Part shown: positions 1-46,464 of the stretch, in pieces
How the letters are laid out: each line of letters opens with the position of its first letter
How positions within the stretch are numbered: position 1 is the stretch's first letter
Source: Gaiellaceae bacterium
GTDB taxonomy: Bacteria; Actinomycetota; Thermoleophilia; Gaiellales; Gaiellaceae
Length of the DNA stretch: 46,464 nt
Assembly: GCA_035643535.1 (NCBI GenBank)
Contig: DASQQF010000147.1
Location: 1 to 46,464, forward strand
Direction of reading: 5' to 3'
The notes under the pieces: generated by a model
The model's input: the letters and a program-made list of their open reading frames with translations, nothing else
Told to the model about the DNA's origin: nothing
Databases searched by the model: none
Position numbers and translations under genes: made by a program

Positions 1-165
1 GAGCTTCGCGCGCCGCACCGCCAGCTCCTGCGCCGAGAGGGTCGCCGTGCGCGAGGTCGCGGCTGCGGCGCCGAGTCGCACGGTGTGAGTCGCCGCGCTG
101 ACCCCGGCGACGGCGGCGCCGCCGAAGAGGAGCGCGATCAGGGTCGAGTGCAGGCGGGCCATCAT
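1..165 (-). CDS. 5' end (55 codons) of an unidentified exported or membrane protein; the gene runs off the left edge
   Basis: Minus-strand ATG-ATG at 165/162 is followed by MMARLHSTLIALLFGGAAVAGVSAATH..., a signal-peptide-like segment. The frame stays open to position 1. It is absent from the ORF track because it is truncated. Confidence 0.3.
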   Translation of the reverse strand, partial: MMARLHSTLIALLFGGAAVAGVSAATHTVRLGAAAATSRTATLSAQELAVRRAKL

Positions 166-272
166 CTTCTCCGGTCTCGTGGAAGGAGGGTTTCGACAGA
201 CAAGGAGGAGATCCGGCGGAGAAACTTGCGCCGCCCGCGCAGGTAATCGGCGGTTTCGGCCTCCTTACCGAT

Positions 273-1160
273 GTGACGACCGCCGCACAGCCCGTGCTGC
301 TCCGCCGCCGCTTCCGCGCCATGGGCACGGAGGTCGAGCTCCTCGTCGACGCTCGCGAGGCGTCGGCGGCGCTGGCCGCCGCGGAGACGGAGTTCCACCG
401 GCTGGAGGCGATCCTCACCCGCTTCCGCCCCGAGTCGGCGCTCTCGCGCCTCAACGCGACCGGCGGTCCGGCGAGCGACCCCGACCTCGTGCGAGTCGTC
501 CGGCTCGCACTCGAGGCGCACGGGCGAACGGACGGCCGCTTCGACCCGACCGTCCACGACGCGCTCGTCGCAGCGGGCTACGACCGCTCGTTCGAGCTCG
601 TCGCCGCCGAGGACGAGGGGCCTCTCTCCATCGCGGCGCCCCGCGTCGCGGGCGCCACGGGAGTCCGCCTCGAGAGCGGCGCCGTGAGGCTCGAGGAGGG
701 CGTCCGGCTCGACCTCGGCGGCATCGGCAAGGGCCACGCGTGCGAACGCGCGGCCGAGATCCTCGCCACCGCAGGACCTTGCCTCGTCAACGCCGGCGGC
801 GACATCGCGACACGGGCGGGCTCGTGGACGGTCGGAATCGAGACGGGCGGCGACCCGCTCGTGCTCGAGCTCTCCGCCGGCAGCGCGCTCGCCACCTCGG
901 GGCGCGACCTCCGCCGCTGGCGGCGCGGCGGTCGAGAGCTCCACCATCTGATCGACCCCCTGACCGGCCTGCCGGCGGAGGGCGACCTGCTGCGCGTGAC
1001 TGCGGTCGCTGCCGACGCCGTCACGGCGGAGGTCGACGCGAAGGCGCTCTTCCTCGCCGGCGATGCGGAGGCCGCCGCTGCCGAGGCCGCCACGCTCGGC
1101 ATCCCCGCTGTGCTCGTCACCGAGAGCGGCCGAACGATCCTCGCCGGCGGGCTCGGATGA
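273..1160 (+). CDS. apbE: FAD:protein FMN transferase (ApbE family)
   Basis: 295-aa ORF with a GTG start. The N-terminus RRRFRAMGTEVELLV and the later LDLGGIGKGHA and TSGRD...HHLIDPLTG stretches are typical of ApbE. No signal peptide or lipobox is visible. Confidence 0.85.
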   Translation: MTTAAQPVLLRRRFRAMGTEVELLVDAREASAALAAAETEFHRLEAILTRFRPESALSRLNATGGPASDPDLVRVVRLALEAHGRTDGRFDPTVHDALVAAGYDRSFELVAAEDEGPLSIAAPRVAGATGVRLESGAVRLEEGVRLDLGGIGKGHACERAAEILATAGPCLVNAGGDIATRAGSWTVGIETGGDPLVLELSAGSALATSGRDLRRWRRGGRELHHLIDPLTGLPAEGDLLRVTAVAADAVTAEVDAKALFLAGDAEAAAAEAATLGIPAVLVTESGRTILAGGLG

Positions 1161-1717
1161 GGAGCGACCCGACCTTCTGGCTCCTCGCACGCGCCGGCGG
1201 GCTCACCGCCTACACGTTGCTGACCGCCTCGGTCCTCGCCGGGCTCGTCCTCAAGGCGCGCCCGCTCGGGCGCGCACTCAGGGCGGGCGCCGTGACCGAC
1301 CTGCACCGCTTCCTCGCGACGCTCGCCCTCGCGGCGCTCGCCGTGCACGGGGTCGCCCTGCTGCTCGACCGCACGGTGCGGATGCCACTCGCCGGGCTTC
1401 TCCTGCCGGGCGCCTCGCCGTACCGGCCGGTCTCGGTCGGGGTCGGCGTCGTCGCCGCCGAGCTGATGGCCGTCGTCGTGGTGTCGTTCTCGGTGCGCCG
1501 CCTGATCGGCCGGCGGAGGTGGCGGCGGCTGCACTGGACGACGTACCTCCTCTTCGTCCTCGCGACCGTCCACGGTCTGCTCGCCGGTAGCGACTCGGCG
1601 CAGCCGTGGGCGCGCGACCTCTACCTCGGCGCCGTCGGCGCGGTCGCGTTCGCCACGGCCTGGCGCGCCGCGTACCGCCCCGCCCGCCCCGTCCCCGCAA
1701 CGAGAAGGAGTGCGTGA
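1157..1717 (+). CDS. Ferric-reductase-like (MsrQ-like) transmembrane heme-binding protein
   Basis: ATG at 1157 overlaps the apbE stop (ATGA). The 186-aa hydrophobic product (MRSDPTFWLLARAGGLTAYTLL...) has four histidines in predicted helices (LHRF, AVHG, RLHW, TVHG). This is the C-terminal part of track ORF 179..1717. Confidence 0.7.
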   Translation: MRSDPTFWLLARAGGLTAYTLLTASVLAGLVLKARPLGRALRAGAVTDLHRFLATLALAALAVHGVALLLDRTVRMPLAGLLLPGASPYRPVSVGVGVVAAELMAVVVVSFSVRRLIGRRRWRRLHWTTYLLFVLATVHGLLAGSDSAQPWARDLYLGAVGAVAFATAWRAAYRPARPVPATRRSA

Positions 1718-1914
1718 TGTACCGGATCGTGATCGACGGCTCGCTCTGCAGCGGCTTCGGCGACTGCGCCGACCTCGCCCCCGACGTCTTCGCGCTCGAC
1801 GCGCAGGGAAAGGCGCTGCTTCGCGTCGGAACGAGCGCCGACGCGGCCGTGCTCGAAGCAGCGAGCGCGTGCCCGATGGACGCGATCAGCGTGGTCGAGG
1901 AGGACGCCGCCTAG
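1717..1914 (+). CDS. Small ferredoxin (single Fe-S cluster type)
   Basis: ATG at 1717 shares 1 nt with the upstream TGA (1715-1717). The 65-aa product MYRIVIDGSLCSGFGDCADLAPDVF...ACPMDAI carries the CxxGxGxC...CP ferredoxin pattern. Confidence 0.75.
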   Translation: MYRIVIDGSLCSGFGDCADLAPDVFALDAQGKALLRVGTSADAAVLEAASACPMDAISVVEEDAA

Positions 1915-1943
1915 CGAGCGTGGCCGGGAGCGACGACACGCCC

Positions 1944-2807
1944 TCAGGCATCGTCGCGGAACCAGAAGACGGCGACCGTGCCTGGCCCGGTGTGCGTCCC
2001 GATCACGGCGCCGAGCTCGACCACGAGCTCGAGCTCCGCCTGTGGCCGCCGCCCGCGAACGAGCCGCTCGAGCTCGGCCGCCCGCTCCGCCGCCGCGCCG
2101 TGCGCGAGCGCGAAGCGCCAGCCGGGCTCGTCGTCCGTCCCGGCCGCGAGACCGTCGACGAGCTCTGCGAGCGAGCGCTGCCGGCCGCGCACCCGCTTCA
2201 CCGGTACGACCTCGCCGTCGACGATCGAGAGGATCGGCTTGACGTCGAGCAGCGTCCCCGCGAACGCGCGGGCCTTGCCGATCCTGCCGCCGCGCAGGAG
2301 GAACTCGAGCGTCTCCACGGTGAAGAGGAGGCCGCGTTCGCGCCGGTAGCGCTCGACCAGTGCGTCGACCTCCTCGTCGCTCGTGCCGCGGCCGAGCCGC
2401 CGCTGGATCCCGAGCGCGAGCATCGCGATCGAGGCCGACGCGGTCTGGGAGTCGACCGCCCGCACCCGCCCGTCGCCCAGCTCGGCCGCCGCGGCCTCCG
2501 CGCTCGCGAGCGTGCCGGAGACGCGACCCGAGACGTGGAGCGAGAAGATCCGCTCGTAGCCGGCGAGCGCGCGGTAGCACTCGAGGAACTCGGCCGGCGT
2601 CGGCTGCGAGGTCGCGGGCGGCTCGGCCGCGTCGCGCAGCCGCGCGTAGAAGGCGTGCCCGTCGAGGTCGACGCCGTCGCGGAAGGTCTCGTCGCCGAAG
2701 CGGACGCGGAGCGGGACGACGCGCCAGTTCGGGAACCGCTCGGCCGCGTCGGGCAGGTCGGCGGTCGAGTCGAGCACGATCGCCGTGTTCTCCGGCGTCA
2801 ACCTCAC
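1944..2807 (-). CDS. DegV family fatty-acid-binding protein (FakB-like)
   Basis: 287 aa. The N-terminus TAIVLDSTADLP, the later FSLHVSGRVSGT and the C-terminal IGTHTGPGTVAVF are typical DegV signatures. The GTG start overlaps the upstream stop (GTGA). Confidence 0.85.
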   Translation of the reverse strand: MRLTPENTAIVLDSTADLPDAAERFPNWRVVPLRVRFGDETFRDGVDLDGHAFYARLRDAAEPPATSQPTPAEFLECYRALAGYERIFSLHVSGRVSGTLASAEAAAAELGDGRVRAVDSQTASASIAMLALGIQRRLGRGTSDEEVDALVERYRRERGLLFTVETLEFLLRGGRIGKARAFAGTLLDVKPILSIVDGEVVPVKRVRGRQRSLAELVDGLAAGTDDEPGWRFALAHGAAAERAAELERLVRGRRPQAELELVVELGAVIGTHTGPGTVAVFWFRDDA

Positions 2808-3178
2808 GCTGCGGCCGCGGCCTGCTGGACCGCGGCGATGATCGCGTCGAGCTCCTGGTCCTTCGTCAGGCAGGCCACGGCTCCGGCCCCGAGCAGCGCC
2901 TCGCGCTCACGCTCGTTCGCCGAGGCGGTCAGGCCGACGACGGCGACGCCGGGGACGGCGGCCGAGAGCGCCTCGGTCGCCTGGACGCCGTCGAGCCCGG
3001 GCAGGCGGTAGTCCATGAGGACCACGTCGGGGCGGTGCTCCTCGGCGGCCCTGACCGCCGCGGCGCCGTCGCCGACCGAGGCGACGACCTCGACGTCGTC
3101 CCGCATCCCGAGCAGCAGCTCGAGAGCCTCGCGAAAGACCTCGTTGTCCTCGACGAGCACGATCCGCACCGGCCGCAT
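2804..3178 (-). CDS. Stand-alone response-regulator receiver domain (NarL/FixJ-like REC, no output domain)
   Basis: 124 aa: IVLVEDNEVFREAL, DVVLMDYRLPGLDG (phospho-acceptor Asp context), VVGLTAS, ACLTKD (conserved Lys). The protein ends after the receiver fold. Confidence 0.85.
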   Translation of the reverse strand: MRPVRIVLVEDNEVFREALELLLGMRDDVEVVASVGDGAAAVRAAEEHRPDVVLMDYRLPGLDGVQATEALSAAVPGVAVVGLTASANEREREALLGAGAVACLTKDQELDAIIAAVQQAAAAA

Positions 3179-3187
3179 CGGCCAACC

Positions 3188-4798
3188 CTATTCCGCCGCG
3201 AGGAGCAGCGGGTAGTGCGGCTGCCCGCCCTCGTGCACCTCGACTTCGAGCTCGGGGTGGGCGGCGCGGATTCGCTCGACGAGCTCGCCGAGCGGCGGTG
3301 CGTCGGCCCCGGTGAGGAGAGTCAGGAGCGAGCCGCCGCCGAGACGGAGCCGCGCGACCACCGCGAGCGCGACCTCTTCGAGCTGGGGGCCGCCGGCGAC
3401 CACCTCGCCGCCGACGAGGCCGAGCCAGTCGCCGCGGTGCACGGTGACCCCGCCCACCGCCGCGTGGCGAGACGCCACCGTCACCTCCGCCGTCGTGACC
3501 GCAGAGGCCGCCTCGCCCATCTCCGCCGCGTTCTCCGCGGCCGAGCGCGCGCCGTCGAAGCGAACGAGCGCGACGAGCCCCTCCTGCATCGAGTCGGCGG
3601 CGACGACCTCGACCGGCCGGTCGGCGTGCAGGGCGGCCTGCTCGGCGGCCAGCCGCACGTTCGGGTTGTTCGGGAGCAGGATCGCCTCGTCCGCGTCGAG
3701 CTCCTGCACCGCCGCCACGAGCTCGGCCGTCGCCGGGTTCATGCTCTGCCCGCCCTCGACGATCCGGATCGGCCCCACCGGCTCGGCGAGACTCTCGAAG
3801 AGGCGCCGGTTCCCGTCGCCGGCGACGACCGCGACGACGCCGCTCCGGCTGCTCGGCGCCGAGACGAGGGAGAGGCGCCGCTCCCGCCGCTCCTGTTGCT
3901 CGTGCATGTTCGCGATCTCGACCCCGTCGATCCTCCCGGCTCGCGTTCCGAGCGAGAGCGCCGCGCCCGGATCGTCGGTATGGACGTGCACCTTGAGCGC
4001 GGCGGCGTCGCCCACGACGAGGAGCGAGTCGCCGAGGGAGTCGAGCTCGGCTTCGAGGCCGGCGCGGTCGAGGTCCTCCCCCTCGACGAGGAAGACGGTG
4101 CAGTAGCGGTAGCGTGACGGCTCGAGATGCACCGATTCGATGGTGCGGAGCCGATCGGCGACGGCGTGCTCGGGAACCGGCTCGCCGGCGACCGTGGCCG
4201 CGATCCCGCGCAGGAGCTCGACGAGCCCGGCGCCTCCCGCGTCGACCACGCCCGCCTCGCGCAGGACGGCGAGCTGCTCGGGTGTGCGCGCCACCGCCTC
4301 CTCGCCGCGGCGGACGAGCTCGACGAGGAGGCCGCCGACCGAAGCTCCGGCCTCGGCGCGGAGCTCCGCCTCGTCCGCGAGCTCGCGCACGACGGTCAGC
4401 ATCGTCCCCTCCACCGGCCGCCGCACCGCCCGGTAGGCCGCATCGGACGCACCCCGTAGCGCCCGCGCCGTGAGCTGCGGGTCGATGCCGTCGGGCGCCC
4501 CGGCGAGCACGTCGGCGGCACCGCGCACGATCTGGGAGAGGATGACTCCCGAGTTGCCGCGTGCGCCCATCAGGGCCGCGCGGGCGACCTCGTGGCCGAG
4601 CGTCGGGCGATCCTCCGCCCGTGAGCCGTCGACCGCCTCGGCGACGGCCCGCACCGTGAGCGTGAGGTTCGTCCCGGTGTCGCCGTCGGGAACGGGATAG
4701 ACGTTGAGGTCGTCGATCCGCGCGCGGCTCGCCTCGAGCGACGCGAGGGCGGCGCGGACGAGGCCGCGGACGCGCTCGAGGTCCGCCGTCTCGCTCAC
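3188..4798 (-). CDS. DAK2-domain protein of the YloV/FakA (fatty acid kinase) type
   Basis: GTG at 4798 overlaps the Asp23 stop (GTGA). The product starts VSETADLERVRG...DDLNVYPVPDGDTGTNLTLTV (Dak2/DhaL phosphate-binding motif). At about 536 aa it matches YloV-type length. The upstream part of track ORF 3188..5050 is Arg-rich junk. Confidence 0.85.
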   Translation of the reverse strand: MSETADLERVRGLVRAALASLEASRARIDDLNVYPVPDGDTGTNLTLTVRAVAEAVDGSRAEDRPTLGHEVARAALMGARGNSGVILSQIVRGAADVLAGAPDGIDPQLTARALRGASDAAYRAVRRPVEGTMLTVVRELADEAELRAEAGASVGGLLVELVRRGEEAVARTPEQLAVLREAGVVDAGGAGLVELLRGIAATVAGEPVPEHAVADRLRTIESVHLEPSRYRYCTVFLVEGEDLDRAGLEAELDSLGDSLLVVGDAAALKVHVHTDDPGAALSLGTRAGRIDGVEIANMHEQQERRERRLSLVSAPSSRSGVVAVVAGDGNRRLFESLAEPVGPIRIVEGGQSMNPATAELVAAVQELDADEAILLPNNPNVRLAAEQAALHADRPVEVVAADSMQEGLVALVRFDGARSAAENAAEMGEAASAVTTAEVTVASRHAAVGGVTVHRGDWLGLVGGEVVAGGPQLEEVALAVVARLRLGGGSLLTLLTGADAPPLGELVERIRAAHPELEVEVHEGGQPHYPLLLAAE

Positions 4799-5142
4799 GG
4801 CCCGGCCGGCCGCACGTCGTCGACGTGGACCTCGATCGCGCGTACCGGGAGCCCGGCCAGGCGCTCGACCTCGTACGCGACCCGGTTGCGCACGGTCGAC
4901 GCGACCTCGGCGAGGTTGAGCCCGTACGCGACGACGACGTGGAGATCGATCGTCACGTCGTCGCCGTCGCGGCTGATCTCGATCCCGCGCGTGCTGCGGC
5001 GCGCGAGCCGTCCGCGCAGCGGCGCCTTCATCCCGACGACGCCGTAGCACTCGAGCGCCGTCTCGGCGACGATCTGCGCGATCGCCTCGCTCGCGATCGT
5101 GATCCGGCCCAGCGGCGAGGAAAGCGCCTGTCCCGCCTCCAT
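4795..5142 (-). CDS. Asp23/Gls24 family envelope-stress protein
   Basis: ATG at 5142. The 115-aa product MEAGQALSSPLGRITIASEAIAQIVAETALECYGVVGM...VHVDDV is typical Asp23. It sits directly upstream of the DAK2 gene, like the yloU-yloV pair of Firmicutes. Confidence 0.85.
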   Translation of the reverse strand: MEAGQALSSPLGRITIASEAIAQIVAETALECYGVVGMKAPLRGRLARRSTRGIEISRDGDDVTIDLHVVVAYGLNLAEVASTVRNRVAYEVERLAGLPVRAIEVHVDDVRPAGP

Positions 5143-5195
5143 CGTCGGTATTCGACCGCGCGGCGCCCAGGGCGGTTGCGTCCTATGCTCCGGCG

Positions 5196-5654
5196 ATGGC
5201 CGGCGAGTCCGATGAGGGCGAGTCGGGAGAGGACGTCTTCGCGGAGCTGCCGGAGATCGGGGACGGGATCCGGGGCAAGCGCCTCGTGCGCGAGGAGGGC
5301 CGGCCGCTCGCGGCCGCGGTGTGGGAGCTGCCGCCGGGCTCGAGCGGCGTTCCGTACCACTTCCACCACGGCACGGAGGAGTATCTGATCGTGCTCCGGG
5401 GGACGGCGACGCTGCGCACGCCGCAAGGCGAGCGCGAGCTGTCGGCGGGGTCGGTCGCACACTTCTCCCCCGGCCGCGAGGGGGCGCACACCGTCATGAA
5501 CCGCGGTGACGAGCCCGTGCGCTACGTGATGGTCGGCGCGCACACCTCGCCGGACATCGTCGAGTACCTCGACGAGGGCACGTTCGCCGCGGTGGCGAAG
5601 ACGCTCTCGCAGCGCGGCGAGCCGTTCTTCGTCCGGCAGGAGCTGCCGGACTAG
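5196..5654 (+). CDS. Cupin domain protein
   Basis: 152 aa with PYHFHHGTEEYLIVLRGTATL and GSVAHFSPGREGAHTVMN (cupin motifs 1 and 2). Confidence 0.7.
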   Translation: MAGESDEGESGEDVFAELPEIGDGIRGKRLVREEGRPLAAAVWELPPGSSGVPYHFHHGTEEYLIVLRGTATLRTPQGERELSAGSVAHFSPGREGAHTVMNRGDEPVRYVMVGAHTSPDIVEYLDEGTFAAVAKTLSQRGEPFFVRQELPD

Positions 5655-6277
5655 GCTCGGGCCGCGAGCAGCTGCGCCCAGGGCTCGCGCCACGCGATTC
5701 TCGCGTCGCGGAGCCCCGCTGCGCGGGCGAGCTCGACAAGCTCCCTGTCGGCGTGAAAATGCCCGCGGGTCGCGAGCGGATACGGCGCCGCATCGGTTCC
5801 CCTCGCCTCGGGCGCGGTCGTCATCACGGCGATCCTCCCCCGGTCCGGATCGAGCACGCGCCGCATCTCGCGTAGCGCAGCGACGGGATCGGGGAAGAAG
5901 AAGAACGCGACGAGACAGGAGACGGCGGTGAACTCGCCGTCGGCGAAGGGCATCGCGGCGGCGTCGGCTTCGGCGACTCGCAGCCCGGGGCTCTTGCCAC
6001 GGGTGAGGCGCACCATGGCGCGGCTGTGGTCGAGACCGGCGGCGTCGCAGCCGACGGTCGCGAGCACGTGGCGCAGGAAGGCGCCGCCGCCGCAGCCGAC
6101 GTCGAGCAGCCGGTCCGAGGGAGCGAGCGCGAGGGCTTCCAGCGCCGGCTGCCACAGGAACGCGTGCGCGTCGTCGGCGCCGTACGTCGCGCGTGCCCGT
6201 CGGCCATGCGGGCGACGCGCCATCCGGTCGGTCTTGCGGTCGATCCGCCACTCGCGCAGGCGTGCGACGGCGCCCAC
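5651..6277 (-). CDS. Class I SAM-dependent methyltransferase
   Basis: 208 aa with LLDVGCGGGAFL (motif I) and an acidic loop LDHS. It lies 11 nt downstream of rpmB on the same strand. The start could instead be the internal Met at about 6223. Confidence 0.75.
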   Translation of the reverse strand: MGAVARLREWRIDRKTDRMARRPHGRRARATYGADDAHAFLWQPALEALALAPSDRLLDVGCGGGAFLRHVLATVGCDAAGLDHSRAMVRLTRGKSPGLRVAEADAAAMPFADGEFTAVSCLVAFFFFPDPVAALREMRRVLDPDRGRIAVMTTAPEARGTDAAPYPLATRGHFHADRELVELARAAGLRDARIAWREPWAQLLAARA

Positions 6278-6288
6278 GGCGAACCGTC

Positions 6289-6480
6289 CTAGAGCGCCTT
6301 CTGGACCTTGCCGGCCTTGAGGCAGCGCGTGCAGACGTACGCCCGCGTCGGCTTGCCGCCGAGGAGGACGCGGACGCGCTGGAGGTTCGGGTCGAAGCGC
6401 CGCTTGGTCGCCACCATCGAGTGGCTGCGGTGGTGGCCGAAACCGGGCTTCTTGCCGCAGATCGCGCAGACCTTGGACAT
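6289..6480 (-). CDS. rpmB: 50S ribosomal protein L28
   Basis: 63 aa: [38 protein letters not shown].... ATG at 6480. The rest of track ORF 6289..7104 is upstream read-through. Confidence 0.95.
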
Positions 6481-6510
6481 CGGCGCCGCACGATAGCCGA
6501 ACGGAAGCCC

Positions 6511-6556
6511 CCGCCGTGCCGTCGGCACGCCGACGGCAAGCCGACGGCAGGTTACG
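6511..6556 (-). repeat. Copy A of a 46-nt conserved intergenic element (three 11-nt phased units, hairpin-forming), 30 nt upstream of rpmB
   Basis: 42/46 identity to 25608..25653 in the same orientation. Minus-strand reading: CGTAACCTGCCGTCGGCTTGCCGTCGGCGTGCCGACGGCACGGCGG. Confidence 0.7.
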
Positions 6557-6601
6557 AGTGTGAGACGCGAGAAGGCCGGTCCGCGCCCAGCGCCGACGGG
6601 C

Positions 6602-7327
6602 TCAGCCCGCCACCTTCGCCTGCTCGCGGAGGCCCGCGAAGAGGTCGGCCATCTCGAGCGCGGCGCGAGCCGCCTCGGCACCCTTCCCGGTCCGGGCCCG
6701 CGCCTGCTCGAGCGTGTCGGCGGTGAGCACGCCGAAGGCGACCGGGACTCCCGTCTCGAGCGCTGCAAGCTGGATCCCGGAGGCAGCCTCGCCCGCGACG
6801 TAGTCGAAATGCGGCGTCTCGCCGCGGATGACGCAGCCGAGGGCGACGACGCAGGCGTAGCGGCGCGTCTTCGCGAGCGCCATCGCGCCCAGCGGCAGCT
6901 CGAACGCCCCCGGCACCGGTACGACGGTCGTCCGCTCGGGTGAGACCCCGGCACCGGCGAGGGCGGAGAGCGCAGACTGGAGCAGCGCGTTCGTGATCTC
7001 CCCGTTGAAGCGCGACACGACCACGCCGACGGAGCGGCCCGCGCCCGAAGGACCGCCCTCGAGGACGGCGACGCCGTCGGGGACCTCGAGCTCGTCCGGC
7101 GCATGCTCGCGTGCCGCGACAGGCTCGGGCTTCTCGCGCTCGGCTTCCGCCGGCGCGGCCTCGTCCGCCTCGTCGCGCGCGGGTTCGTCCGCCTCGGCAG
7201 GCTCCGGTCCGGCAGGTTCCGCGTCCGGCTCCACCGCCCGCACCGGGGCCTCCTTCGGTTCCTCCTCGTCGCCGTCTTCCTCGTCGACCACGGGCTGCTC
7301 GCCCGGCCAAAAGCCTCCGTCGCTCAC
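6602..7327 (-). CDS. ribH: 6,7-dimethyl-8-ribityllumazine synthase with a long acidic N-terminal extension
   Basis: The core [16 protein letters not shown]...VPGAFELP...[14 protein letters not shown] is canonical RibH. It is preceded by about 85 aa rich in E/P/A/D. GTG at 7327 overlaps the ribBA stop (GTGA). An alternative GTG at 7243 is preceded by AAGGAGG. Confidence 0.9.
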
Positions 7328-8568
7328 GCGTCCTCCACCTCGACTGGTTGCGAACCGAACTTCAAATCCTGGTGGTGCAGCTTGTGCCCGAGCTTATCCC
7401 GCTTGGCGGCCAGATAGCGAGCGTTCTCGGGCCGCGGCGCCACCTCGATCGGCACCTGTTCGACGACCTCGAGCCCCCACGCCTGCAGACCCGAGACCTT
7501 CTTCGGGTTGTTGGTCAGAAGCCGGATCGTCGTGACACCGAGGTCGGCGAGGATCTGGTTGCCGATGCCCCACTCGCGCTCGTCGGCGGCGAAGCCGAGC
7601 GCGAGGTTCGCGTCGACCGTGTCGAGTCCCTGCTCCTGGAGCTCGTATGCCCTGAGCTTGTTGAGAAGGCCGATGCCGCGCCCTTCCTGTGCCATGTAGA
7701 GGAGGACGCCGCGGCCCTCGCCCGCGATCGCGGCGAGCGCAGCATCGAGCTGCTCGCCGCAGTCGCAGCGGAGCGAGTCGAAGACGTCGCCGGTGAGGCA
7801 TTCCGAGTGGACGCGAACGAGCATGTCGTCACCGACCTCGCCCAGCACGAGCGCGAGATGCTGCCGTCCGGTCAGCGCCTCGCGGAAGGCGCTTGCCGCG
7901 AACGTCCCGTGGGGGGTCGGCAGCTGGACGGTGACGACCCGCTCGACGAGCTTCTCGGTCCTGCGGCGGTACTCGATCAGGTCGGCGACGGTGATCAGCC
8001 GCAGCCCGTGGCGCTCGCAGTACGGGACGAGGTCGGGGATCCGGGCCATCGTCCCGTCCTCGTTCATGATCTCGCACACGACGCCGGCCGGGATCAGCCC
8101 GGCGAGTCGGGCGAGGTCGACGGCGGCCTCGGTCTGGCCGGCCCGCACGAGAACCCCGCCGTCGCGGGCGCGCAGCGGGAAGACGTGCCCGGGCTGGACG
8201 AGGTCGCGCGGCGTCGACGCCGGGTCGATCGCGACCTGGATCGTGCGCGAGCGGTCGGCGGCCGAGATCCCCGTCGTGACGCCCTCCCGCGCCTCGATCG
8301 AGACGGTGAAGGCCGTGCCGAGGCGCGCCTCGTTCCTCGGCGTCATCGGCGGCAGGCCGAGCTGGTCGCAGCGCTCCTCGGTCAGGCAGAGGCAGACGAG
8401 CCCGCGCGCATGCGTGGCCATGAAGTTGATCGCTTCGGGTGTGGCGAACTGCGCCGCGACCACGAGGTCGCCCTCGTTCTCCCGGTCGGGATCGTCGACG
8501 ACGACGACCATCTTCCCGTTGCGGATGTCGTCGAGCGCCTCCTCGACGCCGGCGAACGGGCCGTTCAC
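7324..8568 (-). CDS. ribBA: Bifunctional 3,4-dihydroxy-2-butanone-4-phosphate synthase / GTP cyclohydrolase II
   Basis: GTG at 8568 overlaps the ribE stop. The 414-aa product has DRENEGDLV (DHBP synthase part) and [21 protein letters not shown] (GTP cyclohydrolase II zinc site). Confidence 0.95.
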
Positions 8569-9152
8569 GACGCGATCCTCGCCCTGACGAGCCGCTCGAC
8601 GATCTTGCCGAGCACGTCCGCCTCGAGGTTGACCGCGTCGCCGGTCTCGAGCCGGCCGAGGGTGGTGACCTCGAGCGTGTGCGGGATCAGGGCGACCGCG
8701 AACCCGTCGCCGTCGAGGCCGGCGATCGTGAGCGAGACGCCGTCGACCGCGATCGAGCCCTTCTCGACGCACGTGCGGAGGAGGTCCTCTGGTGCGTCGA
8801 CCCAGACCCGCCGGCCGAACTCCTCGTCCACGGCGCTGCGGACGCGGCCGACCGCGTCGACGTGCCCCTGGACGACGTGGCCGCCGAGCGGTTCCCCCAT
8901 GCGGAGCGCGGGCTCGAGGTTCACGCGGTCGCCCGCGCGGAGCGCGCCGAGGGTCGAGCGGGAGAGCGTCTCGGAAACGACGTCGAAGGCGACGCGCCCG
9001 TCGCCTGCTGCGACGACTGTGAGGCAGACGCCCGCGAGCGCGACCGAGTCGCCGGGGGCCGCCTCGGCCGCCGCCCGCGGTGCCTCGACGACGAGGCGGC
9101 CGTCCTCGGAGGCGGCCACGGTCGCGAGCTCGCGCACGATGCCGGTGAACAT
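8565..9152 (-). CDS. ribE: Riboflavin synthase alpha chain
   Basis: 195 aa starting MFTGIV, with the internal duplicated barrel pattern ([13 protein letters not shown] / [11 protein letters not shown]). Confidence 0.9.
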
Positions 9153-9161
9153 GCTCGAAGA

Positions 9162-10106
9162 CTACGGCTCCCGGAGATATGCCTCGACGAGCACGTCTTC
9201 GCCGAAGGGCTCGCTGCGGAGGTGGAGGAGCTCGAGCGGCTCGGCGAGGTCGCCGAGGAAGCGCGGCCCGGCGCCGGCGAGCGCCGGTGCGACGAAGAGG
9301 AGCAGCTTGTCGACGAGCCCGGCTGCCAGGAAGGCCGTCGCGAGGGTCGGCCCGCCCTCGAGCAGGAGCGACCGGACGCCCTCCGAGGCGAGCGTCCCCA
9401 GCTCCTGTTCGAGCGGGCCGCTGCGAAGCTCGAGCTCCGACCCCTCCGGCAGCGGGCCGCGACCGAAGGCGAGGCGGCGCGGCTGGCGTTCCGCCCCGAC
9501 CTCCCGCGCGTCGAGGCGCGGCGCGTCGGCGCGGACGGTGCCCATCCCCACCGCGACGGCATCGGAGCCGGCACGCAGCTCGTGGACGAGCCGCCGCGAC
9601 TCCTCGCCCGAGACCCAGCGGCGGCCGGGGACTGCGACCCTGCCGTCGAGGGTCACCGCCGCCTTGTACGTCACGAACGGACGGCCGAGCGCCTTCCACG
9701 TCCGCCACGCCTCGTTCTGCCGGCGTGCGGCCAGGTCGTCGAGCAGCGAGACCTCGACACCCGCCGTCCGCAGCCGCTCGAGGCCGCGGCCGTCGACGAG
9801 CGGGTTCGGATCGCGCGCGCCGACGACGACGCGGGCCACCCCGGCCTCGACGACGGCGTCGGCGCACGGCGGCGTGCGGCCGTGGTGCGAGCACGGCTCG
9901 AGCGTCACGTAGAGCGTCGCGCCCCACGCCCGCTCCCCGGCCTGCTCGAGCGCCGCCACCTCGGCGTGGCGTACGAGGTCGTACTCGTACCACCCCTCCC
10001 CCACGACCTCGCCGTCGCGGACGACGACCGCACCGACGAGCGGATGGTCGCCGACCTTGCCGCGGCCCCGCTCGGCCAGCTCGAGCGCCCGCTGGAAGGC
10101 GCTCAT
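9162..10106 (-). CDS. ribD: Bifunctional diaminohydroxyphosphoribosylaminopyrimidine deaminase / 5-amino-6-(5-phosphoribosylamino)uracil reductase
   Basis: ATG at 10106 overlaps the rpe stop (ATGA). It has the HAEVAAL...TLEPCSHHGRTPPC deaminase zinc motif followed by a reductase domain. Confidence 0.9.
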   Translation of the reverse strand: MSAFQRALELAERGRGKVGDHPLVGAVVVRDGEVVGEGWYEYDLVRHAEVAALEQAGERAWGATLYVTLEPCSHHGRTPPCADAVVEAGVARVVVGARDPNPLVDGRGLERLRTAGVEVSLLDDLAARRQNEAWRTWKALGRPFVTYKAAVTLDGRVAVPGRRWVSGEESRRLVHELRAGSDAVAVGMGTVRADAPRLDAREVGAERQPRRLAFGRGPLPEGSELELRSGPLEQELGTLASEGVRSLLLEGGPTLATAFLAAGLVDKLLLFVAPALAGAGPRFLGDLAEPLELLHLRSEPFGEDVLVEAYLREP

Positions 10107-10780
10107 GCCAGCGTCTGCACGAGGCGCCGGTAGGCCCGCGGCAGTCCGTCGCGGCCGAAGATCGCCGAGCCGGCGACGAACAGCGAGGCGCCCGCCTCGT
10201 AGGCGCCGCGAATCGTCCCGTCGTCGATGCCCCCGTCGACCTGCACGTGGACGCCCTCGGGCAGCGCCTCGCGCAGGCGGCGGATCCGGTCGAGCGCCTC
10301 CGGCATGAACTCCTGGCCGCTGTAGCCGGGATGGATGCTCATGCAGAGGACGAGGTCCGCGTCGGCCGCGACGGTGGCGACGTCCTCGGGCTCGCTCTCG
10401 GGCACGAAGGCGACGCCGACCTGCAGGCCGTGCCCGCGCGCGGCCGCGATCGTCGCGGGGACGTCGTCGACGACCTCGTAGTGGAAGGTGGCGCTGTCGC
10501 CGCCGGCGCGGGCGATCTGCGGGAAGTGGCGGGTAGGATTCTCGACCATCAGGTGACAGTCGACGACGCCGCCAGCCTCGTGCACGAGCGGCGCGATCGA
10601 CTGGAGGACGATCGGGCCCATCGTCACCGGCTCGACGAAGTGGCCGTCGCCGACGTCGAAGTGGAAGACCCGCACGCCCGCGTCCAGGAGCACCCCGATC
10701 TGCTCGCCGAGCCGGGTGAAGTCCGCCGCGTACAGGGACGGCTCGACCTCGACCGTCCGGATCCAGTCCCGCCACGCCAT
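10103..10780 (-). CDS. rpe: Ribulose-phosphate 3-epimerase
   Basis: 225 aa from ATG 10780: PSLYAADF, HFDVGDGHFV, DCHLMV, MSIHPGYSGQ, VDGGI. Confidence 0.9.
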   Translation of the reverse strand: MAWRDWIRTVEVEPSLYAADFTRLGEQIGVLLDAGVRVFHFDVGDGHFVEPVTMGPIVLQSIAPLVHEAGGVVDCHLMVENPTRHFPQIARAGGDSATFHYEVVDDVPATIAAARGHGLQVGVAFVPESEPEDVATVAADADLVLCMSIHPGYSGQEFMPEALDRIRRLREALPEGVHVQVDGGIDDGTIRGAYEAGASLFVAGSAIFGRDGLPRAYRRLVQTLA

Positions 10781-10806
10781 CCCGCCGACCGATCGTACGT
10801 GGCCGC

Positions 10807-12021
10807 TCAGACGGGCGGCGCCAGGCGTGCGACGAAGAAGCCGCTCGTGCCGTGGACGTGCGGCAGCGTGAGCAGGAACTCGGGCCGCGACGGATGGACG
10901 AACCGGGGCCACGCGTCGCCGAGCGGGAGGACGCGGAGGCCGCTCCCGTCGACGACCGCCTCGCACTCGTCCGGGTTGAGCGTGCAGACGGAGTAGACGA
11001 TCGTCCCGCCCGGCCGCACCCGCTCGGCGGCGGCGCGGAGCAGCGCGAGCTGGAGCTCGGGAAGGGCGTTCGCCCGCCAGCGCAGGTCGGGACGCTGCGC
11101 GAGGACGCCGAGGCCGGAGCACGGCGCATCGACGAGCGCGCGGTCGAAACGGTCGAGCTCCGACGGGAGCGCGGTGCCGTCCGCCTCGACGACCGTCACG
11201 TCGCCGCGGCCCATGGTCACGAGGTTCGCGCGCAGCTCGCTCGCCCGGCCGGGGTCGATCTCCACCGCGGTGACCTCGCCGTGCAGCTGTCCCGTCTTCC
11301 CGCCCGGTGCGGCGCAGAGGTCGAGGACGCGCTCGCCGTCCCGCGCGCCGACGCAGAGGCCGGCGAGCTGCGAGCCACGGCTCTGCGGCCACACCAGACC
11401 GGCCGCGACCGCGGGCTCGTCCACGCGCTCGACGCGGTACGCGCCGGGGACATCCGTGGGCTCGGCTCCGGGCGGGGGCTCGCCGCGGACGAGGCGGACG
11501 ACCGTCTCGAGCGGCTCGTTCATCGCCCGCATCAGCGCGGCGGCGCCCTCTCGGCCGAGGACGCGCACGAAGGTCTCGTGGATCCAGTCGGGATACGACT
11601 CCTTCAGCGGCCCCTCGGGGAGCGAGTCGAGAAGCGGGCGGATCCCTTCCGCGAGCCGGCGCATCACCGCGTTCGCGAACGGAACCGCGCGCTCGAGGCG
11701 CGCCCCGCGGACGAGCTCGACCGACTCGTTCACCGCGGCGTGGGGCGCGGTGTCCGTGTACGCGAGCTGGTACGCGCCGAGGCGCAGCGCCGCACGGACC
11801 GGAGGATCGAGCTTCCGCACCGGCCGCCGTCCGAGCGTCTCGATCGCGTGGTCGAGCGTGCGTACGCGCTGGACGGCACCGTACGCGAGGCGCCGGGCGA
11901 ACGCCCGCTCCCGCTCGTCGAGCCCTTCCGCCGCGCTGCGGAAGGCGCGGTCGGCGTACGCGTCCTGCTCGAAGACGCGGAGGAGCACCTCGTACGCCGT
12001 GCGGCGAGCCGGGGTGATCAC
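10807..12021 (-). CDS. rsmB: 16S rRNA (cytosine967-C5)-methyltransferase (RsmB/Sun family)
   Basis: GTG at 12021 overlaps the upstream stop (GTGA). It has a NusB-like N-terminal domain, then DLCAAPGGKT, DAPCSGLG and TIVYSVCTL motifs. Confidence 0.85.
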   Translation of the reverse strand: MITPARRTAYEVLLRVFEQDAYADRAFRSAAEGLDERERAFARRLAYGAVQRVRTLDHAIETLGRRPVRKLDPPVRAALRLGAYQLAYTDTAPHAAVNESVELVRGARLERAVPFANAVMRRLAEGIRPLLDSLPEGPLKESYPDWIHETFVRVLGREGAAALMRAMNEPLETVVRLVRGEPPPGAEPTDVPGAYRVERVDEPAVAAGLVWPQSRGSQLAGLCVGARDGERVLDLCAAPGGKTGQLHGEVTAVEIDPGRASELRANLVTMGRGDVTVVEADGTALPSELDRFDRALVDAPCSGLGVLAQRPDLRWRANALPELQLALLRAAAERVRPGGTIVYSVCTLNPDECEAVVDGSGLRVLPLGDAWPRFVHPSRPEFLLTLPHVHGTSGFFVARLAPPV

Positions 12022-12347
12022 GAGCGGCAGACGAAGATCGCCCAGCCGAGCACGTCGCGCTGCCGGCGGAGGTAGCGGTCGCGGTGGGCGGCACCCCGCG
12101 CTCGGAACTCGTCCGCCTGCGGGTGGCCGGGGTTCGCGAGCAGCCAGTCGTCGAGCGTCTGCCAGTGCAGCGACTCGAAGCGGTCCCAGTCCTCCTCCAG
12201 CCAGTCGTCTTGCGGCGCCGCCTTCCGCAGGCGCCCGAGGGTCGGCACGAGGCCGCCGTAGACGAAGGTCGCGCCGAGGCAGAGGGCGGCGTCGTAGCGG
12301 TTCTGGATCTCGTGCCGCGCCTCGACGACCGCGTACCACCAGGTCAT
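12018..12347 (-). CDS. Hypothetical 109-aa Trp-rich protein, no family recognised
   Basis: ATG at 12347 overlaps the fmt stop (ATGA) and its TGA overlaps the rsmB GTG. It shows strong third-position GC and a balanced composition (MTWWYAVVEARHEIQNRYDAALCLG...DDWLEEDWDRFESLHWQTLDDWLL...). Confidence 0.55.
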   Translation of the reverse strand: MTWWYAVVEARHEIQNRYDAALCLGATFVYGGLVPTLGRLRKAAPQDDWLEEDWDRFESLHWQTLDDWLLANPGHPQADEFRARGAAHRDRYLRRQRDVLGWAIFVCRS

Positions 12348-13138
12348 CTGCGGCCCCGCAGGTACGCGTCGTACGGCATGCGCCGGCCTCCCGCCGGCTG
12401 CACCTCGAGCGGCTCGAACGAGCCGTCGGCGCCGACGCGGGCCCGCCAGACGATGAGATCGCCGAGGCGCGCGCCGATGTGCGGCGAGAGCGCGCGCACG
12501 CGGTTCACCGACTCCCACGCCGGCATCGCGGGGTCGAGCTCGCGATCGGCCGGCCCGATCTTCTCCGCATACGTCGCGCCTTCCTCGGACTGCGGCACGA
12601 ACCGCGGCTCCGGCCGTGCGAGGACGTCGCGAAGCAGCTCCACCGCGACCGGAGCGGCCCGCGCGTACACCATCCCGGCGTCGTCCTCCGACGCAATCGC
12701 GAATGCCTGCTGCGCCGCAACCGGTCCCGCGTCGAGCGCCGCGACCGTGCGGTGGATCGTCACACCCGTCTCGTCGTCGCCCGCCAGGAGCGCCCGCTCG
12801 ACCGGGGCGGCTCCGCGCCAGCGCGGCAGGAGCGACGGGTGGACGTTGAGCCAGAGCGCGCGCTCGAGCAGCGCGTCCGGGATCAGCAGGCCGTACGCGC
12901 AAACGATCACCGTCTCCGCTGCGAGCTCGACCGAGTCGTCGAGCCGCTCCGGCTGCAGGACCGGGATCCCGTGGCGCTCGGCGGCCTGCTTCGCCGGCGG
13001 GGGAGCGACCTTCCGGCCGCGCCCGCGCGGCCTGTCGGGCCGCGTCAGGAGCTGCACGACCTCGTGCTCCGACGCGAGCCGCACGAGCACGTCGGCGCCG
13101 AACGGCGCGGTCGCGGCGACCGCGATCCGCCGGGCCAC
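12344..13138 (-). CDS. fmt: Methionyl-tRNA formyltransferase
   Basis: GTG at 13138, 2 nt after the def stop. It carries the LNVHPSLLPRWRGAAP motif. At 264 aa it is compact. Confidence 0.9.
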   Translation of the reverse strand: MARRIAVAATAPFGADVLVRLASEHEVVQLLTRPDRPRGRGRKVAPPPAKQAAERHGIPVLQPERLDDSVELAAETVIVCAYGLLIPDALLERALWLNVHPSLLPRWRGAAPVERALLAGDDETGVTIHRTVAALDAGPVAAQQAFAIASEDDAGMVYARAAPVAVELLRDVLARPEPRFVPQSEEGATYAEKIGPADRELDPAMPAWESVNRVRALSPHIGARLGDLIVWRARVGADGSFEPLEVQPAGGRRMPYDAYLRGRR

Positions 13139-13140
13139 GG

Positions 13141-13704
13141 CTACCCCAGCACGATCCGGGGCCGCAGCGTCGCGAGCGCCTCGCGCCGCGCCTCGGGCGT
13201 CGTCCGGTCGAGGATGAGGACGCCGTCGAGATGGTCGGTCTCGTGCTGCGCGACCCGCGAGTACGGCTCCTCGAGCTCGTAGCGCACCGCGCCGCCATGC
13301 TCGTCGCGGCCCTCGATCGCGATCGTCGCCGGCCGCTCGATCGGAAGCAGCACGCCCTGGATCGAGAGACAGCCCTCGTCGTCGACGATCGTCTCGTCGC
13401 TCCGCTCGACGATCTGCGGATTCGCGACGACGGCCACCTCCTCGTCCGAGACCTGGAAGACGAAGAGCCGCTGCAGGACGCCGAGCTGGGTCGCGGCGAG
13501 CCCGATCCCGTTCGCATCGTGCATCAGCTGTTTCATCCGCTCGGCGAGCCGGGCCAGGTCGTCGTCGAACTCCTCGACGGGGCGAGCCGCCATCTTGAGC
13601 GCCGCGTCCGGATACTGGCGGATCTGGGCGAGGGCGACCCGCCGGCGCGCCTCGCGCTCCGGGTCGAGCTGCTCCTCCTTGATCTGACCGTCGATCTCCG
13701 CCAT
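13141..13704 (-). CDS. def: Peptide deformylase
   Basis: 187 aa with the three Def motifs GIGLAATQ, EGCLS and HETDH, plus a charged N-terminal extension of about 25 aa. Confidence 0.95.
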   Translation of the reverse strand: MAEIDGQIKEEQLDPEREARRRVALAQIRQYPDAALKMAARPVEEFDDDLARLAERMKQLMHDANGIGLAATQLGVLQRLFVFQVSDEEVAVVANPQIVERSDETIVDDEGCLSIQGVLLPIERPATIAIEGRDEHGGAVRYELEEPYSRVAQHETDHLDGVLILDRTTPEARREALATLRPRIVLG

Positions 13705-13727
13705 GGACCGGAGGGTACCCTCGCACC

Positions 13728-14261
13728 ATGGATCCCCGGACGCTCCGCGAGATCATGAACCAGGGCGCGACGCGCCCCGAGACGCCGCGCGAGCGGCGCG
13801 AGCGCGAGCTGCTCGAGGCGGATCTCGAGACGAGCCCGGTGCGCGGCCGTCCGCTGCGGCAGCGGCTCCGGAACTTCCGGCTCGACGCCGACTCGGCGAT
13901 CCGCGCGCTCGGCGGCCCGACGATCTGGATGCGGCGGCTGCGCGCGATCGAGGACGAGATCGACCAGCACGAGGCGCAGCTGACGGCGGCCTGGCGGACG
14001 CTCGCGGAGGAGCTCGACGATCCCGACGCGTTCGAATCGGCATGGCGGGAGCTTGCCCGCAACTGGAGCTTCGCCCGCGTGAACGAGCTGATCGCACGCC
14101 ACAACCGCAACTTCCCCGCCGAGGCGCGGCTGCCGATGGATCCTCGGACGCGCGACTTCGTCCGCCTCAACGGCCGCTCGTACGAGCGCGAGCCGCTCGG
14201 CGCCGACTGGATCCTCGAGCGCTACCCGCCCGACCGCGATGCGGCGCTGAGCGGGAGATGA
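13728..14261 (+). CDS. Hypothetical protein (177 aa), no family recognised
   Basis: Non-shadow composition (MDPRTLREIMNQGATRPETPRERRERELLE...WSFARVNELIARHNRNFP...). Its stop overlaps the ATG of the downstream GNAT gene (ATGA). Confidence 0.55.
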   Translation: MDPRTLREIMNQGATRPETPRERRERELLEADLETSPVRGRPLRQRLRNFRLDADSAIRALGGPTIWMRRLRAIEDEIDQHEAQLTAAWRTLAEELDDPDAFESAWRELARNWSFARVNELIARHNRNFPAEARLPMDPRTRDFVRLNGRSYEREPLGADWILERYPPDRDAALSGR

Positions 14262-14752
14262 TCCGGCCGCTGCAGCCGGAGGATGCGGACGAGCTCGCCG
14301 CGCTCTACCTCGCCAACCGCGAGTTCCTCGCACCGTTCGAGCCGCCGCGGCCGGACGGGTTCTTCACCGCCGACGGCCAGCGTGAGCGGCTGGCGGAGCC
14401 GCCGCCGACCGAGACCCACCGCTACGCGATTCTCGACGGCGACGCGATCGCGGGGACGATCAACGTGGCCAACATCGTCCACGGGCCGTTCCGGAGCGCC
14501 AATCTGGGCTACTTCGTCGACCGTGCGCGGAACGGCCGCGGCCTCGCGACGGCGGCGGTCGGCGACGTCGTCGGGGTGGCGTTCGGCGAGCTGAGCCTGC
14601 ACCGGCTCGAGGCCGGGACGCTGGTCGACAACGTCGGCTCGCAGCGCGTGCTGGAGAAGAACGGCTTCGAGCGGATCGGGATCGCCCGCCGCTATCTCCT
14701 CATCGGCGGCGACTGGCGCGACCACGTGCTCTTCCAGCGGGTTGCGGATTAG
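14258..14752 (+). CDS. GNAT family N-acetyltransferase (RimJ/RimL-like)
   Basis: 164 aa from ATG 14258: NLGYFVDRARNGRGLATAA...LHRLEAGTLVDNVGSQRVLEKNGFERIG...GDWRDHVLF. This is the typical Acetyltransf_3 layout. Confidence 0.8.
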   Translation: MIRPLQPEDADELAALYLANREFLAPFEPPRPDGFFTADGQRERLAEPPPTETHRYAILDGDAIAGTINVANIVHGPFRSANLGYFVDRARNGRGLATAAVGDVVGVAFGELSLHRLEAGTLVDNVGSQRVLEKNGFERIGIARRYLLIGGDWRDHVLFQRVAD

Positions 14753-14774
14753 CTGCGCTCGACGCGCAGCGCCT

Positions 14775-16703
14775 CTACAGGCTCTGCGGATCCACATCCA
14801 CCACCGCAGTGAGGCCGGCACGGCGCATCGCGGGAGCGGCGGCGGCGAGGAGGGCCGCAGCGCGCGAGGCGAGCGCCCGCGGCCGATCTGTCTTCCCGAC
14901 GAGCTGCGCCCGGTGGCGCCCGCGTAGGCGGAGGAGCGGCGCCGGCCCGAGCAGCTCGTGGCCTGCCAGGCCGTCCTTCACCTCCTCGAGCGCGCGCGTC
15001 GCGTCGGCGAGCTCGGGGCCCCCGACCACGATCCGGACCAGGTGCCGGAAGGGCGGATAGCCGAGCGCCCGCCGCCGCTCGAGCTCTCCCGCGAGAAAGC
15101 CTGCCACGTCGTGGCGCGCCGCGTGCTCGACCGCGCGCGACTCCGGCTGGAACGTCTGGACGAGGACGCGGCCGGGTGCATCGCGGCCACTGCGGCCCGC
15201 GAGCTGGGTGAGGAGCTGGAAGGTGCGCTCCTCGGCCCGGAAGTCGGGCAGCGCGAGGCCCGTGTCGGCGTCGACCACGGCGGCGAGCTCGACGCCCGGG
15301 AAGTGATGGCCCTTCGCCACCATCTGCGTCCCGACGAGGACGGCGCGGTCGGCGGCGGCGAAGCCCTCGAGCACCGCCCGGAGCTGGTCGGGCTTCTCGA
15401 CCGCGTCCGCGTCGAGGCGGATCCGTTCGAGCTCCGGGACGTGCTTCTCGAGCTCGCGCTCGAGGCGCTGCGTGCCGGCGCCGATCCGCGCGAGCTCGGC
15501 CGAGCCGCACGCGGGGCAGGTCTCTCCCACGGGCTCGAATGCACCGCAGTGGTGGCAGCGGAGCATCCCGTCGGCGTGCAACGTGAGCGCGACGTCGCAA
15601 TTGCGGCAGCGGCGGGTCACGCCGCAGGCGCGACAGTGGAGCGCGGGCGCGACGCCGCGGCGGTTGAGGAGGAGGATCGCCTTGCCGCCGCCCGCGGCGA
15701 GGCGGCCGAGCTCGCCGAGCAGCGGCGTCGAGAGCGGATAGCCTCGCTCGCCGCGCAGGTCGACGACCCGCACGGTCGGCAGCGGCGCCGCGATCCTGCC
15801 CCCGAGCTCGAGCCGCTCGAGCGTGTGCCACGACTCCGGCCGCGGCGTCGCCGACCCGAAGACGGCCACCGCCCCCTCGAGCGCCGCACGCTTCGCGGCG
15901 ACGGTGCGGGCGTCGTAGCGCGGATCCGACTCCTGCTTGTACGACGCGTCGTGCTCCTCGTCGACGCAGATCACGCCGAGCGACGCGACCGGCGCGAAGA
16001 CGGCAGAGCGTGCGCCCACGACGACCGGCGCCTCGCCCGAGGCGACGCGCTCGCGTTCGTCCCGCCGCTCGGCGTCGCTCAGGCCCGAGTGGAGGACGGC
16101 GACACGGTCGCCGAAGCGGGCGCGGAAGCGGCCCAGCGTCTGCGGCGTGAGCGCGATCTCGGGGACGAGCACGATCGCGCCGAGGCCGCGCGCCAGAGCC
16201 GCCTCGCAGGCGCGGATGTAGACCTCCGTCTTGCCGCTGCCGGTGGCGCCCTCGAGCAGGACATTGCCGCCTCCGGACCCGTCGAGCAGCTCCTCGATCC
16301 GCGCGAGCGCGCGCTCCTGCGGCCCGGAGAGCGCCGCCGGCGGGGGCTCGGCCGGAAGCGACGCGCGGCCGGCCACCTCGCGCCGCTCACCCCGCCTGGC
16401 CGGCTGGTGGGGCGCCACGAGGGCGAGCGTACGCGCGGGGGTCGAGCCGTAGTAGTCGGCGAGCCAGAGCGCGAGATCGACGAGCGCCGCCGGCAGCTGC
16501 TCCACGACCCGTTCCACCGCGGCGGGCTCGACCCCCTCCGGCGGCTGGACGCCGACCTCGGTGACGACGCCACGGCGACGGGCATTCCCGAAGCGGATTG
16601 CCACGACCGCGCCCTTCTCGGCCCCGTCGGGGACCTCGTACGTGAACGGCCGCGCGACCGCACGGGCGGTGACGAGCGGGTAGACCGAGGCGAGCGCGGA
16701 CAT
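14775..16703 (-). CDS. priA: Primosomal protein N' (replication restart helicase PriA)
   Basis: 642 aa with Walker A GATGSGKTEVY, a DEEHD box and the Cys-rich zinc insert CRACG...CRNCD...CHHCG...CPACG. Confidence 0.9.
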   Translation of the reverse strand: MSALASVYPLVTARAVARPFTYEVPDGAEKGAVVAIRFGNARRRGVVTEVGVQPPEGVEPAAVERVVEQLPAALVDLALWLADYYGSTPARTLALVAPHQPARRGERREVAGRASLPAEPPPAALSGPQERALARIEELLDGSGGGNVLLEGATGSGKTEVYIRACEAALARGLGAIVLVPEIALTPQTLGRFRARFGDRVAVLHSGLSDAERRDERERVASGEAPVVVGARSAVFAPVASLGVICVDEEHDASYKQESDPRYDARTVAAKRAALEGAVAVFGSATPRPESWHTLERLELGGRIAAPLPTVRVVDLRGERGYPLSTPLLGELGRLAAGGGKAILLLNRRGVAPALHCRACGVTRRCRNCDVALTLHADGMLRCHHCGAFEPVGETCPACGSAELARIGAGTQRLERELEKHVPELERIRLDADAVEKPDQLRAVLEGFAAADRAVLVGTQMVAKGHHFPGVELAAVVDADTGLALPDFRAEERTFQLLTQLAGRSGRDAPGRVLVQTFQPESRAVEHAARHDVAGFLAGELERRRALGYPPFRHLVRIVVGGPELADATRALEEVKDGLAGHELLGPAPLLRLRGRHRAQLVGKTDRPRALASRAAALLAAAAPAMRRAGLTAVVDVDPQSL

Positions 16704-16740
16704 CGGGCGAGCGTAGCCCGGGGTATGGTCGGCGCCGGCG

Positions 16741-17325
16741 ATGTCGCAGTTCCATTTCGATCCCGTGACATACCCGTCGATGATCCGGGAGGACGTCGCA
16801 CGCTACGACGAACTGCAGGACGAGACGGCGCACGCAACCGTCGGTGTCGCTGCGGCGGCCGTCCTCGAGCTCGGCACCGGCACCGGCGAGACGGCGCGGC
16901 GCGTGCTGGAGCGGCATCCGGAGGCGCGACTCGTGGGCGTCGACGAGAGCGAGGCGATGCTCGCCGTCGCGAGAGAAGCGCTGCCGGGAGCCGACCTCCG
17001 GGTGCGGCGGCTCGAGGATCCGCTGCCGGAGGGACCGTTCGGGCTCGTCGTGTCGGCGCTCGCCGTCCACCACCTCGACGCGGCGGCGAAGCGGGGTCTC
17101 TTCGAACGGGTGGCGGCCGTGCTGGCCCCGGGTGGCCGGCTCGTGCTCGCCGACGTGATCGTCCCGGAGGATCCGGCGGACGCGCGAATCCCGCTCGACG
17201 CCGGCTACGACCGGCCCGACACGCTCGCCGACCAGCTGGCATGGCTCGGCGACGCCGGACTCGAAGCGCAGGCTGTCTGGATCGCCGGCGACCTCGCGGT
17301 CGTGACGGCCGATCTCCCGGGCTGA
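16741..17325 (+). CDS. Class I SAM-dependent methyltransferase
   Basis: 194 aa with VLELGTGTGE (motif I), VGVDESEAML and GGRLVLADV. Confidence 0.75.
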   Translation: MSQFHFDPVTYPSMIREDVARYDELQDETAHATVGVAAAAVLELGTGTGETARRVLERHPEARLVGVDESEAMLAVAREALPGADLRVRRLEDPLPEGPFGLVVSALAVHHLDAAAKRGLFERVAAVLAPGGRLVLADVIVPEDPADARIPLDAGYDRPDTLADQLAWLGDAGLEAQAVWIAGDLAVVTADLPG

Positions 17326-17556
17326 GGGTTCAGCCGAGCTCGAGCGCGAACGTCGCGTCGACCGCGGCCGCGACCTCGTGCTCACCCGGGGACGAGATCC
17401 CCGAGCGAGATCGGCCGGCGCGGCCCGAAAACGCCGAAACCCGCGAACCGCTTGCGCAGTCCACGGGCTTCGACGGGGCGTAGCCTCCCACAGTCGGGCC
17501 GGTCCGTCAAGGGCACCTCCCCGGGGATCGGGATCCGCCGATCGGCGGCAAGTCGT

Positions 17557-18345
17557 TCAGAACGTCTCGAGCGCGGCCGAGCGGCGGCCGCTGTACTCGA
17601 GGACGCGGAGCAGGGCGATGCCGACGACGAAGTAGACGGCGCCGACGAACGCCTCCGTCAGGAGGAGGTGCCGCGCGCTCGCCACCGAGCCGCCCGCGGC
17701 GAGGATGCGCCCGGCCGCGATGCCGTGGGTGAGCGGGATGACGCTGCCGATCGCCCGGATCGCGGCCGGCAGCCGGTCGAGGGGGACGTTCGCCCCCGAG
17801 ACGAGCAGCATCGAGCCGCCGATCATGTCGGCGAAGAGCGAGACGCTGCGCCCGCGCAGGCCGAGCGATCCGAGGCAGAGGCCGAACGACGTGCAGGCGA
17901 AGGACGCGGTCAGGCCGGCGAGCGCGAGCCCCGCGAGCTCGCGTGCGGCGAAGTGGGCGTGGAGCACGAAGCTGCAGATCGTGAACGCGAGGGCGGCGGT
18001 GACGAGCCCCGTGACGATCGACGGGACGGCGCGCCCGAGGAAGAGGGCGAACCGATTCGCGGGCGAGGCGAGCAGCGTCGCGAGCGTCTGCGAGCGGCGC
18101 TCGCCGCCGACGGCGTTGCCCATCCCGAAGAAGCCGGTCATCGCGATCGAGATGAAGGCGTTGCCGACGAGGAAGAACTTGTCCGACTGGACGTTCGCGA
18201 ACCGGCCCAGGTAGGCGAAGAAGAGGATCTCGAAGACCGGGTAGGCGAGCATGTGCGGCACGTAGACCCACGGGTTGACCCAGTTGAAGAGCGCGCGGTA
18301 GCTCGTGAGCCCGCCGACGAAGAAGATGCGGAGCGCGTTCCTCAT
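17557..18345 (-). CDS. ABC-2 type transporter permease
   Basis: ATG at 18345 overlaps the upstream stop (ATGA). The 262-aa polytopic hydrophobic product (MRNALRIFFVGGLTSYRALFNW...) is third in an ATPase-permease-permease operon. Confidence 0.75.
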   Translation of the reverse strand: MRNALRIFFVGGLTSYRALFNWVNPWVYVPHMLAYPVFEILFFAYLGRFANVQSDKFFLVGNAFISIAMTGFFGMGNAVGGERRSQTLATLLASPANRFALFLGRAVPSIVTGLVTAALAFTICSFVLHAHFAARELAGLALAGLTASFACTSFGLCLGSLGLRGRSVSLFADMIGGSMLLVSGANVPLDRLPAAIRAIGSVIPLTHGIAAGRILAAGGSVASARHLLLTEAFVGAVYFVVGIALLRVLEYSGRRSAALETF

Positions 18346-19102
18346 GTCAGCTTCAGCGAGCCGGTCGAGCGGGCGACGCGGACGAAGAGCCGCAGGCACA
18401 GCGCGCCGATGACGACGTACGCGGCGCTCACGACGAGGCACATGCCCATCTGCGGCCAGGGCCCGCCGCCGAGGGCGGCCTGGCGGATCGCCCGGAAGCC
18501 CCAGTACGGCCCGAGCAGCCAGCCGATCTTGCCCACGAACGCCGGCAGCACCGAGAGCGGCACGAGCAGGCCGGTCGCGATCCAGACCGGGTACTGGAGC
18601 CCGATCCCGAGGCTGAACGCCGCGCGGTAGAGGACGAAGGTCGAGGCCATCACGAGCCCGAGCGTCCCGATCGCGAGTACGCAGCAGAGGATCGCGAGCA
18701 CGAACGCGAAGGGATCGTCGATCGCGATCGGGACGTGGAAGAGCAGCCGCCCCCACAGGAGCGTGGCGACGAAGCCGTAGGCGCCGACGAAGCCGCTGGC
18801 GACGGTGATCGAGGCGATCGCCGCCGCGAACGGCGCGGGCGCCGCGACGAGGAGCTCGAGCGTGCCGAGCCAGCGCTGGTTCTCGAGCGCGTTCGAGGAG
18901 CCGATGACGACGAGCGACCACATCAGCATCACCGCCGCGCCGAGCGAGGCGGCGAGCATCAGCCGCGGATCGTCCTTCGAACGGAGCAGGTAGTAGGCGA
19001 TCGAGGCGTAGAGGATCGGCCAGAGGAAGACGCCGCTCAGGTCGAACGGATTCCGCGAGAACTGGATCACGTGGATCCGCATCCCGCCGAGGAAGGCGCG
19101 GA

Positions 19103-19106
<4 letters not shown>
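18342..19106 (-). CDS. ABC-2 type transporter permease
   Basis: GTG at 19106 overlaps the ATPase stop (GTGA). The 254-aa polytopic product starts VIRAFLGGMRIHVIQFSRNPFDL.... Confidence 0.75.
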
Positions 19107-20071
<965 letters not shown>

Positions 20072-20119
20072 TCCGGGAACCTAACGAGCGAAGCGAGCGG
20101 CAGCCAGGGCGGGAACGAG

Positions 20120-20145
20120 GAGAGGCCCCGCGGCCGGGGCCTCTC
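20120..20145 (-). other. Strong GC hairpin (10-11 bp stem) in the putative 5' leader of the ABC operon
   Basis: GAGAGGCCCC-gcggcc-GGGGCCTCTC, about 50-75 nt upstream of the ATPase start. No U-tract follows. Confidence 0.35.
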
Positions 20146-20281
20146 GTGACTTCGCCGCCCGGGAAGGGCTGCGGCTCCCGTTCCCGTGGCCGACTATGTC
20201 GGAATGGTCGGAGCGGGCTGCGGCCCACCGCTCCTCCCGGGTAGGGAATCGGCGCTGCGCTCGTGCGCCGCGAGCCTCATC

Positions 20282-20304
20282 CGAGTGAACCGATCGAGTG
20301 AACC
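20282..20304. repeat. 10-nt direct repeat CGAGTGAACC x2 (13-nt period) next to the palindrome CCGATC-n4-GATCGG (20306..20321)
   Basis: Read directly from the sequence. It lies in the least GC-rich part of the 347-bp non-coding gap. The minus-strand reading is GGTTCACTCG x2. Confidence 0.5.
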
Positions 20305-20353
20305 ACCGATCAAGCGATCGGAGAAGCAGCGGCCCGCGCGCGATGATTGCCGT

Positions 20354-20380
20354 GCGAGCCCCGATGCGGCGGGGGCTCGC
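20354..20380 (-). terminator. Putative intrinsic terminator hairpin downstream of the ZIP transporter gene
   Basis: GCGAGCCCC-9 nt loop-GGGGCTCGC, starting about 40 nt after the ZIP stop codon. No clear U-tract, which is often missing in high-GC actinobacteria. Confidence 0.35.
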
Positions 20381-20418
20381 GACAGGGTGGCGGCGGCGGG
20401 TGAGCCAGCGCGGCCGGA

Positions 20419-21261
20419 CTAGACGCCGGCCGCGCTGACGACGAAGTCGGTCGCGAAGCCGAGCAGGATCCCCGCCAGTAGCAGCCAGGTGACGAGCACC
20501 GGGTGCCCGTACTTGCGGTTGACCGCGAACAACTCGCGCACGACGTAGAGGATCGAGCCGCCGGCGACGGTGAAGAAGACGACCGAGACGGCGTCGCTCG
20601 CCCAGGCCTGGCCGAGGACGGTGCCGAGGAAGGTCGGGCCGCCGCCGATCAGGCCGAGGAGGCCGAGGAGCCGCCAGCTGGGCCGGATCCCGGCGCCGCT
20701 CAGCGGGCCGCAGATCCCGAAGCCCTCGGTGGCGTTGTGGAGCCCGAAGCCGATGATCAGCGTCATGGCGAGGCCGATCTCGCTCGCGGCGGCCGCCTGG
20801 CCGATCGCGAGGCCCTCGCCGAAGTTGTGGACGCCGATGCCGATCGCGATCAGGAAGGCGAGTCGCACGGGCGGATTCGTCAGGTCGAGGTGCTGCCGCG
20901 CGACGAACTCGTCGACCGCAGCCGCGCCCGGGCCGACGAGCGGCGAGGCGCGCCGGCTCGCCCGCCGCTTCATCCAGGTGTCGTAGTAGACGAGGCTCAT
21001 CAGGCCCCCGGCGAACCCGGCGGCGCCGAGGACGCTCAGTTCGGAGAAGCGCCCCCAGTGGTGGGCGTTCAGGGACGTCTCGATCGGGTCGACCGCGTTC
21101 GAGAGGACGTCCCAGAGCAGGAAGACGAGGATTCCGGTCGCGAGCGCGGACAACCCCGAGCGCGTGCCCGTGCTCAGGCCCTGCATCCTCCCGACCGGAA
21201 GGCCGAGGAAGATCGTCGCGCCCGCGACGGCGCCCAGCAGGAAGATGTGTCCGGTCGACAT
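20419..21261 (-). CDS. ZIP family metal cation transporter
   Basis: 280 aa from ATG 21261. Polytopic, with the ZIP signature helices GIGVHNFGEGLAIG and GFGLHNATEGFG. Confidence 0.85.
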   Translation of the reverse strand: MSTGHIFLLGAVAGATIFLGLPVGRMQGLSTGTRSGLSALATGILVFLLWDVLSNAVDPIETSLNAHHWGRFSELSVLGAAGFAGGLMSLVYYDTWMKRRASRRASPLVGPGAAAVDEFVARQHLDLTNPPVRLAFLIAIGIGVHNFGEGLAIGQAAAASEIGLAMTLIIGFGLHNATEGFGICGPLSGAGIRPSWRLLGLLGLIGGGPTFLGTVLGQAWASDAVSVVFFTVAGGSILYVVRELFAVNRKYGHPVLVTWLLLAGILLGFATDFVVSAAGV

Positions 21262-21282
21262 CAGGCTCTGTCGCGCATCCCC

Positions 21283-21302
21283 GTGTAAGGCAACCCTTAC
21301 AC
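21283..21302. promoter_or_regulatory. Perfect 8-4-8 palindrome GTGTAAGG-CAAC-CCTTACAC, candidate operator for the adjacent DtxR-family repressor
   Basis: It sits in the 66-bp divergent intergenic region between the ZIP gene and the DtxR-like gene. The TAAGG/CCTTA half-sites are reminiscent of TTAGG/CCTAA in DtxR/IdeR boxes. Confidence 0.5.
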
Positions 21303-21327
21303 GCCACGCGAGGGGCAATATAGCGGC

Positions 21328-22014
21328 ATGGCCGCGCCGGGCCACTCCGTCGACGACTACCTCGAGACGATCTACTTCCTCGCCTTCCCGATCGGCGAGT
21401 ACACGCCGCGCGGCGCCGGGTCGCCGCCGCTCGCGTCGCGCGTGGCGGAGATGCTCCACGTCTCGCGCGCCTCCGCCGGCGAGATGCTCAAGCGCCTCGA
21501 GGGCGAGGGCCTGATCGAACGGGGCGAGCGCAAGGAGGCGCTCCTCACCGAGAGCGGCCGCGAGCGGGCGGAGCGCGTCGTCCGCAAGCACCGGATCATC
21601 GAGCGGCTGCTCACCGACTTCATGGGCTACACGGGAGCGGAGGCGCACGAGCGGGCCGACGAGCTCGGCGACACGTTCGACGAGGAGATGATCGAGCGGA
21701 TCGACGAGCGGCTCGGCCATCCCGACCGCTGCCCGCACGGCTGGCCGGTCGACCCGGCGGCCGAACAGGCGGAGAACGCCGAGCTCGCGCCCCTTGCGAC
21801 GCTCGGCGCCGGGGCGCGCGCGACGATCGTCCGGCTCGCCGAGCACGACGGAGACCTCCTGCACTGGTTCTACGACCAGCAGCTCGTGCCGGGGGCGGAG
21901 CTCGTCGTCGAGCGCGCCGACCCGGCCGCCGACCAGTTCGTCGTCCGCCTCGACGGTGGTACGCGCGCGATCTCGGAGAAGGCGGCGGCCGGGCTGTTCG
22001 TCAGACCGTCGTAG
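21328..22014 (+). CDS. DtxR/IdeR/MntR family metal-dependent transcriptional repressor with a C-terminal FeoA/SH3-like domain
   Basis: 228 aa: [36 protein letters not shown] (wHTH), [10 protein letters not shown], metal-site HE...E...H stretch, then a C-terminal ATIVRL...VVRLDGG domain. Confidence 0.85.
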
Positions 22015-23254
22015 GCGCTGCGGCCGAACCGAGCCCCGCCGCTGCGCGCAGCGCCTCGGCGCGGTCGGTCCGCTCCCACGTGAAGTCGCGGTCCTTGCGG
22101 CCGAAGTGGCCGTACGCGGCCGTCTTCGCGTAGATCGGGCGGCGCAGGTCGAGGTCGTGGAGGATCGCCGCGGGGCGCAGATCGAAGTGCTCGCGGATCA
22201 GCTGCTCGATCTGCGGCACCGGGACCTTCTCCGTCGCGAACGTGTCGACGAGCACCGAGAGCGGGTGCGCGACGCCGATCGCGTACGCCACCTGGATCTG
22301 GCAGCGGTCGGCGAGGCCGGCCGCGACGACGTTCTTCGCGACCCAGCGGGCCGCGTACGCGGCCGAGCGGTCGACCTTCGTCGGATCCTTGCCCGAGAAC
22401 GCGCCGCCGCCGTGCGGGGCGGCGCCGCCGTACGTGTCGACGATGATCTTGCGGCCCGTGAGGCCCGAGTCGCCCATCGGGCCGCCGATCACGAACTTCC
22501 CGGTCGGGTTGCAGTAGACGAAGTCGCGGTCGTGCTCGAGCCGCTTCGGGTCGTACAGATCCTTCGGGAGGATCGGCTCGATCACGTGCTCGATCAGGTC
22601 GGGCCTGAGCAGCGTGTCGACGTCGAGCCCGTCGCGGTGCTGGGTCGAGACGAGCACGCGCTCGATCTCGGCGGGGGCGATGCGGCCGTGATCGTCGACG
22701 TCGTAGCGAACGGTCACCTGCGACTTCCCGTCCGGGCGCAGGTACGGCAGCACGTCCGCCTTCCGCACCTCGGCGAGCCGGCGGGCGAGCCGGTGCGCGA
22801 GCATGATCGGCAGCGGCATCAACTCCTCGGTCTCGTTCGAGGCGTAGCCGAACATCATCCCCTGGTCGCCGGCTCCGAGCCGGTCGAGCGGGTCGGCGTC
22901 GCCGTGCTGGTTCTCGTAGGACGCGTCGACGCCCTGCGCGATGTCGGGCGACTGCTCGTCGATCGCGACGACGACCCCGCACGTGTCGGCGTCGAAGCCG
23001 AACTTCGCGCGCGTGTAGCCGATCTCGCGGACCCGGTTGCGCACGAGGCGCGGGATGTCGACGTACGTCTCGGTCGTGATCTCGCCCGCGACGACGACGA
23101 GGCCCGTCGTGACCAGCGTCTCGCAGGCGACGCGCCCGTCGGGGTCGTCGGTGAGGACGGCGTCGAGAACGGCGTCGGAGATCTGGTCGGCCATCTTGTC
23201 GGGATGACCCTCGGTGACGGACTCGGACGTGAAGGAGAAGGAACGGGCGGGCAT
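22001..23254 (-). CDS. metK: S-adenosylmethionine synthase
   Basis: 417 aa: [52 protein letters not shown]. Confidence 0.95.
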
Positions 23255-23263
23255 GCCGGGAGG

Positions 23264-24232
23264 CTAGCGAACCGGCCCCCACTCCTCGGTCGGGTCCCTG
23301 GTCATGAGGCGCCGGACGAGGTCGGTCAGGTCGTGGCCGGAGAGGACGGCACAGACACCTTCCGTGATCGGGAGCTCGACGCCGAGCCGGTGCGAGAGGT
23401 CGCGCAGGACCGGCGCCGTCACGATTCCCTCCACCGTCTGGCCGATCTCCGCGACCGCCCGCTCGGGCGTCAGCCCCTGCGCGATCAGCTCGCCGGCGTG
23501 GCGGTTCCGGCCGTGGCGGCTCCAGCACGTGACGACGAGGTCGCCGATCCCGGCCAGCCCGGCGAACGTCTCCGCCTGGGCGCCTGCCGCCTCGCCGAGG
23601 CGCGTCATCTCGGCGAGGCCGCGGGCGATCACCGACGCCTTCGCGTTGTCGCCGAGCCGCAGCCCGTCGACGCCGCCGGCGGCGAGCGCGATCACGTTCT
23701 TCGCCGCGGCGCACAGCTCGACGCCGACCACGTCGGGGTTGACGTAGGCGCGGAAGAGCGACGAGTTGAGCGCGTGCTGCAGCTCCCCGGCGAGGAAGCC
23801 GTCCTCGCTCGCGATCACCGCCGCCGTCGGCAGACCGGATGCGATCTCCTCCGCCATGTTCGGCCCGGAGAGGACGGCGACCGACCGGCCGCGGACGCGC
23901 GCGGAGAGCCGCTCGCCGGTCTCCGGGTCGAGTCCTTTCGCGAGGCTCAGCACCGGGGCGGCACCCGGCAGCGCGTCGATCACTCCGCCGAAGGCCCGGC
24001 TGGGCACCGCGACGACGATCGCGTCGACGTCGCCGGGGGCATCGGCGAGCGCGACCGGCTCGGCTGCCCGGAGGTCGACACTCTGCAGGTAGCGCGGATT
24101 CCAGCCCGTGCGCGCGATCGCCTCCGCCTGCTCGGCCGAGCGGCACGCGAGCACGACCTCGTGGCCGCGGTCGAGCAGGATCCGCGTGAACGCCGTCCCC
24201 CACGAGCCCGCACCCACGACCAGGAAGCGCAT
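23264..24232 (-). CDS. gpsA: NAD(P)H-dependent glycerol-3-phosphate dehydrogenase
   Basis: 322 aa from ATG 24232: VVGAGSWGTA Rossmann motif, LSGPNMAEE, AAKNVIALAAG. Confidence 0.9.
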   Translation of the reverse strand: MRFLVVGAGSWGTAFTRILLDRGHEVVLACRSAEQAEAIARTGWNPRYLQSVDLRAAEPVALADAPGDVDAIVVAVPSRAFGGVIDALPGAAPVLSLAKGLDPETGERLSARVRGRSVAVLSGPNMAEEIASGLPTAAVIASEDGFLAGELQHALNSSLFRAYVNPDVVGVELCAAAKNVIALAAGGVDGLRLGDNAKASVIARGLAEMTRLGEAAGAQAETFAGLAGIGDLVVTCWSRHGRNRHAGELIAQGLTPERAVAEIGQTVEGIVTAPVLRDLSHRLGVELPITEGVCAVLSGHDLTDLVRRLMTRDPTEEWGPVR

Positions 24233-24234
24233 GG

Positions 24235-25587
24235 TCAGGAGCGTTTCACAAAGTCGATCGAGACCGGGACCCCCTCGAGGCCGAACCGCCCACGCAGCTC
24301 GTTCTCGACCCAGTAGCCGTAGTCGCGCGTCACGAGCCCGGGGTCGTTGACGAAGAGGCGGAAGCGCGGCGGACGCACACGGGTCTGCGCGCCGTAGAGG
24401 AGGTTGAGCTTCCGGCCGCGCGGGCCGCTCGGCGGCTGGCGGGCCTCGCGGAGCTCGGCGAGCGCCCGGTTCAGCTCCGGGGTCGCGACGCGCGCGGTGT
24501 GCCGGTCGAACAGCGCCTCGACACCGTCGAGCAGCCGCTCCAGACCCCGTCCGGTGTGGGCGGAGACGGCGACGAACGGGGGCCGCTGGCGCAGGCGCCG
24601 CCGCAGCTCGCCGCGGACGTCCTCGACGCGGATCGCCGTGATGTCCCACTTCGAGAGGACGACGAGCGTCGAGCAGTCCGCCTTGCGCGCGACGTCCGCG
24701 ACGGCGATGTCCTGCTCGACGATCCCTTCCGACGAGTCGATGAGGACGAGCGCGACGTCTGCCCGCTCGGCCGCCTCGAGCGCGCGCAGCTCGGCGTAGT
24801 ACTCGATCCCCTGCCGGTGCCGACGCTTGCGGCGCAGCCCGGCGGTGTCGACGAGGACGAGCGTCCGGTCGCCGCGCTCGAGCACGGTGTCGACGGAGTC
24901 GCGGGTCGTGCCGGGAACCTCGCTCACGAGCACCCGCTCGCGGCCGAGGAGCGCGTTGACGAGGCTCGACTTGCCGACGTTCGGGCGGCCGAGGATCGCC
25001 ACGCGGATCGCTTCCGCGGGCAGCTCCGGTCGCTCGGCCGGCGCGAGCCGCTCGAGCTCCGCGACGACCGCGTCGAGCAGGTCGCCGGTGCCGCTGCCGT
25101 GGAGGCCCGAGACCGGGATCGGCTCGCCGAGGCCGAGCCGGTGGAGCTCGAGCGCGAGCGTCTCCTGGGATGGGTCGTCGATCTTGTTCGCGAGGACGAG
25201 CACCGGCTTCCGCGACTTGCGGAGGATCTCGGCGACCTCTTCGTCGCCCGGCGTGACGCCCGCCCGCGCGTCCGCGAGGAAGAGCACGAGGTCGGCCTCC
25301 TCGACCGCCTCCTGCGCCCGCGCCGCGATCGCCCTGGTCAGCGGCGCCGGATCGGCGAGATCGACGCCGCCGGTGTCGACGAGCAGGAAGCGCTTGCCGC
25401 CCCACTCGCAGACGAGCTCCTTCGAGTCGCGCGTCACCCCGGGCGTCTCGTGGACGACGGCGGCACGTGTCTCGGTGAGGCGGTTCACGAGGGTCGACTT
25501 GCCGACGTTCGGAAAGCCGACGATCGCCACGCGCCCGAGCAGCGGCGCCGGCGGTGTCTCGTCGAGTTGCTCGACGTCGTCACTCAT
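24235..25587 (-). CDS. der: Ribosome biogenesis GTPase Der (EngA)
   Basis: 450 aa from ATG 25587, with two tandem GTPase domains (GFPNVGKST...DTGG...NKID and GRPNVGKSS...DTAG...SKWD) plus a KH-like C-terminus. Confidence 0.95.
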   Translation of the reverse strand: MSDDVEQLDETPPAPLLGRVAIVGFPNVGKSTLVNRLTETRAAVVHETPGVTRDSKELVCEWGGKRFLLVDTGGVDLADPAPLTRAIAARAQEAVEEADLVLFLADARAGVTPGDEEVAEILRKSRKPVLVLANKIDDPSQETLALELHRLGLGEPIPVSGLHGSGTGDLLDAVVAELERLAPAERPELPAEAIRVAILGRPNVGKSSLVNALLGRERVLVSEVPGTTRDSVDTVLERGDRTLVLVDTAGLRRKRRHRQGIEYYAELRALEAAERADVALVLIDSSEGIVEQDIAVADVARKADCSTLVVLSKWDITAIRVEDVRGELRRRLRQRPPFVAVSAHTGRGLERLLDGVEALFDRHTARVATPELNRALAELREARQPPSGPRGRKLNLLYGAQTRVRPPRFRLFVNDPGLVTRDYGYWVENELRGRFGLEGVPVSIDFVKRS

Positions 25588-25607
25588 CGCGGCGCGAAGC
25601 CTAGAGA

Positions 25608-25653
25608 CCGCCGTGCCGCCGGCAAGCCGACGGCGAGCCGACGGCACGTTACG
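25608..25653 (-). repeat. Copy B of the 46-nt conserved intergenic element, 20 nt upstream of der; its distal end contains the plsC stop codon
   Basis: 42/46 identity to 6511..6556. Minus-strand reading: CGTAACGTGCCGTCGGCTCGCCGTCGGCTTGCCGGCGGCACGGCGG. Confidence 0.7.
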
Positions 25654-26329
25654 GGAGCGTGACGGGCGCCGCGTCGCCGCGGGACGGCGGCACGGCGACA
25701 CGAGGCCGGCCTGCCTCGTGGAGGTCTCGGAGCCACGCCCAGAGGCGGTGCAGCTCCTCCTCGATCTGCTGCGACGCCTCGCGGTAGCCCTTCGCACCCC
25801 TGGCCACCCCGTGGAAGCGCATGGGCTCGCCCCAGGCGATGGAAACGGGCGCGAAGTTGCCGAGCCGCCAGTGCTGCGAACCGTGAATCGCCGCGCACAC
25901 GACCGGAACGTCCTCCTGCAGCGCCGCCATCGCCGCCCCCGGCTGCACCCTTCCGGGGACCCCCGCGCGCTGGCGCGTCCCCTCCGCGAACACGCCGAGC
26001 ACGTTCCCGTCGCGCACGACCTCGCGCATCCGCCGCACCGCCTCGCGATCGGACTCGCCGCGGCGCACCGAGAAGGTGCCGAAGCCGCGGATGAGCTGCC
26101 CGAGACCGGGCGCGCGGTGCGCCTCGATCTTGGCGAGGAAGTAGATGTTCCGCGGCGACTGGTAGCCGAAGCAGGGGATGTCGATCCACGAGAAATGGTT
26201 GAAGGCGAGCACGATCCCGCCGGTCTGCGGGACGCGCTCCACGCCGTACGAGCGGAGCCGCGTCGCGAGCGCGGTCGGGATTCCCAGCAGCGGCCGACCG
26301 GCGGCCCAGACGGCGTCGACCCTGTTCAA
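25649..26329 (-). CDS. plsC: 1-acyl-sn-glycerol-3-phosphate acyltransferase family protein
   Basis: 226 aa with the NHFSWIDI (HX4D) and FAEGTR motifs. The apparent TTG start overlaps the cmk stop (TTGA). Confidence 0.8.
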   Translation of the reverse strand: MNRVDAVWAAGRPLLGIPTALATRLRSYGVERVPQTGGIVLAFNHFSWIDIPCFGYQSPRNIYFLAKIEAHRAPGLGQLIRGFGTFSVRRGESDREAVRRMREVVRDGNVLGVFAEGTRQRAGVPGRVQPGAAMAALQEDVPVVCAAIHGSQHWRLGNFAPVSIAWGEPMRFHGVARGAKGYREASQQIEEELHRLWAWLRDLHEAGRPRVAVPPSRGDAAPVTLP

Positions 26330-26961
26330 GCCGCCTGCGAGCGGTCGCGCACGAGCGACTCGATCCGGTCGACGACGTCGTGCACCTGCAGGTTCGTCGT
26401 GTCGATCTCGACCGCGTCGGGGGCCGGCTGCATCCGGGCCGCATCGCTCTCGTCGCGGAGCCGCATGTCCGTGGCGAGCGCGTCGGCGCCGATGCCGGGC
26501 CGCTCGGCCATCCGCCGCCGCGCGCGTTCGTCGCGGTCGGCGACGAGGTAGACCTTCACCTGGGCGTCGGGGACGACGACGGTGCCGATGTCGCGGCCCT
26601 CGATCACGACGTCGCCTTCGCGGCCGAGCTGCCGCTGCCGCTGCCGCATCACCTCGCGCACCGCCGGATGACGCGCCACGACCGGAACCATCCGGTCGAC
26701 GCGTGTCTCGCGAATCGATGCGGTGACGTCGGTGTCGGCGATCCAGACCCGCTCCTCCTCGTCGAACACGACCGGCTCGTCGCGCGCGAGCTCCGCGAGC
26801 GCGTCGGCCGCCGACAGGTCGAGGCCGCGGAGCATCGCGAGCCAGGTGATCGCGCGGTACATCGCACCGGTGTCGAGATAGCGGAAGCCGAGACGCTGTG
26901 CGAGCGCGCGCGCCACGGTGCTCTTGCCCGCGCCGGCAGGGCCGTCGATCGCCACGATCAT
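26326..26961 (-). CDS. cmk: (d)CMP kinase
   Basis: 211 aa: IAIDGPAGAGKST P-loop, YLDTGAMYRA, GRDIGTVV. Confidence 0.9.
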   Translation of the reverse strand: MIVAIDGPAGAGKSTVARALAQRLGFRYLDTGAMYRAITWLAMLRGLDLSAADALAELARDEPVVFDEEERVWIADTDVTASIRETRVDRMVPVVARHPAVREVMRQRQRQLGREGDVVIEGRDIGTVVVPDAQVKVYLVADRDERARRRMAERPGIGADALATDMRLRDESDAARMQPAPDAVEIDTTNLQVHDVVDRIESLVRDRSQAA

Positions 26962-27004
26962 TCCCGGGGCCCCCGGAAGATGCGAAGTACGTCTTGAGGT
27001 GTCG

Positions 27005-28282
27005 TCACCGTCTCGTCACCGACTCCAGCAGGTCGTAGAAGCCGGGGAAGCTTATAGCCGCCGTGTCGGCCCCCTCGATCGCCACGCCCTCCCGTGAGGC
27101 GAGTCCGGCCACGGCGCCGAGCATGGCGATGCGGTGGTCGCCACGCGCGTCGAGGCGCCCCCCGCGCAGTCGGGCGGGGACGCCGGTGATCGTCCAGCCG
27201 TCCTCCTGCGAGTGGATCCGCGCCCCGAGAGAGCGCAGGCCGTCCGTCACGGCCTCGATCCGGTCGCTCTCCTTGACCCGCAGCTCGCCGGCGCCGCGGA
27301 CGCGCGTCTCCCCTCGCGCGTGGGAGGCGAGGAGCGCGACGAGCGGCAGCTCGTCCACGAGCGCGGGCACCTCCTCCGCGCGCACCTCGGTCGCCACGAG
27401 CTCGCCCGGCTGGACCTGGACGGAGGCGACGGGCTCGCCGCCCGCGCGGCGCCGCTCGAAGACCGAGACGCGCGCGCCCATCCTCTCGAGCACCTCGAGA
27501 AGACGCGTGCGGCGCGGGTTCACGCCGAGGTCGTGCACCGTGACGTCGCTGCCCGGGACGAGGGCGGCGGCGGCGAGCAGCGGCGCGGCCGACGAGAAGT
27601 CGCCGGGAACGGCGATCTCGCCGAGCCGCAGCGCGCCGGCCGGCTCGACGGTCACCGAGGAGGGCCGGCGCCGCACCCGCGCTCCCGCCGCCTCGAGCAT
27701 CAGCTCGGTGTGGTCCCGCGTCGGCACCCGCTCGACGACGGTCGTCGGGCCGTCGGCGTTGAGGCCGGCGAGGAGGATTGCGGACTTCACCTGTGCGCTC
27801 GCCACCTCGGGCTCGAGCTCGACACCGCGCAGCGAGCCCGACCCGCGGACGGTGAGCGGCGCGTGCCCCTCGGTCGTCTCTACATCCGCCCCCATCCGCC
27901 GCAGCGGCGCGGCGACCCGCTCCATCGGACGCGCCGAGAGCGACTGGTCGCCGGTGAGCGTGAACTCGGCCTCCTGGCCTGCACAGATCCCGGCGAGCAG
28001 GCGCATGAGCGTCCCCGCGTTGCCGCAGTCGACCGTCCCCGCCCGCAGCCCGCGCAGCCCGACGCCGTGGACGACGAGCTCGTCGTCCGCGACGTCCTCC
28101 ACCTCCACCCCGAGCGTCCGCACCGCCTCGACCGTGGCGAGCGTGTCGCCCGAGCGGCCGAAGCCGCGGATCCGCGCCTCTCCCTCGCCGAGCGCGCCGA
28201 GCAGCACGGCGCGGTGCGAGATCGACTTGTCCCCGGGGACGACGACGTGCCCGACGAGCGCCGCCGCGGGCTCCACACGCAT
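27005..28282 (-). CDS. aroA: 3-phosphoshikimate 1-carboxyvinyltransferase (EPSP synthase)
   Basis: 425 aa from ATG 28282: PGDKSISHRAVLL, DCGNAGTLMRLL, LRVKESDRI, DHRIAM. Confidence 0.9.
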   Translation of the reverse strand: MRVEPAAALVGHVVVPGDKSISHRAVLLGALGEGEARIRGFGRSGDTLATVEAVRTLGVEVEDVADDELVVHGVGLRGLRAGTVDCGNAGTLMRLLAGICAGQEAEFTLTGDQSLSARPMERVAAPLRRMGADVETTEGHAPLTVRGSGSLRGVELEPEVASAQVKSAILLAGLNADGPTTVVERVPTRDHTELMLEAAGARVRRRPSSVTVEPAGALRLGEIAVPGDFSSAAPLLAAAALVPGSDVTVHDLGVNPRRTRLLEVLERMGARVSVFERRRAGGEPVASVQVQPGELVATEVRAEEVPALVDELPLVALLASHARGETRVRGAGELRVKESDRIEAVTDGLRSLGARIHSQEDGWTITGVPARLRGGRLDARGDHRIAMLGAVAGLASREGVAIEGADTAAISFPGFYDLLESVTRR

Positions 28283-28286
28283 CGCT

Positions 28287-29327
28287 TCAGCCGATCGTGC
28301 GGCCCATGAGGGACGCGAGGGCGCGGATCTCGTCCGCGAACTCGTGGAACTCCGAGGTCGGAATCTGCTGGGCGGCGTCACAGAGCGCCTCCTCGGGGTG
28401 CGGGTGCACCTCGACGATGATCCCGTCCGCGCCGGCCGCGACCGCGGCGCGCGCGAGCGGCAGGACGAGATCGCGCCGCCCGGCGGCGTGAGACGGGTCG
28501 ACGATCACGGGCAGGTGCGTCTCCTGCTTCAGCACCGGGATCGCGCCGATGTCGAGCGTGAACCGCGTGGCCGTCTCGAACGTCTTGATCCCGCGCTCGC
28601 AGAGGATCACCTCGGAGTTGCCCTCCTTGACGATGTACTCGGCCGCCATCAGGAGGTCCTCGACCGTCGAGGAGAGGCCGCGCTTGAGCAGCACCGGCTT
28701 GGGCGCGCGCCCGACCTCGGAGAGGAGCGAGAAGTTCGACATGTTGCGGGCGCCGATCTGGATCACGTCGGCGGCCGCGACGACCGCCTCGACGTGGCGC
28801 GGGTCCATCAGTTCGGTGACGAGCGGCAGCCCCGTCTCCTCGCGCGCCTCCTCGAGGATCTCGAGCGCCTCGTCGCCGAGCCCCTGGAACGCGTACGGCG
28901 AGGTGCGCGGCTTGAACGCGCCGCCCCGCAGCATCGTCACGCCCTCGGCGGCGACCGCGCGCGCGGTCTCGAGCGTCTGCTCGCGCGTCTCGACCGTGCA
29001 CGGTCCTGCGACGAAGCCGAAGTAGCCGTCGCCGATGCGGCGCCCGCGCGCCTCGATCACCGTCGGGTCGGGCGAGAGCTCGCGCGAGACGAGCTTGTAC
29101 GGCTTGAGGATCGGCAGCACCTGCTCGACGCCCGCGTACCCCTCGAGCGGCAGCGTCGCGAGCAGCTCGCGCTCGCCGATCGCGCCGATCACGGTCGCCT
29201 CTCGCCCCGGCGTGACGAGGGCCGAGCACCCGGCCTCCTCGAGGCGCGCGACGACCTCGTCGACCTGCTCGGAGGTCGCGTGCGCGCCCATCACGATGAG
29301 CAGCTCGGGTGCGCCGGTCACGGCCAT
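28287..29327 (-). CDS. aroF: 3-deoxy-7-phosphoheptulonate (DAHP) synthase, type I-beta, with an N-terminal ferredoxin-like regulatory domain
   Basis: 346 aa. The N-terminal roughly 75 aa (LIVMGAHATSEQVDEVVARLEE...VLPILKPYKLVSRE) resemble the Thermotoga-type regulatory domain. The core has GPCTVE, GAFKPRTSPY, IGARN, KRG and DPSH. Confidence 0.85.
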   Translation of the reverse strand: MAVTGAPELLIVMGAHATSEQVDEVVARLEEAGCSALVTPGREATVIGAIGERELLATLPLEGYAGVEQVLPILKPYKLVSRELSPDPTVIEARGRRIGDGYFGFVAGPCTVETREQTLETARAVAAEGVTMLRGGAFKPRTSPYAFQGLGDEALEILEEAREETGLPLVTELMDPRHVEAVVAAADVIQIGARNMSNFSLLSEVGRAPKPVLLKRGLSSTVEDLLMAAEYIVKEGNSEVILCERGIKTFETATRFTLDIGAIPVLKQETHLPVIVDPSHAAGRRDLVLPLARAAVAAGADGIIVEVHPHPEEALCDAAQQIPTSEFHEFADEIRALASLMGRTIG

Positions 29328-29355
29328 CGCGGAAGCTTAGGCAGAATCAGCGTCG

Positions 29356-30393
29356 ATGAACGACGAGCCGCGCGTCTTCTCGGGAATCCAGCCCACGGGC
29401 ACGAAGACCCTGGGCAACTACAGCGGCGGCTTCCGGCAGTACGCGCAGACGCAGGAGACGCATGACGCGTTCTTCTGCATCGTCGACCTCCACTCGATCA
29501 CGGTCGAGTACGACCCGCAGGAGCTGCGCGAGTCGACGCTCGACCTCGCCGCGCTCCTCTTCGCGACGGGTCTCGACGCGGAACGCTCGACCGTGTTCTG
29601 CCAGAGCCACGTGACGGCGCATGCCGAGGCGGCGTGGCTGCTGAGCGCGGTGACGAGCTACGGCCAGCTCGGCCGGATGACGCAGTTCAAGGAGAAGGCG
29701 GACCGGCACGAGTTCGTCTCGGCGGGCCTCTTCACGTACCCCGTGCTGATGGCGGGAGACATCCTCCTGTACCAGACCGATCTCGTGCCGATCGGCGACG
29801 ACCAGCGGCAGCATCTCGAGCTGGCGCGCGATATCGCCGAACGCTTCAACTACCGCTACGGCGAGACGTTTCGCGTGCCCGACGGGAAGTTTCCGGAGGT
29901 CGGCGGGAGGATCATGGATCTGCAGGAGCCGGCGAACAAGATGTCGACGACGCTCTCGTCGGAGCAGGGCGCCGTCTACATCGTCGACCCACCCGACGCC
30001 ATCCGGAAGAAGTTCCGCTCCGCCGTCACCGACTCGGGGCGCGAGGTGCGCCACGACCCGCAGGAGAAGCCGGGCGTGTCGAACCTGCTCGAGATCATGA
30101 ACGTCGCCACCGGTGAGCCGATCGAGGCGCTCGAGCGGCGGTTCGACGGGGCCGGCTACGGCGAGTTGAAGGAGGCGGTCGGCGAGGCGGTCATCGAGCT
30201 GCTCGCCCCGATCCGCGAACGATTCGAGGCGCTCCGCGCCGACGAGCGCGAGCTGCAGCGGCTGCTCGCGATCGGCGCCGAGAAGGCGCGCCGGGCGAGC
30301 GAGCCCACGCTCGAGGAGATCTACGACCGCATGGGCTTCGTGAAGGCGGAAGCCGGGCGGCTCTTCGGAGCGGCGCGGCCCCGCCGTCTGTAG
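29356..30393 (+). CDS. trpS: Tryptophan--tRNA ligase
   Basis: 345 aa: FSGIQPTG..TLGNY (HIGH-region equivalent), GDDQRQHLEL, KMSTT (KMSKS variant). Confidence 0.95.
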   Translation: MNDEPRVFSGIQPTGTKTLGNYSGGFRQYAQTQETHDAFFCIVDLHSITVEYDPQELRESTLDLAALLFATGLDAERSTVFCQSHVTAHAEAAWLLSAVTSYGQLGRMTQFKEKADRHEFVSAGLFTYPVLMAGDILLYQTDLVPIGDDQRQHLELARDIAERFNYRYGETFRVPDGKFPEVGGRIMDLQEPANKMSTTLSSEQGAVYIVDPPDAIRKKFRSAVTDSGREVRHDPQEKPGVSNLLEIMNVATGEPIEALERRFDGAGYGELKEAVGEAVIELLAPIRERFEALRADERELQRLLAIGAEKARRASEPTLEEIYDRMGFVKAEAGRLFGAARPRRL

Positions 30394-30546
30394 GTGGAAC
30401 CGGCCGCGCGTTCGTTGTAGCCTCGCGCCGAGCGTCGGGTCACAGCTTCGTATCAGCCGCGCAACCAGCACGACGCCCATGCGTGCCCACGCGGCGGCGA
30501 GGCTCCCGGCGACTGCGACGGAAACGTCAAACAGAGGGGGAGGTAG

Positions 30547-31656
30547 ATGAAGAAGCTGTCAGCTCTCGCCGCGCTCGCGGCCGCGGGCATCGCGGCGCTC
30601 GTCACCGTGCAGATCGCGGGCGCGACCGGCGGACACAGGCACGACGAGCATCACGGCCAGAACGTCCGCCACATCTTCGTGATCATGCTCGAGAACCACT
30701 CGCAGCAGAGCGTGATCGGCGACCAGTACGCGCCGTACATCACCTCGCTGGCACAGAAGTACGCGAGCGCTTCCGACTACTACGGCGTCACGCACCCGAG
30801 CGAGCCGAACTACGTCGCGCTGTTCTCCGGCTCGAACTGGTGGATCAACAACGACAGCCCGGACAACCGGTACGACCACGTCAACCTGGTCGACGAGCTC
30901 GAGGCGGCTCACAAGACGTGGGGCGCGTACATGGAGGCGATGCCGGCCGACGACAAGACGGTCGACTACTGGCCGAGCTCGGGCAACGCCCTCTACGCGT
31001 CGAAGCACAACCCGTTCGTCCTGTTCGACGACGTCCGGAACAACCCGGCGCGGATGGAGAACGTGAAGCCGTACACCTCCTTCGCGAGTGACCTCTCGAA
31101 GGAGCGCACGACACCGGACTTCTCCTTCATCGTCCCGGACCAGTGCAACGACATGCACGGCGGCGTCTACACCGCGGTGCCGGGCCACCCCGAGACGCCG
31201 TGCCCGTACAACTCGACGAACGACGATCCTGCCGACATCGAGCTGAAGCAGAACGCCGATGCGTTCGTGAAGAAGACGGTGCAGACGATCATGGCCAGCC
31301 CGTCGTGGCACGAGGGGCAGGACGCCATCTTCGTCGTGTCGGACGAGGGCGACTACACCGGTAACACCCAGACAGGCGGGTGGGCATCCCCCGCCGGTTG
31401 TTGCGACTCGCCGGTGGTCCCCGCGGGCGCTCCGGACATCAGCGCGTCCTGGCCCGGCGGCGTCTACGGCGGCGGGCTCGTCCCGGCGGTCGTGGTCGTC
31501 AACCGCGGCGGCAAGACCGGCGGCTACGTCAGCGACACGCCGTACAACCACTACTCGCTCCTCGCGACGATCGAGGACGTCTGGAACCTGCCGAAGCTCG
31601 CCTATACGGCGGACACCGCGCAGGTCGAGCCGATGACGGAGTTCTTCACGAAGTAG
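30547..31656 (+). CDS. Secreted phosphoesterase-family protein (acid phosphatase / non-haemolytic phospholipase C family)
   Basis: 369 aa with a signal peptide MKKLSALAALAAAGIAALVTVQIAGA and a His-rich segment GGHRHDEHHG. It also has IFVIMLENHS, THPSEPNY and QCNDMHG motifs. A GGGGGAGG Shine-Dalgarno sequence lies upstream. Confidence 0.75.
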   Translation: MKKLSALAALAAAGIAALVTVQIAGATGGHRHDEHHGQNVRHIFVIMLENHSQQSVIGDQYAPYITSLAQKYASASDYYGVTHPSEPNYVALFSGSNWWINNDSPDNRYDHVNLVDELEAAHKTWGAYMEAMPADDKTVDYWPSSGNALYASKHNPFVLFDDVRNNPARMENVKPYTSFASDLSKERTTPDFSFIVPDQCNDMHGGVYTAVPGHPETPCPYNSTNDDPADIELKQNADAFVKKTVQTIMASPSWHEGQDAIFVVSDEGDYTGNTQTGGWASPAGCCDSPVVPAGAPDISASWPGGVYGGGLVPAVVVVNRGGKTGGYVSDTPYNHYSLLATIEDVWNLPKLAYTADTAQVEPMTEFFTK

Positions 31657-31669
31657 GCAAGGCAAGTCG

Positions 31670-31706
31670 CCGGCCCCGCTCCGCCGTCCCGCGGCGGCGG
31701 GGCCGG
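31670..31706 (+). terminator. Putative intrinsic terminator between the two phosphoesterase genes
   Basis: CCGGCCCCGC ... GCGGGGCCGG 10-bp stem with an inner CCGC/GCGG extension, starting 14 nt after the stop. No U-tract. Confidence 0.4.
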
Positions 31707-31751
31707 TGCCCCTGCGGCGAACGACCCACCACAACCCAGGGAGGAGGATCG

Positions 31752-34049
31752 ATGAAGAGAGGCACCGCAGCGACACTACTCGCAGCCGCAGCACTCGCCG
31801 CGCTCGTCGCCGTGCAGGTGGCGGGCGCCACCCGCTCTCGGGGCGCGAAGCCGGCCTCCAAGGCGGCGTCGTGCAGGCTCGGGAACGGGATCGAGCACGT
31901 GATCAACATCGTCTTCGACAACGTCCACTTCTCGCGGGACAACCCGAACGTCCCGTCCGACCTCGAGCAGATGCCGCACCTGCTCGACTTCCTGAAGCAG
32001 TACGGCACGGTGTTCTCGAACTCGCACACGCCGCTGATCGCCCACACGGCCGATGACAGCCTCACGATCTACACGGGCCTGTACGGCGACCGGCACGGGC
32101 AGCCGCTCACGAACTCGTACAAGGTGTACAACCCGGACGGCTCGACCGATCCGGCTGCCTCCTTCGCGTACTGGACGTCGCCGGTCGTCGACACGACGAC
32201 CAACCCGCCGAAGGCGAGCACCGTCGACAGCGCTCCGACGATGGCGTACGGCGGCGGCGGCGTCACACCGGCGCCGTGGGTGCCGTTCACGCGCGCCGGC
32301 TGCTCGGTGGGCGACTTCTCGAGCGCGAACATGGTGCTCGAGAACGCGGGCGTCGACATCCCGACGGTGTTCGGCCCGAACTCGCCCGAGGCGAACCAGA
32401 CCGCTGCCGACCCGAACCCGTACAAGGACGCGGAGGTCGCCCAGTACATCGGCGAGGCGATCCACTGCGCGAAGGGCGCGGCCATCTGCGCCGGCTCGTC
32501 GCGTCCGGTCGCCGACGCACTACCGAGCGAGCCGGGCGGCTACCACGGCTACCAGGCGCTCTTCGGCGCCAAGTACATCGCCCCCGCGATCGGCGGCGGC
32601 CCGAACCAGTTCCACGACGGCTACCGGGTCACCGACGCGAACGGGAACCTCGTCGACCTGAACGGCAACACCCTCGGCGAGCCGTACGGCGGCGGGCCCG
32701 GCTTCACGGGCTTCAACCCGACGGCGACGCAGACGCTCGCCGTGCTCGCGGACATGCAGGAGGCAGGGATCCCGGTCACGTACGGCTACATCTCGGACCT
32801 GCACGAGCGCAAGTCCGACACGACGACCGGGTGCACGTCCGACACGTCGTCGAAGGGCGTCGGCAGGCCGCTCGGCCCGGGCGACGCGTGCTACGTCGCG
32901 AACGCACGGCACTACGACCAGGCGTTCCAGACGTTCTTCGAGCGGCTCCAGGCCGACGGGATCACGCCGGCGAACACGCTGTTCGTGATCAGCGCGGAGG
33001 AGGGCGATCAGTTCGCGGGCGCGAACGTCGGCCGGGCGACCCAGCCCACGCCGGCCGGCTGTGACGGCGTCACCACGCCGTGCAACTACGCCCCGGGCCA
33101 GATCGGGGAGCTCCAGGCGAACATCAAGGGCCTCCTCTCCGGCACGGCGAGCGCGGGCACGCAGTTCGACATCGAGCCGCAGGGCGCGTCGATCTACGTG
33201 CACGGCAACCCGCCGGCGAACGACCCCACGGTCCGCCAGCTCGAGCGTGACACGGCGGCGATGACCAACCCCCACGACCCGTACTCCGGCGTCGACAACG
33301 AGAAGATCGTCCGCTACCAGGCGGGCGCGCTCGAAGAGCGGGTGCTGCACATGCAGACGATCGACCCGCTGCGCCTGCCGACGTACACGATGTTCCCGAA
33401 GCCCGACTACTACTTCTCGACGTCGGGCCCGAACGTCGGCATCAACGACTACTACGCCTACGACCACGGCTACTACAGCCCGAACATCGACGTGACCTGG
33501 GTCGGCGTCGCAGGCAAGGGCGTGGCTGTCCGAGGGGTCGACGGGCCCGACCCGGCGCACGGGAACCAGCCGAGCGACCCCGAGTCGACGAACACGGTCC
33601 CGCAGGCGAGCACGGTCGGCACGTGGGTCGAGGAGACCGACATCCGGCCGACCATGCTCTACCTGCTCGGCCTGCGCGACGACTACCAGTCCGACGGCCA
33701 CGTGATCACGCAGGCGCTCGCGTCGGCGCCGCGGGCGCTCGCCGCGACCGAGCAGCTCGCCGCCGGCTACGACCAGATCGAGTCGAGCGTCGGGCAGTTC
33801 GGAACGGACACGCTCATCGCCGACACGCGGGCGCTCGCATCGGGCTCCGGCTCGAACGACCGCGTCTACAGGAGAGAGCAGGCGAAGCTGCGTGCCCTGG
33901 CGAACGACCGGGACAGGGCGGCCGCCAGGATCGAGAAGGTGCTCTCGGCCGCCGCGGCCGGGAGGATGCCGAGCCACGGCGAGGTGCGGAGCGGGCTCTC
34001 ACTGGTGCGGGAGCTCCTGCGACGGGCCGACCGGCTCGCCGCGTCGTAG
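31752..34049 (+). CDS. Large secreted alkaline-phosphatase-superfamily (phosphoesterase-like) protein of unknown specificity
   Basis: ATG at 31752 is preceded by GGAGGAGG. The 765-aa product has a signal peptide MKRGTAATLLAAAALAALVAVQVAGA. Its N-terminal block VINIVFDNVHF...HTPLIAHTADDSLTIYTGLYGDRHG aligns by eye with the ENHS...THPSEPNY block of the upstream paralog and with NPP-type TGLYPxxHG. The C-terminal tail is helical. Confidence 0.55.
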   Translation: MKRGTAATLLAAAALAALVAVQVAGATRSRGAKPASKAASCRLGNGIEHVINIVFDNVHFSRDNPNVPSDLEQMPHLLDFLKQYGTVFSNSHTPLIAHTADDSLTIYTGLYGDRHGQPLTNSYKVYNPDGSTDPAASFAYWTSPVVDTTTNPPKASTVDSAPTMAYGGGGVTPAPWVPFTRAGCSVGDFSSANMVLENAGVDIPTVFGPNSPEANQTAADPNPYKDAEVAQYIGEAIHCAKGAAICAGSSRPVADALPSEPGGYHGYQALFGAKYIAPAIGGGPNQFHDGYRVTDANGNLVDLNGNTLGEPYGGGPGFTGFNPTATQTLAVLADMQEAGIPVTYGYISDLHERKSDTTTGCTSDTSSKGVGRPLGPGDACYVANARHYDQAFQTFFERLQADGITPANTLFVISAEEGDQFAGANVGRATQPTPAGCDGVTTPCNYAPGQIGELQANIKGLLSGTASAGTQFDIEPQGASIYVHGNPPANDPTVRQLERDTAAMTNPHDPYSGVDNEKIVRYQAGALEERVLHMQTIDPLRLPTYTMFPKPDYYFSTSGPNVGINDYYAYDHGYYSPNIDVTWVGVAGKGVAVRGVDGPDPAHGNQPSDPESTNTVPQASTVGTWVEETDIRPTMLYLLGLRDDYQSDGHVITQALASAPRALAATEQLAAGYDQIESSVGQFGTDTLIADTRALASGSGSNDRVYRREQAKLRALANDRDRAAARIEKVLSAAAAGRMPSHGEVRSGLSLVRELLRRADRLAAS

Positions 34050-34718
34050 TCGCCGGACTTCGGAGGGCTCGAGCTCGCGCCACGCGCCGGGCTCGAGCCC
34101 TTCGAGCGTCAGGCCGGCGTAGGCGGAGCGGTGCAGCCGCGCCACCGGATGGCCCACGGCGGCGAGCATCCGCTTCACCTGGTGCTTGCGTCCTTCGTGG
34201 AGGGCGAGCTCGACGCGGCCCGCGCCGAGGCGCCGCGCGCCGGCGGGTGCGGTTCGGCCGTCCTCGAGCTCCACCCCCTCGCGCAGGCGCCGGAGCGCGT
34301 TCTCGTCCGGATCGCCCTCGACCTCGGCGACGTACGTCTTCTCGACGCCGTAGCGCGGGTGCGCGAGGCGGTGCGCGAGCTGCCCGTCGTTCGTCAGGAG
34401 GAGCGCACCGGTCGTGTCGGCGTCGAGGCGGCCGACCGGGACGACGCGCGGCTCGTGCGGGACGAGCTCGACGACCGTCGGGCGCCCCTGCGGGTCGCGC
34501 GCGGTCGTGACGACGCCCGCCGGCTTGTGCAGGAGCACGTAGGCGAGCGGCTGGCGGGCCACCTCCTCCCCGTCGAGCGCGACGCGGTCGTGCGCCCGCA
34601 CGACGGTGTCGAGCCGGCCGGGCTCGCCGTTGACGGTGACGCGCCCGGCCTTGATCAGGTCGTCGGCCCGCCGCCGTGAGGCGACGCCGGCCCGCGCGAG
34701 ATACGCGTTGAGGCGCAT
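33999..34718 (-). CDS. rluB: Pseudouridine synthase, RsuA/RluB family
   Basis: ATG at 34718. It has an S4 domain (MRLNAYLARAGVASRRRADDLI) and the catalytic GRLDADTTGALLLTND motif. Its 3' end overlaps the convergent gene by 51 nt. Confidence 0.8.
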   Translation of the reverse strand: MRLNAYLARAGVASRRRADDLIKAGRVTVNGEPGRLDTVVRAHDRVALDGEEVARQPLAYVLLHKPAGVVTTARDPQGRPTVVELVPHEPRVVPVGRLDADTTGALLLTNDGQLAHRLAHPRYGVEKTYVAEVEGDPDENALRRLREGVELEDGRTAPAGARRLGAGRVELALHEGRKHQVKRMLAAVGHPVARLHRSAYAGLTLEGLEPGAWRELEPSEVRRLRRGEPVGPSQELPHQ

Positions 34719-34742
34719 CCTGGGAAGATATGAGCACCGCCG

Positions 34743-35033
34743 ATGCCGCACTACATCTCGCTGATGCGCTGGACCTCACAGGGGCGGGCCGGCCTGCCCG
34801 CCTGGCGCGACCGCATCGAGGACGGGGAGCGCGAGATCGAGGCTGCGGGCGGGAGGCTCGTGGGCGTCTGGGTGACGTTCGGCCGCTACGACGTCGTCGA
34901 GGTGTTCGAGGCGCCCGACGACGCCACCGCGCTCGAGATCATGACGCGGCTCGGCCGGCACGGCGCCGAGCAGACCGAGACGCTGCGCGCGTTCACGCGC
35001 CGGGAGGCGGAGGAGATCATCAAGAAGCTCTAG
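34743..35033 (+). CDS. GYD domain-containing protein
   Basis: 96 aa: MPHYISLMRWT...VWVTFGRYDVVEVFEAPDD.... The length, N-terminus and GxYD core are typical of the GYD family. Confidence 0.75.
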   Translation: MPHYISLMRWTSQGRAGLPAWRDRIEDGEREIEAAGGRLVGVWVTFGRYDVVEVFEAPDDATALEIMTRLGRHGAEQTETLRAFTRREAEEIIKKL

Positions 35034-35073
35034 ACCCTCGCGAACTCCTGCGGAGTCCGCTCGGCCGATGAGG

Positions 35074-35108
35074 CGCTCCGCGCGGGCGAGACGCGGAGCG
35101 TCTCGCCC
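35074..35108. terminator. Overlapping alternative 9-bp hairpins between convergent genes (putative bidirectional terminator)
   Basis: CGCTCCGCG/CGCGGAGCG and GGGCGAGAC/GTCTCGCCC stems share the central segment. They lie between the GYD gene stop (35033) and the scpB stop (35113). Confidence 0.4.
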
Positions 35109-35112
35109 GAAT

Positions 35113-35733
35113 TCAGGCGGAGCGCTTCTCGGCGACGGTGTGGAGCCGGTCGCGGATCTGGGCGGCGTCGGCGCCGACGTCCTCGAGGCGCGGCAGTTCG
35201 GAAAGGCTCTCGAGCCCGAAGACGCGCTCGAAGAGCGGCGTCGTGCGGTAGCGGACGGCGCCGCCGGTGCCGTCGTCGCGGCCCGCCTCGGCGACGAGTC
35301 CGCGCTCGACGAGGTTCGCCACGGCCGAATCGGCGGCCACGCCGCGGATCCGAGCGATCTCCGGCCGCGTGCACGGCCCGAGGTACGCGACGATCGCGAG
35401 GGTCTCGAGCGCCGCCTGGGACAGGTTCCGCTGCGCCGGCCGCTCGAACAGCCGCCCGCAGGCCTCTGCCGCCTCGCGTGCGGCCCGCAGCGCCCAGCCG
35501 CCGGCGACGTGCTCGAGCACGATCCCGCTCCGCCCCTCGGCGAAGCGCTCGCCGACGAGCCGCAGGGCGTCCTCGACCCGCTCGGGTTCGTCGTCCGCCG
35601 CCGCCGCGAGCTCGTCGGTCGCAAGCGGGGCCGAGGCGACGACGAGCAGCGCCTCGAGCGTCCGCGCGAGCTCGTCGAGCGGGTCGCCCTCGTCGACCGG
35701 ATGAGTCGGGATCAGGCGGAGCGGACGGTCCAT
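35113..35733 (-). CDS. scpB: Segregation and condensation protein B
   Basis: 206 aa from ATG 35733: LEALLVVASAPL, SQAALETLAIVAYLGPCTRPEIARIRGV (winged helix), RYRTTPLF. Confidence 0.85.
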   Translation of the reverse strand: MDRPLRLIPTHPVDEGDPLDELARTLEALLVVASAPLATDELAAAADDEPERVEDALRLVGERFAEGRSGIVLEHVAGGWALRAAREAAEACGRLFERPAQRNLSQAALETLAIVAYLGPCTRPEIARIRGVAADSAVANLVERGLVAEAGRDDGTGGAVRYRTTPLFERVFGLESLSELPRLEDVGADAAQIRDRLHTVAEKRSA

Positions 35734-36485
35734 GCGCCATCGGTCCTTTCGTCTCGAGAACGGTTCTCCTCCCGGCGACCCAGCACCCGGATCGGCGCGA
35801 AGGGCGCAGCCTGCTCGAGTGCGACCTCGCCGCCCCGTCGCAGGTCGAGCAGCGCGAGGAACGCGACCGCCTGCTCGACGCGCGAGAGACCGGCGACCTC
35901 GCCGTCGAAGTCGAAGCGGGAGCGGCGCCGCAGCACGGCGCGGAAGCGCTCGAGGAACTGCGAGACCGGCGGGAACCGGAGCGCCATGTGCGCGAGCGAG
36001 ACCGCCGGCGGCTCCTGCGCGAGCAGCCGGAGCGCCTGCGCGAGCGCGGCGGGATCCTGCGGCGCGAGCGGCGTCTCGACCTTCGGCGCGAGCGGCGCCG
36101 GCCCGAGCCGGAAGAAGCGGTCGCCCTCGGCGGCCAGACGCTCGCGCAGCCAGCCTGCCGCCTCCTTCGCGCGCCGGTACTCGGCGAGCCGCCGAGCGAG
36201 CTCCTCGGCCGCCTCCTCCGGCTCGAGCTCGGCGAGCTCGGCGGCCTCCTCGGGGAAGAGCGCGCGCGCCTTCAGCTCGAGCAGCGCCGCGATCAGGACG
36301 AGGAACTCCCCGCACGCCTCCAGGTCGAGCTGCTCACGTTCGTCGAGCCGCTCGAGGAAGGCGGACACGATGCCGGCGAGATCGACGTCGCGCAGGTCGA
36401 GCTCCTCCTTGAGGACGAGCGCGAGCAGCAGGTCGAACGGCCCCTCGAACGCGTCGAGGTCGAGGGCGAGCTCCCGGACGATCAC
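35712..36485 (-). CDS. scpA: Segregation and condensation protein A
   Basis: The GTG at 36485 gives VIVRELALDLDAFEGPFDLLLALVLKEELDL (the FEGPLDLLL motif near the N-terminus). It overlaps scpB by 22 nt. The longer track start at 36557 would overlap lgt. Confidence 0.8.
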   Translation of the reverse strand: MIVRELALDLDAFEGPFDLLLALVLKEELDLRDVDLAGIVSAFLERLDEREQLDLEACGEFLVLIAALLELKARALFPEEAAELAELEPEEAAEELARRLAEYRRAKEAAGWLRERLAAEGDRFFRLGPAPLAPKVETPLAPQDPAALAQALRLLAQEPPAVSLAHMALRFPPVSQFLERFRAVLRRRSRFDFDGEVAGLSRVEQAVAFLALLDLRRGGEVALEQAAPFAPIRVLGRREENRSRDERTDGAWTVRSA

Positions 36486-36504
36486 CGTCGGGACGCTAAC
36501 GGCG

Positions 36505-37419
36505 CTACCGGACGCGGCCCTTGGGGACGGCCATCCGCGGCCCTGTCGGCACCGCACGCGATTGCCTCGCCGGCACCGCCGACGGCCGGCGGAGGAACTG
36601 CCACCAGACGAAGAAGGCAGCCGAGATGATCCAGATCCCGAGCGAGACCCAGAAGTTGATCCGCATCCCGAGGAAGTAGTTGGACGGGTCGATCCGCAGC
36701 ACTTCCTCGTACGTGCGGAACGTCGTGTACCAGACGACGTAGAGGGCGAAGAGCGCAGGCCGCCGCAGTTTGAAGCGGCGGTCGAGCCACACGAGCAGGG
36801 CGACGCCGATCCCGTCCCAGAGGAACTCGTAGAGGAACGTCGGCGTGTAGTAGCCGAAGGGGCTTTGCCGGTAGCGCGGGAAGATCCCGAACTGGTGGGC
36901 CCGGTCGATCCGCAGCGCCCAGGGCAGGTTCGTCGGCTTCCCGTACAGCTCCTGGTTCCAGTAGTTGCCCCAGCGGCCGATCGCCTGCGCGAGCAGGAGG
37001 CCGGGAGCCACCGCGTCCATGAAGAGCCGGATGCTGTTGCCGGAGCGGCGGACGATCCACGCCCCCGCGAAGGCGCCGAACGGGATCGCCCCCCAGATTC
37101 CGAGCCCGCCGTCCCAGACCGCGGCGAACCCCCACCAGGGATGCGAGCCGCCCGGCTGGCCGAGCAGCGGGTCCTGGTTCCAGCTCGTGATGTCGTGGTA
37201 GAGGCGCGCCCCGACGATGCCGCCGATCACGCCCCAGAGCGCGACGCGGTAGACGAGATCCCAGTCGCCGCCCCAGCGCACCCAGCGCCGCCCGGTCAGC
37301 CAGATGCAGCCGGCGATGCCGAGCAGCAGCATCACGCCGTACATGTGCAGCGTGAACGGCCCGAGCTGGAAGGTGCCCGTCGAGGGCGACGGGATGTACC
37401 CGAGCAGGTCGGCGCTCAC
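36505..37419 (-). CDS. lgt: Prolipoprotein diacylglyceryl transferase
   Basis: 304 aa with a GTG start. Polytopic, with HMYGVMLLLG, GARLYH and the GRWGNYWNQELYG signature. Confidence 0.9.
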   Translation of the reverse strand: MSADLLGYIPSPSTGTFQLGPFTLHMYGVMLLLGIAGCIWLTGRRWVRWGGDWDLVYRVALWGVIGGIVGARLYHDITSWNQDPLLGQPGGSHPWWGFAAVWDGGLGIWGAIPFGAFAGAWIVRRSGNSIRLFMDAVAPGLLLAQAIGRWGNYWNQELYGKPTNLPWALRIDRAHQFGIFPRYRQSPFGYYTPTFLYEFLWDGIGVALLVWLDRRFKLRRPALFALYVVWYTTFRTYEEVLRIDPSNYFLGMRINFWVSLGIWIISAAFFVWWQFLRRPSAVPARQSRAVPTGPRMAVPKGRVR

Positions 37420-37458
37420 GGAGCCATTGTGCCGACCGGCGGCCGGGCCGGGCTGCGC

Positions 37459-37656
37459 CTACCGGAGGATGAGGACGGCGAGGTCGGCCGGGCAGCCGCG
37501 CTCGAGCAGCGAGATCGCGTCGTGCAGGTCGACGTCGAGCCGGCCGGCGAGCTCGACGGCGTCGTCGTGCTCGTAACCGGCGCGCTCGAGCTCCTCGGCG
37601 CGCCACCGCTCCACACGCTCCACCTCGGTCTCGACGATGTCATTCGCCACAGGCAT
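37459..37656 (-). CDS. Small hypothetical protein (65 aa)
   Basis: ATG at 37656: MPVANDIVETEVERVERWRAEELERAGYEHDDAVELAGRLDVDLHDAISLLERGCPADLAVLILR. Acidic and helical with an internal repeat-like pattern. No family recognised. An alternative start lies at 37677. Confidence 0.4.
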   Translation of the reverse strand: MPVANDIVETEVERVERWRAEELERAGYEHDDAVELAGRLDVDLHDAISLLERGCPADLAVLILR

Positions 37657-37756
37657 CCGCAGTCTCTGTCTCCCCATCTCGGGATAACGCGACACGCCCC
37701 ACTCCCCTTCCTGGGTGATCTTCACGGAATGGAGAAGGTTTCGGCGCAGGTACGCG

Positions 37757-40700
37757 CTACTGGACCGCCGCCTCGCCGAGCAGGAGACGCATCTCGGCGA
37801 AGAAGTCGGGGCCCGGATCGACACGATAGTCGGGCCCGAGCTCGAGCAGCTTCGAGCCGAGCGACGTGACGAGGTCGACGTACACCGGTGCGTCCCCGGG
37901 GAAATCGCGCACGACGTGCGCGAGCTCGCGGATCACGCCCGCGGGCGCGCTGCGCGCGTCGACCCTGAGCCGCACCTCGCGCCGCTCCGCACTCGCCGCG
38001 AACGGCGTGATCTCGAGCGCGACGAGCTTCGTCTCCCCCTGCTGCTTGTGGTCGACGCGGCCCTTGACGACGAGCACGGCGTCGGCGACGAGCAGGTCAC
38101 GAGCCGCGGCGTAGGTGGAGTTGAAGACGACGACCTCGATCCCGCCGGTGACGTCCTCGAGGCCGGCGAACGCCATCGGCTCGCCTCTCTTCGTCGTCGT
38201 CTGCCTGAGCGAGGCGACGATCCCGCCGACGACGACCGTCTCGCCGTCGCGCCGCTTCTCGACCTCGGCGAGGCCGCAGTCGGTCCTGCGGCGCAGCTGG
38301 TCGCGGATCGCGCTCAGCGGATGCTCGGAGACGTAGAGGCCCAGGCTCTCCTTCTCGAGCCGCAGCAGCGTCTGCTTGTCGGCCTCCACGACCGGGATCC
38401 GCGGCTCGTGGTCGCTCGAGGACGTGTCGGCGTCGCCGAGGTCGAAGATCGACGCCTGGCCGAGCAGCCGGTCGGCCTGGTGGCGCTGCGCGTACGCGAG
38501 CAGCTGGTCGAGCGTGCGCTCGTCGATGACGCCGAGCCGCGACGGCGTGATCCGGTCGAGCGCGCCGCATTTCGCGAGCGCCTCGAGCACGCGCCGGTTG
38601 AGGAGCTGGGCGTCGACGCGCGTCAGCAGGTCGCCGACCGACGCGAACGGCCCGCCCTCCTCGCGCGCGGCGACGATCGCGCGGCACGTCGCCTCGCCGA
38701 CGTTCTTCACCGCGTTCAGCCCGAAGCGGATCTTTCCCTCGACGACGGCGAAGTCGACCTGTGAGGAGTTCACGTCGGGTGGCAGCACCTCGATCCCGAG
38801 CTCGTGGCACGCGTTGACGTAGAACGGCACCTTGTCCTTCGTGTTCATCACCGAGGAGATGAGCGCCGCCATGTACTCGCGCGGATGGTTCGCGCGCAGC
38901 CAGGCGGTGCGGTACGAGATGAGCGCGTAGCAGGCGGCGTGCGACTTGTTGAACGAGTAGTCCTGCGCCTGCTCCATGTCGGCCCAGAGCTGCTGCGCGA
39001 CCGCGGCGGCGGTGCCGGTCGCGGCGCAACCCTCGAGGAACTTGCTCTTCAGCGACGCCATCAGGTCGTGCTTCTTCTTGCCGATCGCCTTGCGCAGATC
39101 GTCGGCCTCGGCGGGCGTGAAGCCGGCCAGGTGCTTCGCGATCTCCATGTACTGCTCCTGGTAGACGCAGATGCCGTACGTGGAGGCGGTGATCGGCTTC
39201 AGGCGCCCGTCGGGGTAGGAGACCGGCTCCTGGCCGTTCTTCCGGCGGGCGTAGACGGGGATGTAGGCCATCGGGCCGGGACGGTAGAGGGCGCCGAGCG
39301 CGATCAGGTCCTCGAACTCGGTCGGCTTCACCGAGCGGAGGGCGTCGCGCATCCCCGAGGACTCGAACTGGAAGACGCCGGTCGACTCGCCGCGCGCGAG
39401 CATCTCGTACGTCTTCCGGTCGTCGAGCGGGATCGTCGAGATGTCGAGGCCCGGCACGAGCTCGACCGCCTTCTCGATCACGTCGAGATTGCGGAGGCCG
39501 AGGAAATCCATCTTCAACAGGCCGAGCGCCTCGATCGTGACGCCGTCGAACTGGGTCACGACCTCCTGCTCGGCGCCCTTCTGCTGGACGGGGACGACGT
39601 TCGTCAGCGGCTCGGCGCCGATCACGACCGCCGCCGCGTGGATCCCGTCCTGCCGCGTGAGCCCCTCGAGCGGCTTCGCGAGATCGACGATCTCCTTCGC
39701 GGACGGGTCGGCGTCGTAGGCCTGCTTCAGCTCGGCCCCGGGCTTGAGGCACTCGTCGAGCGTCTGGCCGGGGCCCTCGGGGATGAGCTTCGCGATCCGG
39801 TCGACGACCCCGTACGGGTGCTCGAGCACGCGGCCCGCGTCACGGACGGCGGCGCGGGCGGCCATCGTCCCGAAGGTGATGATCTGGGCGACCCGGTCGC
39901 GGCCGTACTTCTCCCGGACGTAGTTGATGACGCGCTCGCGGCCCTCGACGGCGAAGTCGATGTCCATGTCCGGCATCGACTTTCGGCCCGGGTTGAGGAA
40001 GCGCTCGAACAGGAGCTCGTAGCGGATCGGGTCGAGGTCGGTGATCTCGAGGCAGTACGCGACGAGCGAGCCGGCCGCCGAGCCGCGGCCGGGGCCGACG
40101 GCGATCCCGTTCCGCTTCGCGAAGCCGACGAAGTCGGCGACGATCAGGAAGTAGTCGGAGAACCCCATCTCCCTGATCGTCTTCAGCTCGTACCGGAGCC
40201 GCTCGCGGAGCTCGGGCGTGACCGTCCCGTAGCGCCTCGCCGCACCGGCCTCGCACAGCTCGACGAGGTACTCGAACGCGTCGCGGCCCTCGGGGGTCTC
40301 GAACCTGGGAAGCAGGATCCTCCCGAGCTCGATCTCGACGTTGCACCGTTCCGCCACCTCGAGCGTCCGCCGCAGCGCGTGCTGGAGGCCGGGGAAGTCG
40401 GCGGCCATCTCCTCGGGCGTCTTGAAGTAGAAGTGGTCCGTCTCGAAGCGCCAGTGGTTCGGGTTGCGGAGCGAGTCGCCCGACTGGATGCAGAGCAGCG
40501 CCTCGTGGGCGCGCGCATCCTCGTGGCGGAGGTAGTGGACGTCGCCGGTCGCGACCGTCGGCAGGCCTCGCTTCGCGGCGAGCTCGACGAGCTGGGGGTT
40601 GATCCGCTGCTGGACGTCGAGGTGCGCGTTCTGGAGCTCGACGTAGACGTTGTCGCGGCCGAACACCTGCTCGAGCCGCTCGAGCTCCGCCTCGGCGTCG

Positions 40701-41149
40701 GCCGGCCGGTTCTCCTCGAGCGCCTTGCAGACGCGGCCCGAGAGGCAGCCCGACAGCGCGACGAGCCCCTTCCCGTAGGTCTGGAGCAGCTCCCAGTCGA
40801 CGCGCGGCTTGTAGTAGTAGCCCTCGAGATAGCCGAGCGAGGAGAGCTTGATCAGGTTGCCGTACCCCTCCGTCGTCTCCGCGAGCAGGGTCAGGTGCGC
40901 CTGCCCCTTCTGCTGCGCGTGCCGGTCGTCGGTGACGTAGACCTCACAACCGAGGACGGGCTTCACACCCTCGGCGCGCGCCGACTTGTAGAGGTCGACC
41001 GCGCCCGCGAGCGAGCCGTGGTCGGTGAGCGCGACCGCCGGCATCCCCAGCTCCGCCGCCCGCTTCGCGAGGTCCGGGATCCGGCAGGCCCCGTCGAGGA
41101 TCGAGTACTCGGAATGAACGTGGAGGTGGACGAACGGCGCTTCGGGCAC
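37757..41149 (-). CDS. dnaE: DNA polymerase III subunit alpha
   Basis: 1130 aa with a GTG start. It has the PHP domain FVHLHVHSEYSILDG, the polymerase core and an OB-fold region. Confidence 0.95.
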   Translation of the reverse strand: MPEAPFVHLHVHSEYSILDGACRIPDLAKRAAELGMPAVALTDHGSLAGAVDLYKSARAEGVKPVLGCEVYVTDDRHAQQKGQAHLTLLAETTEGYGNLIKLSSLGYLEGYYYKPRVDWELLQTYGKGLVALSGCLSGRVCKALEENRPADAEAELERLEQVFGRDNVYVELQNAHLDVQQRINPQLVELAAKRGLPTVATGDVHYLRHEDARAHEALLCIQSGDSLRNPNHWRFETDHFYFKTPEEMAADFPGLQHALRRTLEVAERCNVEIELGRILLPRFETPEGRDAFEYLVELCEAGAARRYGTVTPELRERLRYELKTIREMGFSDYFLIVADFVGFAKRNGIAVGPGRGSAAGSLVAYCLEITDLDPIRYELLFERFLNPGRKSMPDMDIDFAVEGRERVINYVREKYGRDRVAQIITFGTMAARAAVRDAGRVLEHPYGVVDRIAKLIPEGPGQTLDECLKPGAELKQAYDADPSAKEIVDLAKPLEGLTRQDGIHAAAVVIGAEPLTNVVPVQQKGAEQEVVTQFDGVTIEALGLLKMDFLGLRNLDVIEKAVELVPGLDISTIPLDDRKTYEMLARGESTGVFQFESSGMRDALRSVKPTEFEDLIALGALYRPGPMAYIPVYARRKNGQEPVSYPDGRLKPITASTYGICVYQEQYMEIAKHLAGFTPAEADDLRKAIGKKKHDLMASLKSKFLEGCAATGTAAAVAQQLWADMEQAQDYSFNKSHAACYALISYRTAWLRANHPREYMAALISSVMNTKDKVPFYVNACHELGIEVLPPDVNSSQVDFAVVEGKIRFGLNAVKNVGEATCRAIVAAREEGGPFASVGDLLTRVDAQLLNRRVLEALAKCGALDRITPSRLGVIDERTLDQLLAYAQRHQADRLLGQASIFDLGDADTSSSDHEPRIPVVEADKQTLLRLEKESLGLYVSEHPLSAIRDQLRRRTDCGLAEVEKRRDGETVVVGGIVASLRQTTTKRGEPMAFAGLEDVTGGIEVVVFNSTYAAARDLLVADAVLVVKGRVDHKQQGETKLVALEITPFAASAERREVRLRVDARSAPAGVIRELAHVVRDFPGDAPVYVDLVTSLGSKLLELGPDYRVDPGPDFFAEMRLLLGEAAVQ

Positions 41150-41275
41150 GGGGAATCGATCGTACTCCCCCGCCTTGACGGCGCCCGAACGCGCGGATCG
41201 CCACGTGCTCGAGGGAGGACGGGCGGGGTCACGCAGCCGAAGATGCCGCCGGCGCAGCCAGGCGCTCGCTCCCTC

Positions 41276-42532
41276 TCAGCCGGCGACGACCGGCTGCGCG
41301 GGCTGCTCGGGCTGGGCTTCGTCGCGCCGCTGCAGCCGCCTCACGCTCGGCGCCGCGAGGATCGCGGCGACGGAGGCGAGGTTGATCGCCGCTGCGATCC
41401 AGAGCGTGCGGCTCATCCCGATCGCGACGGCCGCCACTCCTGCGAGGGCGAGTCCGAGCGGCTGGCAGAGCACCGAACCGAACCAGTCGTAGGCGCTGAC
41501 GCGTGAGAGCGCCGCGGGCGAAACGTGCTGTTGCAGGGTCGTCTCCCAGAGCGTGTTGAAGAGCATGTTCCCGAAGCCGGTGGCGAGCTCGGCGACGACG
41601 AGGGTCTCCCAGGGGAGTCTCAGCGCGAGCAGGACGAGCGGCACCGCGTTCGGCGCGACCACGAGGGAGGCGACGAGCAGCGGGAGCCGCGGCTTGATGC
41701 GCAGCGCGGTCGCTCCGGCGGCGAGTGCACCGACGGCCGACGCGACGAGGATCGCCGTCCATGCACCGGCGCCGCCGTGCCCCTCCTTGATCCACGCCGC
41801 GGCGAGCACGAACCAGACCGACGCCGTCATGTTCGAGAGGGACGCACTGACGACGATCAGCCAGACCCACGTGCGCCCGGCGAACTCGTGCCAGCCGTCG
41901 AGCAGGTCGCGCGCGAACGACTGCGGCGGCAGCTTGATGTGCATCGGCAGGCGCAGGCGCGCGAGATAGAACGCGCTGACCCCGAAACTCGCCGCATCGA
42001 CGGCCAGCGCGTAGCCCGGGCCGACGGTCACGATGAGGACGCCGGCCAGCGCGGGCCCGACGAGCTGCATCGACGCCATCGACATCCCGCGCAGGGCGTT
42101 CGCCTCCTGCAGCCGCTTCGCGCTGACGGTCATCGGCGTGAGTCCGGTCGAGGCGGGGTTGAAGAACGCCGTCGCCGTGCCGGCGAAGGCTTGCAGCACG
42201 ACCAGCTCCCAGACGTGCGCGGTGTGCGTGAGCAACAGTGCGGCGGTCGCCGCCTGGATGCCCATGCGCCCGAGGTCGGCGACGAGCATCACGCCGCGCC
42301 GTGGCAGCCGGTCGGCGAAGACGCCGCCGGCGAGCAGGAAGACGACGAGGGGCGCCGTCTCCGCCGCGACGACGAAGCCGAGGTCGCGTGCCGATCCCGT
42401 CAGGTCGAGCACCGCCCAGGCGAGCGCGAACGGCGTGAAGGCGCTGCCCAGCAGCGACACGAGCTGCCCCGTGAAGAACAGGCGGAACTCGCGCTCCTGG
42501 AGCGGACCGAGCGGGATCCGCGGCACCGTCAT
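41276..42532 (-). CDS. MFS transporter (EntS/MFS_3-like)
   Basis: 418 aa with about 12 hydrophobic segments. The N-terminus REFRLFFTGQLVSLLGS and the GGVFADRLPRR loop are typical. Confidence 0.85.
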   Translation of the reverse strand: MTVPRIPLGPLQEREFRLFFTGQLVSLLGSAFTPFALAWAVLDLTGSARDLGFVVAAETAPLVVFLLAGGVFADRLPRRGVMLVADLGRMGIQAATAALLLTHTAHVWELVVLQAFAGTATAFFNPASTGLTPMTVSAKRLQEANALRGMSMASMQLVGPALAGVLIVTVGPGYALAVDAASFGVSAFYLARLRLPMHIKLPPQSFARDLLDGWHEFAGRTWVWLIVVSASLSNMTASVWFVLAAAWIKEGHGGAGAWTAILVASAVGALAAGATALRIKPRLPLLVASLVVAPNAVPLVLLALRLPWETLVVAELATGFGNMLFNTLWETTLQQHVSPAALSRVSAYDWFGSVLCQPLGLALAGVAAVAIGMSRTLWIAAAINLASVAAILAAPSVRRLQRRDEAQPEQPAQPVVAG

Positions 42533-42577
42533 GCGACGAACGCTACGGCACCGCTCCGGCGCATCGACCGAGCCCCT

Positions 42578-42889
42578 TCAGGCCGACGGGAAGCCCCGGC
42601 TCGTCCACTCGCGCGCCAGGACGGCGTAGACGAGTTCGCTCTGCCACTCGCCTTGACCCACTCGTTCTCGACGAAACGGGCCTCGAGACGCATCCCGAGC
42701 CTCTGGAGCACTGGATCGAAGCCGCGTTGCGAGCCTCCGTCCGGCCGATGACGCGGTGGAGGCCGGCCGACGCGAACGCCCAGTCGACCAGTGCGCGGGC
42801 GGCCTCGGTCGCAAAGCCCTTCCCTGGTGACGCGGGCCGAAGACGAAGCCGATCTCGGCAGTCCTGTCACCGGGCCGACGACCCCGGGC
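42578..42889 (-). pseudogene. N-terminally truncated, triple-frameshifted remnant of a RimJ/RimL-type GNAT acetyltransferase
   Basis: GNAT-like segments lie in three minus-strand frames. Joined, they read TAEIGFVFGPRHQG/KGFATEAARALVDWAFASAGLHRVIGRTEARNAASIQ/VLQRLGMRLEARFVENEWVK/GEWQSELVYAVLAREW. Each junction is explained by loss of one G in a G-run (near 42823, 42711 and 42651). Sequence for the N-terminal roughly 70 aa is absent. Confidence 0.6.
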
Positions 42890-42891
42890 CC

Positions 42892-43323
42892 TCACTTCTC
42901 TCCGGCAGCGCGAAGCGCCGCCTCGAGGCGGTCGAGCTTGCCGTCGAGCGAGTCGAGGCGGCTCTCGATGCGCTGCAGCTCCGACAGCTCCTCGCCCGTC
43001 TCCCTCGCCGCACGCTCGGCGATCACCCGGGTGACGAAGGTGGACGTTATCGCCGCCGTGACGATCGCCAGGAATGCGATGCCCTCGAACATGACGAACG
43101 CCGCCACGAGCCGGCCGCCCACGTGCTTCGGCGTCACGTCGCCGTAGCCGACGGTCGTCACGGTCTGGAGCGCCCACCACATGCCTTTCCAGACGCTCGG
43201 ATACTCCGAGCGGTCGACCACCCGCATGAGCACGCCGCCCACCACGACGACGAAGGCGGTGGCAGCGACGATCGTCCTCGCGGCGAGCCGCGCGGACGGC
43301 GGCTCCTGGAGAACTCGGGCCAT
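42892..43323 (-). CDS. Two-TM potassium channel (KcsA-like) with a C-terminal coiled-coil tail
   Basis: TVGYGD selectivity filter flanked by two hydrophobic helices. The C-terminus reads ELSELQRIESRLDSLDGKLDRLEAAL. ATG at 43323 is preferred; an upstream in-frame GTG at 43413 is possible. Confidence 0.8.
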   Translation of the reverse strand: MARVLQEPPSARLAARTIVAATAFVVVVGGVLMRVVDRSEYPSVWKGMWWALQTVTTVGYGDVTPKHVGGRLVAAFVMFEGIAFLAIVTAAITSTFVTRVIAERAARETGEELSELQRIESRLDSLDGKLDRLEAALRAAGEK

Positions 43324-43499
43324 GCGCCGCTCGATCGGGGTCAGCCGCACTCCCCGTCGCACGTTACGGACGCGACCGGATGCTCGGACCTCGCGGAGCG
43401 CCGAGAGGACCACGGCTCCTCAAGTCTCGAGCGGCCTCAGTTCCATTCGACCCGTTCGCGCCAGACGGTCTTCCTGACCGGTCCACGTAGGATCCGCGC

Positions 43500-44006
43500 A
43501 TGGATCGCGCCGGGCTGCGGGCCGTGCAGAAGCCGCTCAAGGACCGCTACCGGGACGATCCCGCAGCCGCGGTCGTCACGCTCCGCGCCGAGGGCAGGCT
43601 CGAGGAGGAGCGGATCGCCTGCTCGGTCGCGACCGGACGTGCGCTCGTCGAGGCGGGGCTCCACCCCGCCACCGGCGGCACGGGCGCGCTCGCCTGCTCG
43701 GGCGACATGCTCCTCGAGGCGCTCGTCGCATGCGCCGGCGTCACCCTCCGCTCGGTCGCGACCTCGATGGAGCTCCGCGTCGCCGGCAGCGTCCACGCCG
43801 AGGGCGAGCTCGACTTCCGAGGCACGCTCGGCGTCGATCGCGAGGCGCCGGTCGGCTTCGCCGCGATCCGGCTCCGCTTCGAGCTCGAGACGGACGCCTC
43901 GGAGGAAGAGCTCGCCAAGCTGCTCGAGCGGACGGAGCGCTACTGCGTCGTCTACCAGACGCTCGCCGGAGGCGTCCCCGTCGACCTCGCCTACGAGACG
44001 CGGTAG
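43500..44006 (+). CDS. OsmC/Ohr family peroxiredoxin-like protein
   Basis: 168 aa with the two conserved Cys contexts (LACSGDMLLEALVAC and ERYCVVYQTL). Confidence 0.8.
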   Translation: MDRAGLRAVQKPLKDRYRDDPAAAVVTLRAEGRLEEERIACSVATGRALVEAGLHPATGGTGALACSGDMLLEALVACAGVTLRSVATSMELRVAGSVHAEGELDFRGTLGVDREAPVGFAAIRLRFELETDASEEELAKLLERTERYCVVYQTLAGGVPVDLAYETR

Positions 44007-44500
44007 GCCATCAGGATCGCGTCGACGTACTCGCCGCCGCGCCGGTAGTGGCCCTTGCGGTACCCCTCCCGCTCGAAGCCGAACGAGTCGTAGAGCGCGA
44101 TCGCACCCGTGTTCCACGGGAAGACGTGCAGCTCGAGCTTGCGTACGCCGGCGCCGCGTGCCCAGTCGACCGCCGCCTGGAGCAGCGCCCGGCCGATTCC
44201 CTGCCGTCGCGCGCCGATGGCGACCATCAGGCCGACGTCGGCGACGTGGGCGCTCGCCGGGTGCGGGTCGCGGCCGACCGAGAGGCGTCCGACGATCCCC
44301 CCGTCCTCGCGCTCGGCGACGAACACGGCCGCGTGCGAGTAGCGGCGGAGCGCCTTCAGGTAGCGGCGCTCGTCGCCGGCGCTCCGCCATTCGCCGGCGA
44401 TGCTGATCAACCAGCCCTCGGGCTCGGCGCTCACGGCCTCCGCCAGCCGCGTCAGCTGCTCGGCGTCGGAGGGATCGGCGCGGCGGATCGTGAACGTCAT
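43991..44500 (-). CDS. GNAT family N-acetyltransferase
   Basis: 169 aa: VAIGARRQGIGRALL (acetyl-CoA Q/RxxGxG/A motif) and NTGAIALYDSFGFEREG. Its ATG overlaps the upstream GGT-like stop (ATGA). Confidence 0.85.
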   Translation of the reverse strand: MTFTIRRADPSDAEQLTRLAEAVSAEPEGWLISIAGEWRSAGDERRYLKALRRYSHAAVFVAEREDGGIVGRLSVGRDPHPASAHVADVGLMVAIGARRQGIGRALLQAAVDWARGAGVRKLELHVFPWNTGAIALYDSFGFEREGYRKGHYRRGGEYVDAILMAYRVS

Positions 44501-45873
44501 ACGACGCGTCCTTCCCCGCCCCGCCGCGGATCTCCCGCCGCCGCGAGCGAGCCGTCGTCGCGCACCTCGACGGCGGCGACGCCGCCGAAGAAGAGGTTCC
44601 GTCCGCGCCAGCGCACCACCGGGTACCCGGCCTCCTCGAGCTCGCCGGCCGCTGCCGCGTCCTCGCAGTGGGCGACGCCCTCCTCGACGTGGATGCGCGG
44701 CGCCTCGACCGCCTCCCGCACCCCGAGCCGGCGGGCGGCGACGTTCGCCACGACCTGAAGGATCGCGCCGCGCAGGCGCACGCTGCCCGCCGAGCCGATC
44801 ACGAGCCGCAGCCTGCCCTCGTGCAGGAGCAGCGAGGGCGCCATCATCGAGGTCAGCCGGTCGCCCGGACGCCCGTCGCCGGCGAGATCCGCCTCGCCGA
44901 GCATGTTGTTGAGGTGGATGCCCGTGCCGGGGACGACGACGCCGCTCCCCGACCCGAGCGACGACGAGAGCGACGCCGCGTCGCCCGCACCGTCGACGAC
45001 GCTGACGTGCGTCGTCCCCCCGGTCCCGCCGACCCGCGCCGCCTCCTGCGCCTCCATCGCGTGCGCGACCGCGAGCGGCGTCGGGTCGGCTTCGCCGAGC
45101 GCGTCCAGTCCCACCGCGAGGAGGCGGCCACCGCTCGACGGGGGCGGGTTCGTCCGGAACTCGCCGCCGCGGAACGGCGCCGCGAGCGGCTCCCGCTCCA
45201 GCACCTCGTAGCGCGCGAGGTCGTCCGGCGTGAGCGCGGCATGGGCGGCGAGCCGCTCGGCGAGCTCGCCGCGGTAGAGGCAGCCGCCGCCCTCCGCCGC
45301 GAGGCGGCCGAGCGTCTCGGCGAGCTCGGGCAGCCGAAACCGCTCACCCGCCTCGAGCGCCCTCCCGGGGCCGTACATGGCGTCGCCCTCCGGCGAGTGG
45401 CGGAGCAGCGGGTCGAGGATCCGGTGGAGGTACGCCTGCTGCCGGGTGAGGACGACCCCCTCCCGCGCCAGCCGCGCGGCGGGCGCGAGGAGCTCCGGCC
45501 AGGGCACGGTGCCGAAGCGGCGATGCGCCTCCCAGAGGCCGAGCGCGGTCCCCGGAACCGCGACCGCCGCGGCGCCGGTGTGGAAGACCTGCCGGGTGTC
45601 GCCGTCGAAGTCGACCGCCAGCTCGAGCAGCTCGTCGTGCGCGGCGGGCCGCTCCGGGACGGCGACGAAGAAGTCGAGCAGGCGCGAGCGGCCGCTCTCG
45701 GCCTCGTGCACGAGCAGGAAGCCGCCGCCGCCCGGCCCGGTGAGCGGGCTCTCGCACACCCAGGCGACGGCCGCGGCCGCGATGCACGCGTCGACGGCGT
45801 TGCCGCCCGCGCGCAGGACGGCCGCACCGGCGTCGGCCGTGAGCGGATGCCCGGCGGCGATCGCGCCCTGCAT
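44497..45873 (-). CDS. ggt: Gamma-glutamyltransferase family protein (no signal peptide)
   Basis: 458 aa: GGNAVDACIAAA, GPGGGGFLL, the autoprocessing/nucleophile context GGTTHVSVVD, and GIHLNNMLGE. Confidence 0.8.
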   Translation of the reverse strand: MQGAIAAGHPLTADAGAAVLRAGGNAVDACIAAAAVAWVCESPLTGPGGGGFLLVHEAESGRSRLLDFFVAVPERPAAHDELLELAVDFDGDTRQVFHTGAAAVAVPGTALGLWEAHRRFGTVPWPELLAPAARLAREGVVLTRQQAYLHRILDPLLRHSPEGDAMYGPGRALEAGERFRLPELAETLGRLAAEGGGCLYRGELAERLAAHAALTPDDLARYEVLEREPLAAPFRGGEFRTNPPPSSGGRLLAVGLDALGEADPTPLAVAHAMEAQEAARVGGTGGTTHVSVVDGAGDAASLSSSLGSGSGVVVPGTGIHLNNMLGEADLAGDGRPGDRLTSMMAPSLLLHEGRLRLVIGSAGSVRLRGAILQVVANVAARRLGVREAVEAPRIHVEEGVAHCEDAAAAGELEEAGYPVVRWRGRNLFFGGVAAVEVRDDGSLAAAGDPRRGGEGRVV

Positions 45874-45901
45874 CCCGCGAGCCTACTGCGGGCTCACGAG
45901 G

Positions 45902-46390
45902 TCAGACGTTGCGGACGAGCTCGCCCAGCGGCTTCCGGTTCGCGCGGCCCGACCACTCCGCGGCGCTGCGGCTCTCAGCATCGCGCGGCCGGGCCGGGTA
46001 GCCGAAGGAGAGCACCGCCCGCACCTCGCCGCCGCAGAGCTCGGCCGCGGCGTCCGCGTCGCGAACGCCGTTCGGGCACGAGACGACGCCCGCCTCCCAG
46101 GCGGCGAGCATCATGTTCTGGGCGCAACGGCCCGCGTCGAAGCCCGAGGCCTCGCCCACGATCGCGACGACGAGCCTCGCCCGGCGGACGTTGGCGGGCT
46201 CGTAGACGAGCTCTGAGAGAAGCTGCCGCGAGTCGTCCTCGACGAGCACGAACTGCCAGCGCTGCCGGTTCTTCGAGCTGCCCGCCAGCCGGCCCGCGTC
46301 GAGGATCCGCTCGCGGACGTCGTCAGGGATCGGCGTTGCGGCGTAGTCCCGCACATCGCGCTTCGAGGCGATGGCGAGGTACGCGTCCAC
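45902..46390 (-). CDS. Nitroreductase family protein
   Basis: 162 aa with a GTG start: SKRDVRDY...IPDDVRERILDAGRLAGSSKNRQRWQFVLV and AQNMMLAAWEAG. Confidence 0.8.
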   Translation of the reverse strand: MDAYLAIASKRDVRDYAATPIPDDVRERILDAGRLAGSSKNRQRWQFVLVEDDSRQLLSELVYEPANVRRARLVVAIVGEASGFDAGRCAQNMMLAAWEAGVVSCPNGVRDADAAAELCGGEVRAVLSFGYPARPRDAESRSAAEWSGRANRKPLGELVRNV

Positions 46391-46396
46391 CGCGCC

Positions 46397-46464
46397 CTAA
46401 TCGCGAAGGAAGGACGGCACGTCGAGGTCGTCGCCGTTCTGCCCGGGGCGTGGGCGCGGCACCG
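46397..46464 (-). CDS. 3' end (22 codons) of a gene whose C-terminus resembles the FtsZ conserved C-terminal peptide; the gene runs off the right edge
   Basis: The minus-strand translation ...VPRPRPGQNGDDLDVPSFLRD-stop (TAG at 46397..46399) resembles the DD-[LV]-D-[IV]-P-x-F-[LM]-R tail of FtsZ proteins. Only 68 nt are available. Confidence 0.4.
   Translation of the reverse strand, partial: VPRPRPGQNGDDLDVPSFLRD

Follow-up and report, generated by a model that had tools for sequence, protein, structure and literature searches.

The window, by which we mean the whole 46,464-nt stretch of DNA analysed here, comes from a metagenome-assembled genome of an uncultured soil actinobacterium (Gaiellaceae, Thermoleophilia). 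Mapping by codon usage gave 52 genes, mostly joined by 4-nt overlaps and separated by only about 10 spacers longer than 50 nt; the genome is very compact. Two intergenic spacers in the window hold near-identical copies of a 46-nt element (Table 1). Copy 1 is found within the 121 nt that separate ribH—the last gene of the string def-fmt-rsmB-rpe-ribD-ribE-ribBA-ribH—from the ribosomal protein gene rpmB, while copy 2 occupies most of the 61-nt spacer between plsC (of the pair cmk-plsC) and der. A sequence-only reading of the window had reported both copies as lying in the same orientation, 5' of minus-strand rpmB and der, and this is correct, as are the distances it gave to the start codons, namely 30 nt to the ATG of rpmB (A at 6480) and 20 nt to that of der (A at 25587). 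In the direction of transcription, the element begins 45 nt after the ribH stop codon and 0 nt after the plsC stop codon, and it ends 15 nt (rpmB) and 4 nt (der) upstream of the respective -10 box.

Table 1. Positions of the element, its parts and its neighbours in the window.
Feature	Position	Strand	Remarks
rpmB (ribosomal protein L28, 63 aa)	6289..6480	-	downstream of copy 1; Pfam Ribosomal_L28
-10-like hexamer TATCGT	6490..6495	-	9 nt before rpmB ATG
~95 nt absent from eight relatives (L041-L048)	6506..6601	-	contains copy 1; between ribH stop and rpmB promoter stretch GTTCGGCTAYCNT
Element, copy 1	6511..6556	-	CGTAAC-CTGCCGTCGGC-TT-GCCGTCGGC-GT-GCCGACGGCA-CGGCGG
Palindromes GCCGNCGGC, copy 1	6518..6548 (6518-6526, 6529-6537, 6540-6548)		TRF period 11, 2.9 copies, 90% matches
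GTAAC tag, copy 1	6551..6555	-	directly 5' of hairpin
Weak 11-nt similarity extension, copy 1	6557..6567	-	CGTCTCACACT; part of ungapped 57-nt alignment
ribH (lumazine synthase)	6602..7327	-	upstream of copy 1
der/engA (double GTPase, 450 aa)	24235..25587	-	downstream of copy 2
~61-64 nt spacer	25588..25651	-	holds copy 2 and der -10 box; 4-nt overlap (GTGA) instead in L108, L110 and L112
-10-like hexamer TAGGCT	25598..25603	-	10 nt before der ATG
Element, copy 2	25608..25653	-	CGTAAC-GTGCCGTCGGC-TC-GCCGTCGGC-TT-GCCGGCGGCA-CGGCGG
Palindromes GCCGNCGGC, copy 2	25615..25645 (25615-25623, 25626-25634, 25637-25645)		TRF period 11, 2.9 copies, 85% matches
GTAAC tag, copy 2	25648..25652	-	inner TAA (25649-25651) is the plsC stop codon
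plsC-type acyltransferase	25649..26329	-	upstream of copy 2 (cmk-plsC)
Counterpart of 11-nt extension, copy 2	25654..25664	-	CGTCACGCTCC, native plsC 3' coding end (..PVTLP)

Both TANNNT hexamers noted in the sequence-only reading, TATCGT before rpmB and TAGGCT before der, are where it had placed them, and its suggestion that the element is associated with promoters gains from the finding that such -10 hexamers are a real feature of the genome: a TANNNT whose end is 4-12 nt, and mostly 6 nt, from the start codon precedes 20 of the 52 genes, against 0.45% of random positions, and the box of rpmB is kept in relatives. Shine-Dalgarno-like motifs are few in the window. The TANNNT signature is that of leaderless or very-short-leader mRNAs, and the organism's promoters are TANNNT-only; a scan with the sigma-70 consensus returned no matches. 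Likewise, a scan for the U-tract terminator consensus found none, with 0 terminator-like sites at both loci. The other ends of transcription units in the window carry unique G+C hairpins of similar strength, also without U-tracts (-37.8 kcal/mol after position 31656, about -30 in 35034-35112, and -23 after the ZIP gene).

The two copies are as quoted in the sequence-only reading, identical at 42 of 46 positions without gaps. They form the top non-trivial match when the window is compared with itself by BLAST (91.3% over 46 nt, E 2.8e-11), ahead of the match between the two GTPase domains of der, an internal duplication that was to be expected, and are the strongest non-coding repeat of the window. 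Short G+C-rich matches are common at a window G+C content of 72.8%; the element is nevertheless non-coding, as claimed, and self-BLAST and shuffles show its repetition to be far beyond chance. The claim that no third copy exists in the window held up as well: a search allowing up to 3 mismatches recovered the query alone (shuffles expect none), and an nhmmer profile built from both copies found no other. A possible third relic, the 11-mer CCGTAACGTGC upstream of the gene at 42892-43350, was discarded, with 115 of 1000 shuffles scoring equally. As for the weaker similarity said to continue past the 46-mer, it is real and short: the best local alignment of the two loci is ungapped and spans 57 nt (6511-6567 against 25608-25664), an extension of 11 nt, and the farther flanks behave like shuffled sequence, 431 of 500 shuffles scoring at least equally. 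A longer homology between the rpmB insert and the 3' region of plsC was rejected as not significant.

Read jointly on the sense (minus) strand, the copies are 5'-CGTAAC-[C/G]TGCCGTCGGC-T[T/C]-GCCGTCGGC-[G/T]T-GCCG[A/G]CGGCA-CGGCGG-3'. Among the features of this sequence that had gone unnoticed in the sequence-only reading are these: the core of both copies consists of three tandem 9-bp palindromes, GCCGNCGGC, with an 11-bp period, and the stop codon of plsC lies inside the GTTACG end of the der copy. In the predicted fold, unit 1 pairs with unit 3 to give a G+C stem of 10-11 bp, and unit 2, being self-complementary, folds on itself as a small hairpin at the tip, with a 2x2 internal loop at its side. 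This fold is strong at the RNA level (-29.2 kcal/mol, z -3.77, for copy 1; -32.6 kcal/mol, z -4.79, for copy 2; for both copies, none of 200 shuffles equally stable) and is also found for DNA (-17.6 kcal/mol, z -3.3, and -18.1 kcal/mol, z -3.4, respectively), and a value of -29 kcal/mol or better was reached in just 0.5% of random 46-nt windows of the stretch. An RNA structure, one of several possibilities raised in the sequence-only reading, is thus predicted with significance for both copies.

The four differences between the copies affect one palindrome centre, two spacer bases and the base adjoining the tag; the 24 half-site bases are all spared (C(22,4)/C(46,4) = 0.045). In terms of the fold, they turn a U-A pair into U-G and a C.C opposition into a G-C pair at the end of the stem, and the other two affect the 2x2 internal loop; the stem can accommodate each of the four. 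Judged from the two sequences, this pattern would fit a constraint on the stem and a constraint on protein-binding half-sites equally.

Comparison with relatives bears directly on whether the element belongs to rpmB and der, as the sequence-only reading had proposed. Same-strain contigs, 99.6-99.9% identical and falling within the window or overhanging its start by ~47 nt, are available from two independent samples (JGI 3300039724 and ENA ERZ27259812), and both copies are unchanged in them. An L28 protein 100% identical to that of the window is encoded on 10 contigs, only 2 of which, the same-strain ones, have the element; it is absent upstream of rpmB in all eight others (L041-L048), which belong to at least three other lineages. 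The distance from the ribH stop codon to the rpmB ATG is 26 nt in five of these (L043-L046 and L048) and 40 nt in L047, and a gene for a PASTA-domain protein stands between ribH and rpmB in L041 and L042. The arrangement GGCTAYCNT-9 nt-ATG is kept in 8 of these 8 element-less contigs, the rpmB -10 box reading TATCCT or TACCAT. Since this -10 stretch is retained where the element is missing, the promoter is ancestral, and the ~95 nt that include copy 1 are an insertion of the lineage.

At the second locus, the element is absent or replaced in five of five relatives (L108-L112). In three of them (L108, L110 and L112), plsC and der overlap by 4 nt (..CCG GGG TGA / GTG AGC..), leaving no spacer. 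The PlsC C-terminus, ..APVTLP[G/A/S/R], is conserved across 120 homologues; the protein has 226 aa here, ending in ..VTLP, and 227 aa in most relatives, the nearest non-self PlsC being 86% identical. The sources of the PlsC homologues label them as Gaiellaceae or Actinobacteria MAGs. The other two, L109 and L111, belong to a lineage farther removed (identity of Der to that of the window 81%, versus 85-87% for L110 and L112) and do possess a spacer, in which the plsC stop codon is followed by GGTAAC (L111) or GTCAC (L109), next by two 11-mers that make up an unrelated array, GGGGTCTGRCCC-RGGTCTGGCCCC, and then by TACGCT-TCG, which in L109 stands 9 nt before the der ATG. In L111, a ~77-nt tandem duplication includes the array block together with the 3' end of plsC, and the plsC-der junction is thus a hot spot of indels and duplications. 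The GTAAC pentamer thus also precedes the unrelated 11-mer array of L111, and what recurs at the junction is GTAAC with an 11-nt-periodic array, not the window's own sequence. Because the arrays of L109 and L111 fold no better than shuffles, the hairpin is not demonstrably conserved at plsC-der.

With relatives lacking the element at both loci, both copies are derived insertions, and the element does not qualify as a conserved regulator of rpmB and der. The sequence-only reading had itself named in advance the observation that would speak against its proposal, a lack of the element at the orthologous positions of relatives, and this is what we found: eight contigs with identical L28 are without the element upstream of rpmB, and at der three relatives overlap without a spacer and two carry unrelated sequence.

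Searches beyond the window gave no further copy. The products of the genes at the two ends of the window, which might have led into adjoining sequence, matched no recorded protein, perhaps because the start codons assumed here are not the annotated ones. The pattern GCCGNCGGC-NN-GCCGNCGGC-NN-GCCGNCGGC occurs at 38 loci in 185,579 species genomes, a set outside which the source genome lies; all 38 are unrelated, being mostly perfect 11-nt tandem repeats from other taxa, and no other Gaiellaceae are among them. A scan of JGI metagenome contigs (the source samples lying outside this set as well) for the three palindromes returned 57 loci, 0 of which are the element; the closest (L051, L071 and L103, 35/46) are in apparent coding region, judged by eye, of unrelated high-GC contig sequence and were attributed to chance. 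The nhmmer profile of both copies detected no related copy elsewhere among all fetched loci, and six-frame peptides of both copies matched none of 5.8 billion proteins at E<=10, an insensitive search at 15-17 aa. BLAST against plasmids gave short chance matches only, and a single viral contig (IMG/VR) matched the tag and first unit, inside a long ORF of a lower-GC contig, a match likewise ascribed to chance. The sequence-only reading could assign the element to no named motif, and Rfam agrees: a scan of the window gave 0 matches at the gathering threshold, and no covariance model of a family (r-protein leader, riboswitch or sRNA) matched the element at gathering or permissive thresholds, the best sub-threshold scores being those of generic hairpins (17-24 bits against thresholds of 46-74).

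Among known kinds of sequence, repetitive extragenic palindromes are one of those closest to the element. REPs have an unpaired tag beside a stem of 6-13 bp, self-complementary long loops in some families, and G-U pairs, and they lie downstream of ORFs between unidirectional genes, where the tag can supply the stop codon of the ORF (PMC3733652); the word 'Actinobacteria' is found nowhere in the text of that study (Di Nocera et al. 2013, PMC3733652). The element is like REPs, the GTAG/CGTC-tagged families and the SMAG repeats among them, in being a short imperfect palindrome, rich in G+C, that has a tag left unpaired at one end, a stem of ~10 bp that tolerates G-U pairs and a self-complementary 'loop', in lying between unidirectional genes 3' of an ORF with the tag giving the stop codon, and in the role proposed for it, that of a hairpin in RNA that serves termination or stabilises mRNA. 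Both the stem-loop, with its 10-11 bp stem and self-complementary tip, and the extragenic position, with both copies between co-directional genes, agree with the definition of REPs. The tag does not, reading GTAA and then C where REPs have GTAG, its variants GYAG, GYRG, GTRG, GTMG and GTGG, or CGTC. The element is also longer (46 nt against usually 20-40 nt), is built of three 11-nt tandem units and has no inverted dimers. REP families comprise tens to hundreds of copies, whereas two copies of the element are known, both from a 46-kb window. A likeness to REPs is further weakened by the lack of the three-palindrome pattern from any other Gaiellaceae among the 185,579 species genomes and from the JGI metagenomes, by the lack, in the insensitive six-frame peptide search, of an ORF running through another copy, and by the lack of a transposase or RAYT among 40 window proteins compared with Pfam, or in the same-strain loci, by which most of the remaining genes are covered. 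Membership in the tagged REPs is therefore not established. Separately, a CGTC occurs in both copies 13 nt farther 5', not adjacent to the stem.

A second point of comparison is provided by terminators. A canonical Rho-independent terminator was rejected, as the hairpin is present but its tail is CACGGCGGGGGCUUCC or CACGGCGGUCUCUAGG, with no U-tract. For high-GC Actinobacteria, I-shaped hairpins that lack a U-tail and stand no more than 50 bp from stop codons have been described as terminators (PMC12288462), and termination without a U-tract by the actinobacterial RNA polymerase, in vitro in particular, is disputed in the studies cited there (Czyz 2014 versus Ahmad 2020, cited in PMC12288462). 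Like I-shaped terminators, the element is a G+C-rich hairpin with no U-tail at most 50 nt downstream of a stop codon, and both copies fall under the definition, which is a structural one only; the hairpins at the other ends of transcription units in the window are of this type too. Ordinary terminators are unique sequences, whereas the two copies here are 91% identical and have the tag in common. Evidence against a terminator includes the missing U-tract and the dispute just mentioned, the arrays of L109 and L111 at plsC-der, which fold like shuffles, and the spared half-sites, which protein binding would explain equally. On balance, we rate the element as a short dispersed intergenic hairpin repeat or a terminator-like hairpin.

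Taken further, the explanation that we favour, and to which we give about an even chance, is that of a lineage-specific, REP-like tagged hairpin at two gene junctions with a probable role as terminator or RNA-end hairpin, insulating the promoter downstream. Under this explanation, an element made of the tag GTAAC, the palindrome GCCGNCGGC three times in tandem and CGGCGG would have been inserted into two formerly tight junctions of a Gaiellaceae genome, one copy having been copied from the other or both from a common source. In read-through transcripts arriving from the rib string and from cmk-plsC, the hairpin would terminate transcription in the I-shaped way, with no U-tract, and/or hinder decay at the 3' end. 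Since the hairpin would, on this proposal, end or shield the upstream transcripts, rpmB and der would then be expressed mainly from their own promoters and not, as in relatives, by read-through and, for der, translational coupling. The position of the element is in keeping with such a role—after a stop codon and before the next promoter is where this genome puts terminator-like hairpins. As to how the second copy arose, the 11 nt by which the similarity is extended belong, at der, to the native coding sequence of plsC, which marks the der copy as the possible donor; this comparison of the two loci is at most a weak hint that the repeat came from der.

A neutral selfish or accidental repeat, either a MITE/REP-type insertion or a small ectopic duplication or gene-conversion patch carried from the plsC-der spacer to the ribH-rpmB spacer, shares its story of origin with the favoured explanation and differs in denying function. 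Several observations suit it: the repeat is lineage-specific at both loci and could be tolerated since rpmB and der each have their own promoter, the match of the rpmB copy runs on for 11 nt into what at der is the native coding part of plsC (CGTC.C.C.C.CGTAAC), indels and duplications are concentrated at the plsC-der junction of relatives (the ~77-nt tandem duplication of L111), and no search made has brought up a related copy. Nevertheless, the substitutions avoid the stem and half-sites, which suggests constraint, if weakly with four differences; the copies are identical in same-strain contigs of two independent samples; and so strong a hairpin, lying in a spacer that is transcribed, would hardly leave the 3' ends of RNA unaffected. 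We regard a neutral repeat as unlikely, if still worth serious consideration.

A more ambitious form of the favoured explanation would make the element the first recognised member of a family of GTAAC-tagged, REP-like mobile hairpins in Thermoleophilia (Gaiellaceae), in which each lineage has its own 11-nt-periodic stem (GCCGNCGGCNN here, GGGTCTGGCCC in L109 and L111) and which splits coupled gene pairs. Such an element would bring a terminator-like hairpin up to a leaderless promoter and in this way divide plsC/der and ribH-rpmB, ancestrally coupled in translation, into separate transcription units. This is a speculative proposal, and we think it rather unlikely to hold as it stands.

Less probable than a mobile hairpin family is an operator through which a lineage-specific regulator coordinates L28 and Der in 50S biogenesis, that is, an array of GCCGNCGGC palindromes bound by a dimeric or OmpR/PhoB-type protein and co-regulating rpmB and der. 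OmpR/PhoB-type regulators bind 11-bp direct-repeat arrays, such as the PHO boxes of Streptomyces, which the element resembles in having three units with an 11-bp period upstream of or over the -35 region. The period amounts to one helical turn in both copies, the four differences spare the 24 half-site bases (p ~0.045), and both downstream genes are 50S-related; moreover, the element ends 15 and 4 nt before the two -10 boxes and, the end positions differing by 11 nt, would present the same helical face at both promoters. Against this, the units here are internal palindromes and are not kept upstream of orthologous genes, in contrast to PHO-box-type arrays: the element is missing from relatives with identical L28 and a conserved rpmB -10 box, and at der relatives have no spacer or unrelated sequence. 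The pairing of genes is weak evidence, since 7 of the 52 window genes are translation-related and two translation-related neighbours are thus a weak coincidence (~0.02). Pairing in the stem explains the spared half-sites equally, the phasing would arise by chance in about 1 of 4 cases with two copies, and we know of no regulator with an array motif of GCCGNCGGC. An operator array seems improbable to us.

The least convincing alternative is a promoter with a structured leader, in which the tag TAAC(G/C)T would serve as the -10 box and the hairpin as a 5' leader governing translation of rpmB and der, or a coupling ORF of the kind found in MIRUs, a short frame within the element that would link translation on either side of the junction. 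MIRUs are described as going into start codons where genes overlap by -4 (PMC12548453). Just such an overlap is broken up by the der copy, and the element is like MIRUs in being actinobacterial, of ~46-100 nt, in operon spacers and in one orientation relative to transcription. It differs from MIRUs, as these are described, in having no whole-unit tandem array (the 46-nt unit is single at each locus, with an inner 11-nt period only) and no consistent coupled mini-ORF, the frames of the two copies being different. To our knowledge, a hairpin architecture is not a trait of MIRUs. The small ORF expected of a MIRU is lacking at the rpmB copy, which has CTG, a different frame (30 versus 20 nt) and no overlap. 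An extension of Der or L28 at the N-terminus is ruled out by the differing frames and by the conserved N-terminus of L28. Thus, although TAACGT and TAACCT fit TANNNT, a motif that is rare in the genome, in the der copy the plsC stop codon is followed 1 nt later by a GTG in frame with the der ATG and a second frame ends in a TGA that overlaps that ATG (ATGA), and the der insertion is at a -4 overlap junction as in MIRUs (PMC12548453), we consider a leader or coupling ORF very improbable, given that the conserved -10 boxes are the proximal ones, that the tag is TAACGG in L111 and GTCAC in L109, neither of them TANNNT, that the copies are in different frames relative to the downstream ATG, that the rpmB copy has CTG for GTG and no ATGA overlap, that the L28 N-terminus (MSKVC) is conserved, and that no Rfam leader matches.

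The lineage-specific tagged hairpin that we favour is so far a modest element, known from two copies, not conserved and lacking a known partner protein. If it is one of many copies, it would define a family of REP type in a phylum from which hardly any have been described; if the hairpin terminates transcription, it would add a further case to the debate on terminators without U-tracts in high-GC Actinobacteria. Termination or insulation by the hairpin would also amount to a rewiring of operons, in which the gene for L28 and that for a ribosome-assembly GTPase have been uncoupled from upstream metabolic genes—an uncoupling that, if true, would be confined to one lineage of an uncultured and poorly studied class.

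At the plsC-der junction of a more distant Gaiellaceae lineage, represented by two loci (L111 and L109) that do not carry the 46-nt hairpin-forming repeat, a different 11-nt tandem array, GGGGTCTGRCCC-RGGTCTGGCCCC, was found, preceded on its 5' side by GGTAAC in L111 or GTCAC in L109. The same junction contains a tandem duplication of a block of about 77 nt that includes the last nine plsC codons; L111 has this duplication in intact form, L109 in degraded form. Within the window, the 11-mer CCGTAACGTGC, which joins the GTAAC tag to the start of the der copy of the repeat, occurs again a short way upstream of the GTG start of an ion-channel gene (42892-43350), with its TAACGT placed like a -10 box; 115 of 1000 shuffles scored as high, and the match is not significant.

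Directly after several stop codons in the window lie strong G+C-rich hairpins that lack a U-tract, with energies of -37.8, about -30 (on both strands) and -23 kcal/mol; each has its own unique sequence. These hairpins are candidates for the I-shaped terminators described for high-GC Actinobacteria. The genome is otherwise very compact, but two of its spacers are long, at 347 and 359 nt, and neither contained a called gene or an Rfam match.

Across all 46 kb, no Rfam family scored at its gathering threshold, and ribD-ribE-ribBA-ribH therefore lack an upstream FMN riboswitch. These genes belong to a longer string, def-fmt-(109 aa)-rsmB-rpe-rib, in which most junctions are 4-nt overlaps. RibH itself is extended at the N-terminus by about 98 residues, acidic and rich in Pro, Ala and Glu, before its DMRL synthase domain, which spans residues 99-229 of the 241-aa protein; since the proteins of relatives span 223-292 aa, this extension is variable yet retained. 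Elsewhere, the 5' ends of two neighbouring plus-strand genes agree at 81% over 54 nt (E 1.7e-5), a likeness that probably reflects similar signal-peptide coding. One of these genes encodes a member of the phosphoesterase family, the other a protein of 745 aa with no Pfam hit.

Gene-internal indels distinguish the same-strain contigs: 43 nt of a cupin gene are missing from the ENA contig, and 119 nt of aroA (EPSP synthase) from the JGI contig, where the gene call is split as a result. Either true polymorphism or misassembly could account for these differences.

Coordinates of the features discussed (window positions unless a locus is named)
Feature	Location
Post-stop G+C-rich hairpins	31657-31700; 35034-35112; 20380-20418; 14753-14774
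Long spacers	20072-20418; 42533-42891
CCGTAACGTGC recurrence	~43361-43371, minus strand
plsC-der junction with tandem array	L111 1361-1505; L109 2567-2700
ribD-ribE-ribBA-ribH	6602-10106
RibH N-terminal extension	7034-7327
Similar 5' gene ends	30574-30627; 31779-31832
Indel, cupin gene	5551-5593
Indel, aroA	27585-27703
TANNNT before start codon, examples	5143-5195; 13705-13727; 16704-16740; 43351-43499

Across the window, a TANNNT hexamer ends 4-12 nt (mostly 6 nt) 5' of the start codon in 20 of 52 genes, compared with 0.45% of random positions, and Shine-Dalgarno-like motifs are few. The source genome appears to rely to a large extent on leaderless or very short-leader mRNAs.
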